Translations under genes and position numbers: made by a program
Part shown: in pieces, positions 1-64,000 of the stretch
Layout of the letters: each line of letters starts with the position of its first letter
How positions within the stretch are numbered: position 1 is the stretch's first letter
DNA from: Paramecium tetraurelia
Taxonomy: Eukaryota
Assembly: GCA_000165425.1 (NCBI GenBank)
Contig: CT868130.1
Coordinates: 372,001-436,000 of the forward strand
Reading direction: 5' to 3'
DNA length: 64,000 nt
Notes under the pieces: model-generated
The model's input: only the letters and a program-made list of their open reading frames with translations
Databases searched by the model: none
Told to the model about the DNA's origin: nothing

Positions 1-2909
1 TTACATCCTCCTGATGCAATTAGAAAGTTTTGACATGGACTAATTAGTATTCTATAGAGTGTCATACCTTATTTAGGACATATGAATTGTTTATTTTTAG
101 AATTCATACTCTTACTTGAAATAGACATAATAGAATTATCACCAAACAGAACCACAAATTCATCTTTCTTATCTGCTACACACACATATTTTAAGTTTAG
201 AAAAGGCAAAGGAGCAATTGGTTTAAATTCTAAATAACATTTGCTATATTTCCATAGTTTGATTTCATTAGGATGCACAGTAATCAAGTTTTCAGCATTT
301 AAAGGTAAGATTTATAAGATCTTAGGAGTTTATGTTGGATCATCTTCATTTGTTGCTAAATCAACTTCGACCAAGACGATGTTATGAGTAGAAGAATTAG
401 GTCGAATACTCATTTTACTGTGTGATAACATACGTTTTGAAAAACGCTTCAAAGCACCAGCCAGTTTATTCATATTTCTTTCCCAGAGACCACCTGTCAA
501 TCTCAATGCCTTTATTTCCTCTTATTATTATGTTTATAAAGATTAATTCTGTTGTAGTTTTTATCTTTCTCTTTCATCTGCTAAAAAGAATTAATCCACA
601 ATTTCACTAATCTACCTTTGTAATTCCTTTCTTTCTCTTTCTTCATTATATTATAGTGCCATTTATTAATCTACTTCATCTTTAACCAAAAATTCTTAAT
701 GATGTTATTTAAATTAATCTAAATTCTGATGTCTCACTAGTTTAAGTAGTCTTATCATTTTATCAAATGCCTCCTTTCTCGAGGTGGAACTCAACTTAAT
801 CTTAATTTTCTATTCAGTTGTGTCTTCAATAGATCTACACTCTTTTTCAACCTTTTTCAATTATTTGATTATGTATTTCATATATTTCATTCTCTTTTTC
901 CTTTGTTCACTTTTCAATACTGAAATTTCATGAGTTGTAGTTTATTGTACTCCATGTCTACGCTTAATCTTTTCTCTTATGTGATTAATATACCAATCTA
1001 AACTATCAGTTTTATGATTTGGATGAACAAAGTGTGCACACTCCTGGCAGCATAACTTTTATAGAATTCTGCATTCATTTTCATGACACACTACATCTAA
1101 TTTGCATTCCCTATTATTTTCATGTGGAAATGGTCTTGGCCTTATGTAATTGATTGACTTTGTTTAGCCATCATTCTAATCCTCATCATCTTATTATAGT
1201 AATCCAGCATTTTAATTATTAATATAATCCTGTTCATAAGCTTTTCTCATTATTCTAATCTATTTATTTTAATTCTCAAATATGTTATTATGTACTTCCT
1301 AACAAATATTAACAAATTAATTTAATGATTTTTGTTTGTATTATAAAATGCTGTAAATAAAATATTTATATAAAACATAATTTCAATAGCAATCAGTGAT
1401 ATATATTTTTCATATCTTCTATTATTTTTTCAACTCCTCATCGCTATCAAGATCAATTATTTTATTTTTTTCAGTATACTGCAATAAGGATTCTATCAGA
1501 ACCTTAATTGAATATAATATTTCATTTTTATCTGTCTTCTCTACAGGTTTATTGGATTTCTCTTGGCATATACTCAGAATCATAAGTAAACTATTGCTAG
1601 TTTATTTTGACTCCTCAAATATTGTTTTTAAATCAACCAAATACTTTGAACGCTCCTAATATACTAATTCAAGCATTTTCTAAATTATCTCAGCTTCACA
1701 ATATGCTGTCTGGTTTAGGACTGATGTTCTACAGAAATTGTTTAATTAAGTGAAACTAGTTACACTATAAAGGTCAATAAGGGGTTTTTAAATGAACTAA
1801 AAATATTTCCTTAATAATGTATCAGAAGTATCAAATTTAAGGTTTCCATTTCTTAATTTTATCAAATTTATTATTTACGGAAATCCTGTTTTATCCTTTA
1901 TCATTTTGGCTATTACTTCCTTCAACACTATGACTATATTAACCTTATGATTTCTATTTTATTATCTTCTCTCAGTCATTTATTATGAAGTCTCTAATAA
2001 TTAATTGAACAGAGCTTTCAATCGATTGATTTAAGGAGAACTTTAAATTTTTGATGTTTATGTCAGCAAATTCCTGATTTGACTTTAATTGACTTCAATT
2101 CCTTTCATTACTAGAACGGATAATGTTGAATCAATTAAATCTTATTCAGGTATCTCTAAATATTGTTTGTAATATTGTAATTTTAATTCTAAAAGACCTT
2201 GTTCTGCTAATGATACATTATTGTATCCCAATTCTTCAGCCACCTTCTTTACTTACACAATTGACAATATGGTTCTTTCTAGATTTTAATCTATTCTTAA
2301 TTTCATCTGGTCTCCTGTCAAATATAAACAATTAATGAAACAAGGTAAGGGAATCTGCTCCTGATTACAAACAGCAATTAAAATGAATATAATTCTCTCG
2401 TTGTGCTATAACAAATAGATTAATGTTGGAGGCTGATTAATTTGATAGAGTTTAGTTGATATTGGATGCTAAATTTATTAATCTAGCAAATGTTTGAGAT
2501 GCTCAATATTGACTCTGGTTTTAATTCTTTTCACTACTTCATATATGATATCTTATAAAGTGTACAAGTCATCAGTGTGACTATCAGTAATATGACTAAG
2601 TTCATCAAGGTGTGCTTATGAAAATTCGATAGTATACTCATTATTGATAATTTGGATGAAATTCACAAATTTAGGAAAGGACTTGTCATATTTAATGATA
2701 GCTAATAGTTTGCCTTTTATCTTTTATTCAATGACCATCTGTTCTTTCACAAACTAATCTAATTATTTGAGTATCAATCCAAATTTAATAATGTTCTTTC
2801 TGTCAGGAATATTACCCTCAATCTATTTGACTGATAAAAATTCATTGATGATAGGATCCTGCATTATATCACTCATTTGTTTAAAGATGTGTTTGTAGGT
2901 TGAATACAT
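1..2909 (-). CDS. Uncharacterised large protein: Cys/His (B-box-like) cluster, coiled coil and probable WD40-like C-terminus; runs off the window edge
   Basis: ATG at 2909 (MYSTYKHIFKQMSD...), long frame in code 6. Motif CHENECRILQKLCCQECAHFVHPNH near 1020-1090. C-terminal LISPCQNFLIASGG resembles a WD40 strand. A 22-nt GTC..TAG intron near 355-377 is needed to join the 69..287 ORF frame. Confidence 0.65.
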
Positions 2910-3040
2910 TTAATAATTAAAAATTGAATTGGATCAGAGATGCCTAAATATTTTGGTCTTATTTTCTTGTTTTTATTTATATTCAATTAATAAAATATTA
3001 TTTAAAACATATCTCATTATTTTGATCAAATACATAATAA

Positions 3041-5751
3041 TCATTTCTTTTTAGGTTGTGTTTTTTTTAATTTCTTAATTTCCTCGTCTTCCAACTTGGA
3101 TTTCTACTATTCATTCAAAGATTTATCAAATGCCATATATTTAAATACTTTTCCAGAATGACTAAATGAGGTGCCATTAAATGTGATTTCTACGCCAACA
3201 TCATGGATTCCTGTAGGTAACTCTAATTCCGGAATTTACACCACTAATTTGCTTTTATTTTTGAATATAGCCTTATAATAAATGAGTATTTTGTACCTTT
3301 TAATTAACAGCCATGTTGCCATTAAAAATGAATTAAACTAAAAGAGATTCAGTATTGGCTAAATTTTCTCCATAGACACTCAAATATTGGCCAGTCTTCT
3401 TGAAGAAGTAATTGATTTCTTATTCTTCAGTCTCCAACTATTTCTAAACTTCATCTTTCTTCTTTTATAAATCAGCTCCTTATAAATCCTTTAAGTGGTC
3501 GATCTCCTATTCCTCTTAATGAATTAATTATTTCTTCTGTTCCTCTGGTAATTTTTCATCAACAAGAAAAGGACCCAGACGCAAGACTTCTGGATCAATA
3601 TAGTAAAATGTTCCAATAGGTATCCATTCAATACCAGAAAGTGTTAATAAAGCAGTGACTCCATTTGCTTTAACAGCATTAAGCAATTCTGGAGTAGGTT
3701 GTTATCCACCTAAGAGCCATGATAAAGGAGGGGCAACAAAGGAATAAAATCTATCCTGCTTATCCCACATGATTTCAATTAGTCTTTCTCCAAATAGTGT
3801 CTTAAAGATCACTCTTTTATTGGTAGTATCAAAAAAGCCATCTCCAATTATTTTAACAGAAGCTCCTCCTTCAGACATAACATTATCTGGTTGCAATTCC
3901 TTTATTTAAATATCATAAAATCTAAAGACCATAGGGTTACCAGTAAATTATTATCCATTGATACTTACATCAACATTAAAATTAAGACTGTCTGTTTGTA
4001 ATTAACTTACATTAGGAATGGTACATGAGATCTTTCCTTTTTCATAAAAGCCTTCAACACACATCCAATTTTCTTTATCTAACTCAGGATCATTGATACT
4101 GAGATCTAGAGGATTCAATGGTTTGTTAGTGCTTTGTTTCATAGCAGATTTATCTTCCTTCTTCTTATTTCTGGGTTAGAATCCAATATTTAAATGTTTC
4201 ATATAAGAGGCAGTCAAATCATCTATATTGATATTGATAATGAGTGTTGTTCCACCTTGAATGGATGCACATTTAGGATAGAGTGAAGAGATAACAATTT
4301 TGGATGAATACACTAGGAACTTCTACTCACATTCAACATACACATTACCATCAAGAGTGACTTCGACTACACATTCAACTGGATATTTATCAAGATGCTC
4401 TTCAAAATTTGGAGTTGTACATCTGAAACTGTCAGTTAACGAATCATATTCACATCCAACTTCAGTATATTAATCTCCTAATTTGAATCTTGCACTTTAT
4501 CTGCCAGTATCACAGAACCCTGTACCAATCAAACTAATAATGGTGCCTCCAGTAGAAGGTCCATGATTAGGTTTCATAGAAATTGTTCTTAAGGAAGCAA
4601 AGAAGGCTGCAGCTTATCCATTTGCATACATGTTAGTGAATTTGCGATCTTCCAATACTATTTTTCTTGGTAAATCTACTAATTTATCGTTTTGATGGCC
4701 AAGATTACCTCCACCCCAACTCCAAAGTCCTCCTTTTTGATCAATAGCATATGTAGTATAATATCCACACATAACCTTACTAAATCCAGGCAATTAAATT
4801 CCACTAATATCTTGCATTAATCTTTTAGGATAGTAACTACTCTTCTTATCCTTATCTCCATTTCCCAATTGTCCTCTTTGGTTGAATCCCCAAGTGTATA
4901 ATTCCCCTGTCGATGTAACAGCTGCAGAATGTCCGTATCCTCCTGATATCGAAACCACTTAAAAGGATGTCTCTTAAGGCAGGAACTTTCCTACTCTTAA
5001 TTCACTCTGATTCATAGGCTTTTCAAGTAGAAAGTCTATTCTAGATGGCAATTGTTCTGAAACCTTTCTTCCTGTTCCCAATTAACCAAATCTAGCCTCT
5101 CCCCAACCATACAATGCTCCTTATTAATCTACAGCCAGTGAATGATAGGCCCCACATGCAATCAATTAAATTCTGTTCTTATAAAAGTAACTTAAAAACA
5201 TGGGAGATGCTGCTGTTTCAACATCCTTTCTAATTCCTAATTATCCTTCAAACCCTCTTCCCCAAGCAAATATATCGCCATTGCTTAATGCTAAAGTATG
5301 ATACTCACCACATGCAATTGTATCGACTTTTGAAATTCGTATGATCTTTTTTGGTATTGATAACTCTATTATTCCTCCATGTCCCAATGCTCCGTATTCT
5401 CCGTAACCATAACTGTATATATCTCCTTAGTCACTCAAGAAAACTGTGTGTTTTTTTCCTGTCACTATCGTTTTGATTGATCCCTTGAAATCGAATGATT
5501 ATAAATTGTTTGAATCTTGTGAAAATGTCTAGTCGTACTCATCATGTTCAGGAGAGTGCAATGTCGAAATTATTCTACTATTAATTATAGGCTTACCCTT
5601 GATTATCTAATCCTTCCTCGATTACAAATAATTTCCTACAACCACCGCAAAGACTGCTAATCAGTTTCCCCTTAAATAGTTTCAAGTTTTCCAAACCTCC
5701 TTGAACATCGTCGGTTGTCAAAAACACTTCTCCGAAGGTAGGAAGTTGCAT
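3041..5751 (-). CDS. RCC1-repeat protein with C-terminal IPT/TIG (Ig-like) domains
   Basis: [10 protein letters not shown] start. Repeats [77 protein letters not shown] starts [55 protein letters not shown]. Stop KKK-TGA at 3041-3043; short introns. Confidence 0.85.
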
Positions 5752-5768
5752 TAAATAATTTTAATTAA
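5752..5768. promoter_or_regulatory. 17-nt all-A/T spacer between divergent start codons (putative bidirectional initiation region)
   Basis: CAT(5749-5751)-TAAATAATTTTAATTAA-ATG(5769-5771). Confidence 0.5.
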
Positions 5769-8700
5769 ATGTTAAGAGGAGGAGGAGCATGTGCCAATAC
5801 ACGTCCCTAATAGTCAATGCAAATGAGTACTCTACTCATTTCCAACTAGTTCGAGAGCATACTCTCAAGTAATATATAGTACATCTCAAAAAATGCAGAG
5901 GATACATAAAACAATTATAAAGAATTGCATTCCAGTCTTTAAGCATTATTATCACTTGATTATGAATTAAACAATCTAATAAAGTCCTAAAATTAGCTTA
6001 ATAAACAAATTGCTAATCTAGAGAAAAGTCTGTAGTCTATTTTGGAATCGTGCCTTTAACTCAAAAATCCTTAACTTCGATATTATGCCGTGAAATTTGC
6101 CGAAAAACTTTCTAGAACTATATTTTGGCATTACTGTTCAGCAAAATCGATAAAAGATGGCATGCAACAAAACTATATCAATACTTTTAATAAAATTGAA
6201 GTACTCAACAACAGCGAAGAAGGATTTTACAAAAATTTAACTGAATATGAAATCACTATATCCAAAATGATTTTTACGATATTGCCAAACGATTTTCAAG
6301 AGGGGCTGGAAGTCATCGCTCTATTTGCTAGCATCAACCAAGTTCTAATGAATGCCCTCCCGAAAACAATGAGAGAAACAATCAAGGGGGGTATTGTCCA
6401 ATCAATCAGAGACGCAACCAAAGTTTAATATCGTAAGATCTACAAATAAATCTTTAATATTGACATCATGAAATGGTGGGTCCTCACTGACCTCAAATCA
6501 ACTACGCATACAATCAAAGAGATCATTAGTGAATTGCAAGAATTCCACAAGGAACTGTCTAAATCCGATTACTATGTGTAATAAGCTTGGATCATAGCCA
6601 TCAGTGAAATTGTATCTTATACCCCGAGTCTTTCAGAAGACTAATTGTCAATAGAACAACCAGATATACAAGTATTGCTTGATATCTTTTGTTTAAATAA
6701 AGTCAAGGAGGAATACAGAATTAGCATTAACTAAGCAAAACTTAAATGCACCCAGTGTCAGGGACTCTATGAGAAACTGCCTACATTGACTGTATTGTAG
6801 TAGATTCAAGAATAGATCATTTCGAGAGAACGGTTCTTTAACATACTGTATGATAACAAAGAGGAAATTAAGGAGTAATAGAAATAGGAGACAAGTGTTA
6901 AAACCATTTTCGAATATTTATTCACCTTGTTTATTGATTGCGATATTGAAATCAATATTGATCTAATACGAAAAGTAAATTAATAATATATTGAAATTAA
7001 TGAAAACATTTAATTAATTAAACAAATAAGTTTAAATAAATGGATCAGGATGTTAGAATCTAAATAATACTCAGATCCAGTTGTTTTTGGCGAGTTTGAA
7101 TAAAAATAAAAATAAATTAAGCATTTAATTAACAAAGTGAAAGGAATCTAAAGATTTCTTATTTAATTGGATTTCATATTCTCTCAATGGAATCTATTAG
7201 AATAAATTGCAGAATCTGATTAAAAGTAAGAAACTCAATTGGCAGTATTCCTAGAAAACAAGCAAAATCAATTGAATTGCCAATAAATAAGTTAAATGAA
7301 TTTGGAGAATTTGAAAGAACTGCTCTTATTAAATATCAATTTTGATGTCTATTTTGCAATACTGACCGAATTTGTTGAAAGACAATATACAGCTGTATAT
7401 CAAGTTGTTTAAAGCACTTAGTCTACTGATCCAGTATTATAACTATATAAGCAATATAAAGATGTGCAAGACATCGTTTAATCAAGTTTTCGTAAAGTAA
7501 ATGAAAAAATTTTATAATTTAAAGAAATATTTTAACATATTTCTGAGAAGTTGAAACAAATTGAATACAATTGCATTTTGAAGTTTTATCATGTCTCATT
7601 GAAATTGTAACATCTGGATCTACCCAATCAGTAATTCGAATTCAGAAACCAAGATCATTAAACACTGTTCTTTATACAAAATTATGAAAAACAGATTTTG
7701 AAAACCTAAATGATTGAATTGCACAAGGAATTTAAAGAATTTGTAGCCAGCAGTCAATTTTAGGATTATGATTAAGCCAAGATCTATCTATAAACGATTT
7801 AATAAATATGCAAGTTTATGGAAAGTTTATTGCATTAGAACAAAAAACTATTCTAGCATTTACATAATTTTAAATAATCCTTATAAATCGAGTCTGCTCA
7901 TGGAAAGTTTAATGATTTACTTAATTTATGGACTATGATCTTGCAAACAACAACCGAACTTGATTCATAATAATTTGATTAAGCAGTCTTCCTTGTCAAA
8001 TTTGATTAATTGTAACAAAAGTAGGAGTAAATAATAAAACTCAATCAATAGATAAGATGGCCTTTCAATTAGTATTTGTCATAATACTTCAAAATGCTTA
8101 CTCAATTAGATACTATTTTCTAAGAATTGAAAACATTTAAGACTTATGATTCCACTGCTGATCCAAATACATAAAATAGGTATGATAGCCTGAGATTGAA
8201 TCTTAAATAAATATGCCAAAGTCAAATTCAAAGAATTAAATCAACTCTCGAATAGTACAATCAAGGAGTTGATCAATTACAAAATAAATTAGATAATCAA
8301 AGTCATTTATCGATCGAGGAACTGTTATCCTAATTAGTCAATATGCAAGAGGCTTTAGATGAAACTTTGAATTTGATTTAAACAAGACTGACTCAACCCT
8401 AATCCTAATAAAATGTTGGATCTTTAAACTTAATTCAAAATCAAAGATTAACAGATTTCGAAAATCTATATAATTATAAAATAAATACAGATTCTATCTA
8501 AGTGGCATCATATATAAAATTTAATTATAATTTCATAGAATAGAATGCAATTATGGAATCACTAAGATTAGATTTAAATGATGATATCAATCACCACGTC
8601 GTTTAATCAGGGATTGTCTCTGCACCCATTAGAATTGTAATGATTACCAATTTAATCAATATTTGGAATTGTTGTATAGGACAGGAAGAGTTTGATATAA

Positions 8701-11700
8701 TAAGTAAATTGATTTTGCAGATGCGACTAAATGAATCCAATCAAATGATTAAAAAAGAGATTAAGACCACTTATAAAAAAGAGTTTGGATATATTATTGA
8801 TAATATATTTCAAATCCTATTGCCAAGTGTTGAGGAGGATTTAAGATTGAAAATCAAAGAAAGGAATTAATTATCATTCTAAATTAAGTATGAGCCATCC
8901 TTTGAAAAATCATAGAACTTGAATGAAAAACTCAACAATCATACAAACTAAATTTCCACGATATTTACCAACTTGTAGGAATTAGAATAAGAATATAATT
9001 ATCGCATTCCCTTTTATGAGTAATTAATGAATGAATTCAAAAAAGCAGATTAAAGTACCTCTACTTTAGATGTCTCAGAGATCAAATTCTACTAAGGAAA
9101 GTAATTAACTGAGCTATTTCTATTGCGTATGGATTAGGTATCTAGAATGATCAAGATTTAATAAGTGAAAAATGCTTATGTCGAATTAGAATGTTAGAAG
9201 AAAAATGAGATTAAGAAATTGTTGTCCAAAAAGGATAATAAAAATGGTATTATTGATAAATTCTTAGAGGATTAACAATCATATTAGTTGTTGGTTTTAT
9301 AAGGGGAGGCTGGATCTGGTAAAAGCTTAGCCATTAGAATGATTGAGGAATCAGTTTGGAAGCGAAATGATGCCATTAAAATTATACCGATCATCATAAA
9401 GTTGTCAGAATTGAAGGATCCTATTCATAATGCAGTCACAGAGACTCTGAGATCTTTGAATTATAAATTTGACTTGGCTCAAATAGAACAATTATAAAAA
9501 GATGTGAATTCAAATAAAATGCAGATGTTGTTCATTTTTGAAGAATATGATAAACTCAGTCAAGATCAAATAGGAATCAATCTATTTAAGTCCAATAATC
9601 TCAATCAATGGAAAACACCATCTTTGTAGAAATCTCCTAAATATATTATTGCAACTAGAAGTGAATTATTCAAATATGCCAATCATCTAAGATGGATAGA
9701 TAGTAATGAAGTTGATTACAACTACTAAAATTATTGGAATCTTAAAATTATGCCATTTGATTTGGATTAAAAAAATTAATTTCTTATTAAATATTAAGAG
9801 TTAATTATTAGAAACACTGTTATAGATTTTTATTAGATAATGTGTGAATTTGAACATCAAGATCTATTGATTCAGAACTTCATATCCTTATGGAAAAAAA
9901 TTGATATCAATTTTAATGAATTAAGCATGGAAACTTCCTTAATATCACAACCAACAATAACCAAAATTATTAATGCTTTGAAACAAGAACCAAAAATTAA
10001 AAATGGCAATGAAGTTGCATTCCAACAATTATAAAAGGCTTTAGAATAATTAAAATCCTGTTATTATTATTAAAGGATGTTGGAATAATTAAACTTTTAA
10101 CAACCTATTGACAATCCCTAAATTTTGAATGTTTTTTATACAGCACTACCCAAATTATTGTAGAATATGTCAAATATTTAAAGAATAAAGAAGGAATATT
10201 ACGACATTTATTTTAATGATACATATGCTATCAATTGTGATATATCACTTTGTAATTCTCAGATCGAAAAAGATTGGAATCAATTAGTTAATAGTTCATT
10301 CTTTAGATTTTATAAAGCTGATGAACCAATCACTAAGATTTAAATACTTTTAGCACAAAATTTCGGTGAGGATTAACAATTTTAGAATAAAGTCTTAAGA
10401 ATCTTTGAGAAAATGAGTATCACTCATTATGACCTATATGAGCAATATCTAACGAATTTCTTTGATACTGCATTAATTCACATACAAATAAGTCAAAAGA
10501 GCATTGATTTGGAAGCATTTTAACAAGAATAATGGAACTTCTGTTTGAATTTGGCATAAAAGTTATCCTAACATGAGATTTTCACTATTCATTTTAATAG
10601 CAAGGGTTCTTTAATCAAAGTAGGAGGCTCTGTAACTGAATGGGAAGAGTACTTCAATGATGACGAATATGTTTAATAAAATACCAAATTTTCAAAAAAA
10701 TTACTAAGGAGTTCCATACCATTAAGAGAATAATTTTCAATTTATGCTTTTGAGAATAAAATTATCTAAGAATTCTTAGTAGCCAAGGCTGTAATCACTT
10801 AATTAGAAGCATTGGAAACCTAATCAATTGACGAAGTGATGGCAAATAGCATTTTAAAGTTTAAGACAATTTCTAATCAATTTTTTTAAGGAACAGTTAA
10901 CTTTTTAGTTTAAAAATGCAGAAACAGGTTTAGTCTTAAATAGTAACTAATCTCACTCGTTAGATCCTCAGCTTAAGGCTAATAATATAGCATATTAGCA
11001 TCCAACGCTCTTTATTTATTACAATGTATTGATGGAGTGATTAAAGGTCTAGATTTATAAGGTATTAGATTAAAAGATATCCCTATTGATAATTGTCATT
11101 TTTATAATTGTAATCTTCAAGGATCAGAGTGGACAAATATATCTGTTAACTCTCTAACATTAATGAAGAATAACATGAAAAACATGAAATGCTAAAATTT
11201 CAAATTGAACACTTATTCAATTAAAAACACAGTATCCAATCCTAAGTTCATAAGATAATTTAAATCTGGGAAGTCATTTCTGATTAATGAAAATGGTATT
11301 TAGAATTTAAAGGGTGGTACTATTATACAAGGCAAATTTGATATTTGTTCAATAGATGAAATTAAAAATAGATTTTATGTTAAAACAAGTTTATCAGTTT
11401 ATGTTTTGCATGAATAGAATGAACAGATAATAGCAGAAGAATTAAAAATTCCTAATGTTCATTCAATTTCAGAATTTGATTAATTTATAATGCTATTTTA
11501 ATTGAAGAGTGATGTTGATGCAACAATATTTGAGTTAAATGGAAATACTAATGAAATTAAATACTAAATCCCTATTGATTTAAGTGTTGTTAAACATTAC
11601 AATATCAAAAAGTACTTTTAAATGTATGGTAATCAGATTCTGTTTTAAACTAATGCTAAATAAGTCTCCAGTATGCATTATTAAATTGAAAATGATTAAT

Positions 11701-14105
11701 TGCAATTTGACAATTTGACTAATCATGTAACTATAAATGGTGATAATCAAATTGTTGCCATAAACTATTATAATAATTTGGATATCACAGTAATATCATT
11801 TAGTGATGTAGAGACAAACTAGATCTATGATATTATTTATGGATCAATAAATCAATTGATAGGTAGATTTATATTCCTTGAAAATTAAAAAAGTGAGTTC
11901 TTTTACTTGAAAAACAACAAATTATAATTAATAAACTAGGGAACATTTAAGATGATAAATGAATGTGAAATAAGTAATGTAAAATTATAACTTTTACATA
12001 ACTATTGTAATAAAATAGACGACACTGTATTGCTTTCTTTTATTGATTCAATTGTAATTCTGAGTCTTCGTCCATTTGAAGTCATTAAATTTATATAAGT
12101 TGATGCAATCGATTTATTAGTAAATTTATAAAAAAATCAATTGTAAATATTGACCAATTATGAAATTATAAATTATGATATTAAATACTTAGAAGACAGA
12201 CAAAACTAAATTAAGAATTTTAATTATTAGTTTGAGGAAATTGTATTTTCATAGAACTCTCCCAATTTCCTGGGTAGGATTAGATATACAAATGAGATTG
12301 TTTTGGCAACATTTCAAAATAAGGATTTTGAATTCAAAATTCTAACAAAATCAGAGAATCCTCGATTTTATTTGAGCAATGATTTGAACTCAGCTGTAAT
12401 ATGCGAGGAAGATTGCACAGTTTATTTTGATTTAAAAACTAATAAGTAAATAAGAATTGTAAATTTACAATATGAGAAAATTTTGTGGATTAAAGACAAT
12501 TCAAACTTATTTTATATTCAATCTGGATTTGTTGAGGAGTATAGAAATTCTGTTATTACTATAAAAAACAAAATTGTTAGTAAATAATCATACAGATCCA
12601 TCTAAAAGGTTTAGAGTACTGAAAATAAATTGTACATTACTACAACTACAAATGATACAATAGTCATTAATGAACAATTTGTGTAAGATTTTATTACATC
12701 AAAATAAATGATTAAGAAGTATAGAGAACATTATATAACTGAAAGTGATTTAAGATTTGAGAGCAAGGTTAGGAACACAATCACAATAAATTATTAGACC
12801 AATAACAAAATAAGAGATTTTTGGATGTTTTCTGAAACAATTTTGATCAAGGAATAGATTGATAACAGCGAGATGGGATTTTTAGTATTGTTGGATAAGT
12901 AAAACTATAAAGTAATAAGTGAAATATTGGTCTAGATAGATTTTATAGCTTATACAGCAGATGCAATCTAAATCATTTCTAATAGATTAATTTGGTTAAC
13001 ATATTCAGCCTTTGATTTATAATTATTGCAAACCAACATTTTGAATGTGAATACAATGTTCGTTGTATCAAATCATATAGATTAACTGATGATAATCTCC
13101 TAATATTCTGAAATAACTATTTGGAATACAATCACTTATGTAGCAGATTACTACTAAAAAAATGTGGAATTGATTTAATATGTTAAAATGATACCAGGAA
13201 ACAAGAATGAGTATTACATAGCGGATAGAGATGTCTTAAAATTATATATTTAAAATGAAGTTCGCTTTTCTATTTAATTGAGTAAGAAGAGAATTGATCT
13301 ACTCACAAATAAATACGGAGTGCATCATTATATTTATTAAGTAGAAGATGACAAGGTGATATTAAACTGCATGAGTGAAGATAATAAACTTATATACTGG
13401 AAGAAAATAGTTTTTGAATTAGATTCAATAAGAGAATAGATCGATTGCTATGATAATAAAGACAACAGACTAGTATTTTTTGGGGGGTCTAAAATTCAAT
13501 AAGTCTAACTGGATGCCTTTGATGATATTAAGGTTCTGGATATCCCAGCTAACTTTAAAGGAGTTCAAATTAAATACAACAGAGATTGTTCAACAATATA
13601 TTTTAGATCTAATGAAAAGATCTTGGTCATTGAAGCTATGACTATGAATCTAATTACTTAAGTTATTCTAATGGAAATCTTGCCTCAACCATTTGACTTT
13701 AATTGTTAATTGGAAATGTATTGCCAAAATCAGAATAATATTATAATCTAATAAGAGAAGAATGGTTATCATTATGTATATAACTATAATTAATAAGCTG
13801 CTTTTGGTTAATTGGATATAGTGACCATAGGTAATTATCATCATTTCATTGGTACGAATTCATATGGATTACTAATTGTTGATGGTCAGACTGGAATCAT
13901 TGAATTATTTATGCCTAAAATTGTTAACCCTAAAAATAACTTTGTGTCCTATATTAGATAACAACAATTCAATAAGTCAAACATAGTTCAATGCCAAATT
14001 TGCGACAATTTATTGGAAAATTGCCAGATCATTTCAAATAATGGGGAGAATATTAGTGAATTGTGGAAAAAGGGAGAATAGGTTGATTTATTGATATCAT
14101 TTTGA
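5769..14105 (+). CDS. NACHT/STAND NTPase with pentapeptide repeats and degenerate WD40-like beta-propeller (NLR-like), ~2,778 aa, apparently intronless
   Basis: ATG 5769 and TGA 14103-14105 are in one frame, as are ORF-track pieces 6090, 8640 and 9840. P-loop GEAGSGKS (9303-9326), Walker-B region LFIFEEYDK, PKYIIATRSE, YAFENKIIQEFLVA, LASNALYLL followed by pentapeptide-like GLDLQGIRLKDIPIDNCHFYNCNLQGSEW, then a long beta-rich tail. Confidence 0.85.
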
Positions 14106-14166
14106 GGAAGTATTTATTTTATAACAGTAAAGTAATTAAATAAAATTTATTCATAAATAATAATAC

Positions 14167-14875
14167 ATGTCTCGCTACATCAATTTAGTAAAAATTCATA
14201 TCATTGTTGAAAGCAAGACAAGAGTGTTCCATGCAAACCACTAGAGGAGTTTGATATTAAAGTATACAGAGAAAAACTTAATGATAAATATGGAAAATCG
14301 CCACTTGCATCCTAGCATACGCAACCCATATCTCCAAAAAAGAATATCAAAATAGGGTATTCAATCAATCTACAATAGTAATCCAAGTTTTGATTTATTG
14401 CAAACTAAATTAAAAGAATTTTCAAATAAAAAAAGTATATCGCCATTAAAATCAAGAGTTGATCAAAATTCTCCAAAAAGAGTATCTGGAATTTAGCAAT
14501 AGTAAATAATTCGAAAAATAAAAGGATTTCTAAGATAGGCACGTTAAATTTTACATTGCCATCCAAATAAATGAGAATTGGATCTTTCTCCGATACTTTA
14601 TAGTTCAATGGTTCTATTAGTGAAGATAGAAGAATATATCCAGTGAGACTTGAGACTGAAGTCTAAGAAAAATTGGCATTCTCCCAGAAGCCGTAAGAAT
14701 TTCTTATAGTTTTTTCAGTATTACCAATATGATTCCTCTGCATGAAATCATGAATATGAGAAACAAATTAGAAAATGCACAATTAAATGTTAATTAAATT
14801 AGTTCTGCTTATACAAGTGAAATGGTTAAATTGGCCTCTGTTATTAATTCCTAATTGAAAAAGAAATCAAAATGA
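14167..14875 (+). CDS. Hypothetical protein (SP-rich, basic)
   Basis: MSRYINL/intron/QDKSVPCKPLEEFDIKVYREK...; several short GT..AG introns; ends KKKSK-TGA. Confidence 0.6.
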
Positions 14876-14991
14876 TTATATTAACTTATTATTATTACAT
14901 CATATCATGTAATATTAAATTTGTAGTATACATATTAATTTTTTAATTAAATCTTTTAAATCAAATCAGCCTTGCAATTAAAATATAAATT

Positions 14992-16071
14992 ATGCAAGAC
15001 TTATCAATTCTTTCCGATCTCCTTCCCTATACATGGCCCGAATAATAACAATAGAGAATCAGTCTTATCAACAATCTGAAAGAATAATTTCATTCAATCC
15101 TTCAAGCCAACCCATGTTTTTATGAAAAGATAAGAAGAATTAAGTAAAATCTAGCCCTCTAAGGTCCATATTATGAACTAATACAAGAGTTTGAAGAGGA
15201 AACCTATACTCACCATAAATTAAAACACATTTTGTAATATTTACATTTTGAAGGAGAACAAAGACCCACAATTTTAAAATAATTTTTAAACCCACAAAAA
15301 TTATAAAAATTAATTTGTGATATTTATAGAATTTTCAATAGAACCATATTAGATTACTAAGCTAAATCAATTGCATATCCTTAATATTTGAAATTAAGTC
15401 TATCTATCTATAAGAAGATATCTAATCAAAACTTTTTGGATTCAAATACATTTAACTTTATTTGCCATTATGGTAGCAGGAGATGTTATACCTTAAGAGA
15501 TTTATGGTAAGATTTCGATGTCAATCAGCCTAAATATATTTGGTTAACATAATGTTTAAAGAGAATCTCTAATTGTAATTAACCTAGAATAAATTCCGTA
15601 CAATAATATTTTAATAAATAACAATTAAATTTATGCTTTATACTTTATTGCATCATGTAATGCGAAGAATTAATTGCTATTGCCTTAGGAGAACAATGTA
15701 GCAACTCTTTAATTTACTATGAAGATGACTAGATAATTCCATAAGAAATTTCTAGTGAAGATTTCTCTTGGCATTATAATTGTTTTACTCAAATTCGAGA
15801 TTATTTCCCTAGATTAGCCTAAAAACTGAATAAAAGAATGAAATAATTAAAAAACCTCCCAATTTACAATGAATAAACTAGGATATAAATCTTTAATTAT
15901 ACTTAATCATTACATGGTTATCAAAATAATTTTGAAAACACCTTATCCGAAGATATAAAATAAAATATTAGTCAAATTTTATCATACTAATAACTTGATT
16001 ATGATCCAGGACTTGTAATCTTGGTGGCCAATGCCAAAATGTATACTTAACTGATGTATTCACTCATGTGA
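14992..16071 (+). CDS. Hypothetical protein
   Basis: MQDLSILSDLLPYTWPEQQQQ...; open frame after a ~20-nt intron near 15145-15165; ends YSLM-TGA. Confidence 0.55.
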
Positions 16072-16099
16072 CATAGAATCGCATCAAAAATAATATATA

Positions 16100-16808
16100 T
16101 TTATTTTGATTGTTTTATTATATCTGATTAAAGTAAAATTTATATCTCATTTAACCAAAAACCATAGGGCTCACCTAAGAGAGGTTATATGTAAAATTGA
16201 ACATGTTAATGTTCAAATTTGTTATGATATTAATAATGTATTGCATCGTTACTATTGAATAACTGTGTAATCAATACTATTTAGCCAATTTATCCTGAAT
16301 TTAATCGGAATTTATGATGTCAAAAATTCATACTTTTAGTTGAAAGTTCAACACTGCTTATTTGTTTTCAAATAAATAAAATGCTTTTTTAACTAAAATT
16401 CAGTAGTAATCTCAAATATTTAAGGCTAATTATAGCAAAATAAATATTCTAAATATTCTAAATTTTGTTTGTATGTTCTCAAATATTCATACTTTATATA
16501 TACAAGAGACTTTAGAGAATCTATTAGATTATATAACAATTAATAAGTTAGTATTGAACCACATTTGCAAAATAAAATAACAAAGAAGAATTTGCAGGAT
16601 ATGAATCTTTCTATAAATTTTCTTTAAGAAGGATTAGTAACCCTTAATAGTCAAACTATTTAAAAAGAACAATCTATGTTATCTTTCTCAATTATTTTCG
16701 TAATAAATTAAAGAAAATATGAAATAGAAGCACATCCTAACACTATTTCATATGATAAAACTTTATACTAAATTTATGCTTACAAGGCCAGAGTCTTAAA
16801 GAAGTCAT
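16100..16808 (-). pseudogene. Possible degenerate gene or pseudogene
   Basis: ATG at 16808 opens ~108 codons (MTSLRLWPCKHKF...). Downstream frames hit TGA codons that plausible short introns do not cleanly remove. The 3' end is uncertain. Confidence 0.2.
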
Positions 16809-16981
16809 TATGATTTAAAAATAATTCTCCTATAAAGAAAAATGATTTATTTTTATCAAGAATTACTGCAATAAATGATTAATATATAAATGATATCTTA
16901 ATATTAATGTTGATAGATATTATAATATAATTATAATTCAAGACTTAATAAAAGTATAGATTTAATTTCAACCATACAAAA

Positions 16982-18495
16982 TCACTTCTACTTTTATTTT
17001 TATTTTATATCTGATTCAATTATCTCATCTTCAATTAATGCATTACGCATAGAGATTTATTAAGTAAAACTATCAATCAAATCACAGCTTAAATTCAGGC
17101 TGAAAGAAGGGTAATAAGATCTTTGCATAGAAGTGAGTAGTCTATTATCATCGTTTTAATGATAACTGTTTTCTAGTTCTTGTTTTAGTATTTTTGCAGA
17201 GAATGGGTAAGGCTGATTTGCATGATCCATCGTTTATTCGACTTCAAATTCATCAGCCTCATTTTAATGACTTTTAGTGGTTGCGAAAGATCCTCCTATT
17301 TCTTTTGAAATTTATTATGAAGTAAGAAATTGAATAGCCTCTTCTGATGACAGACGCTTATTTGGATTAACCTCTAAGAGTCCAAATAAGACTTGGTTAA
17401 GGGCATTAGTATAGAAATTATGATAGTTTTTGGTAAAATGGCATTTTTTATTTTATTATAGCAAATCTTTAGTTTTGTCAGATTCAAATAATGGTTATCT
17501 ATTCATTCTATAAAGATGATAAATGATATTACAATCTATAGAGGATGACTCCGATTCCAAACATGTCTACTTTGAAGGTAAACTTAAACTTCTACCCTTG
17601 TTTGCTTTCGTCATGTTGCAAAATCTCTGGAGCAATATAACCTGGTGTGCCACAAACAGCAAAGGAAACAGGTTGGGTATTTGAAATTGCCAAGCCAAAA
17701 TCGATTAGTTTAAGAGAACTAATAACACTAGGCTTACTAAGTACAATATTTTCTAATTTAATGTCTCGATGGATGTAATTCTCAGAATGTAATGAATTGA
17801 TACCATGTAATAGTTACTAGTAGTTTATAATATTCAAACTTACCAGCAATATAATCCTTATAGAAATATCTGGGATGAGATCAGTTTATAATTTTAAAAA
17901 TCTATGCAAAGTTTCACCTTCTAAATATTCAAAAACGAGATAATAAGTTTACTCCCCTTCAAATATATCAATCAATTTAACAATATTTTTGTGATTCTGA
18001 ATTGATCTCAATATATTAATCTCATTAAATAGTCTATTCAGTCTGTCAGGTGTTTTTTTTTTTGTTATATAATCTTTGCTTATGCATTTGGCTGCATATT
18101 TTTATTTTGTTTATATATCTGATATCAGAAGTACTTTGCATGAAGCACCGGAACCTATTTATTCGTTTGAAGTATAAAAGTTGGATATGCTGTGAAAAAA
18201 TATTCGATTATTAAGAATGGATTTTATTTGTAACAAATCAGAAGGTTACCCATAAAACCATTTGCAAGAATTTTGATACTTTATACCAAATGCCTAAATT
18301 ATGCCCTGATCACTGACTTTCCAGCTTATTTTATTTTGCAAATTTATATCCAGCTCATACTTTGCTGGCCGATCCTATCATTTATCATTAAGACAATACT
18401 TCTAATCCAATTAATAATTTCTCCTCCTGGATCTACAACCTATATGTCTAATTCAACAGAAAGTGTTTTCGAATGACTTAGCAGCTGTAAATCAT
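16982..18495 (-). CDS. CAMK-group Ser/Thr protein kinase with N-terminal PH-like extension
   Basis: MIYSCQVIRKHFLLNQTY...; IGSGASCKV, YAAK, IHRDIKLEN, DFGLA, CGTPGYIAPE; TGA at 16982-16984. Confidence 0.9.
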
Positions 18496-18959
18496 CTTAA
18501 ATTAATTAAAGTATAAAAGAAACTATAAATTAATAGTAAAGAATAAAAAAACATATTTACTTCAAAATTTGATTATTGTAAAACATTCATTTTTATCATT
18601 AGTTGTAATAGCAAGGCAAATTTATTGTCCAAACTTAATGATTCGATATGGAAAATAGATAAATTAAATTAATTAGCAAACAAAAATATATAATTCATAA
18701 GAACTTCTATTTAAGCATTCACTACATTCCTACATTATGTCAAGAAATATGATAATATGCACTCCATGTCAATCAGAAATTTAACATTTGACTTATATGA
18801 AAAATGCTTAATGAATTTTGAAGAATATGATTTTACCAAAAATATTATATGCTTTGATTTTAGGAATAATTTATATTCTGAGTTAGGAATATATAATTTA
18901 TCAAATTGTAAATATTGGTACTTTAAAAAGAGTTCATAATAAAATTAGTATCAGAGATT

Positions 18960-20855
18960 ATGGAAGGGTATTTATTGAAATGGGTTAATCCATTTTAAAG
19001 ATGGTAGAAGAGATACTTCATACTTAACGATCATATTCTTACTTATTGCGATCAACCAGGAGGTAGATCGAAAGGACAGATCCATCTTAAAGTAGCAGGA
19101 ATCAATGAAAGTAAGGATGACCCTTTACGAATTACTATCAATACGGGAACAGGCTAGATCTTATTAAAGGCATCTAATGTTGATGATAAAAGTAAGTGGT
19201 TGGTAGCTTTAAAGAAAAACTAGGAGTATTGTCAAAGACATTAGGTGTTCAATTATGGTTAAAGAATTTAAGAACTATTAACAGATATCTGGAGCAATTT
19301 TGCCTTGTTTGATGAATAACTTACTTATCTTTAAGATAAAGCCACTTTAATTGTGTACAAGGAAATCAACCAAATTATTAATCTAGGACAATACTTAAAA
19401 AATGGAATAACTTTGTGTTGCACATTAATAGAAGAAGAAAAAATTAAATTGTATGGGGAATCAGATACAATCTATGAGAGTTTCAATTTTGAGAATGAAA
19501 TACCCTTAAATACCTAATCATCTAATTATTTAATAAGATAAGAAGAATAAAAATAAAATTAATTAGAAAATCTCAACTCCCAACAATTTTTGGAATCTAT
19601 CAGACTATCAAATCCTATAAAATTTAATAACATTAAATTCAATAGGGTTTATTCCAGAATAAGTATAACCAACGAAGCTACTAGAAAATGTTTACCTTAT
19701 AAATAAGATCCAGATGAGAAGTTTGCATTCTGGCCATTTCTAAAGGAATGCATAGGAAAGGATTTAACACGAATTCCAATGCCATGTATACTTATGAAAA
19801 TCTAATTTAGTATTATTTCACTAGCCTCTATCCGCCTTACAGTTTTTTGCGACTTCATTTGAATATTATGAAACATTGAAATAAGCTGCAAGGGCTGATG
19901 ATCCATACAAAAGAATGGCATATTTAATTGCTTTTTCTTTAGTCAGGTGTCTCCTAAATATGGATTGCCAAAAGAAAATTTTCAATCCTGTCTTAGGAGA
20001 AACTTATGAATACATCACTCCTGAATATAAAGTGATCAGTGAATAAGTATGCCATCATCCTCCAGTTACTGCGGTTCATTGTGAAAGCGATGATTTTGTA
20101 TTTTCAATCACAATGGAAGTCACAGTAGGTTTTTCTGGGACCAGCATAATGGCCAAATTACCTGGTTTGGTCCATTTTAGAAACAAAAAAACTAATGAAT
20201 ATATGACTTATTCATTCCCAAATATGATTGTTAAGAATTTGTTATTTGGAAAAATGTATTTTGAATAAGTTGGTGAGGCTATTTACACTAATCACACTAC
20301 AGGAGATATTGGAATTTTAACTTTGAAGGAAAGAACTAGCCAAAAAGTGTATAATTTATTAATTATAAGGATGCTTACTAACTAAAAGCTACTATCAAAG
20401 ATAAAAATGGTAATATCAGATGTCAAATTAGTGGGTATTTTGATAAAGAAATTTATGCCAATAATGAATTAATTTGGAAAAGAAATTCTTTTGATCCAGA
20501 AAGTAAATGGTATTACTTTTATTCTCATCATATTTTGTAATTAAATCATTTAAATGAAGACATTTTAAGAGTATAAATCTATTATTATTACATAAAGAGT
20601 ATACCATAGACTGATAGTAGAATGAGATCAGACTTGAGAGCTTTGGAATATGGATTCAAGGATCTAGGTTAGGAAGAAAAAGTCAGAATCGAAGAAAAGT
20701 AAAGGGAACGAAGGAAGATAATGGAAGAAAAGAAATAATAACACATTCCTAGATTCTTTAAGGAAGAAATGGATCCAATATCTAAGAGAAACTAATGGGT
20801 TTATTAATACAATTATGAAAAAGAGAAACATTTAATAGATTTAGATTTATTTTGA
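18960..20855 (+). CDS. Oxysterol-binding protein (PH domain + OSBP-related domain)
   Basis: MEGYLLKWVNPFQRWQKRYFIL (PH); CIGKDLTRIPMP, FNPVLGETYE, EQVCHHPP, TDSRMRSDLRALE; ends DLF-TGA. Confidence 0.93.
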
Positions 20856-20989
20856 TTTGATTAATATTCTTATATTATTCATTTATTAATTGAATTTGAT
20901 ATATATATATCTTAACAATTTGCATTGTAATTACATTATAATTAATTAGAAATTCAAATAATTCTTCACTTTTAATAGTAATATTATAT

Positions 20990-23095
20990 TCAATCCCAAT
21001 CAGAATCTATTGTTTTTTATGTTTTTACATCTGCTTCGCTTATATTTACATCAGAAGTAAATTTAGTATAAATACCTCTAACAATATCTGCAACTGCTGT
21101 GATCTTTTTACTATTTCCAGTATTTTAAGCATCCCAAAACTTCATTTGTTGATATAAGTTTTTTTCCTCTTCTCCAAAATGTCCAGGTGGTTCATTTGGC
21201 TTTTTGTCAACTTGAAATATTTTATATTTCTATGATTAGAATAATCAAATTACTTCATAATTTGTATCGAAAACATTTCCTGATGTTAACAAAAAATCTG
21301 CAAAGTCTAAATCACTTTGCTTCCTTTAACGAACTTCCATATCTTCTTGCATTTACTTTAGTTTATTTTCTATTTTTATAAGCGGATCAGATACAAATGG
21401 AGTAGAATGGTGTTATTATTTTTCTAAATCTCTTAATGATTCAACAACAGACCTTTCTAATTCAATACTATGCTATGATATTCTTTGTGATTCTATTTCA
21501 TTGATTTCTTAATTTATCTTTTCTTGTCTAGGTGATTTAGCTGTCATTGGATGTTCTTAGACTCTTTAATTTTAATTCATATTAGGTAGAACTCCTTAAC
21601 TTTAAGTTACTGGAGGTTTTATTTACTTAGCCTATTTAGATATATTTAATTAGGTTTAAATATTGGGTCTAATCTCTTATTTCCCTTACTTTTTTGGAGT
21701 ATTAACTTATTAATGCTATTGTTGTTATTACTGTTATAATTATTATTATTATTGTGGTTATTATTATTATTACTATTATTATTAATATTACTATTACTGC
21801 TATTATTACTATTATTATTATTATTATTAATATTATTCCTACTGTTATTATTATTATAATTATTGCTATTCCTTTTTTTTGGTTTATAAGTATTCTCCAC
21901 TCATATCTTTATAGTCTTCTGGATTATATTAAAATTACTCTTATCTTTCTCTAGTCTTATGTATTTTTTCTTCCAACTCTCTAATTTATTTTCTCATTTT
22001 ATCTCTTTACATTTCTTCTGCTTCATCTAGATCATTTGCATTCTGTTGAATTATTTATTCTATCCTATCTAAATCAGATATAGACATTTAAGATTATTAT
22101 CTACTAATTTTATTGGATCTTATTCCATCAGACTTTTTGATTGATTGAATACTTTGATTAGCTTTGGAATTGGATTGCTGTTATTTTTATTGTTTCTAAG
22201 CCTTTTATTTAGGTTACTTTTTATTTTTTGTTTATTTTTTAGAAGATTGAGCTTATTCTTATTCTTCTTCCTCATCGACATCATCATCATCTTCATAGTT
22301 AATCAACGAAATTTCATTATTGATAGAGTATTATTAAGGCACTGAGAATTATGAAATGGCATAACTCTCATTAATTTACTATTATAATGTTTATTCTTAA
22401 ATTTCAACCTACTGTTGAGATTCGCATTAAACAGAGTTTTCATTTTCTATTGGCTCATTTAGAACTACTTCTTCATGCTTCTCTGTTGATATATCCACAT
22501 TTTATTCTTCAACTTTAATGCTAGAAAGACTTTGATCTTCTTAATTAGACTTCTATCTATTTTGTTCCTCTTATTATTACACTATTAAGTATTAGGTTTA
22601 TTATTGCAATTATTAGTATCTGGTAATTTTCTATATGCTTGATAAAGAGCCTTGAGATCTGTAACTTTCACCAATGCTTCCCACTCGATTAAATTTTGAT
22701 CTATTGAGTGCCAATTCCAATTTCTTGTAATGATCAGAGTTTTCATTTAAATGAACATTTTCAACTTTGATTGAGGATTGTAATTGCTTTCTTGTTAAAG
22801 TCGTTTATTATCCTTTAGAAATTTTGTATTCTTTCAGTCTATTTTCTAAAGCATCTTTGTGCAAAAAGTATTCATATTATTATATATCTAATGACCTAGT
22901 AGTAATTTGTTCTGGAGAATTTAATAGTGATTAATAATCAGTAACTTTATTGATTTTAGCATAGTTTTGTTTATTTTATAGAAATTTAAGTGTATATTTT
23001 TAATTTTTAAGTATTGAATTGTGTCCTCCTCCTGTACTACTTTAGACTTTTACATCATTGTTCTATCCCTTTGTGAATGGAATATAATCAAGCAT
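20990..23095 (-). CDS. Hypothetical low-complexity Gln-rich protein
   Basis: MLDYIPFTKGQNND...; long code-6 frame with acidic and polyQ tracts; ends DSDWD-TGA. Confidence 0.65.
21715..21870 (-). repeat. Imperfect (TAA)n trinucleotide tract encoding polyglutamine
   Basis: Plus strand shows (TTA)n runs; the minus coding frame reads TAA/TAG/CAA/CAG codons. Confidence 0.85.
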
Positions 23096-23257
23096 TTTAA
23101 TTAATTTTAATTGCTTAGGTAGGAATTAAAATATAAAATATATGAAATATACACTCATCCCCAAATCCAAATCCATTGTTAAAAATACAGAATTATTTAA
23201 ATCATTTTGTCATTCTAGTGTGTTTGATTACTTCACTTTAACAAATATAATTAATTT

Positions 23258-24498
23258 ATGCTATTTAAAATTGACTGCTCAACTATTGAATAAAGCAAAA
23301 AGATTCTAATTACCAACATTGCTCAATTCCCAATTTTGGTAAGAATATTAGACCACAATGCCTATAACTTTATTCCAACTTTCTCATTACTAAAAAGAGA
23401 TGAATGTAAATATTTCCAGATACTGAAAAAATAAAATTTCAATGATTATCGAGATATTATTATCGATGCCATTGAGTTTGAAGAAAGCAAAATTGATTCT
23501 TTCGTAATTTGATTATACTCTAATTGTAAGTCTGTTCCACCGTTTTGGAACGAAAAAGTTCAAGGTTGCCTGTAGAAATAATCTCTTTCTCTGCCTGCTG
23601 CTTCTAATGAAAACAGATCTAACTCTTTCATCTCATATGAAAGGTTGCCATCCATTAATCAGACATTTTTGGAATCGAAGGTAGGATAAATTAATAATGA
23701 CATCCCTATTAAATTCAATTCTCAAACTCTTAAATAGAAAGGTTCCAACAATGAAACCGATTCATAATTCAATTAACCAAGATTAAATTCCTTATAGTCT
23801 TAACAATTTAACAACTCAATACGCATTGGAGAGGAGAATAAATTTCAGTAAATTATAAATCCTCAAATATTAAGAAATTCAACCAATAGTTTTGAATCAT
23901 ATCATTAAAACCTAACCAAAACTGTTCAACAACCAATAATTTCCATGCCAAATGATCTCAATTAATTTTTAGATCAAATAGATTAATACGCCAGTCCCTT
24001 CTAACATCTTACACCCTCTTAGTAACTATCCTAAACTCCTTCCCAAAAAAACATTAGTGACAATGCATAGCAAGACTTGAGTTTAAGTGATACTACTTCG
24101 ATTTAGAGATTTGAATAAAGAAAACAATCGTACTTATAGTAAAGCAAATCTTAATTTAACGAGAAACCTAAATTAAGAGTCTCTCAAACTTTGATAGCTC
24201 ATCCAAAGTCAGGCATTGAAAGCTAGAAACATTTTGACAAAAATAAGGAGATTGAATCCTAAATCTAAAAATAAATTGTAAATTATCATCATTATTATTA
24301 CAATTTTAGGCAGAATTGAGAATTAGTAAAGATACACTTTCAACCGAATTGTAATAATTGAAATTTAAAGCTATGTTCCATACCAAAAACAAACAATCAA
24401 CTTATTAGTATGATATATACATATGGCATTTGCTCTTGACTAGTGTCGTATTTCTTATTATAGGGAGTGTACTAAAAAAAATGTTCTCACAATTTTGA
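23258..24498 (+). CDS. Tail-anchored membrane protein with possible divergent MSP domain (VAP-like architecture)
   Basis: N-terminal beta-rich KKILITNIAQFPILVRILDHNAYNFIPTFSLLK, S/Q-rich linker, short coiled coil, single C-terminal TM IWHLLLTSVVFLIIGSVL-KK, TGA 24496-24498. Confidence 0.55.
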
Positions 24499-24528
24499 TA
24501 TAATAATTATCAAGAAAATATAATATAA

Positions 24529-25171
24529 TCACAATCTATCGTTAATTGCTCTTGAAATATCAGACATAATTATTGTTTTGTATTGTAATTAGTAGTTATC
24601 CATTATTTTTATGATATCAACTATTTGTATTGTTAATCTAATTTTAAGTACTGCATTATTACTTTGGACTTAATTTTAGTTCACAAATCAAAAAGTTATG
24701 ATATCGAATTAAATTTATTAAGTCAATCAATTAACCAATAATATCACTCTATAAATTTACAATAATCTGAAAATCATCTAATTGCTATCTTGGCTTTATT
24801 TGTGAAATTAAATGCAGCACTAAATTCAATTTTTTTTCTTTTTAATCAGTTCCTATAAAATGAGAGATGTCATCAAATATAAAGATATCGTACTAATTAT
24901 TATCTAAATACGAAAAAGAACCCAGTACAGCTAAGTATTCAGAATAGCTCTTAATTAATTTAACATTCATTTGTTACAATGTTTCTTAATAAACAGGTAT
25001 CAATTTTCCGAATAAAGATGTATTAGCTAAGAACTTTTCTTCTGAACAGACCAAATAAACACACAATTATGTATCCACTATTTTGTAGTATGTGAAATAT
25101 TATAAAAGTGTAGTTTTAAGACTTCTCTAATTTCCAATAAGGCACAAATACGGGTTTTATAATTGTTTCAT
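24529..25171 (-). CDS. Small RecA-fold ATPase-like protein resembling SWSAP1 / RAD51 paralogs
   Basis: MKQLQNPYLCLIGNQRSLKTTLL (Walker A-like), VYLVCSEE, ETLQQMNVKLIKSYSEYLAVL, YDIFIFDDISHF (Walker B); ~200 aa; probably one short intron near the 3' end. Confidence 0.55.
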
Positions 25172-25749
25172 TTATAAAATATTAATTAAAAAATTAGATG
25201 TAGAAGCTAATTCTAATCGAGTTTATTATAATTAGAAATGAAACATTTAAATATAGTGCACACTTATTATACTTAGTAAACAGACTCTTTGTATAATTTC
25301 GTGTAAATTGTTTTGACAAAGATTGAAAATAATTTCCTTTAAGTTTTCCTGACTTACTAATCGATTTACCATAATGATTTAGTATTTTTATTTATCTTCT
25401 TAAATATGAATTGATTTTATCTAAGAATACTCTAAATCCATGAATTCATATCAAAGAAATAAATTGAAACATAAAATTACATCTTAAACATCCAAATTAT
25501 ACAACTAATTAGATTGAGAAAAAATATTTAATCTTTTTTTAGTTTAAAATATGATTTTCTATGATATTTTCAGATTGAATTTTTATATTGATAGAAATTA
25601 ATTTGAATACCAATTCATACTTAATTTTAAAAAGGGGAATTATAAATTTCAATGAATAAAATAAATTTATTTATATCAAAATTGATATGTGAATAAATTT
25701 TTTAAGCTCTATTGATTAGCAAGATAAATTTTGTCAATAATAACTTAAT

Positions 25750-26164
25750 CAAAAATATTAGATTCCGATTGGGCGACATGGTTTCTTTTAATGCTAAAAT
25801 TAATTAAACATGATAATAAAATATACATAATTCTTTTTGGATTATTTTCAGTCTTCAATAAAATTTTGGGTTCGAAAAGTGCTGGGTTTAAGGATTATCT
25901 TTTCAAAAATAAAGCTTTGATCTCCTCACAAAGTTTATATTGCTCATCCTCAAATTTAGCCGTTCCATTTCTATAGTGCATTTAATTTGTGTCTTTTGAT
26001 AAATCCATCTTATTAGGTCCAATCGTAGATCTATACTTGGTTTCAGGAGTATTAAATTCAGCAGCTGAAATAGTTGAGAATTTTCGGCATTCTTGTGTGG
26101 ACAATTCTTGTTCTATTTCTTTAAATTAAGGTGAAAGCATTTAGTCTTTAACCCGAATAGACAT
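25750..26164 (-). CDS. Hypothetical protein; 3' end approximate
   Basis: MSIRVKDQMLSPQFKEIEQELSTQECRKFST...; open for ~110 codons, then a probable intron near 25795-25827. Confidence 0.5.
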
Positions 26165-26254
26165 TTTTATTTTATGTTAAATTTATATAATCGAACAAAA
26201 ATAATTTAAAAGATGTTTTTAAGTATATATATCATAATAATACTGATTATTTTT

Positions 26255-26491
26255 TCAACTAATCAAACAGCATTTTTAATTTTCAGAATCAAATTTATTG
26301 AAATTATGCTCTTTCCAACAATCTACTAATATTATATTATGTATTTTATTTCCCTTGACAATCTCATCGATGAATGTAACTTAATGCATTTTATACCCTT
26401 TCAATATAGGATGACCCTTTTTATCAATTCTGATTCCTTCACTTAACTTCTTTGAACTCAATCTTGTTCTTGAAACCTATGGCACTTCCAT
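26255..26491 (-). CDS. 78-aa microprotein with RVxF-like motif and C-terminal CaaX box
   Basis: Intronless: MEVPQVSRTRLSSKKLSEGIRIDKKGHPILKGYKMHQVTFIDEIVKGNKIHNNILVDCWKEHNFNKFDSENQKCCLIS-TGA. Confidence 0.8.
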
Positions 26492-27507
26492 TTTACAATA
26501 ATTTTTAAATTAAACATATTTAAGATTATTTCAAAGTGATTCATTTTGTATCTTAGCGAAGTTTGAGATTCTAATTATAAATGAAAGCTATCATTTAATT
26601 ATATGATTCTTGGTTCTTGCTAAGTTTCAACATTCTGAGCACCACCATTAAATAAATGGAAACATTATAAAATTATAATAACAATTAATATATTCTGTCT
26701 TCTCTACTTACTATTTTTGGATTCATCATTTGTTAGCGCTTTATTAAATAAAATTAGCTATTTTATTTTAATTGCATAAACATTTTTTAAACCGTCTGAT
26801 CTTTTTTAATGAATTATAATAAGATTTAATGTAGTTCTTGATTTAAGATTTCTTTCAATTTCTGAGATTAGGTAAAATTTCTTTGCTCGTTTTAACTCAT
26901 TGACTTACTATTTTTTATTGAGTAGACGTCATATTTTTACTCAAATGAGAAAAGGAATTATAGAATCGGATTATATTCAGATATTTATATTTTCTAAGAA
27001 TTCCTATAAGGAGGAATAATTCTGTATTACCAACTTAATTTCTTTCAAAAAGAATTAAACATCTAAACAAGAGTCGATAAAGGATTAATTTCATATCTTA
27101 CCTACTCTTGAGTATTGTTATAAATTAAAGATACTAACCATTCTAATATGTATAGGTTTATTTTAGAATAAGATATGGTAATCCGATTAATTGACAAAGA
27201 GTTATTTTTTGCAATTGGATTTAATGCCTAAAAGATAATTTAATAATTATATATTATACTTATAATTATATGTATAATATTATTCTTATCAATTTTATAT
27301 CATAAATGAACTTAACATAGAGTATTTTTAAGAGATCTAACCTATAAAAAGAGAATATTGATTTTTAACTATGACTATCCAAAATTTGAAAGTAGAGCAC
27401 TTAAATTACGGAAACAAATGTTATAGATTACAGAATGTTTAATAAATATTAAAAAATAAAAATAAATAGATCATTAATATTGTTTGTAAAATCATTTTTT
27501 TTAAGAA

Positions 27508-28667
27508 ATGGATTAATAAGCGAAGATTTTATAAGGAAGATTGATTTAAATAAGACACGTGGCTACAAAATAATATTTGAAAGGAACAATTCATTTAGTA
27601 ATTGAAAAAACTATGTTTAAAAAAAAAGAACTAGATTAATACTATTTGGGAACCACTCCTAAAGAGGATGACTTCTACACTTACTTTATTCTTCAAAAAT
27701 ATTAACCCACTGAAAATGATTTAAGATTAGGGGATGTTGTGGCGATACAAAATTATGGATAGCAATAGTTTGTTAATTTAAATGCATAAAAGAAATCAGA
27801 AGTCACCCAATAATGTTATGCTTATTTAGATGAAGAAAAACATTATTTTGTGATTAGACCAGAAAAAGATATATTTTTGAATAATTAAAACGCTATAGAT
27901 AATTCCATTGATAAAAAATATGTTAGAATTACATCTATTGATAATGGATATAGTTTGCATTCCCATCTTAGAACTTATAAAACTGAAAGTGTGTCACAAT
28001 ATAATGAAGTGACAGGATATAAAAATTGCGATGAAAACGATTTATGGGAACTTCTACCTGTTCATGAAAACTTAACAAAGGGTTTTTAACCCCAAGCTTA
28101 AACTTTGGAACCAATTCAAATAAACTATGGGAGCACAATCATAATTAGAAACTTTTGGACTGGTTGGACTTTGCATTCTCATAAAACATGTTATAAATCA
28201 ACAAAGGCTTAGGAAATCTCTCTCTACAGTTATCCAAGAGATGGTACTATCTATGTATTAATGTAGAAAATGATTTTTGGATAATTTAAAAACTCAACCA
28301 AGAAGACAAAGCTGATAGAGCATTAAGAAAAAATCATGAAATTTGGATTCAACATAATATAACTAAAAGGTTTCTTTCATGTGCTAATGTTTTATCATAC
28401 TCACAATCAGGATATTAAGCGTGTGGATTGGAAGGTAAACCTATGACAGGCTTACTGTTACAAGGTATAAATATTTTAATATATTAAGAATTTGAAAATT
28501 CCCCATTACGAATGAATTAACCATTTGTAATTAAGCATCTTACAAAAGACCTGTACTTATCATAATCGAAGTTTTAAACAGAGAGCAAAATTGGATCTCA
28601 ATAAGAGGCTGTTTTTGTTGAATAATTTAATGGTCTCTGTTTATGGATAATAGAATTATAAAAGTGA
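27508..28667 (+). CDS. MIR-repeat (beta-trefoil) protein
   Basis: GRLIQIRHVATKQYL; VRITSIDNGYSLHSH..EVTGY...DENDLW; YGSTIIIRNFWTGWTLHSH..QEISLY..DENDFWII; two short introns. Confidence 0.8.
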
Positions 28668-28740
28668 ATTATTTGATAAAGGTTGTAATTTAGTAAAATT
28701 TATATTATATTTAAGTGCATAATAGATTTCTTATTAATTC

Positions 28741-29576
28741 TCATTTATTTTTACATAATTATTCTTAAACATATTCAGAAAGGTCTTCGTATATATACAT
28801 AAATTCAATGTTCAAAAAGAGAGCCCCAAGAATGTAATCATCTTTCTAAAGACTATGTCTCTGTTAATATTATAAATAGAATATACCTTTTTATCAAAAA
28901 TCTGCTTAATGCCGTTAATGATATAAATTGAATAGAGAAATATCACTAAAGATATTAAAAATATCTATATTTCTTATATCTCTAAATAGTAATAGAATAT
29001 TAAAAGTAAAGTTAAACAAAGAATAAAGGAAAATATAATGTTTTTCTAATGTGAAAAATTGTCATAAGTAGTCCAAGAAAGTACTGTTAATGCTGTAAAG
29101 ATAAAAAAAGTCATTAATATTGCCTTGGATATTAAGTCATCTAATAAATTATATAAAATCTATTACGTGGAATTTTATCATCTGACACAGCAACAAAGAA
29201 AATTAATTCTGAGATTAAAAAACCAGAGGTTAACATATGGATGATTAATAAAATATAATTGTTAGGAGCTTTTCTTGCAAATCTCTATTTACAAAGAAGG
29301 AAGCACAATAAGGAAAAGCCAAATATGGCAATAATTGCAAATATCAAATATTCCAGCTGTTTTATTTCTTATTAGTCTCGGAAAGAAATTTATAATAATG
29401 ATAAAGTTCCAGAAATTAATATTTAGATGTTGATGATTAAATATACCTAGAATTAGCTAAAAATGTACTTTTTTTATGAATTTCAATCTAGTTTGCAATG
29501 AGGAGTCTATTTCAGAAGTCTCTCCATAATTATAGCTACAATGGAGAATTGGTTGTTCTTCTTCATCTAATTGCAT
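28741..29576 (-). CDS. Bax inhibitor-1 / Lifeguard (TMBIM) family membrane protein, divergent
   Basis: TRLKFIKKV, RFARKAPNNYILL, AILMTFFIFTALT, RHSLQKDDYILGALFL; multiple TM helices; short introns. Confidence 0.75.
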
Positions 29577-29975
29577 TGAGAAGAAATTCTAATAATAATA
29601 AAAAATATAAATTGATTTATTGTCCAATCTATTATAATTAATACACTATTTATAGTTACTATGTAGAATCAATATGATTTGTTATTGAGTTTCTGACAAT
29701 AAAGACATTATTCGATTTAATTTATTGTCCTGAACAATAGCCTATCTGCATTATTTTGATATCAAATTTTAATCAACATTCCATGATGTCAATTTGTGGG
29801 ACTTTCCAACTGGATCAAAAGACTGAGACGAATTTTATAATTCAAAGTCGACAAAATTAATCAAATTTCATGAACACTTTTATTTAACTCTAGTTTTATA
29901 GTTAAGCAATCATAGAAAAATAAGTAATGTATTTAATAAATACTCGAAATTTCATAATTATTAATAACAAATCAA

Positions 29976-31423
29976 ATGAATGATGGGGATAATAGCAGGA
30001 TGATTCAGAAAAAATTAAATCCAGGAACAGTTATTGCAGGCAAATATAAATTATTGGAGAAAATTGGAGCAGGATCTTTTGGGATGGTCTTTAAAACTTA
30101 AAACTTAAAAAATGGGGAATTGATTGCAACTAAGTTTGAAAAAAGGGATGAGAGTTAAAAAGGTGTAAGTTTACTCATTAGAGAAATCAAAGTATTGTAG
30201 GATGTAAAAGGATTAAAGGGTATTACTTTTGAAATTACGAAGGCTTTCCATAATTAAAATTCTATGGCAGAGACGACCATTACAACTTCTTTATGGAATC
30301 CTATTTAGGAATGAACTTAGAATAGCTAATGAGAAAATGTGGTGGGAAATTTACCCAAAATACAGTGTTGAAGATTGGTCTCCAATTGTTAGAAAGAGTT
30401 TAGGGTATTAAAATAAAAAACAATAGCATTTCACGAAAAAAACCTAATTCATAGGGACATCAAACCAGAAAATTTCACAATTGGTCGGCAAGATTGTTGT
30501 CAAATTTACGTTATTGATTTCGGATTATCTAAGTATTATCGAGATAGTAATGGGAAGCACATTCCATTTGTCAGCAACAAAGGATTGATTGGTACAGCCA
30601 GATATGCTAGCGTGAATGCTTTAATAGGTTATATATACAATAGATATAGCTATTAGGAAATGAGTAATCCAGAAGAGATGATATTGAATCACTAGTGTAC
30701 GTGCTCATTTATTTCTATCTGGGGGAATTGCCTTGGTAAAATATACAGGTAGTAAACAAAGAAGATAAATATAAGAAAATCTTATAAATGAAATAGAACA
30801 ATTCCTTGGACAAGTTAAATGACTTGCTCCCAAAAGTATACATCATATAATTTATTAAGTCTCTAGTAAAAATGTTAAAAATATCAAAATCATACGAATT
30901 CCAATAGACTCCAGATTATATAGGCTTAAAAAAACTTTTATAAGATGATTTAACTACTGATACTAAATTTGATTGGGAGAAAATACAAGGACTCTTTTCA
31001 GATAAAGAGAGCTTGAGTGTGTCTATTGATGTTTAATCAAACTCAAATTAATTTGATGATTTGATTGATATCTAACCTGGTTTGCAGAATTCAATGTGTA
31101 AAGTGCCATAATAAGAAACCAAATTTATAAATGGTAGATTAGATAATAGTCGGAAAAACATTATTTATTTGGAAGTTCCAAAGAGAAATTCTATAATAAT
31201 TGAGGGAGCTTCTAGTCCAGTTGGAACGATAGCTTCCTTCAATACTTCAAAAATGAATCACTACGAGGGATCAAATAGAAATCTTGCTTCTTACAAATAA
31301 TTTATTGATGTTTAAGTCTAATCCTTAGAAAATGAATATGATGATGATTATATACCAAATTAAGACGATTAGCCTTGTCTATTTGTTAGAAATTTGGTAA
31401 TAGGCTCTAAGGTCCATCATTGA
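29976..31423 (+). CDS. Casein kinase 1 family kinase
   Basis: [57 protein letters not shown]; intron 30220-30242 (23 nt) and others. Confidence 0.95.
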
Positions 31424-31469
31424 TTTTTGTTAATTGATTGCCATTTATTTTTATTTATTTATACAAAAA

Positions 31470-32151
31470 ATGGACAAGGATCTCTTCATTTAGAAATATG
31501 GGGAAAACAGTTCAATAAAATAAGCATTTCTCAGAAAAGCATATCAGAATTATTTCATGCTGAAATCAAGTATTAATAAGGATAAAAACAAAAAGAGTAA
31601 CAAAAGTGTCGATTCATCTTAATATTCATCAACCAAAATCAAAACAAATCAAAGTAAATGTTCTTTTGTTGAATCATCAAGTAATAAGGACAACATGTAT
31701 TACTTACTTAACTAATTTTAGATCCTAAATGACAGAGTTTCATTATAACAAATTAAAGAGCAAATGGTTAATGGATGACAAATAGAATGAAGTCTTAATA
31801 TCGATAATGTAAAGGAAGAGGAAATAATTGGAGTTGGAAGAGAAATAAAGAGAACTGGAAATCTCTAAAATTTAATAAGCTATTTAATTAAGAGAGAATT
31901 TGGAAACTGATAGAAAACGACAATTTTATAAAGAATCTGAATTGTTTCGAAATCAATAAAGTGAAAGGAAATACTTAGAACAAGAGAAACTTAAATCTAA
32001 AGAGCAAGAATATTTATTATTAGCAAAAAGAATGGCGAAAAATGAAGAACTTGCTAAATTAGAAGAACAAATTGTTCATAGATAGAAATGCAAATTACAA
32101 TTTTAAATGTTGGAACAGCAAAGAAAAACCAATTCCTTTTTACTCTCTTGA
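31470..32151 (+). CDS. Hypothetical coiled-coil protein
   Basis: MDKDLFIQKYGEN...; K/E/Q-rich C-terminal half; ends SFLLS-TGA. Confidence 0.55.
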
Positions 32152-32288
32152 TTTTTGATTAAAGTCTATTCATGTTAAAACTACCAAATTATAAAACATT
32201 TAAATCTCAATTCTCAAAATAGAATTATATTTGAATCTTTAAATATACTTATAAGTTTGTAATTAGATTCTTTTGACTTTGAGTTATA

Positions 32289-32854
32289 TCATTTTGGAAA
32301 TGCACTAAATATTCTTCTGGTTGGTTGAAATGGCTTCATTGGAACTAGTTTTTCACCTATATCAAAGGCTAATGAATTCTTCTTCGGAGTTAATGCATCA
32401 TCCTTTGGACTATGAGGCACTAATTATATCATGTTCAGCTTATTCGGTTGAGATGAGAATGGTCTCCAAACTTTCTCTTTAACAGAAGGAGGACGAGGAA
32501 ATGGCTCTGTGTCTAATGGTGTAGCACTCATTAAACGAGAATGAGTGTAAGTTGGTAACCATGCACTTTGAATTCGTTCTAAACCTGATTTTGGTTATTT
32601 GGGCAAGAGAAAGTCACTTTTCTAGAAAAACTAACAGATTCCTTTTCCTGGTTAAAATTATTAAGGATGTTTAGCTAGACCATCAGTCTATCCAAATAAT
32701 AGTAAATTGCATTATTTACAAGTTTTTTTTTGTCTTATTTGATCTCTGCTATTTTTTATTTCTTTAGTTAAAACATTTCTTACTTTTTCTTTTTTTTCCT
32801 TTCATCTACTTATTTCTATAGAATTTCAAATATTTCATTCTTTGTTTCCTACAT
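32289..32854 (-). CDS. Hypothetical protein
   Basis: MQETKNEIFEILQKQVDERKKK...FPRPPSVKEKVWRPFSSQP...SAFPK-TGA. Confidence 0.6.
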
Positions 32855-33073
32855 AAATCGCTGCTTAATAAATTATAAATAATTTAATAATGCTTTTGAT
32901 TAAAAATTAATTAATTTTTATCAGTTTAGGCTGTTATATAATTACTTTTAATCTATAACAAATTAAGAGTTGTATCTATAGAAGGTTAGCTCCATTTAAA
33001 TTTTGTATGATGAAAATGATCCTCTCTTTATTTGAAAATGCTTATTAAGAATTTAAATTATTATTTTTTATAA

Positions 33074-34447
<1,374 letters not shown>

Positions 34448-34968
34448 TTATCATAATTAGTTTATAGTTTTATTGGCATAATGTAGTATTTTTTTGTGAT
34501 CATTTAACTAACTAGCATAAATCTATAATTCTGATTATACATCCTCTTCTATAAAAATTAAGGATTCAATATTAGGAATTAAAACATAGATATCTCATTT
34601 GAATTTAAATTTTAAAAGTAATATTTTATTGTAATATTATTATGTTTTTTGGATAATGAGGCAATTTGTATGAATTGCGAGAAAAAGTTGTTATTTATAA
34701 AGCCTTTCAAATCATTAATAAAGGATACTTATTTCTTTTTTAGCAATCGTATTTGCAAAATATTATTCCAAGTTAAATCAAATTTTTGAATTTTCTCCTA
34801 AACTAAATAATGTCATTACTCTCAGCCATTTCAAATTTCATAGTATATATTATATATGTAGTTTATAATCAGTTGAATTCTAATTTAGTAGCACTAATAA
34901 ATAAATGCATTTATAATTGCTGAGTTAATTAATCTCATTAATTCAATTATTAATTAAATTAATAAAAT

Positions 34969-36516
34969 ATGAATAAAAAATATACTTCTTCTAACTTAAA
35001 TCCAAAAATTCTTGAGGACAGAGATGATATAAATTTTGGAACGTCCTTCATTGATGTTATTCTGGATTAAAATACTTTTAATGATTTAACTTCATTCCTT
35101 GATACAGGATCACTAATTAATTTTCAACTAAGTTCTAAAGTATTTAAAATTAGAAGATGGAAAAAGTATTTTAAGAAGGTAATTTTTCAAAGACTACTTT
35201 AACCATTAGATCATAAATTAATCTCCTAATTTATTATTGATTAAAAATGCTAACAATTTATGTATTGGGACTCCGTCATTGACTTTAAACGCTTAAATCT
35301 ACAATACTCACATTAATATAAATACTATTCTTGTTAACAATCTAATGAAGCAGCAAATATACAGAAGGATATTGATAGAACATTTTCATAACATCAATAT
35401 TTTAAATAAATTCATAATAGATAAAGACTCTAAAGAATACTAATAGCATTATCTAAAATCTATGAGGAATTAGGCTATATTCAAGGGTTGAATTAAATAG
35501 CAGGTTGCTTTCTGATTAGTGGTTTAAGTGAGCAATAAGCCTTCTGGATAATGTATTATATTTTGAAAAAGATGAAATATGCAACAATATTTCTTGAATA
35601 ATTTAGTTAATTAAAATTCTTGAATTTTGTTGTGGCAGTATTTTTAAAAAATTATGTTCCAAATCTGTCTGCATAGTTTGTAAATATAAATTAATAATTA
35701 AGTTATTAAACAAAATTGACATCGGAATTATAACAACGAGATGGTTTCTTGTAATCTTCGGTTATGATTTGCCTTAAAAATTAGTATAAATTCATGATGT
35801 ATATAGTTATTATAAGTATGGAATTTGTTTTTGTAAAAAGGAATTAAGATTTTAATCAAAATTTCAATATCAATCTTTAAATTAGTATCAGATTTTGAAA
35901 ACATTGAAGATTTGTATGAGATGTTAAAGGATGACTTATTTGACCTATTAGATTCAAATGAATAATATTAAATCAAATTGATTGAGTACTTTAAAAGTTT
36001 CAAAATTACTAATCGACTAGTTAATGAATTGAGATCAAAATTCGAAACAAATGATGAATCTCTAACTTTAGTATTTGATTATACTTAGAAAAAACATTAT
36101 TGGAAAAAGGGAGGAGACAGTGCAAGAAGTTTAATCAGTTCCTTTAATGAAATTATTAGCGAGATTCAAGAGGAAAGGGATACCTTCTACTAAAAATCTC
36201 AATCCTTCTTAAATGTTTGTTTCCCAAGATTAATCAATGTGAACTATTTAGTGGCTTCAGAAGGAAAAAAGAGTTTGTCTATTAAAATAGAAAAAAGACC
36301 ATAATTGATAAAGAGATAAATTCTCTCTTAACAATTTTAAATGTCTATACCCTAATCTGCGAATGGAGATTAAGTATGAAATTTAACTATAAGGAATCTA
36401 ATATTTATGCTGACGAAATATAAAGTAAAATGAGTCCTAATGATGACGAAAGTGATGACACTATTGATAGAAATAAATCTCAAGATTATAAAAGATCCCT
36501 AAACAAACATGTTTGA
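34969..36516 (+). CDS. TBC-domain Rab GTPase-activating protein
   Basis: IQKDIDRTF (Arg finger), LGYIQGLNQIA (Gln finger), SEQQAFW, RWFLVIF. Confidence 0.9.
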
Positions 36517-37417
36517 ATATATTTAATACTATTAAATTATTAATAATAAACCAGATCAATTATAGTCTTAAATAGTAAATCTATCTTTCTTCTTGATATA
36601 AATTATTTATTAAGAAACTTTATTATTAAATTGATATTGTGATAAGTTGAAATATTTATATGCAAGCATTAAAATTTTGATAGTTTATTACTACAATTCA
36701 TATCTGAAAAATAAAGTATTAATAGCATTTTGAACTTAAAATGATATAATTTATTATATTAATAATAATAACAGTACATTTTAATTGGCAATGTAAGACA
36801 TTCAGAGTAATTAATTTTTTTTTTAATCACTCTAAAAAAATCATCCATGTGATTGTTAAGGTGACAAATATTTAAAAGCTAAAATGATTGAGCAGCAAAT
36901 ATTTAAATTAAGTAAATGATTTGTAATAATGCCTTATTTTTATGCATTCATATTTATTATTCATTCTTTAAACTATAATATGAAGTCAGTTATATAGCTA
37001 AAGAACTAGCCAGTCATAAAAAATTCTTTATTATCTATGGAACATTCAAAGATAAAAATTTGTTCCTCTTAATTGTAAATTTTCTGTTTATTTAGAGGAT
37101 TGAAATAAGAAACAAAAAACTGGAATATAAAATAAGATGAAAAATTTGATATTAAAATGGTATAACTAAGAAAACGAGAAATGAATATATTAAAGTATTA
37201 TAATTTAAACAATCGATTTTTGTATTAACAGAAATTAATTATACTATAATATTTAAAAATTTAGATTACATCCGTTTTTTTAAATTAATGACACACATGC
37301 ATAAGAGAAAGAAATTTGTTTATGAACAAAGTTATTGGAACTTTTATAATTATGATTGCATCCAAGTTCGTGGATGATTTAAAAGGATTTATAATGATAA
37401 ATAGATTTTAAAAACAA

Positions 37418-38383
37418 TCATGGGTTATTTAATTTTTAAATTTTCTTTTGTTTTATTATGACTAATTCTTTCAGTTCTTATGAATCGAATTCCAAAACCT
37501 CAAAATTCTTGTTATCAATATTAAGTTCATTTTGGCTAGTCGACTTATCACATTTATTCAAATCTCTTTTTAATGTTTCGATAACTGAATCAATTAATAA
37601 GATATCCCTTTCATCCTTTGGTACTCTGCCTAATCTCTATCTATTCTCTTCTTATTTTAATAAATTGTAAAATCTATTTTTGATTGTGTTTTCTGTTCTC
37701 CTAAACTTAAATACTTAAGCTGATATGTCTGCCCATCGTTTACCCCTCTTCTTAACTTCTTAAAATAACCTAAGTTCTTCTTCCTTATACCATGGTATAC
37801 TTTTATTAAATTTTAAATTCATACTTAAGTATTTTAGGGTCTAGTTTATTGACCCATCTATCTCTGCATTATTTTCCTAATCGCACATAAGGAGTTTAAC
37901 AGATTTTCATTAATTCTATTGCTATTTCGCACCATTTATTTGGATGTAATGATTGTAATTGCATAAGCGCTTAATCCTCCTAAGGAGTCCAGTTAACTTT
38001 TTTATGTTTTTCATTTAACCACCTATTTCTGCAAGCCTTCCAATTATGAAATTTGAATATTCGAGAGATTTAATCCCATTGTAATGTTGACTATATTTAT
38101 AGAGACTATTTATTACCAAATCTAATGGTCGTGTTTTTGTCTTCAAACAAGTTCCAAGGACTATTATTTTTAAATATTAATCCTAAGTATCTGTCCATAT
38201 ACCTTTATTTGATACTTAATCAGCATCCACTCTGTTCAAGATGTTATCAATTTATTATTAGTCAGGTATGCCATGCATGAATGGAAATGAAGTTGATAAT
38301 AATGCTTGTGTAAATGTTGCGTCTATGTTTTGGAATAGATCATAAATAGCTTTTCTATCAATAGACGTTTTTTTAATCATCAT
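37418..38383 (-). CDS. Myb-domain transcription factor with three repeats
   Basis: GIWTDTQDQYL..WDQISR..WKACRNRW; VNWTPQEDQAL..NKWCEIA..RLGKQCRDRWVNKLDP; PWYKEEELRL..GKRWADIS..RTENTIKNRFY. Confidence 0.9.
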
Positions 38384-38787
38384 AATACTAATTAGTTTAT
38401 TTAATGTCAAGGATTCTGTCCACTATATTATATATATATAGATAGTATTATTAAATTTTATCAAGTTGTTTTTAAAAAGAGCAGATTAGAAGAAGAATAT
38501 ATCTAGAGAGTCATCTAATTAATAATTTATTTATTAATTTATTGATAAATACATAAATGATGTTAGATTATATTAGGGATTGTAAAATTTTATTGCCTGG
38601 ATCAAACCTTGATTATTCTTGATTTCTTAATTTTAATCCGATTTATGAATTTTTTATCAAAAATTATTGAGATTTATCAAAGTTTATAAATGAAATAGAC
38701 AGAAACATAGCGATTTCGAATGATTTAAATAAATAATCGAAGATTTTCATGATGTGAAAATGTAAATTTAAATAGTATAAATAATAA

Positions 38788-40620
38788 TCATTTTTTCTTC
38801 TTAATTTTTCTATCACTTAATGAACCCAATAGCATCCACATATTTTCATCATTAGGGTAGCCAACAACTGGATAGTCAGAATGTTACTCTTCCTTTATTT
38901 AAGGTAATTAATCTGCAAATATGAGATATCAATAATACAGATCTATGGCAGTGATTGTTTTAGAGGATTTTATGGAGGGAATAAGACATCAAGAGTTAAC
39001 TTGAATCCATCATCTAACATTCTTGGTATATACATCTTTAGCAATGGACTTGATTCCTCTATGCAAGGATTAGTATTAACTTCTATTAACCATACCTCAA
39101 GATCGGCATCTAAAATAAAATCAAATCCGAATATCTCAAAGCAGTATTTCCTGTCTTCAAAGTTTATCTTATTCTTTACAGAATTAAAGACCATCCATAT
39201 CCTCTCTTTCATTTTATTAATTAACTAAAATATATTTGATTATATACATCTTAAACGTTGCATTTAATATTTTATGAATTTAAATAATCCTGATAATTCT
39301 TAAAAGACAATTGATTTCCATCCTCAAATTAACCATAATTCTGGGAGTATTTCTGAATAGCATTATTTGTCAAATGAACAAATGTATTTTCTATGTTGTA
39401 TGTGAAATCTTCAGATGAAGTTCTAATATACCCTTCTGCAAAGAAATATGCATCTAAATCATGAGTTACCAAACCCCACACTCTTATATCAAATTTTCTC
39501 TTATTAATCAATGCAGGGCGTTCTATGTATTTCTGAATAACAAAAGAATGTGATTTTATTATACATTGTCCTGCTGGCTATTATTTGATATTTTGATTAG
39601 CATCTTTCTTTGTAATTTAGGCACTCTGAACTTATTTTGGGATATCCTCATCTCCTGATGATTCATCTTTTTAATTTAATGCTTTCTCTTTTAATCCCTC
39701 TTAAAACTCGAGATACCAACTTAACTAAAGTCTCTAGATTATCAAAAATTTAGATTCCTCTTCCTCTATTTAAAAATGTTGGTTTCAATAGCCACATATA
39801 TGTAGATTCCTCTGCTAAGAAAGTGTTGTTCAATTATATTTTGGCGAATTATGAGGCAGGTTCTCTTTAATATGAATTACAAAAGTTTCCTCTTAATCTT
39901 CTTTTTACATCTAACATCTATTTTGATGTAGGCTTTTTAGGGGCAAATTACTCATAGGTCTTAAGAAACTGTGCTATATTGTAATCGCAATTCTCATCAC
40001 TAAAGTCAATGACAAATGTTAATGGAGTATAATCAAATACATTTAACTTATGTTTCTATTGTATATCTTTAATAACTTTTACATCGCAATATATAGACAG
40101 ATTTTTAATTAGATAGGATTTATTTGATATTTCTTTATGATGTTCGAAATGATTAACAAGTTACTTATAATTTTAACTTAAAATAAGTCTTTCATATCTA
40201 TAACCTCTTTCGCTTTGTTACCACTTAAAATTTACGAGCATCGAGCTTGAGTCATTTGTCTCTTTCCATTATAATCTTTTTGCCATAATTCTTTTCACTA
40301 AGGCCTCATTGTTACCCCATCCAATAAAATACTTGTTACTACATTACAAATACTTTTAAACTAAAATCTTGAGAAGCTGGCTTAAATTGATTCCGGTTTT
40401 TTGAGAAACTAATTGATTTTGGGTTCAACTTTCTTGTAACATTTGGTAATTACTCAGATCTTTGAGCTAATTTCTCTTTGGTTTTGCTTTTCTTATGTTG
40501 CAACTAATATTATGTAAATTGAGGTTTTATTTGAGGACTCTAAGACTTGCACTTAGTTTCGGTTTTGTTTCTTGGCCTTCTGCTATCCAAATTAATTGTT
40601 GATTCTTCAGACAAATTCAT
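38788..40620 (-). CDS. Tubulin-tyrosine-ligase-like (TTLL) enzyme, probably glycylase type
   Basis: YFIGWGNNEALV, LVNHFEHHKEISNK, WLLKPTFLNRGRGI, IQKYIERP.LINKRKFDIRVW, HLTNNAIQK, FEIFGFDFILD..VWLIEVNTNP. Confidence 0.93.
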
Positions 40621-40944
40621 TATTAATATATTAATGAAAAAACTAAAAATGTCATGATTATTTAATTCAAGACTATTCTAAAATTTTATCAATGTATATT
40701 GAGTTATTAAAAAATCCATTTTTATTTATTTGGCTCAATTATTTTCGACTTCTCTTATTGATTAAGTCAATATATATTTTTATTACTTTTATCATAATAT
40801 ACAGATAATAATAATAAAGATTATTAATGGAAATTACTTTAAAAATTACATTAATAAATAGAAAATATTGTTTAAAATGACTCTCTTGGTTTCTGCTTTA
40901 GGTTCTATAATTTCGAATTATTTATCAACTATTCATTAATTTAT

Positions 40945-41700
40945 ATGCTTTTTAATAAAAGAATCTGGAAAAAATTAATTTATCCAACTCCCCGATACTA
41001 TTTTTTCCAGCCACCGTTATTTGATGCTAATAAGGATTATTATAAAGTACTGAATTGCACTTAAACTGCTTCAGAACAAACACTAAAATAAGAATATTAT
41101 AAATTAGCTAAATAATATCATCCAGATATCAACAAAGGCAATGAAGAAAAATTCAAACAAATAACAGAAGCTTGGGATGTATATTTCTAATATGTAGATA
41201 GGTTTTATCAGATAAACATAGAAAATAATAGTATGATGCTGCAAGAACATATAATACAGATTTCATTAAACACACTTCGAATTCTTATGGTTACAATCAA
41301 TCTAATTAGCAACACTCTTCCAGAAGTTTAAAATTATTACATTATTAAAGGCAATGCCAATCATTAGTAATTTTCCAAAGAGCAGATGGAACAAATGTAA
41401 AAATAGGCTGAAGAAATTATGAAAATGTTTTAAAGTGGCCAATTCAACTAATTTTCTTAAGCATTCAAACAAGCAACTAAAAATGACCCAAAATTCAAAA
41501 ATGTTCACACCTTTATCAATCTTGCTGAAAAAGCAGAGGAGTATTTTAAAGAGAGATAAAAAACTCATTTAGAAAATGAAATTAAAAAAGAGTAAAATTT
41601 TTCAAATTTTGCGAACAAAGAAGACAAACTGAAATAATCTGTGAATAACATTGCATAAGGAATGAAAAGTATTTGGAATAAGATTTAAAAAAATAAATGA
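40945..41700 (+). CDS. DnaJ-domain co-chaperone, possible mitochondrial presequence
   Basis: MLFNKRIWKKLIYPTPRYYF, then KDYYKVL...[30 protein letters not shown]. Confidence 0.88.
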
Positions 41701-41720
41701 CTATATTAATTAATTAATTT

Positions 41721-42499
41721 ATGAGAGAAGATATCTAAATACATTCGGTAGACTGTTCTGAATATATGTGTGTGATATGTCTTCAGGTTTTCTATAAGCC
41801 AATAATAACATAGTGTGGGTATAAGATCATTTTTAACGTAGGCATAATTTTTGTGGCAAATGTATCAGTGAATGGATGCAGAAAAAAAAGCAATGCCCTT
41901 ATTGCAGAAAAGAGTACTAGAACTACAACTTTTACTAAAAGGATGAAGTCATGACTTTAAAATTAGAACACTTAGAGGTCTCTTGTTTAAAATGCGATAA
42001 ATGGTTTGGACAATTAAAAGATTTAAAAAGTCATCGCTAATCTCAATGCACATCACCAAAGCAGACAGACTAATTGCATGAAACCTTAGTTATTCAAGAC
42101 GATCCTGAGGACCTTGTTTAAACAATTTTCAACGAAATTAATTCAATTAAAAAGTAATAGAATTATAATTCACTTTTGAACATTGAAAATGAGTATATGG
42201 AATTACTGAAAGTTCATCCTAACGATTAGATGATAAGAAAAAAAATAAAGATTGATTATAATGACGATTAAATACAAGAACAGCCTGATGTTTTAGAATT
42301 AGAGCAAGAAGAAATTTGCATTTTCAAACACTCATAAAAATATATATTAAAGCAATGTAAGAAAAGGCTTGAATGTCAAAATAAATTTCTTAAAGAGATA
42401 ATGGAAGGCTAATATAGAATAGAAACAAAAGAATTTTTTTATTAAGTTCTTGGCTATAGGAATTATATAGTGTCTCACCACTAATTCTAGTTGATTTGA
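41721..42499 (+). CDS. RING finger (C3HC4) protein
   Basis: CVICLQVFYKPIITQCG/intron/HNFCGKCISEWMQKKKQCPYC, followed by a second C..C...H...C cluster. Confidence 0.85.
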
Positions 42500-43666
42500 T
42501 AATAAGTTAAAGATTATATTGTAATTTAAATTAATGCATGAATATCTTATTTGAATTCCATAAGTAATTCGAAATTATTTATTGTAATAAAGACAATAAA
42601 TAATTTTAGATGAAGATTAAATTTCTGGTTAACAAAAAAAATAAGTTTACATTGTTATACTATGAATAAATTAGGGGCTCCTATTTAGAAGGTGTGGCTT
42701 ACTTTTTATGATTAGAAATACTAAATTTTATTATATTTTTATGACAACTTTAATATAAAAATTATTTCACAAATGTTGCTTTTAATTTCAAAAGATGGGA
42801 TAAATATTTTGTTTGTCAAAAATATTACAAAAAGAGGTTGATATATCCTATTTTCATAATAAGATAATGAATTAGATTAGAATTTTATTTTAATAAAAAT
42901 GTTGTATGCAAATTCTAACAAAATTTAGAGTAAGTGAAACTATTAAATTGAAATCTGTTAACTACAAGAGGGATTAATAATATATTTTTAAGTTTCAAAA
43001 GATATGGGATTAAGAGTTTTGATAAAAAAAGTGAATAAAGCATATTTATATTTAAGCTAAATTTATTAAAAAAAATGTAATAAATATATTAAAAGAAAGA
43101 TATTTTTTAATTAATTAATTCAATCTATATTATCTTTATCTATTAATTTATTGAATTTCTTAGAAAATATAAATGATATATAAAATCTTTCTAAGGAGGT
43201 AAATATAATTCCTTTTAGAATTTGATTTAATACCTGTTTCTATAATTTTCAAGTTGTTTAAAAAGAATCAATTATATTAGTTAGCGGAGCGTAATTATTC
43301 GGTATAAGTTTTACGAGATCATAATAAATCATCTACCTAAACTTAATCTCTACTTATAGAGGGATTAATTAATTAATAATATCAATATCATTGATTTATT
43401 AAGGATTTTTTCTTAATAAAATATAAGATTTATCTAATCACCTTTGAATCTTTGAAATAATGGAAGTGATAATAGCTTCTGAAATAGCAATAATAATTAA
43501 AAATACTAAATACTTAATTTTGTATGTTAAAACAAAACAGATTTTGATTTGATTCGGCACATAAAATTATGGTACTAAACAGTGGATAGGATGCTTTTAA
43601 AAAGAATTGATTTCTGTTTTTTTATTAATTTTATTGTGGATTGTTATTTATAAAAAATTGATTTTA

Positions 43667-45118
43667 ATGGAGATTAAAATTTCTTCAAACACTTTTAAAT
43701 AATAAAAATCAAAACGTTAAAATTTTGAATAAGAAAAATCGTTATCGCAAGGTCCAAATAGCAGAGTTATGAGAATTGAACATTAAGGAATTAGAAAGTA
43801 ATTTGAATTAATATTTATGAAAGAACTCTTAAAAGAGTACCAAAGGATTAAACTCTAAATGAGATTAAGATACTGTAATAGTTGGATCATCCAAATATTT
43901 TGAAATTATATGAATTCTATGAAGACAATAATGAATACTGTCTGATTACTGATTATTGGGAGGGAGGAGATCTGTATGAATATCTATGCAAACATGATGA
44001 AATTGATGAATATGACATGGCTCAAATAATGAAGCAACTATTTTCTATTTTGCATTACATACATTCTAAAAAAATTGTTCATCGAGATATCAAAAGGTAA
44101 TAAATTTAAATTAATTTAAGTGAAAACATTTTAGTTGAAAAACAAGAAGATGGTTGTATTTTGATAAAAATGATTGATTGGGGAATGTATTAATAAGTAA
44201 ATATAAAATAGCGCAACTTAATTTTAAAATGGATCTAAATTATATACAACTGTGGGTACGCCATATTATATGGCACCAGAAGTATTTAAATAATGTTATG
44301 ATGAAAAATGTGATATATGGAGTAGTGGCATACTATTGTATGAGATAGTAACAGGAAATTTACCTTTTTATGCTCGATAGGCAGATGAAATTCAAAGAAA
44401 AATTTTAGATACTAAGCCGAATTTTGATTTACCTGTATTTTAAAAATGCTCTCCTGAACTTAATAATCTCGTTAGATTATTGCTTAATAAGGATCCAGAA
44501 AAACGACCTTCAGCTAAAGAATTGCTTGATCATGAATTTTTTTAATTGAAAAAAGAGAGAAAGGCTTCATAAGAATTCAATACTTGTTTTTAAGAGAGCG
44601 TAAGTAGATTAATCGAGTTTCGAGTTAAGAATAAATTGCAATAGGCTGTTCTTTCGTTTATGGGTTCATTCCAACAGACTCCAGAGGAAGAGAGATAATT
44701 AATTAGAATTTTCAATGAAATTGATGTAGATAGAGATGGGAAATTAACATGTGACGAATTGGCTATGGCTTTGCAAAAGATATATATGTATGATGAATTG
44801 CAGGCACAAATGTAAGCCAGTATTCTAATGGAATAAATTGATATAGATAACAATGGATTTTTGGAATATTCAGAATTTATTATGGCTTGTTCTTAGAGAA
44901 AAGTACTCCTCACAGAAAGTAATTTGAAAAATGCTTTTCAATAATTTGATTTAAATGGTGATGGAGTAATTAGTGTTTAAGAAATAAAAAAAGTGTTGGA
45001 AGGTAATGAAAGCATCACAGATGAGAAATGGCAAGAAGTTATATAGGAAGTAGATACTAATGGAGATGGCGAAGTGAGTTATGAGGAATTTTTAGTTATG
45101 ATGAAATAATTATTATGA
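43667..45118 (+). CDS. Calcium-dependent protein kinase with four EF-hands
   Basis: DHPNILKLYEFYED, HRDIKSEN, DWG, VGTPYYMAPE; EF loops DVDRDGKLTCDE, DIDNNGFLEYSE, DLNGDGVISVQE, DTNGDGEVSYEE; TGA 45116-45118. Confidence 0.92.
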
Positions 45119-46049
45119 ATTTTAATAAATTACTTTGGTCTGATGTAGAGAGAGTACCTTAGTTTACATCTAAGGTGGAATTGCTCAATGTGAAGTATGA
45201 TCAAGACTACGAGGAAATCATGGATTATTTCAGAGCCATTGTCAAATCAGAGGAAATTAGTGAAAGAGTCTTTGATTTAACAGGCATCATAATTCATAAG
45301 TTGCCATCAAATTATAATGCGTATTTCATACGAAGAAAATGTTTGAGATAATTGAAGTTAGATTTAAATAGAGAGATGGAATTTATAAATGAGGTTACAA
45401 TAGCGAATTAGAAGGTTTATTAAATTTGGTAAGATAACATTTTATGTTATTAAGGGAACATAGAAGATAGGTGATAGAGGAGCTGAATGATTTCAAAGGT
45501 GAGATTGAATTTCTCCACAAAATTTTTGATGAAGATAATAAAAATTATCATGGATGGTCCTATCGAGTTTGGTTGTGTGACAGATTCAAAATATATGATG
45601 CAGAACTAATAGATGTCTAATATTATTTGGATGAAGATATCGGTAATAATTCTGCTTGGAATTACAGGTATTTTTTATTGTCTAAAATGCCTCTTGATTT
45701 TAATGCAGAATTAGAATATATAAAGAATGCAATTAGATTGAAACAAGATAATGAAGCAGCATGGAACTATTTGAGAGGTTGGTTTAAAATGTTTAAATTC
45801 AAAAATGATTAGGAAAACCCTTATAAGACATACGTTCAATTCAATTTGAAAGATTTTAACTTGCTTGAATTTCTAAACGAGGTGGGATTAACCAATAGAT
45901 TTGCTTTAAGTCTAAAGATTCAATATCTATTATAAGATGGAAATTATAAAGATGCAATAGAAATATGTGAGAATCTTCAGAATTTAGATTTGATTCGAAT
46001 AAAATATTGGCAGTATATGAAGAACTAAATAATTGGATTGATTTAGTGA
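45115..46049 (+). CDS. FNTA: Protein farnesyltransferase/geranylgeranyltransferase type-1 alpha subunit
   Basis: WSDVERVPQ, YEEIMDYFRA, SERVFDLT, PSNYNAY, KVYQIW/EHRR, KNYHGWSYR, GNNSAWNYR, DNEAAWNYLRG, DLIRIKYW (PPTA repeats). Confidence 0.9.
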
Positions 46050-46125
46050 TTTGTTATAAAATCCTGCAATAATTCGAACATTATTTATCAAGTAGAATAA
46101 CGATGTAATATTTTTAAATGAAATA

Positions 46126-47488
46126 TCAACTCGTTAAGTTCACATTAATATTGGCCTCTTTAGCCAATCTCAGAATTGCTGCCATTCTAACAGCCTTCTT
46201 TGCAGCTTCATCTAAATCTTCTGTAAACATCATGTTAAATCCAGACTCCTCAATCAACTTCTTAGCCTCTTCAACCTTTGTTCCTTTCATTCTCAACACC
46301 ATCGGCTTTTTCATTCCCAATACAGTTAATCCTTTAAGTAAACCCAAAACGATTTGATCACACCTTGGAATAATGATGACTTAGATACCTTGCAATACCA
46401 GCAAAGATATTCACTAGGATGGCTTCAACATTGGGATCTTTATCCATGATCTTTAAGGCAGATACAATCTCCTGATCTGTAGCTTTACCTCCTACATCTA
46501 AGAAATTAGCAGGAGATCCTTCATACTGTTTGATTAAATCCATTGTAGCCATAGCTAATCCTGCTCCATTTACCATACATCCGATATTTCCATCTAAGGC
46601 TATATAATTAAGTCCATGTTTTTAAGCTTCTACTTCTTTCCAATCCTTCTATCTTACATCCTCCATATGGAATATTGCATGTTATCTAAATTACGAATTG
46701 TCATCGATATTTAATTTCTGATCACATATGATCAAATTGCCTTGTAAATCAATACCAAGTGGATTAATTTCTAATAGAGTTGCATCGGTTTACAAAAAGA
46801 TATCAAACATGTGTTTCAAAATCTTTATGAAATTAATAGATTTGTTACTTCAGTCATTTACTTTTGTTAAATTGGATTTAATTTGTACACCTTCGAAACG
46901 CTCTCGTAAATAGAGGAATCAATCTCTTCAACTGCATTTGGCATTTCGATCGAAAACTTCTTAATGTAATTTGGATCACTCTCCTCAATATGAATACCTC
47001 CTTTTTCCGATGCCACAATACCCAATCCTCCTGTGTTTCGGTCTAGTAGTATTGATAAATATAGCTCCTTCCTCAAAAAGTTACGTTCTACTACATAAAC
47101 CATCTCACATTTCTTCCCCAAACTCCCAGTTTACTTAGTAATCAATGTATTTCCTAGCATTTTAGATGCGTATTCTCTCACGTCCTCAGGAGTAGATGCT
47201 ATATGTATTCCCTATGTATATGTTCATCAATACACTATTAAATCCATTCTCCTTGAAGTATCCCTTGCCTCTACCTCCTGTATGCACTTGAGCCTTTACA
47301 ACTACATCTGTGAATGAATTCTTATCAGATCCTTCCTATATTATTCTAGCCGCTGCTTTGTATGCTTCGTCTGCAGTCTTACAGATCCTCCCAGGAGGTA
47401 TTGGTAATTGGAAGGATTTGAAAAATTCTGCTGTTTAATACTCATGAAGAGACAGAAGATATTTTGGAATTCGATGGAATCTAAACAT
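46126..47488 (-). CDS. Succinyl-CoA ligase beta subunit, mitochondrial
   Basis: [73 protein letters not shown]. Confidence 0.96.
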
Positions 47489-47519
47489 TAAAGATATGAA
47501 TTTATTATTATATAAATTA

Positions 47520-49576
47520 TCATTACCATAATCTGCTTTTCATATTATCTAATTAATCTATATCTTTGTTATTTTTATCTAATTTTTCTAAAATATTTTC
47601 TAATTATGGTAATGATCCAATAACATTTTCAATATCAAGGTTTCCTTAAAAATTTTTCATTTCTAAAAATTATCTTAAATGGACATTTTCACCAATGGCT
47701 GGCACTTTTATTAAATCTTACAAATATTATTATAAGTTTAAGCTCCTTAAGTTCGGACTAATTTATTATAATGCAGCCGTGGTCTTAAATGGTAATTATG
47801 GCAATTATTGATATCTAATTATATATATAATATGTACCTTTATTTCAACAAGTAATGTAATTCATCGAATTAACTAAATCTTTTCCATATTATGTGCTTC
47901 TAATCCCCAAAACTTATTTAAAATGAATATCTAAAGAACTTCTCTCCATCCTTGCCATGGAACTCCTCATAACCAATATTTTTTATGTATAATTTTACAA
48001 TTTATTCACTATCTGTTATGATTTATCTTTGCATATTCCTCACTAGATCTTCAATCTATTGTGGCATACCAATAAATCTAAATAACAACGATATATGGTA
48101 TTGCCTATCATTCAGAAGTAATTTCATAAATATTTCCAATTCTTGTTTCCTCTCCTCTATTTCCTCATTTGTTAATTTGATTAATGTTTTTTGAGGAAAT
48201 GGTGGAAAATTCTTAGTTTCTAATTGACTCTTCATTTGCTCACAAAACTCAAAAAATTCTTTGAACCTCTTTTACACAACAAAGGTTTCATTATCAAATT
48301 ACACTACAAGAGTATATTGTAAAAATGATTGATTATTACTTTTTATAGTTTAGTGTTCGGTGATATGCACTTACATATATGGTAAATATTCAGATTAGAC
48401 ATCCCATTTTTGTTTTCGAATAGGTTGGATCTATTTAATTGCTAATGAAGATTTCTGATTGCTTTGAATATTATTGATTTATTTTATTTCATCCACCAAG
48501 GCTTTCTCTTATTGTGATAACTCTATAAAATCCATAAACGATTATGTAATCAGGTCCAATTTGCTTATAATGGCATTTAAATATCTTTAAATGTTGTTGA
48601 TAAGTTGCAAGTCTTGGCTATCTTAAATTTATTTAACAAAGAAGTTGAGAGACAACAATTCATTTGGATGTTACTCAAAGTAATCAGCATTCTCATAGAT
48701 ATAAGATTGGTGCCATTCGAAAATCTCAGATACAGATTTCTTCAATTTAAATTGCTTATCTAACCCTACGATTTGACTTTGAAAATATATGGAATGATTT
48801 TTACATTTCTAATTTAACTTCGACATCATCATTAACAATGTTCCATCTCTTCTTCACATCAATTTGCAAAAAGAGGGAGCCCGAATTGGCTTAGGATAAT
48901 TGATAGCAAATACCATTCAAAGTAGAGAGTCTGGCCCTCCTTTCTGAATCTGATAGATCAATGTCTGGAAATTCGTTTCTCCAAAATCCCACACTTTCGA
49001 ATTCGCTAAGATCCTATCTTCGTAGGAAGAGGGTAAAAACCAAGAGCACGGTGTAATCGACAATCCTGAAGAGCGACAGACAATATTCATATATGTGTCC
49101 TTTCAGAGTAAGGTGCAGGGAGTTTACGTAATTAATGAGCAAAGCAAATGATACCAATAAGAAGAGCCAATTAAGAATCCAATAGATTTTGTGGGCAAAG
49201 AACAATGGGACTCGCTTCTTGTATTCGTAACACTAATATTGGTGAATGAATTAAATACCATCAAAAATATTTGCATAATGATTGCTGAGATGTTTACGAA
49301 TAAGACTCCAGACAAATAGTCCCGTTTAGTTTCAGAATAGAAGATAACCAATAAAATCTCGATGAATTCAGCAGCTCTTAGTATAAAAGAATTATTACTA
49401 ATGTCTAGAGTCAACAGTGAAATTCTGAGTATAATAGAATAATTATAGGGGAGAGGTTCGGCTCGTATATTGGAACGAAGATCATAAAAGCGAGCTCCCA
49501 TGGCTAGAATATAAAGGACGCTGATCGAAGCTGGAAGCAAATAACTAAAAGTAATTAAAGCTTCCTAATTAATCAT
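47520..49576 (-). CDS. Multi-pass membrane protein with tandem C-terminal PX domains
   Basis: MINQEALITFSYLLPASISVLYILAMGARF plus several further hydrophobic helices; PX motifs VQKRFKEFFEF..FPPFPQK..IEERKQELE and IWKRFSQFDELH..LPQLPFK..LQQYL. Confidence 0.75.
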
Positions 49577-49629
49577 TTAATAATAAATATTCTGTATAGC
49601 GCATATTTAAAAATTAAATTATCTAATTT

Positions 49630-51403
49630 ATGTTATCCACAGCCGCAGGTTTCCAATCCATGTTAAAAGAAGTATCATAAGTTGGTTGATATTCCTAAGG
49701 GAGCTCGTCATTATCAGGGATTAGAGGAGGCCATACTGAAAAACATCCAAGCATGCAAGGAAATCTCAAATATGACCAAAACCTCATTAGGTCCCAATGG
49801 AATGAAAAAGATGGTCGTCAATCATATAGACAAAATATTTGTAACAAGTGACGCAGCAACAATCCTTAAAGAGATGGAAATCTAACACCCTGCTGCTAAG
49901 ATGGTTCTTATGGCTGCAAAAATGTAAGAAACTGAATAAGGTGATGCAACCAACTTTGTGATCACATTGGCTGGTGAATTATTGTAATAAGCTGAAAGTT
50001 TGATTAAATTGGGATTGCATCCAAGGTAATACTCATTATCATTAATTAGCTAAATTGTGGTTGGTTATGAAACTGCCCTTAAAAGTGCATTAGATTTATT
50101 AGATCAACAAAAGGTTTGGGAAATCACAGATGTAGCTGATGAAACCTAGGTTCTTTAAGCTATTAGAACATCTTTGAGTAGTAAACTATCAGAGTAATAT
50201 TTAATTAATAATCTAAAGTTATTCCAATTTAATTGCTGGTTTGGTAGCTAAAGCATGTATAAGATGTTTACCAAAAGAAAAAACCAGTTTCGATTCAGAA
50301 TATGTCAGAGTCACAAAAATCTTAGGTGGATCAGTATTAGACAGTCATGTACTCTCAGGACTTATTGTAACTAGAAATGTAGAAGGATAAATTAACAGAT
50401 TGGATAATCCAAAGATTTGTGTATTCAATGCTCCATTGGATCCATAATCTCAGGAGACTAAAGGAACTGTTTTGATTAAAAATGCAACAGAATTAATGAA
50501 TTACACTAAAAGTGAAGAGGAATTAGCTGAGAAGATTGTTAAGAGTATTGCTGATGCAGGTGTCAATCTTATTGTTGCAGGAGGTAGCATTTCAGAATTA
50601 GTATTACATTTTGTTGAAAAATATAAAATGATGATTGTGAAAGTCTAATCTAAATTTGAATTAAAGAGATTATGCAAAGCCATAGGAGCTAGTGCATTAT
50701 CCAGATTATCAGCACCTATGCCAGATGAGTTAGGAACATGTGATAGAGTACATGTACAAGAGATTGGTAGTCAAAAAGTGACTATCTTTGAAAAACAAAG
50801 TGACACTTGTAAATTAGCAACAATAGTGTTGAGAGGAGCTACTCAAAATTTATTGGATGATATTGAAAGAGCTATTGATGATGGTGTTAGTTGTTATAGA
50901 TCACTCATTAAAGATGCAAGATTTGTTTATGGTGGTGGTGCAACAGAAATTGTAAAATACTTTTAATATCTCTTTAGAAATTAGCATAATTATTAGAATA
51001 AGAAGCAAATAAGATTAAATCAATTGACCAATATGCCTATAGACAATATGCTTAAGCCTTTGAAATCATCCCAAGAATTTTGATTGAAAATGCTGGTCTT
51101 GCTTAAAATGAAATGATGGCTTAAATGCATAAATTAAATTCTGAGAAGCCTCATTCACTTAACATTTCGGTATTATTAACAATCATAGTATTATAGACAG
51201 CTACATTATCACCATCCTAAGATTTGAAAGTGTTTGATCATCTTAAAACTAAATGGTGGGCTATCAAATTGGCAACTGATGCTGCTGTTACTATTTTGAG
51301 AGTAGATTAAGTAAATATCACCTATTAAAATTAGATTATCATCGCTAAACCTGCAGGAGGACCTAAAATGCCAGATAGAGGACATTGGGATGATTAAGAT
51401 TGA
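49630..51403 (+). CDS. CCT8: T-complex protein 1 subunit theta
   Basis: MLKE/intron 49672-49699/GARHYQGLEEAILKNIQAC, TSLGPNGMKKMVVNH, TSDAATIL, GDATN, ETKGTVLIKNA, LRVDQIIIAKPAGGP. Confidence 0.97.
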
Positions 51404-51539
51404 GTATGATTGTATTCATAGAATTATAAAATTGTTGTATTTGTTCCAGATAATTGTTTAATTAGAAATAGTATAATATGTATTTTAATTAATTATATGT
51501 CGTAATTATTGTGTAATTGATAAATTAATTTATTATTAA

Positions 51540-52340
51540 ATGAAAGTATTGGTTGCTGTCAAAAGAGTAGTAGATTCAGGAATTAAAGTTAGAGTCAAGC
51601 CAGATGGCATAGACCTTTAAGGTGTTAAGATGACAATTAATCCCTTCTGTGAAATAGCAGTAGAGGAAGCTGTCAGATTGAAGGAGAAGAAATTGATCGC
51701 TGAAATTGTTGCAGTCACCATTGGGCCAAAATAAGGAGCAGAGAGTTTAAGACATGCTCTTGCTTTGGGGGCTGATAAAGCCATTCATGTCACAACTGAG
51801 GCAAGAATTGATTAAGCTGTGTAGCCATTGGATGTAGCCAACATCTTAGCCAAATTAGTTGAAAGAGATAAGTAAATCAATATGTAATTTTAGTTATAAT
51901 CTTGTCTTAATGGGCAAATAATCAATAGACGATGATTTTAATTAAACTGGTTAAATGTTAGCTGGACTATTGGATTGGCCATAAGCAACATTTGCTTCCA
52001 ATATCTAAATTACCGATGGCATTGCTTAGGTGATCAGAGAAATTGATGGAGGATTATAGACTGTCAAATTCAAGTTACCTGGAGTGATAACATGTGATTT
52101 AAGACTCAATCAACCAAGATTCGCCAGTGTTCCAAATATCATGAAAGTAATTACTTTATATATTACATTCAGGCCAAATCAAAACCATTAGAAACTATCC
52201 CACTTGACAAATTGGGCAAATTGCATAATTCCATCCAAATCACTAAAACTGAGGCTCCTGCTATAAGAAAAGGAGGAGCTATTGTAGAAAATGTAGATGT
52301 GCTCATACAGAAATTAAGAAATGAAGCAAAATTATTTTGA
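51540..52340 (+). CDS. ETFB: Electron transfer flavoprotein beta subunit
   Basis: [63 protein letters not shown]. Confidence 0.96.
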
Positions 52341-52595
52341 TAATGTATAAATAAACAGAATTACATAACAAAATATAATCAATTATCTAAGAATCGAATA
52401 AACTTGTCCATTATATTAATCCTATAATTTATTGAAAATATTTGTTCAATTAAATACAGAACGAAATTTCAAAATAATAAATAGTCTATTGAATAAATTA
52501 AGAATTCTTTTGGAGAACAAGATTGGTTTCGATTTGTTAACAAAATCAATTTATTATAGTATTTTTATACAATTTTAATTAATAATTATAAAATC

Positions 52596-53992
52596 ATGAG
52601 AGATGAGCACTCAAACAATGTTAATATGAAAATATGGTAGTTGATGTTTCTGTAACAAATATCGTAGTCATATCAGATTATATATCTTTCCTATCTCATT
52701 TGGAAATTTGATCCTTTGTATTTGATGTCATAATACTGGATGCTTGATATTTTTATGTTGACAGCTTTGGGATTATTGAAAATAAAGTACATTATTTTTA
52801 ATGTAGATTTAAAGCAATTGTAAATAATTTAATTATGGATACTTTGATTGGAAGTGCACTCAAATTATTACTTCTGATTAATGTTAAATATTATTAGCAA
52901 TTCTAAATTTAGTATTTTAGCTATGCAATTATGGCATACTATTTCATTAGAGTACTTGTATAGAATGTTCGTAAAATATCAAACAATTAATAAATATCAT
53001 AATATTCATTTGTAAACATTTATATAAATAAGAGATTGTTTAAGGAATCAAATTGCTATTTGTATTGCAAATCATGTTGATAACAATGAAGCGAACAAAA
53101 GCTATAACTTGGAATTGGTACAGTGTATTCAGCATATCCTGGGGATTGTTGATAATTTCCTTCATTGTGTATTTTGTGTTTCTGCTCTCTATGGGGGAAA
53201 CCATTATGGATTACGTTAGAAATCGCACAACAAAATCGCAATGTACATTTACATTATAACAACAGTGATAGGAGGTCTATGGTTGTCATTTTACATGAAT
53301 TCATTTTCAATCTTGCCCATGTGGTTTCTCTTAGAAGTAAGTTGGCATGAAGAAGCCAACTATTCAAACACAACTCAAACTCTATTTTTTGTACTAATTG
53401 TTTACAATGGTATAATACTATTAGGATTGCTACTGTTTTTTTCCTACATTAAGTAATAATCTCAAGTATTTAGAGATAATATATCATTGAAATCAGGTAT
53501 AATACAACTAATGAAAAAAATGAGACCAGGTAGCCTCAAAAGTTCAGGTAAGTTGACATTCCTTACAAAATTGTCCAAATTTCATCGACCTATTTTGACA
53601 TCATCCGCTATTAGAAGAATGTAATCTCTGTGAATCATAGCAATCAGTCAGTGATTCATTAGAAAACAAAATTAAAGGCATTTGAATTTGTTGGAAAGAC
53701 TGAGCAATTATAATCTCCTGCGGCTGAAAGGGAATTAGAATTAATTAAACAAATTGAAGAAAAATGTCAAATCTGCTATGATGTAGAACCTAATATTGTA
53801 TTATTGCCATGTCAACATGGGGGATTGTGCGAGGAATGCATTATTAAGTGGTTGGAGAAATAGAAAAATTGTTATATTTGTAGATAAGTAAGATGATTTT
53901 ATTTAGTTTAGAAAATAGAAAAATACTTAAGAATTGCGAAAAGCAATGAGGATGGAAAGTTTACAATTCGTGATATTGCTATGTGCGATTGA
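52596..53992 (+). CDS. Multi-pass membrane protein with C-terminal RING finger (putative membrane E3 ligase)
   Basis: Many hydrophobic segments including WNWYSVFSISW; C-terminal CQICYDVEPNIVLLPCQHGGLCEECIIKWLEKQKNCYICR. Confidence 0.8.
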
Positions 53993-54125
53993 AAGCAAAA
54001 GAATATAAAATCTCTTTAATTATACGCATAATTATATCATCAATTCCTTTTCGTTATTAACAAGCTAAGAAATACATAATCATTGTTATAATTTAAATTT
54101 AAAAGTCAATTTATATGTTATGATC

Positions 54126-55550
54126 TCAATGCTTAAAATTCATCACAAATGAGTTTTGTGTTTCTACTTCCTCATCATCAAATACATTTTCATTAGTATA
54201 AGAATAGTTCATATTAGCTACTTCAATTTATTTATATGAAAAATTGCTAGGACTCATATTATCGATATCTTGTTGATCAATATCTTGTTTTTATGCTGAG
54301 TAAATATCATCTTTAATATTTTTATTGCTTAAGTTAAATAAACACTTACTGATTAATATAAGTTTAGTAGAGATCTTATTGAATTTAAAATTGTTGTTAG
54401 ATAAATTTACAAAAGTTTTCTATTGATTTTTTTTGCTTAATTGCCTCTACTGTTCTATAAGTAAGATGTTAAATTCCTATGTGTCTAAATATCAACTCAA
54501 AGAGCCAGAATAAATGCTGTTTCTGGATCGAATTGAAATCAGGTTGTGCTTTGCGAAATTATTTAGTAAGAAATTTAATTATCTCTGATTATTTAATCTA
54601 AATAAGTTTAGATGATCAATAAATACATCAGACACATCTCCACAATACACTACTATATATTCAAGTTGGTTATTCAGAATTATCTATTCAACTTCGATGC
54701 TCAAAAATGAGGGGAAATTTTATCTAAAATAAGCAAATTGAGAATTAATATTAAGCAACAAAGGTAATTGAGAAATATCAATTTGAGGAGGCAATTGAAA
54801 AACAAAGTTCTTCGTATTCTTCTAATGATTCAATAATATTTTCTTGATGTCAGGATTGCAGTTTTTTATTTAATCTTTGGAATACAATGCTTCAGGATTC
54901 AAACTCGGATTAACAAATATTACATCAGTCTATAAGTTATTCAAAGTAAATATATCAGCATTAATTAGGTCGACATTAACAATTGAGTTTTGACAGTTCT
55001 TCTTCGCCAACTCTATGAATTTACTATCTATTTCCACTCCAATTACATAGTGGCATTCCTTTGCCAATTGAACCGTATTACCTCCAGTCCCACAACCTAA
55101 ATCAGTAATGATAACAAATTCTTTCATTCTCTTTGCTATATATCGAGCAATATTATCAGGCGTATGTTCGATCTTTTGTAATTGCTCTTGTATTGGTGAT
55201 TTTGAAGAATCCAAACTCAGAGTAGAGCTAGACAAATCATTTGTATTAAATCTCTTTTCTGTAATTTTGGCTATGATTTCTTCCTTACTAGCCTTATTCC
55301 TTAAGAAAAATAATTTGTTTTTTGGGTAGTCGGAGATCTTTAAGACAGAGTCTGTCAATTTATATTTTGAATCCTCGATTATTTATCCTCTGGATTCTTC
55401 AATATGATGATCAAAGGATAAATACTACATGCTCATTTTGTCATTTTATGAGGTCTTCGAACTTCGACTTGGTTATTTATTTCGCTTTATTTTAAAGCAG
55501 AAAAAATATGTTTCTTCCTCGTCGTCTTCATCCAATTACCTTAACTACAT
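54126..55550 (-). CDS. Trimethylguanosine synthase (TGS1)-like SAM-dependent methyltransferase, divergent
   Basis: HTPDNIARYIA, ITDLGCGTGGNTVQLA, VIGVEID, INADIF, VIFVNP, FQLPPQID; 1425 nt in frame from ATG 55550 to TGA 54126. Confidence 0.75.
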
Positions 55551-55743
55551 TTTTACTAATTAAATAATTTAAATAATTATTAAATGGTTGTGGTTTTAAT
55601 TAAATATCTTAGACACTCATGAACATAGTGATACAACAGAAAATGAGTAATCCAATATTTGTATCATATAATATATTTAAGTTTCGAACACAAAATTCTT
55701 AATTGATTTAAGATGCTTAATATTTTTTATTTATAAAAATTTT

Positions 55744-58700
55744 ATGTTTAAATTTGTAGAATACAAAAACTTTGAATAATTTCATCAATTCTTAAATTCA
55801 CATCCTTAAGTCACATATCAAGAAATTATTAAACATCCGCTATAAGAATATTAATTCGAAAATGAATTTGTTAATCCGATAATTGTCAAGCAATCTGTTA
55901 AGTTACCCTTTCAAGAATATATCAACATTATGCATTGCTCAAACAGATTCGTATACCTGGGCAGTCAGAAAAGAGTCTAAGTTTTTGATCTCAGGAGTGA
56001 AATTAAATTGATTCAGAAGCTCGATATATAAAATTCACTTGTGATCTAAGAAACTGAAGATTGTCTCTTTATTGGATAGCTAGAACATATTTTATTAATT
56101 GAAATCTCAAAGGATTTTTCAATTATTGGAACCCATAAATTAGGATAAGTTTAAGTTCCTTTTTCATTTCTCAGAGTGATACATGAATCTTAAAAACTTT
56201 TAGATTGGTATGAAATTGTGATAGCTGACCTCAAGGGCAATTCCACTAAAATCAAATGTAACATCTTTAAGCTCTTCAATAAAAGAAATGTACAATTTTC
56301 AACCCAAGAGATAACTTCAAATGGGTAAATTATAGATTAAAAAGAAAAAAATTTTGTCTCTCCAGGATTCAGCATTCTTTATGAATTGCTAGTTATGCAA
56401 GGTAGTAATGAAAATTATGCATTCCTATTATATCAAATGCACAATCGAATTTCAATTATTAGAGTTAACAAAATTAACAAAGAAGCACCTATTTAATTGT
56501 ATAATTTGTAGAATGATCAATTAGATGCTGGATGGGCATGTCTATCGACTTGTTAGGATAGCAACAGTTAAATTAGAAATTCCTTCTGTTGTAGCTATGG
56601 CAATGTCATCCATTTATTTATGTACGAAATTTAGGGAGGTGCAATCACAGTTGATGAAATCGGAGTTAAACAATTGGAAACTGATAAAAAAATAAATGGA
56701 TTGGAATGCTGCGATTCTGATATATTTGTGGTTTTATTTGATGATGGGTTTGCTTTAGTGCATGCAACTGAATTCAAGAAATGCGAAAATAAGTTGAACT
56801 ATTTCAATCAATCTTTGAAAATCAAAAAATTCAATGGCCATTTTATGTTAGGCTTAACTGAAGACACATTTGAATTCTTGTCTCTCTAAGATTGTAGAAC
56901 CTTATTATAAAATCAAGCTGATCAATTAGAATTTAGGAAGGCTATGCAAAATGCCATTAGGATTATGAATGGAGATTTGTTACTGATCAAAGTTGCACCT
57001 TCAGATTAATTATCAGAATTACTCTAGAAATTAGCATTTACTGAATGCTTGTTTTTGGGTAAATAGCAAAACTTAACAGTTTAATCTTTATCTGAGATTG
57101 TTAAGTTTTTAATCAAAGCCAAATTAGAACATTATTTATTCACAATCATTAGTGATGTTGCTTCTGATTTAGGATGCAAAGAAGTATTTTTATAGACAAT
57201 TGAAAGTTTACTTCGATAGCATTAAATTCCTTATATACCAGATTAGTAATTATATGAATTATGCAAAATGTATTAAAATTAACAAAATGTTGAGATGGTA
57301 CATCATTTAGTTTGCTCAACTGATTTTAGTAGAATATCAAGTGCTATATTAATTTCTTGCTGTGAATAGATGAAAATGTATAATGAAATGATCTACGTTT
57401 GTTAAATATCCCAAGATTTCGTCACTCCACTTGTTAAATTGTTTGGAGGTGAAAAATTATAAAATGAATGCCAGAAATATATATTGAGTATATTGGAAGG
57501 CAGGTCTTTTGAAGGAAAGAATTTGACTGATGAAGAATTTGCTAATGCTTTACGTAGTTTGATTTAGTTTCTTTTTGTGAGCGAAAATTTATTAAAATTT
57601 ATTAATAAAGATCCAAAAGAAGCATTTGATATAATATATTAATTTTATATTGGCAAAGCATAAGCTTGTATTGAGGATAGTAGAGCAGAGATTGTATTAA
57701 AAGTACAGGTAGATGAGACTGAAGGTTTTCTTTTTGATTTTGACGAAATTAATGTACGAAGCTCTGTTCATAGAAAAATGTATTTATCAGTTAGAAAATT
57801 AGAGTTTAATAAATCAGATATTTGGATATCTTATTTAACAGCCAAACTATTAATACAAAAGTTTCCTTTTTCATCTTAAGTGGCATATGACACAATCTAT
57901 ACGTTATGTAGGAACTACGAGTTTTTATTATCATTAAATAATGATGTATTATTAGTTAATCAATTTATCATCCGAGTCATGATGTCAAAAAAACTTACAG
58001 AAAGGCAATTGTCAGATTTAGAGTTTTCAGCTTCAATTGTCAAGAAATTTTCTCTGGCTTTAGTGTTTATATATTCTCAATAATAACAATATCAAAAAGC
58101 ATTTGAGGCTTTTAAAAATGTTAACTCTTAAATCAGAGAACTTATATTTCCATGGATTTAATAATTGGTTGAATTAAGGCCAATGATTTTGAATTAACAA
58201 AATGATGATTTTATTCTAGAAATTTTGAAGTATTTAATTACAATAGATGAATAGTAAACATATAAGTTAATTGAAAAGTATTTTCATTAGAAACACTTTT
58301 AAATTTTGACTTGTTTTTAAAAAGATTTTGAAGATTAAAAATACTTTGCTAATTTTATATCCTACTTATTTTAATCTTAAAAAGTGTTTTTAATTAATGA
58401 TTAAACCAAAATACTCTATCTTAAAAGGTTATGTGAAACTTAACCTAAATAAGTGTTGTAGGCTATTAAAAGTATGAGTTTTCCATTGGATGAAGCTTTG
58501 AAATTGACAAAGGAATTCAAAATCAATTAGGCAGCTGCTTATATCCATTAAATTAGTGGATCTATAAAATAAGCTTTGGATATATATATCAATTCATTTT
58601 TAAAGAAAATCAAAAAATCAATAGTTTTGTTAATGAAAAAATAAACTCTAGATAGTATTTGCACAGAAAAATTGAAATACAAATTAGAAACAATTATTTA

Positions 58701-59493
58701 ATTAATCTTAGAAGATTTAAAATAAAATTAAAATATCTATGATGATGATTAGAATTTATGGATGTATTTCGTAGATTTATACATAAATTAAAATAAAATA
58801 AGAACATTCATCATGCCAAATATCCCTTAAAGTGTAAAAGATCTATTAAGCCTTTATTTAAGTGAATACTTAGCAAGAATTAGCGATAGAGTCCAAGTTT
58901 CATAAATATTTGATCTATTAAATCAAAAATATCCTGAATTGCCAGTATCTGTTTTCAGATAAACTATTTATAGAGTTGTGAGTAAGTTTCATGATGATTT
59001 AAGAACACTAAAAGAAACCTCATTAATTTAGAGTAATGAGAAATATCAGATCATATAATAGTTGAAAGAGATTAATGTAATAATTCATTAAGTTTTAGTA
59101 AAGTGCATGGATCTGCAATCATATTTGCCAAAGATGTTAGAACCACATAGTCGACTCTGAACTTGCTATTGCTTTTACCTGTTCACATGTTTTCCATGAC
59201 TATTGTGTCTTAAAAGGCATATTCAAAATACCATTTTGTGATACATGTTAAACTGAAACTTCTTATAAAAGTAAATCATCAAAATATTATTAGTTTAAAA
59301 GGAGAGAATTTTGAAATAATACTAAGTTTAATAATCAATTTCTGAGTCTAAATTCCTTTAATAAATGTCTGTCAATAAAATTACAGTGATATCAAATCAA
59401 CAACAATAGATGTAAACGAGGAAGGATAAAAAATAATTGATTAAGAAATTTGATTTTGAGTTATAGTAAAAGTATGATTATTCTTGGGCTTGA
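55744..59493 (+). CDS. VPS8: VPS8-like CORVET subunit (beta-propeller, alpha-solenoid, RING-H2)
   Basis: Frame shared with ORF pieces 56674 and 57880. FLQTIESLLRQHQIPYIPD..MIYVCQISQDFVTPLVKL matches the Vps8 domain pattern. C-terminal CQRC..FTCSHVFHDYC..FCDTC. Confidence 0.75.
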
Positions 59494-60236
59494 ATATATA
59501 AGAGATGATGCATTTATACATTTCAAAATTAAATTTTTAAACTAAGCTGAATCTTAATATTCTTAATTATAGGAAGCTGGAACCATTTAAAAGCTAATAC
59601 TCTTTTGAAAAAGAAACATTTTTCTGATTCATTATCGTATTTTCAATAGTTCTAGCTTTTTCTTTTATTTGCTTAATAAAATATATCGAACTATATAAAA
59701 TAGTAAGGACATTAAAATCGAAAAATTGAATTTTTATCATAAAATTAATAGTTTAAAATCAAATCGAACCATAATATAAAGTGATCTTCTTTAAAAATGA
59801 ACAAATTGTTATTTATACTTTACATTTTAATTAATATTTTATTAATTTATATTAATGTTCATTTTAAATTAAAACTTAAGCAAGAATACGAATATTGTAA
59901 ACCTCTGATGAAATGGTTTTAAAAATAATATTATAATATACAAATTAATTGAATTTCATTGTTTGAGTGGAACTAATATATCTTGATTGTTAATTTAATT
60001 TTAAATTCCTTTTCTAAATGATTATGTAAGTCTTCTATAAATATTTAATTAGTATTTTTAAATACAAATTTGCACCTGTGATTAAATTTCATAATAATTT
60101 AACTTTGAAAAAATGTGCTCTTTTTCTATTAGGTTCAATTTATCTAGATTATTAGTTGGTTTTAGTCGGCACTTGAATCCATATTTTTATGGATTCAAAA
60201 TATAATATTTATAAGTGCTATATATATACAAATCAT

Positions 60237-60658
60237 TCAATATTGTTATCGATTTTTCATTAAATGTTAAGGTATGCAACAGAATTTAAGATTTATTAAT
60301 TATTTACACAATAATCTTATCTCCTAATTCAAATTCTCTTACATTAACTCACGCAAAAACATTGCTATATCTTCATTTTCTTCAAGATTTGCTTCTTACA
60401 TTAATCTTAATACTCTACACTAAAACAATAAATTTATTTAATACTAGTTCAGATTCATTGCTCCTAAGTTTTTTAAGTAAATTTAGCATATCTAGTTCTT
60501 TTTTAGGTGTTCTCTTCTTCTTTTATTTAGAATATGATTTTTACTTTGAATTATTCATTTAAAGCTTTCCTTCTCAAATCATGTCGGAATTGTTCTCTTT
60601 TTTTATTGGTTTCTCGTATTACTACTGTCTACTCTTGCTCAATCTATACTTCATACAT
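60237..60658 (-). CDS. Small protein (~125 aa) with an importin-beta-binding (IBB)-like basic helix
   Basis: MYEVQIEQEQTVVIRETNKKREQFRHDLRRKALNEQFK/intron/KKR...; two short GTA..AG introns keep the frame; 3' end inferred. Confidence 0.5.
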
Positions 60659-60710
60659 CAACTGATATAAGTACCTCCATTAACAATTAATTAAATAACT
60701 CTTAATAATA

Positions 60711-62399
60711 ATGAACAATATTGAAATATTATAGAAACTTTTAATTGAAGAAATCATAAATAAACAATATAGTCAAGAAGACTTTGAGTAGTATGTTTAA
60801 GTCTAAGCACCAGATAAGGGTAAATTTAAAATTTGATCTTAGATGATCTTTCAAAGTGGAATTATGAAGACTTAAAGTTGTGTATTGAGAACTTTTAAAC
60901 TTCAAAAAACACTTTAAAGCAAACTCCAAAATAAGAAGGAGAAATTTATGGATTCTAAAATATTGATGAGAAATTATACTCAGTAATTGTTTCAATTTAA
61001 CATAAAATCTATATTGTATAATTGATAAACTATGTAGGACAATATCTCTTTGGATCCATATGAAAAAGTTATAAAGTGTTAGTAAGAGAAATACCTCATT
61101 GAAAAGGATGTCGAGTTATAATTTTAGATTTCACAGTAAACAAAAATGATAATTTAGTCCTTAGGAAGTAAGAGCTTCAGGATTATGGTCTTTTATCACT
61201 TAGAAAAATTTTGTTGTTTTTTCAATCTAGACGTTTCCAATGCAATTTAAGGTATCAAGAACATTATAAGAATTTAATGATCTGAGAAATGTTATTTGTC
61301 AATATTTTCCTGAAAAAATAGTATGATATTAATCTATAAATAGATTCCTAGATTTCCTTATGGAGAATTAACTAAATTGGATGAAATGCAACCAATGATG
61401 GAGAACATCATTCTTTCAATAAAAGTAAATTGTTATAAAATGTTAGAATTTACTCTTACTTTATAATTAAATCCCTATAATTAGAACAATATAGCCTTGT
61501 TTATGGTTTATAAACGAAGACAATTAATAATTACTTTAAAAAAAACTAAAAGAAGAATTATAAAAAGAAAAGAGATATAAATTACAATAAAAATAGACAA
61601 AAACAGGAGACATTAAAGTTTCTTTAACTTTTGATGGATATAAAAAATTTTTAGATTAATCATCTTATCCAACCACTGCGATTAATCTTCTCAACGAAAT
61701 TATCTGTAACATCAATGAATTTTGCGCTTACCAAAAAAAGTCGTAAGAATTTTTAGGAAATGCTACTTAAAATTTGATTGAATTAACAAGTACTTTACCA
61801 AAATATCCTGAACAAAGTAGACTTATTGAGTACATCAATTTGACAAATGATCATTTTAATTAAATTACATAAGAAATAAATGATTCCTGTACATTACTTG
61901 ATAAAAATTTAAAATAAACATTTGCAAAATTATTAAGAAGTCATAAGTCTTTTATTAGATTATATGAAAATGTGTATGATATTAGAAGTAAGTTTGTCTA
62001 AGATTATAATATACTAAATAAAAAAAAGGATGATCTAATTAGAAATAGCGATTTGAAAACATTAATTTAAAAAATAATATCATAAAATAAATTTGATTAA
62101 TCAGAATGTGATAAATTATTAACTGATTCTGAATACTTGAAAGGGTTCCTTAATGTTCAAGAAACTCAGTAAAATTAATAACTTCAAGATCAGTTAGTTT
62201 ATATGCTATAAGAATATTCGAAGACTATAGATGAGTAATTTAGAGTTGATAAGCTTAAAGTGGTTACAACCTTTGGGGGATTTCTTTCTTCAAAGTAGAA
62301 ACTCTGTCAAAAATATGTATAAGATTTTTTAATAATTAGTGTGAGCAATGGTAGGATTTAGTTTATAAATATGAGATGGTAAAAGAAAAATTGAATTGA
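60711..62399 (+). CDS. Sorting nexin-like PX-domain protein with coiled-coil (BAR-like) tail
   Basis: N-term LLIEEIINKQYSQEDF..WNYEDL; PX-like FSIQTFPMQFKVSRTLQEFNDLRNVICQYFPEKIIPRFP; helical C-terminus. Confidence 0.7.
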
Positions 62400-62460
62400 A
62401 TTTATTAATTTTAATTCTATTTTATGATATTTATTAATAAATAAATTATAAAATTTGAAT

Positions 62461-64000
62461 ATGGATTAAAATCTTAAGAAGATGCAAGATTTGCTCATCA
62501 ATGAAATTATAAATAAATAGTATAGCGAGGATGATTTCTAAGGCTTTGCTTTTGAAAGATTTCCTGAAAAGGGTAAATTTTTGTTTAATTTTAAAGATGA
62601 ATTGTATAAGTGGAATTTTGATGATTTAAATTAATTAGTCCAACAATATTAATAATTATAAAATCAAAAGGCAGGTAATTAAGATTAGCTAAATCCTCAA
62701 GAATAGTTAGATAAAGTAAATATATCTTAGATTATAGAACAATTAATAAAATTAAGATCAAAATTTAAAAAAAGATGATAAAGTTGAGACTCACGTTTAG
62801 AAACAAAGTAGATTAATTCCTAAAAGATCAACATCTAAATCAGTTTTTGTTAATTCAATAACTAAGGAATAAGCATAATAAAAGGGCTTTAGCGAAATTT
62901 AAATGTAAATTCTAGATTAGATTTAAAAGGAGAGGTGTTAAATTTAATTTGTAAAATTTTACTCTAAGCATAGGAAAATTAAATTGTATTTTCTGAATAT
63001 GAGAAATAATATGAATGCCAAAAGAAAAGATAGTATATTGAAGAGAATGTAAAACTTAATTTTAAAGTTACGACTATAAATACTAAAAAACTAATTTTTA
63101 CAAATTAGGTATTTTGTATTGAGACTCAACCATTTAATTGGAAGGTCGAAAGATCAAAGGAAGATTTTTAGACTTTGGAAAAAATAATGCTAATGTATTT
63201 CCCAGAGTATTCTGGATATATACTTTAATATGATCAAAAATAGGATTTTCAATTACATTTAGAGGTAAGAATCAATTTAATAATTCAAGAATGCCTTAAA
63301 TATTTACTATAGCAAACCAAAAACAAGGTGTCTTGATTATTTTGTGTTGTTTTTAAACGATAACAAGGCTAATGAACTCCATCTGAAAAGTTTTAGCCAT
63401 TATACATAAAGTGAGAAAAATATTAGAAAATTTTAATTACCTTAAGTATCTACACCTTCTGGTTAACTAAAAATTGAATTTAGTAACAAAACTTATTAAG
63501 GTTACAAAAAACTCTAAAAATATCAAAATTAATTCCTTTAAAACTATAAAAAATTTGAAACAAAGATTTAGGAATCTTAATAAATTATTTATTAAGAAAT
63601 AGAAAAGATGAAATATTAATTAATACTATTAATCGATTCTAATAAAGGATTAGTACTAATTTATAATTTATTTTAGTTTATTTAAGATGAATTTGCTCAG
63701 AAAATACCTTTATTCAATTTAGAAATATTTTATGACCAAATTTACTAAGCTATTTAAATAAGTAATGAATCTAAAAAGTATGTTTCTAATACCATTGAAT
63801 CAATCTCAAAAAAAATAAGTCAAACCTATAAAGTTTTGGAATAGCCTCTAAATAAATGTTCTAAAAATGAACAAAAACTTAAGACTATTTATCTCAATGA
63901 TTTTGTATCAAAAAAAATGCCATTTTTAAAAGACAAAGAAATTAATGATCTATTAATTAATTAGGGTTTAAATTCAGATTCTTTTTCGGATTATTAATAT
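62461..64000 (+). CDS. Sorting nexin-like PX-domain protein, tandem paralog of the upstream gene; truncated by the window edge
   Basis: LLINEIINKQYSEDDF..WNFDDL; FCIETQPFNWKVERSKEDFQTLEKIMLMYFPEY; first intron 62573-62596 at the same position and phase as 60820-60842. Confidence 0.7.

What the first reader, a model, noticed from the sequence alone, without database searches (positions are those of the whole stretch)
5769..5804. NLR-like giant protein begins with a bare ubiquitin tail (M-LRGG-GAC): candidate DUB-cleaved, lipidation-activated sensor
Seen: the first codons are ATG TTA AGA GGA GGA GGA GCA TGT GCC AAT ACA = M-L-R-G-G-G-A-C-A-N-T, on a NACHT/pentapeptide/propeller protein, with no ubiquitin fold in front. 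Established: LRGG is the C-terminus of ubiquitin/NEDD8 and the P4-P1 site for deubiquitinases and LxGG-specific pathogen proteases. N-myristoylation needs a free N-terminal Gly, and a nearby Cys is a typical palmitoylation site. Inference: cleavage after LRGG exposes G-A-C, giving protease-gated membrane targeting of a STAND protein, either as routine maturation or as a tripwire for DUB effectors of intracellular bacteria (conceptually like NLRP1/CARD8). From memory, LRGGG-C starts recur in Paramecium NACHT-WD40 proteins, but I know of no functional description. Caveat: the residue five from the new Gly is Asn, not the preferred Ser/Thr.
Basis: partly seen in the sequence, partly recalled or inferred. 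Interest (0 to 1): 0.8.

Follow-up and report, generated by a model that had tools for sequence, protein, structure and literature searches.

The report
Conserved LRGG mini-leader on Paramecium NACHT proteins
Two distantly related families of giant NACHT (immune-receptor-like) proteins in Paramecium start with a tiny leader ending in the ubiquitin tail Leu-Arg-Gly-Gly, followed at once by a Gly/Cys lipid-anchor-type motif. This suggests, but does not prove, that cutting off the leader switches on membrane anchoring.

Summary
The 2778-aa ORF at 5769..14105 (+, ciliate code) starts M-L-R-G-G-G-A-C, and the identical protein is in public collections. No ubiquitin fold can precede it: a divergent RCC1/TIG gene has its ATG only 17 nt upstream, and stranded RNA reads show no upstream exon.

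MLRGGGAC is invariant in 11 of 11 orthologs/ohnologs from five P. aurelia-complex species, while residues 9-13 vary. The later Mets are not conserved. A second NACHT-WD40 family shares only about 27% identity in the central region and has no detectable N-terminal homology. It starts M-[K/N]-LRGG-GCGS[S/T] in 5 of 5 members.

After a cut behind LRGG, 16 of 16 sequences fit the loose N-myristoylation pattern, 11 of 16 fit the strict GXXX(S/T) signal, and all have Cys at +2 or +3.

Best reading (about 0.4): a removable mini-leader whose removal by an LXGG-type protease exposes Gly for myristoylation plus Cys palmitoylation. Cleavage, lipidation and the protease are all untested. A classical deubiquitinase is doubtful without a ubiquitin body.

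Rivals: an uncleaved, palmitoylated N-terminus; a ubiquitin-tail mimic used for docking; DNA-level constraint.

I found no description of this in the papers searched. I file it as a new variant of known kinds.

The parts
5769..14105 (+). Whole CDS of the 2778-aa NACHT protein (stop included), with no intron called
   Evidence: table 6 ORF; the exact protein is in public collections; orthologs are 2760-2779 aa.
5769..5783 (+). Proposed mini-leader M-L-R-G-G (start codon plus LRGG, i.e. P5-P1 of the proposed cut)
   Evidence: Invariant in 11 of 11 family-A sequences. LRGG is also present in 5 of 5 family-B sequences, shifted by one residue.
5784..5801 (+). G6-A7-C8-A9-N10-T11: candidate new N-terminus with Gly for N-myristate and Cys8 for S-palmitate
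   Evidence: It fits the loose pattern G-{EDRKHPFYW}-x(2)-[STAGCN]-{P} (pattern recalled). It fails the strict GXXX(S/T) signal because position 5 is Asn. G6, A7 and C8 are invariant in family A.
5817..8588 (+). N-terminal all-alpha region (aa 17 to about 940) with no known family, found only in the aurelia complex
   Evidence: 3 hits among 1.84e9 representatives, namely its own cluster and 2 fragments; helices, pLDDT 60-82 for aa 24-215 and low elsewhere. Searches gave no informative match.
9288..9569 (+). NACHT NTPase core (aa 1174-1267), with the P-loop GEAGSGKS at aa 1179-1186
11052..11213 (+). Weak pentapeptide-repeat match (aa 1762-1815)
   Evidence: 21.3 bits, below the cut-off of 38. 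PF13599 is precomputed for ortholog P0005.
11256..14102 (+). Beta-rich C-terminal region (aa 1830-2778), possibly degenerate beta-propellers
   Evidence: AF2 mean pLDDT 45.5, mostly strands. Foldseek hits to multi-propeller proteins at E about 1e-12, but TM about 0.1. There is no Pfam WD40 hit.
5752..5768 (.). 17-nt AT-only spacer between the two divergent start codons
3201..5751 (-). Divergent 842-aa RCC1/TIG gene with a 22-nt intron at 5575-5596. It excludes any upstream exon for the NACHT gene.
   Evidence: the spliced ORF is continuous. Pfam RCC1 and TIG; minus-strand RNA reads reach about 5752, and depth dips over the intron.

Best explanation
The first five residues (family A: M-LRGG) or six residues (family B: M-K/N-LRGG) form a removable mini-leader. 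A cysteine protease with LXGG-type specificity, still unidentified and either host or pathogen, cuts after the second Gly. The third Gly then becomes the new N-terminus. It is myristoylated by N-myristoyltransferase, and the Cys one or two residues later is S-palmitoylated. The lipids tether the protein's disordered N-terminal tail, and with it the large alpha-helical N-terminal domain of this NACHT ATPase, to a membrane. Lipid anchoring is therefore gated by proteolysis rather than being co-translational.

Shown here: the motif, its start position, its conservation, its recurrence, and its fit to the acylation consensus.

Inferred: the cut, both lipids, membrane targeting, and any signalling consequence.
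For: 1. The start is real.
- The public model starts at the same ATG.
- The upstream in-frame ATG at 5544 lies inside the divergent RCC1/TIG gene, and no plus-strand-gene RNA is seen there.
- M17 and M19 are replaced by L/I in the ohnolog clade, which has no other Met in its first 80 aa.

2. Constraint. MLRGGGAC is invariant in 11 of 11 family-A proteins whose overall identity falls to 55%. Residues 9-13 vary. It is one of 6 invariant runs of 8 or more residues in 2784 columns, of which 39% are invariant.

3. Recurrence. Family B (P0015, P0016, P0018-P0020) starts M-[K/N]-LRGG-GCGS[S/T] in 5 of 5 members. Families A and B align only over A 943-1812 / B 1005-1893, at 26-27% identity. LRGG keeps its sequence and its reading frame but not its distance from Met. 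This argues that LRGG itself, not an 'ML' start, is the selected element.

4. What follows LRGG.
- 16 of 16 sequences fit the loose NMT pattern, against 35 of 183 internal Gly in three representative proteins.
- 11 of 16 fit GXXX(S/T), against 24 of 183.
- 16 of 16 have Cys at +2/+3, against 2 of 183.

5. The one retrieved NACHT paralog without the long N-terminal domain (P0017) lacks the motif.

6. In the AF2 model aa 1-16 are coil with pLDDT about 29, ahead of helices. This is a low-confidence model.

7. Precedents.
- Proteolytic removal of a leader exposes the Gly that is myristoylated in cardio- and aphthovirus VP4, with the signal given as GXXX(S/T) (passages of PMC6089459).
- Caspase-exposed Gly is myristoylated post-translationally (PMC4200515, abstract in the listing).
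- A viral papain-like protease cuts the bare peptide RLRGG-AMC, and its own site is LSRGG|G (passages of PMC9271420).
Against: - No cut, lipid or protease has been observed. Everything rests on sequence.
- Cellular DUBs generally need the ubiquitin fold. I know of no host enzyme that trims a 5-6 residue leader ending in LRGG (own knowledge).
- If anchoring were constitutive, a plain Met-Gly start would do, so the leader needs a reason that is not yet known.
- The window's own clade (5 of 16 sequences) has Asn, not Ser/Thr, at position 5.
- The sample is narrow. All 16 sequences come from five aurelia-complex species and amount to three clades. The loose pattern is met by 19% of random Gly positions.
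- RNA depth at the 5' end is 2-4 reads. Those reads begin a few bases downstream of the ATG (bin means), so RNA data here do not prove that the ATG lies in the mRNA.
- Synonymous-site variation could not be checked because no ortholog DNA was available.
Confidence: 0.4

Rival explanations
1. The N-terminus is not cut. Cys8 (Cys8 in family B as well) is S-palmitoylated on the intact tail. The Met-Leu start is retained and possibly N-acetylated. LRGGG is a flexible spacer or a recognition element for an acyltransferase.
For: The Cys is invariant in 16 of 16 sequences. The tail is predicted disordered (low confidence). N-terminal Cys palmitoylation without myristate is well known in other proteins (own knowledge). 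This reading needs no unknown protease.
Against: - A spacer should tolerate Gly/Ser/Ala/Asn exchanges, yet L, R and all three Gly are invariant across about 27%-identity paralogs.
- In family B the start is M-K/N-L, so an 'ML' N-terminus is not the conserved element.
- The exact identity to the ubiquitin tail, and the Ser/Thr/Asn at +5 from the third Gly, are left unexplained.
Confidence: 0.22
2. LRGG is an uncleaved mimic of the ubiquitin/NEDD8 tail. It docks into a tail-binding groove, such as that of a DUB or an E1-like or other ubiquitin-system enzyme, as a pseudosubstrate or recruitment handle. It would regulate the NACHT protein or the enzyme.
For: The four residues are identical to the ubiquitin tail and are invariant in 16 of 16 sequences. 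They sit in an exposed, disordered position.
Against: It does not explain the invariant Gly-(Ala)-Cys and the acylation-like residues that follow. Known tail-binding modules mostly need a free C-terminal Gly-Gly or the ubiquitin body (own knowledge). No partner is encoded nearby.
Confidence: 0.08
3. The constraint is on DNA or RNA, not on the peptide. With only 17 nt between two divergent ATGs, the first codons of the NACHT gene double as core promoter, start site or leader for the RCC1/TIG gene, or as a translation-initiation context.
For: The spacer is 17 nt. Paramecium 5' UTRs have a median of 19 nt (passages of PMC5485702). Minus-strand reads reach about 5752, so that gene's start site may lie within the MLRGG codons.
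Against: Family B keeps the same peptide, in frame, after one extra codon, in a gene that differs in its first ~1000 aa. A shared DNA element would not need to keep the frame. The codons used are simply the common Paramecium ones (own knowledge). The protein-level pattern after the motif is coherent.
Confidence: 0.05
4. Annotation artefact: translation really starts at a later Met, so the motif is never made.
For: The few plus-gene RNA reads begin a few bases after the ATG (depth 2-4).
Against: M17 and M19 are L/I in 6 of 11 family-A proteins, which have no Met in their first 80 aa. Yet aa 20-90 are strongly conserved as protein. Standard RNA-seq under-covers 5' ends, and the neighbour's reads likewise stop about 1 nt before its own ATG.
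Confidence: 0.02

Closest known systems
Leader removal exposing the myristoylated Gly of picornavirus VP4/VP0 (cardio-, aphtho- and kobuviruses)
   Same: A leader is removed by a protease, and the Gly that becomes N-terminal sits in a GXXX(S/T) signal and is myristoylated by the host NMT (passages of PMC6089459).
   Different: There the leader is a whole protein or a long peptide within a viral polyprotein, and the protease is viral and known. Here the leader is 5-6 residues on a cellular NACHT protein, it ends in LRGG, a palmitoylatable Cys follows, and nothing has been shown experimentally.
Post-translational N-myristoylation after caspase cleavage (for example the substrates profiled in PMC4200515)
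   Same: An internal Gly is turned into a lipid-acceptor N-terminus by regulated proteolysis (abstract in the listing).
   Different: Those cut sites follow Asp and lie deep inside proteins. The trigger is apoptosis. No LRGG is involved, and the substrates are not STAND proteins.
Ubiquitin / NEDD8 / ISG15 precursors and LXGG sites of viral papain-like proteases
   Same: The same P4-P1 sequence, Leu-Arg-Gly-Gly, with Gly allowed at P1'. Bare RLRGG peptides are cut by a viral PLP (passages of PMC9271420).
   Different: No beta-grasp domain precedes the tail, since only 1-2 residues do. The usual recognition surface for cellular DUBs is therefore missing.
N-terminally acylated plant CC-NLRs
   Same: An NLR/STAND receptor carries a Gly/Cys acylation motif at its very N-terminus, ahead of a helical domain (PMC11467418, abstract in the listing).
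   Different: In plants the Gly directly follows the initiator Met, so acylation is co-translational. Here 4-5 residues intervene, so a cut is required. The N-terminal domains show no detectable relation.
NLRP1 / CARD8 protease 'tripwires'
   Same: A STAND-family sensor has a disordered N-terminal stretch that could be a protease target. In NLRP1 the new Gly N-terminus matters, as a Gly/N-degron (PMC7857732 and 10.1101/2024.06.24.600508, abstracts in the listing).
   Different: No FIIND/UPA-CARD module was found. The motif is invariant rather than rapidly evolving. The proposed output is lipidation, not degradation.

Membership tests
Ubiquitin-like precursor (Ub/NEDD8/ISG15 type) | A beta-grasp ubiquitin fold immediately N-terminal to the LRGG tail | tested here: not met
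   Only Met (family A) or Met-Lys/Asn (family B) precedes LRGG. There is no room for an upstream exon, because the spacer to the divergent gene is 17 nt and no RNA joints were seen.
Ubiquitin-like precursor (Ub/NEDD8/ISG15 type) | The tail sequence Leu-Arg-Gly-Gly | tested here: met
   16 of 16 sequences.
N-myristoyltransferase substrate | A free N-terminal Gly (Gly at position 2 after Met removal, or exposed by proteolysis) | tested here: not met
   In the primary translation product Gly is at positions 4-6 (family A) or 5-7 (family B). It would be met only after the hypothetical cut, which these tools cannot test.
N-myristoyltransferase substrate | The consensus after the acceptor Gly: GXXX(S/T) as given in PMC6089459, and the looser PROSITE-type pattern (recalled) | tested here: inconclusive
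   With a cut after LRGG, the strict signal is met by 11 of 16 sequences (not by the window's own clade, which has Asn) and the loose pattern by 16 of 16. Background among internal Gly is 24 of 183 and 35 of 183.
N-myristoyltransferase substrate | Covalent myristate demonstrated | not testable with these tools
   Needs metabolic labelling or mass spectrometry.
Substrate of LXGG-specific papain-like or clan-CE proteases | P4 Leu (or Met/Ile), and P2-P1 Gly-Gly in an accessible segment | tested here: met
   Sequence. The tail is predicted as coil (low confidence). Cleavage itself was not tested.
NACHT / STAND NTPase | A Walker A P-loop and a Pfam NACHT match above the curated cut-off | tested here: inconclusive
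   The P-loop GEAGSGKS is present. This copy scores 20.9 bits against 26.7. Ohnolog P0008 scores 28.3 and paralog P0015 30.8, both above the cut-off. The central 850 aa are homologous between families at E 5e-49.
NLRP1/CARD8-type tripwire sensor | A FIIND (ZU5-UPA) autoprocessing module that releases a C-terminal effector after N-terminal degradation | tested here: not met
   No such Pfam family was found at E up to 0.1.
NLRP1/CARD8-type tripwire sensor | A rapidly evolving cleavage-site region | tested here: not met
   The motif is invariant in 11 of 11 and 5 of 5 sequences. Note that a mimic of the invariant ubiquitin tail need not evolve fast.
Hedgehog/intein-type Gly|Cys autoprocessing | A Hint domain starting at the Cys | tested here: not met
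   No Hint/Hedgehog family appears in Pfam. The region after Cys8 is predicted all-alpha.

The most novel reading that the evidence does not exclude
The mini-leader is a tripwire. In healthy cells the protein keeps its MLRGG cap and stays soluble. A pathogen protease that must recognise the host's invariant ubiquitin tail cuts the cap. Candidates are a deubiquitinase-type effector of an intracellular bacterium, or a Gly-Gly-specific maturation protease of a giant virus. The cell's own NMT and palmitoyl-transferases then lipidate the new Gly/Cys N-terminus, and the NACHT protein is driven onto a membrane where it oligomerises and signals. This would be a protist NLR that converts pathogen protease activity into a lipid switch. 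Because the bait copies ubiquitin's tail, the pathogen could not easily evolve away from cutting it.
Probability: 0.12. Interest if true: 0.9.

Novelty: new variant of a known kind. Interest (0 to 1): 0.6.

Why it matters
NLR/STAND proteins of protists are almost unstudied, and how they are activated is unknown. Here a seven- to eight-residue start has survived unchanged in two NACHT families that are otherwise unrecognisable to each other at their N-termini. It joins two well-understood codes, a ubiquitin-tail protease site and a Gly/Cys acylation signal, in an arrangement I could not find described.

If the cut occurs, it would be a new way to gate membrane recruitment of an NLR-like machine. 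It might also be an ancient example of 'protease sensing' outside animals and plants.

The hypothesis can be tested directly in a tractable model ciliate with a handful of point mutants.

Tried and rejected
- Whole genome: none is held for this window. A proteome-wide regex and paralog DNA were therefore out of reach.
I dropped that plan, because an 8-residue match cannot reach E <= 10 in that database.
- The last homolog search, with a NACHT-segment alignment and 'longer', covered only proteins of 808-2305 aa. It returned only P0017, 1 hit among 7759 candidates. It says little about how many NACHT paralogs exist.
- A profile-free search of aa 1-1150 against 1.84e9 representatives gave 3 hits: its own cluster and two short internal fragments, P0013 and P0014. 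Relatives outside the aurelia complex probably exist, but their N-termini are unknown.
- A metagenome scan with the back-translated first eight codons gave 1 locus. It was a 68%-GC bacterial contig with stops soon after the match, so a chance hit.
- The PDB sequence search found 0 hits at E <= 1. The ESM Atlas gave no usable hit. Foldseek on the N-terminal model gave only generic helical repeats with TM below 0.3.
- No RNA holder was listed in the run index. Only the three raw-read RNA runs that I laid were used as evidence.
- Five look-ups in earlier notes found nothing on this genome or on ciliate NACHT proteins. Two unchecked notes on giant-virus leaders ending in LRGG served only as a lead.
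- The upstream in-frame ATG at 5544 is rejected. It overlaps the divergent gene and has no plus-gene RNA.
- A later-Met start is rejected.
- A bacterial-type lipobox is rejected: there is no signal peptide, and this is a eukaryote.
- Hedgehog/intein-type Gly|Cys autoprocessing is rejected: no Hint domain was found.
Full report
WHAT IS THERE

The window is AT-rich (22-35% GC) and reads as ciliate DNA. Under table 6 a single frame runs from 5769 to 14105 and gives a 2778-aa protein.

The identical protein, with the same start, is already in public collections. Its closest named relative is a P. octaurelia protein at 97% identity. The window therefore comes from a species of the Paramecium aurelia complex.

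LRGG occurs only once in the six-frame translation of all 64 kb. LRGGG has a per-position chance of 2.9e-8 given the protein's own composition.

IS IT THE TRUE N-TERMINUS?

Four lines of evidence say yes.

1. The frame stays open upstream to an ATG at 5544, but that stretch belongs to a gene on the other strand. Removing a 22-nt GTA...TAG intron (5575-5596) gives a continuous 842-aa RCC1/TIG protein that starts at 5751 on the minus strand. Only 17 nt (5752-5768) separate the two divergent start codons.

2. Three stranded oligo-dT RNA runs were laid on 5450-6250 (17, 53 and 10 reads).
   - Reads of the minus-strand gene run up to about 5752.
   - Reads of the plus-strand gene are absent from all 12 bins of 5450-5773 in 3 of 3 runs.
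   - Plus-gene reads begin in bin 5774-5800 in 2 of 3 runs. The third run has none on this gene.
   - No splice joints were reported.
   - The depth is only 2-4 reads, and the bin means suggest the reads begin a few bases after the ATG. These data therefore exclude an upstream exon but do not prove that the ATG lies in the mRNA.
   - Paramecium 5' UTRs are very short, mean 21.7 nt and median 19 nt (passages of PMC5485702). The neighbour's reads likewise stop about 1 nt before its own ATG.

3. The candidate later starts M17 and M19 are Leu and Ile in the ohnolog clade. That clade has no other Met in its first 80 residues, although residues 20-90 are strongly conserved as protein.

4. All public gene models of relatives start at the same codon.

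No ubiquitin fold can sit in front of this start.

CONSERVATION

- A search with aa 1-500 returned 8 proteins among 5751 candidates. Cluster look-ups added two more full-length members.
- Together with the window's own protein this gives 11 full-length 'family A' sequences. They come from P. octaurelia, P. pentaurelia, P. sonneborni, P. primaurelia and P. tetraurelia, and their overall identity falls to 55%.
- All 11 start MLRGGGAC. Residues 9-13 vary (ANTRP, ANSRQ, TSQTK, ASQNK, ASQSK).
- In the 2784-column alignment 39% of columns are invariant, and only 6 invariant runs reach 8 residues. The start is one of them.
- Internal fragments P0012, P0013, P0014 and P0021 do not cover an N-terminus and were left out of these counts.

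RECURRENCE

- A search with the NACHT region (aa 1120-1900) returned 11 proteins among 5524 candidates. Three of them were new.
- Two of the three (P0015, P0016), plus three cluster mates (P0018-P0020), form 'family B'. These are 2893-2894-aa NACHT-WD40 proteins.
- All 5 of 5 start M-[K/N]-L-R-G-G-G-C-G-S-[S/T].
- BLASTP and profile-profile comparison align the two families only over A 943-1812 / B 1005-1893, at 26-27% identity and E 5e-49. The first ~940 residues are not detectably related.
- LRGG-G-(x)-C has therefore been kept, in frame, while everything around it diverged beyond recognition. Its distance from Met differs by one residue between the families. What is conserved is LRGG, not a Met-Leu start.
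- The third new protein, P0017 (1692 aa), has its P-loop at residue 68, so it has no long N-terminal domain. It lacks the motif.
- In total 16 of the 17 full-length NACHT proteins retrieved carry the motif.
How many more families share the motif could not be tested, because no genome or proteome was available and my last homolog search covered only 808-2305-aa proteins.

WHAT FOLLOWS LRGG

If the chain were cut after LRGG, the new N-termini would be:
- GACAN[T/S]R in the window's clade, 5 sequences;
- GAC[T/A]SQ.K in the ohnolog clade, 6 sequences;
- GCGS[S/T] in family B, 5 sequences.

Fit to acylation signals, compared with 183 internal Gly in three representative proteins:
- All 16 fit the loose N-myristoylation pattern, which I recalled from PROSITE. 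Background is 35 of 183.
- 11 of 16 fit the strict signal GXXX(S/T) quoted in PMC6089459. Background is 24 of 183.
- All 16 have Cys at +2 or +3. Background is 2 of 183.

THE REST OF THE PROTEIN

- The NACHT match is weak in this copy (20.9 bits against a cut-off of 26.7). The P-loop is intact, and the relatives P0008 and P0015 pass the cut-off.
- The pentapeptide-repeat match is below its cut-off.
- aa 1-1150 have no relatives beyond their own cluster among 1.84e9 representatives, no PDB sequence match and no ESM Atlas match.
- An AF2 model of aa 1-480 has mean pLDDT 53. It shows a coil tail at aa 1-16 (pLDDT about 29) followed by helices (pLDDT 60-82 for aa 24-215). Its Foldseek hits are generic helical repeats with TM below 0.3.
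- The C-terminal 949 aa model poorly (pLDDT 45.5) but are mostly strands. They hit multi-propeller proteins locally at E about 1e-12, with TM about 0.1. 'Propeller' is plausible but not established.
- The neighbouring genes are ordinary: PH, kinases, TBC, TTL, DnaJ, PX and Vps8. None encodes a protease or a ubiquitin-system enzyme.

HOW IT MOST LIKELY WORKS

The proposal has four steps:
1. A 5-6 residue leader ending in LRGG is removed by an LXGG-type cysteine protease.
2. The exposed Gly is myristoylated.
3. The neighbouring Cys is palmitoylated.
4. The N-terminal helical domain of the NACHT protein is thereby tethered to a membrane.

Each step has a precedent elsewhere:
- Leader removal exposes the myristoylated Gly of cardio- and aphthovirus VP4 (passages of PMC6089459).
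- Caspase-exposed Gly is myristoylated post-translationally (PMC4200515, abstract in the listing).
- Bare RLRGG peptides are cut by a viral papain-like protease whose own site is LSRGG|G (passages of PMC9271420).
- Some plant CC-NLRs carry N-terminal acylation sites (PMC11467418, abstract in the listing).

None of these steps has been observed here. Cellular DUBs normally need the ubiquitin body (own knowledge), so the protease is the weakest link.

Rivals:
- An uncleaved tail palmitoylated at Cys8 (0.22). This leaves the invariant LRGGG unexplained.
- An uncleaved ubiquitin-tail mimic used for docking (0.08).
- DNA-level constraint arising from the 17-nt head-to-head arrangement (0.05). The in-frame recurrence in family B argues against it.
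- A mis-called start (0.02).

COMPARISON WITH WHAT IS KNOWN

- It is not a ubiquitin-like precursor, because there is no fold in front of the tail.
- It is not an NMT substrate as translated, because the Gly is not at position 2.
- It is not an NLRP1/CARD8-type tripwire by anatomy. There is no FIIND module, and the motif is invariant rather than fast-evolving.
- It would work like a hybrid of leader-gated myristoylation and an acylated NLR.

I found no description of such starts in three searches:
- Paramecium + NACHT: 32 papers, 15 listed.
- 'LRGGG' anywhere in the text: 25 papers, 24 listed, none on ciliates or NLRs.
- Paramecium + N-myristoylation + palmitoylation: 3 papers.

Two unchecked notes from this scan (e1-5981988 and e1-5523392) report giant-virus proteins with leaders ending in LRGG and attribute them to clan-CE maturation proteases. 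I did not test them. They only make a pathogen-protease reading a little less far-fetched.

VERDICT

The motif is real, selected, recurrent and acylation-like. The processing is hypothetical.
- Novelty: a new variant of known kinds.
- Interest: 0.6.
- The boldest reading still open is a ubiquitin-tail bait that turns pathogen protease activity into a lipid switch on a protist NLR. I give it about 0.12.

Noticed in passing
window 5749-5771 (spacer 5752-5768): The start codons of the NACHT gene (+) and of an 842-aa RCC1/TIG gene (-) are only 17 nt apart, head to head. The spacer is pure A/T (TAAATAATTTTAATTAA). Each gene's promoter or start site must therefore lie within about 17 nt of its ATG or inside the other gene's first codons.
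   Followed up: partly
window 5575-5596 (-): A 22-nt GTA...TAG intron lies in the RCC1/TIG gene. Removing it joins the ATG at 5751 to the RCC1 frame. RNA depth dips there, but no joint reached the reporting threshold.
   Followed up: partly
P0017 (P. sonneborni, 1692 aa): This is a NACHT-WD40 paralog whose P-loop is at residue 68. It has neither the ~1000-aa N-terminal domain nor the LRGG start. It would serve as a natural 'headless' control for the function of the N-terminal module.
   Followed up: no
P0013 (77 aa) and P0014 (67 aa), fragments from raw-read assemblies: These are internal pieces, 63% and 42% identical to aa 498-540 and aa 283-348 of the window protein. They hint at family-A relatives in more distant, un-annotated Paramecium-like organisms. 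Their N-termini are unknown.
   Followed up: no
window 21245-23176 (-): A 643-aa ORF with a long run of Gln encoded largely by TAA/TAG (107 reassigned codons). It has no Pfam family.
   Followed up: no
window 3..1250 (-), 1410..2909 (-), 14872..16071 (+): The ORFs flanking the locus have no Pfam match at E <= 1e-5. They are probably lineage-specific Paramecium genes.
   Followed up: no
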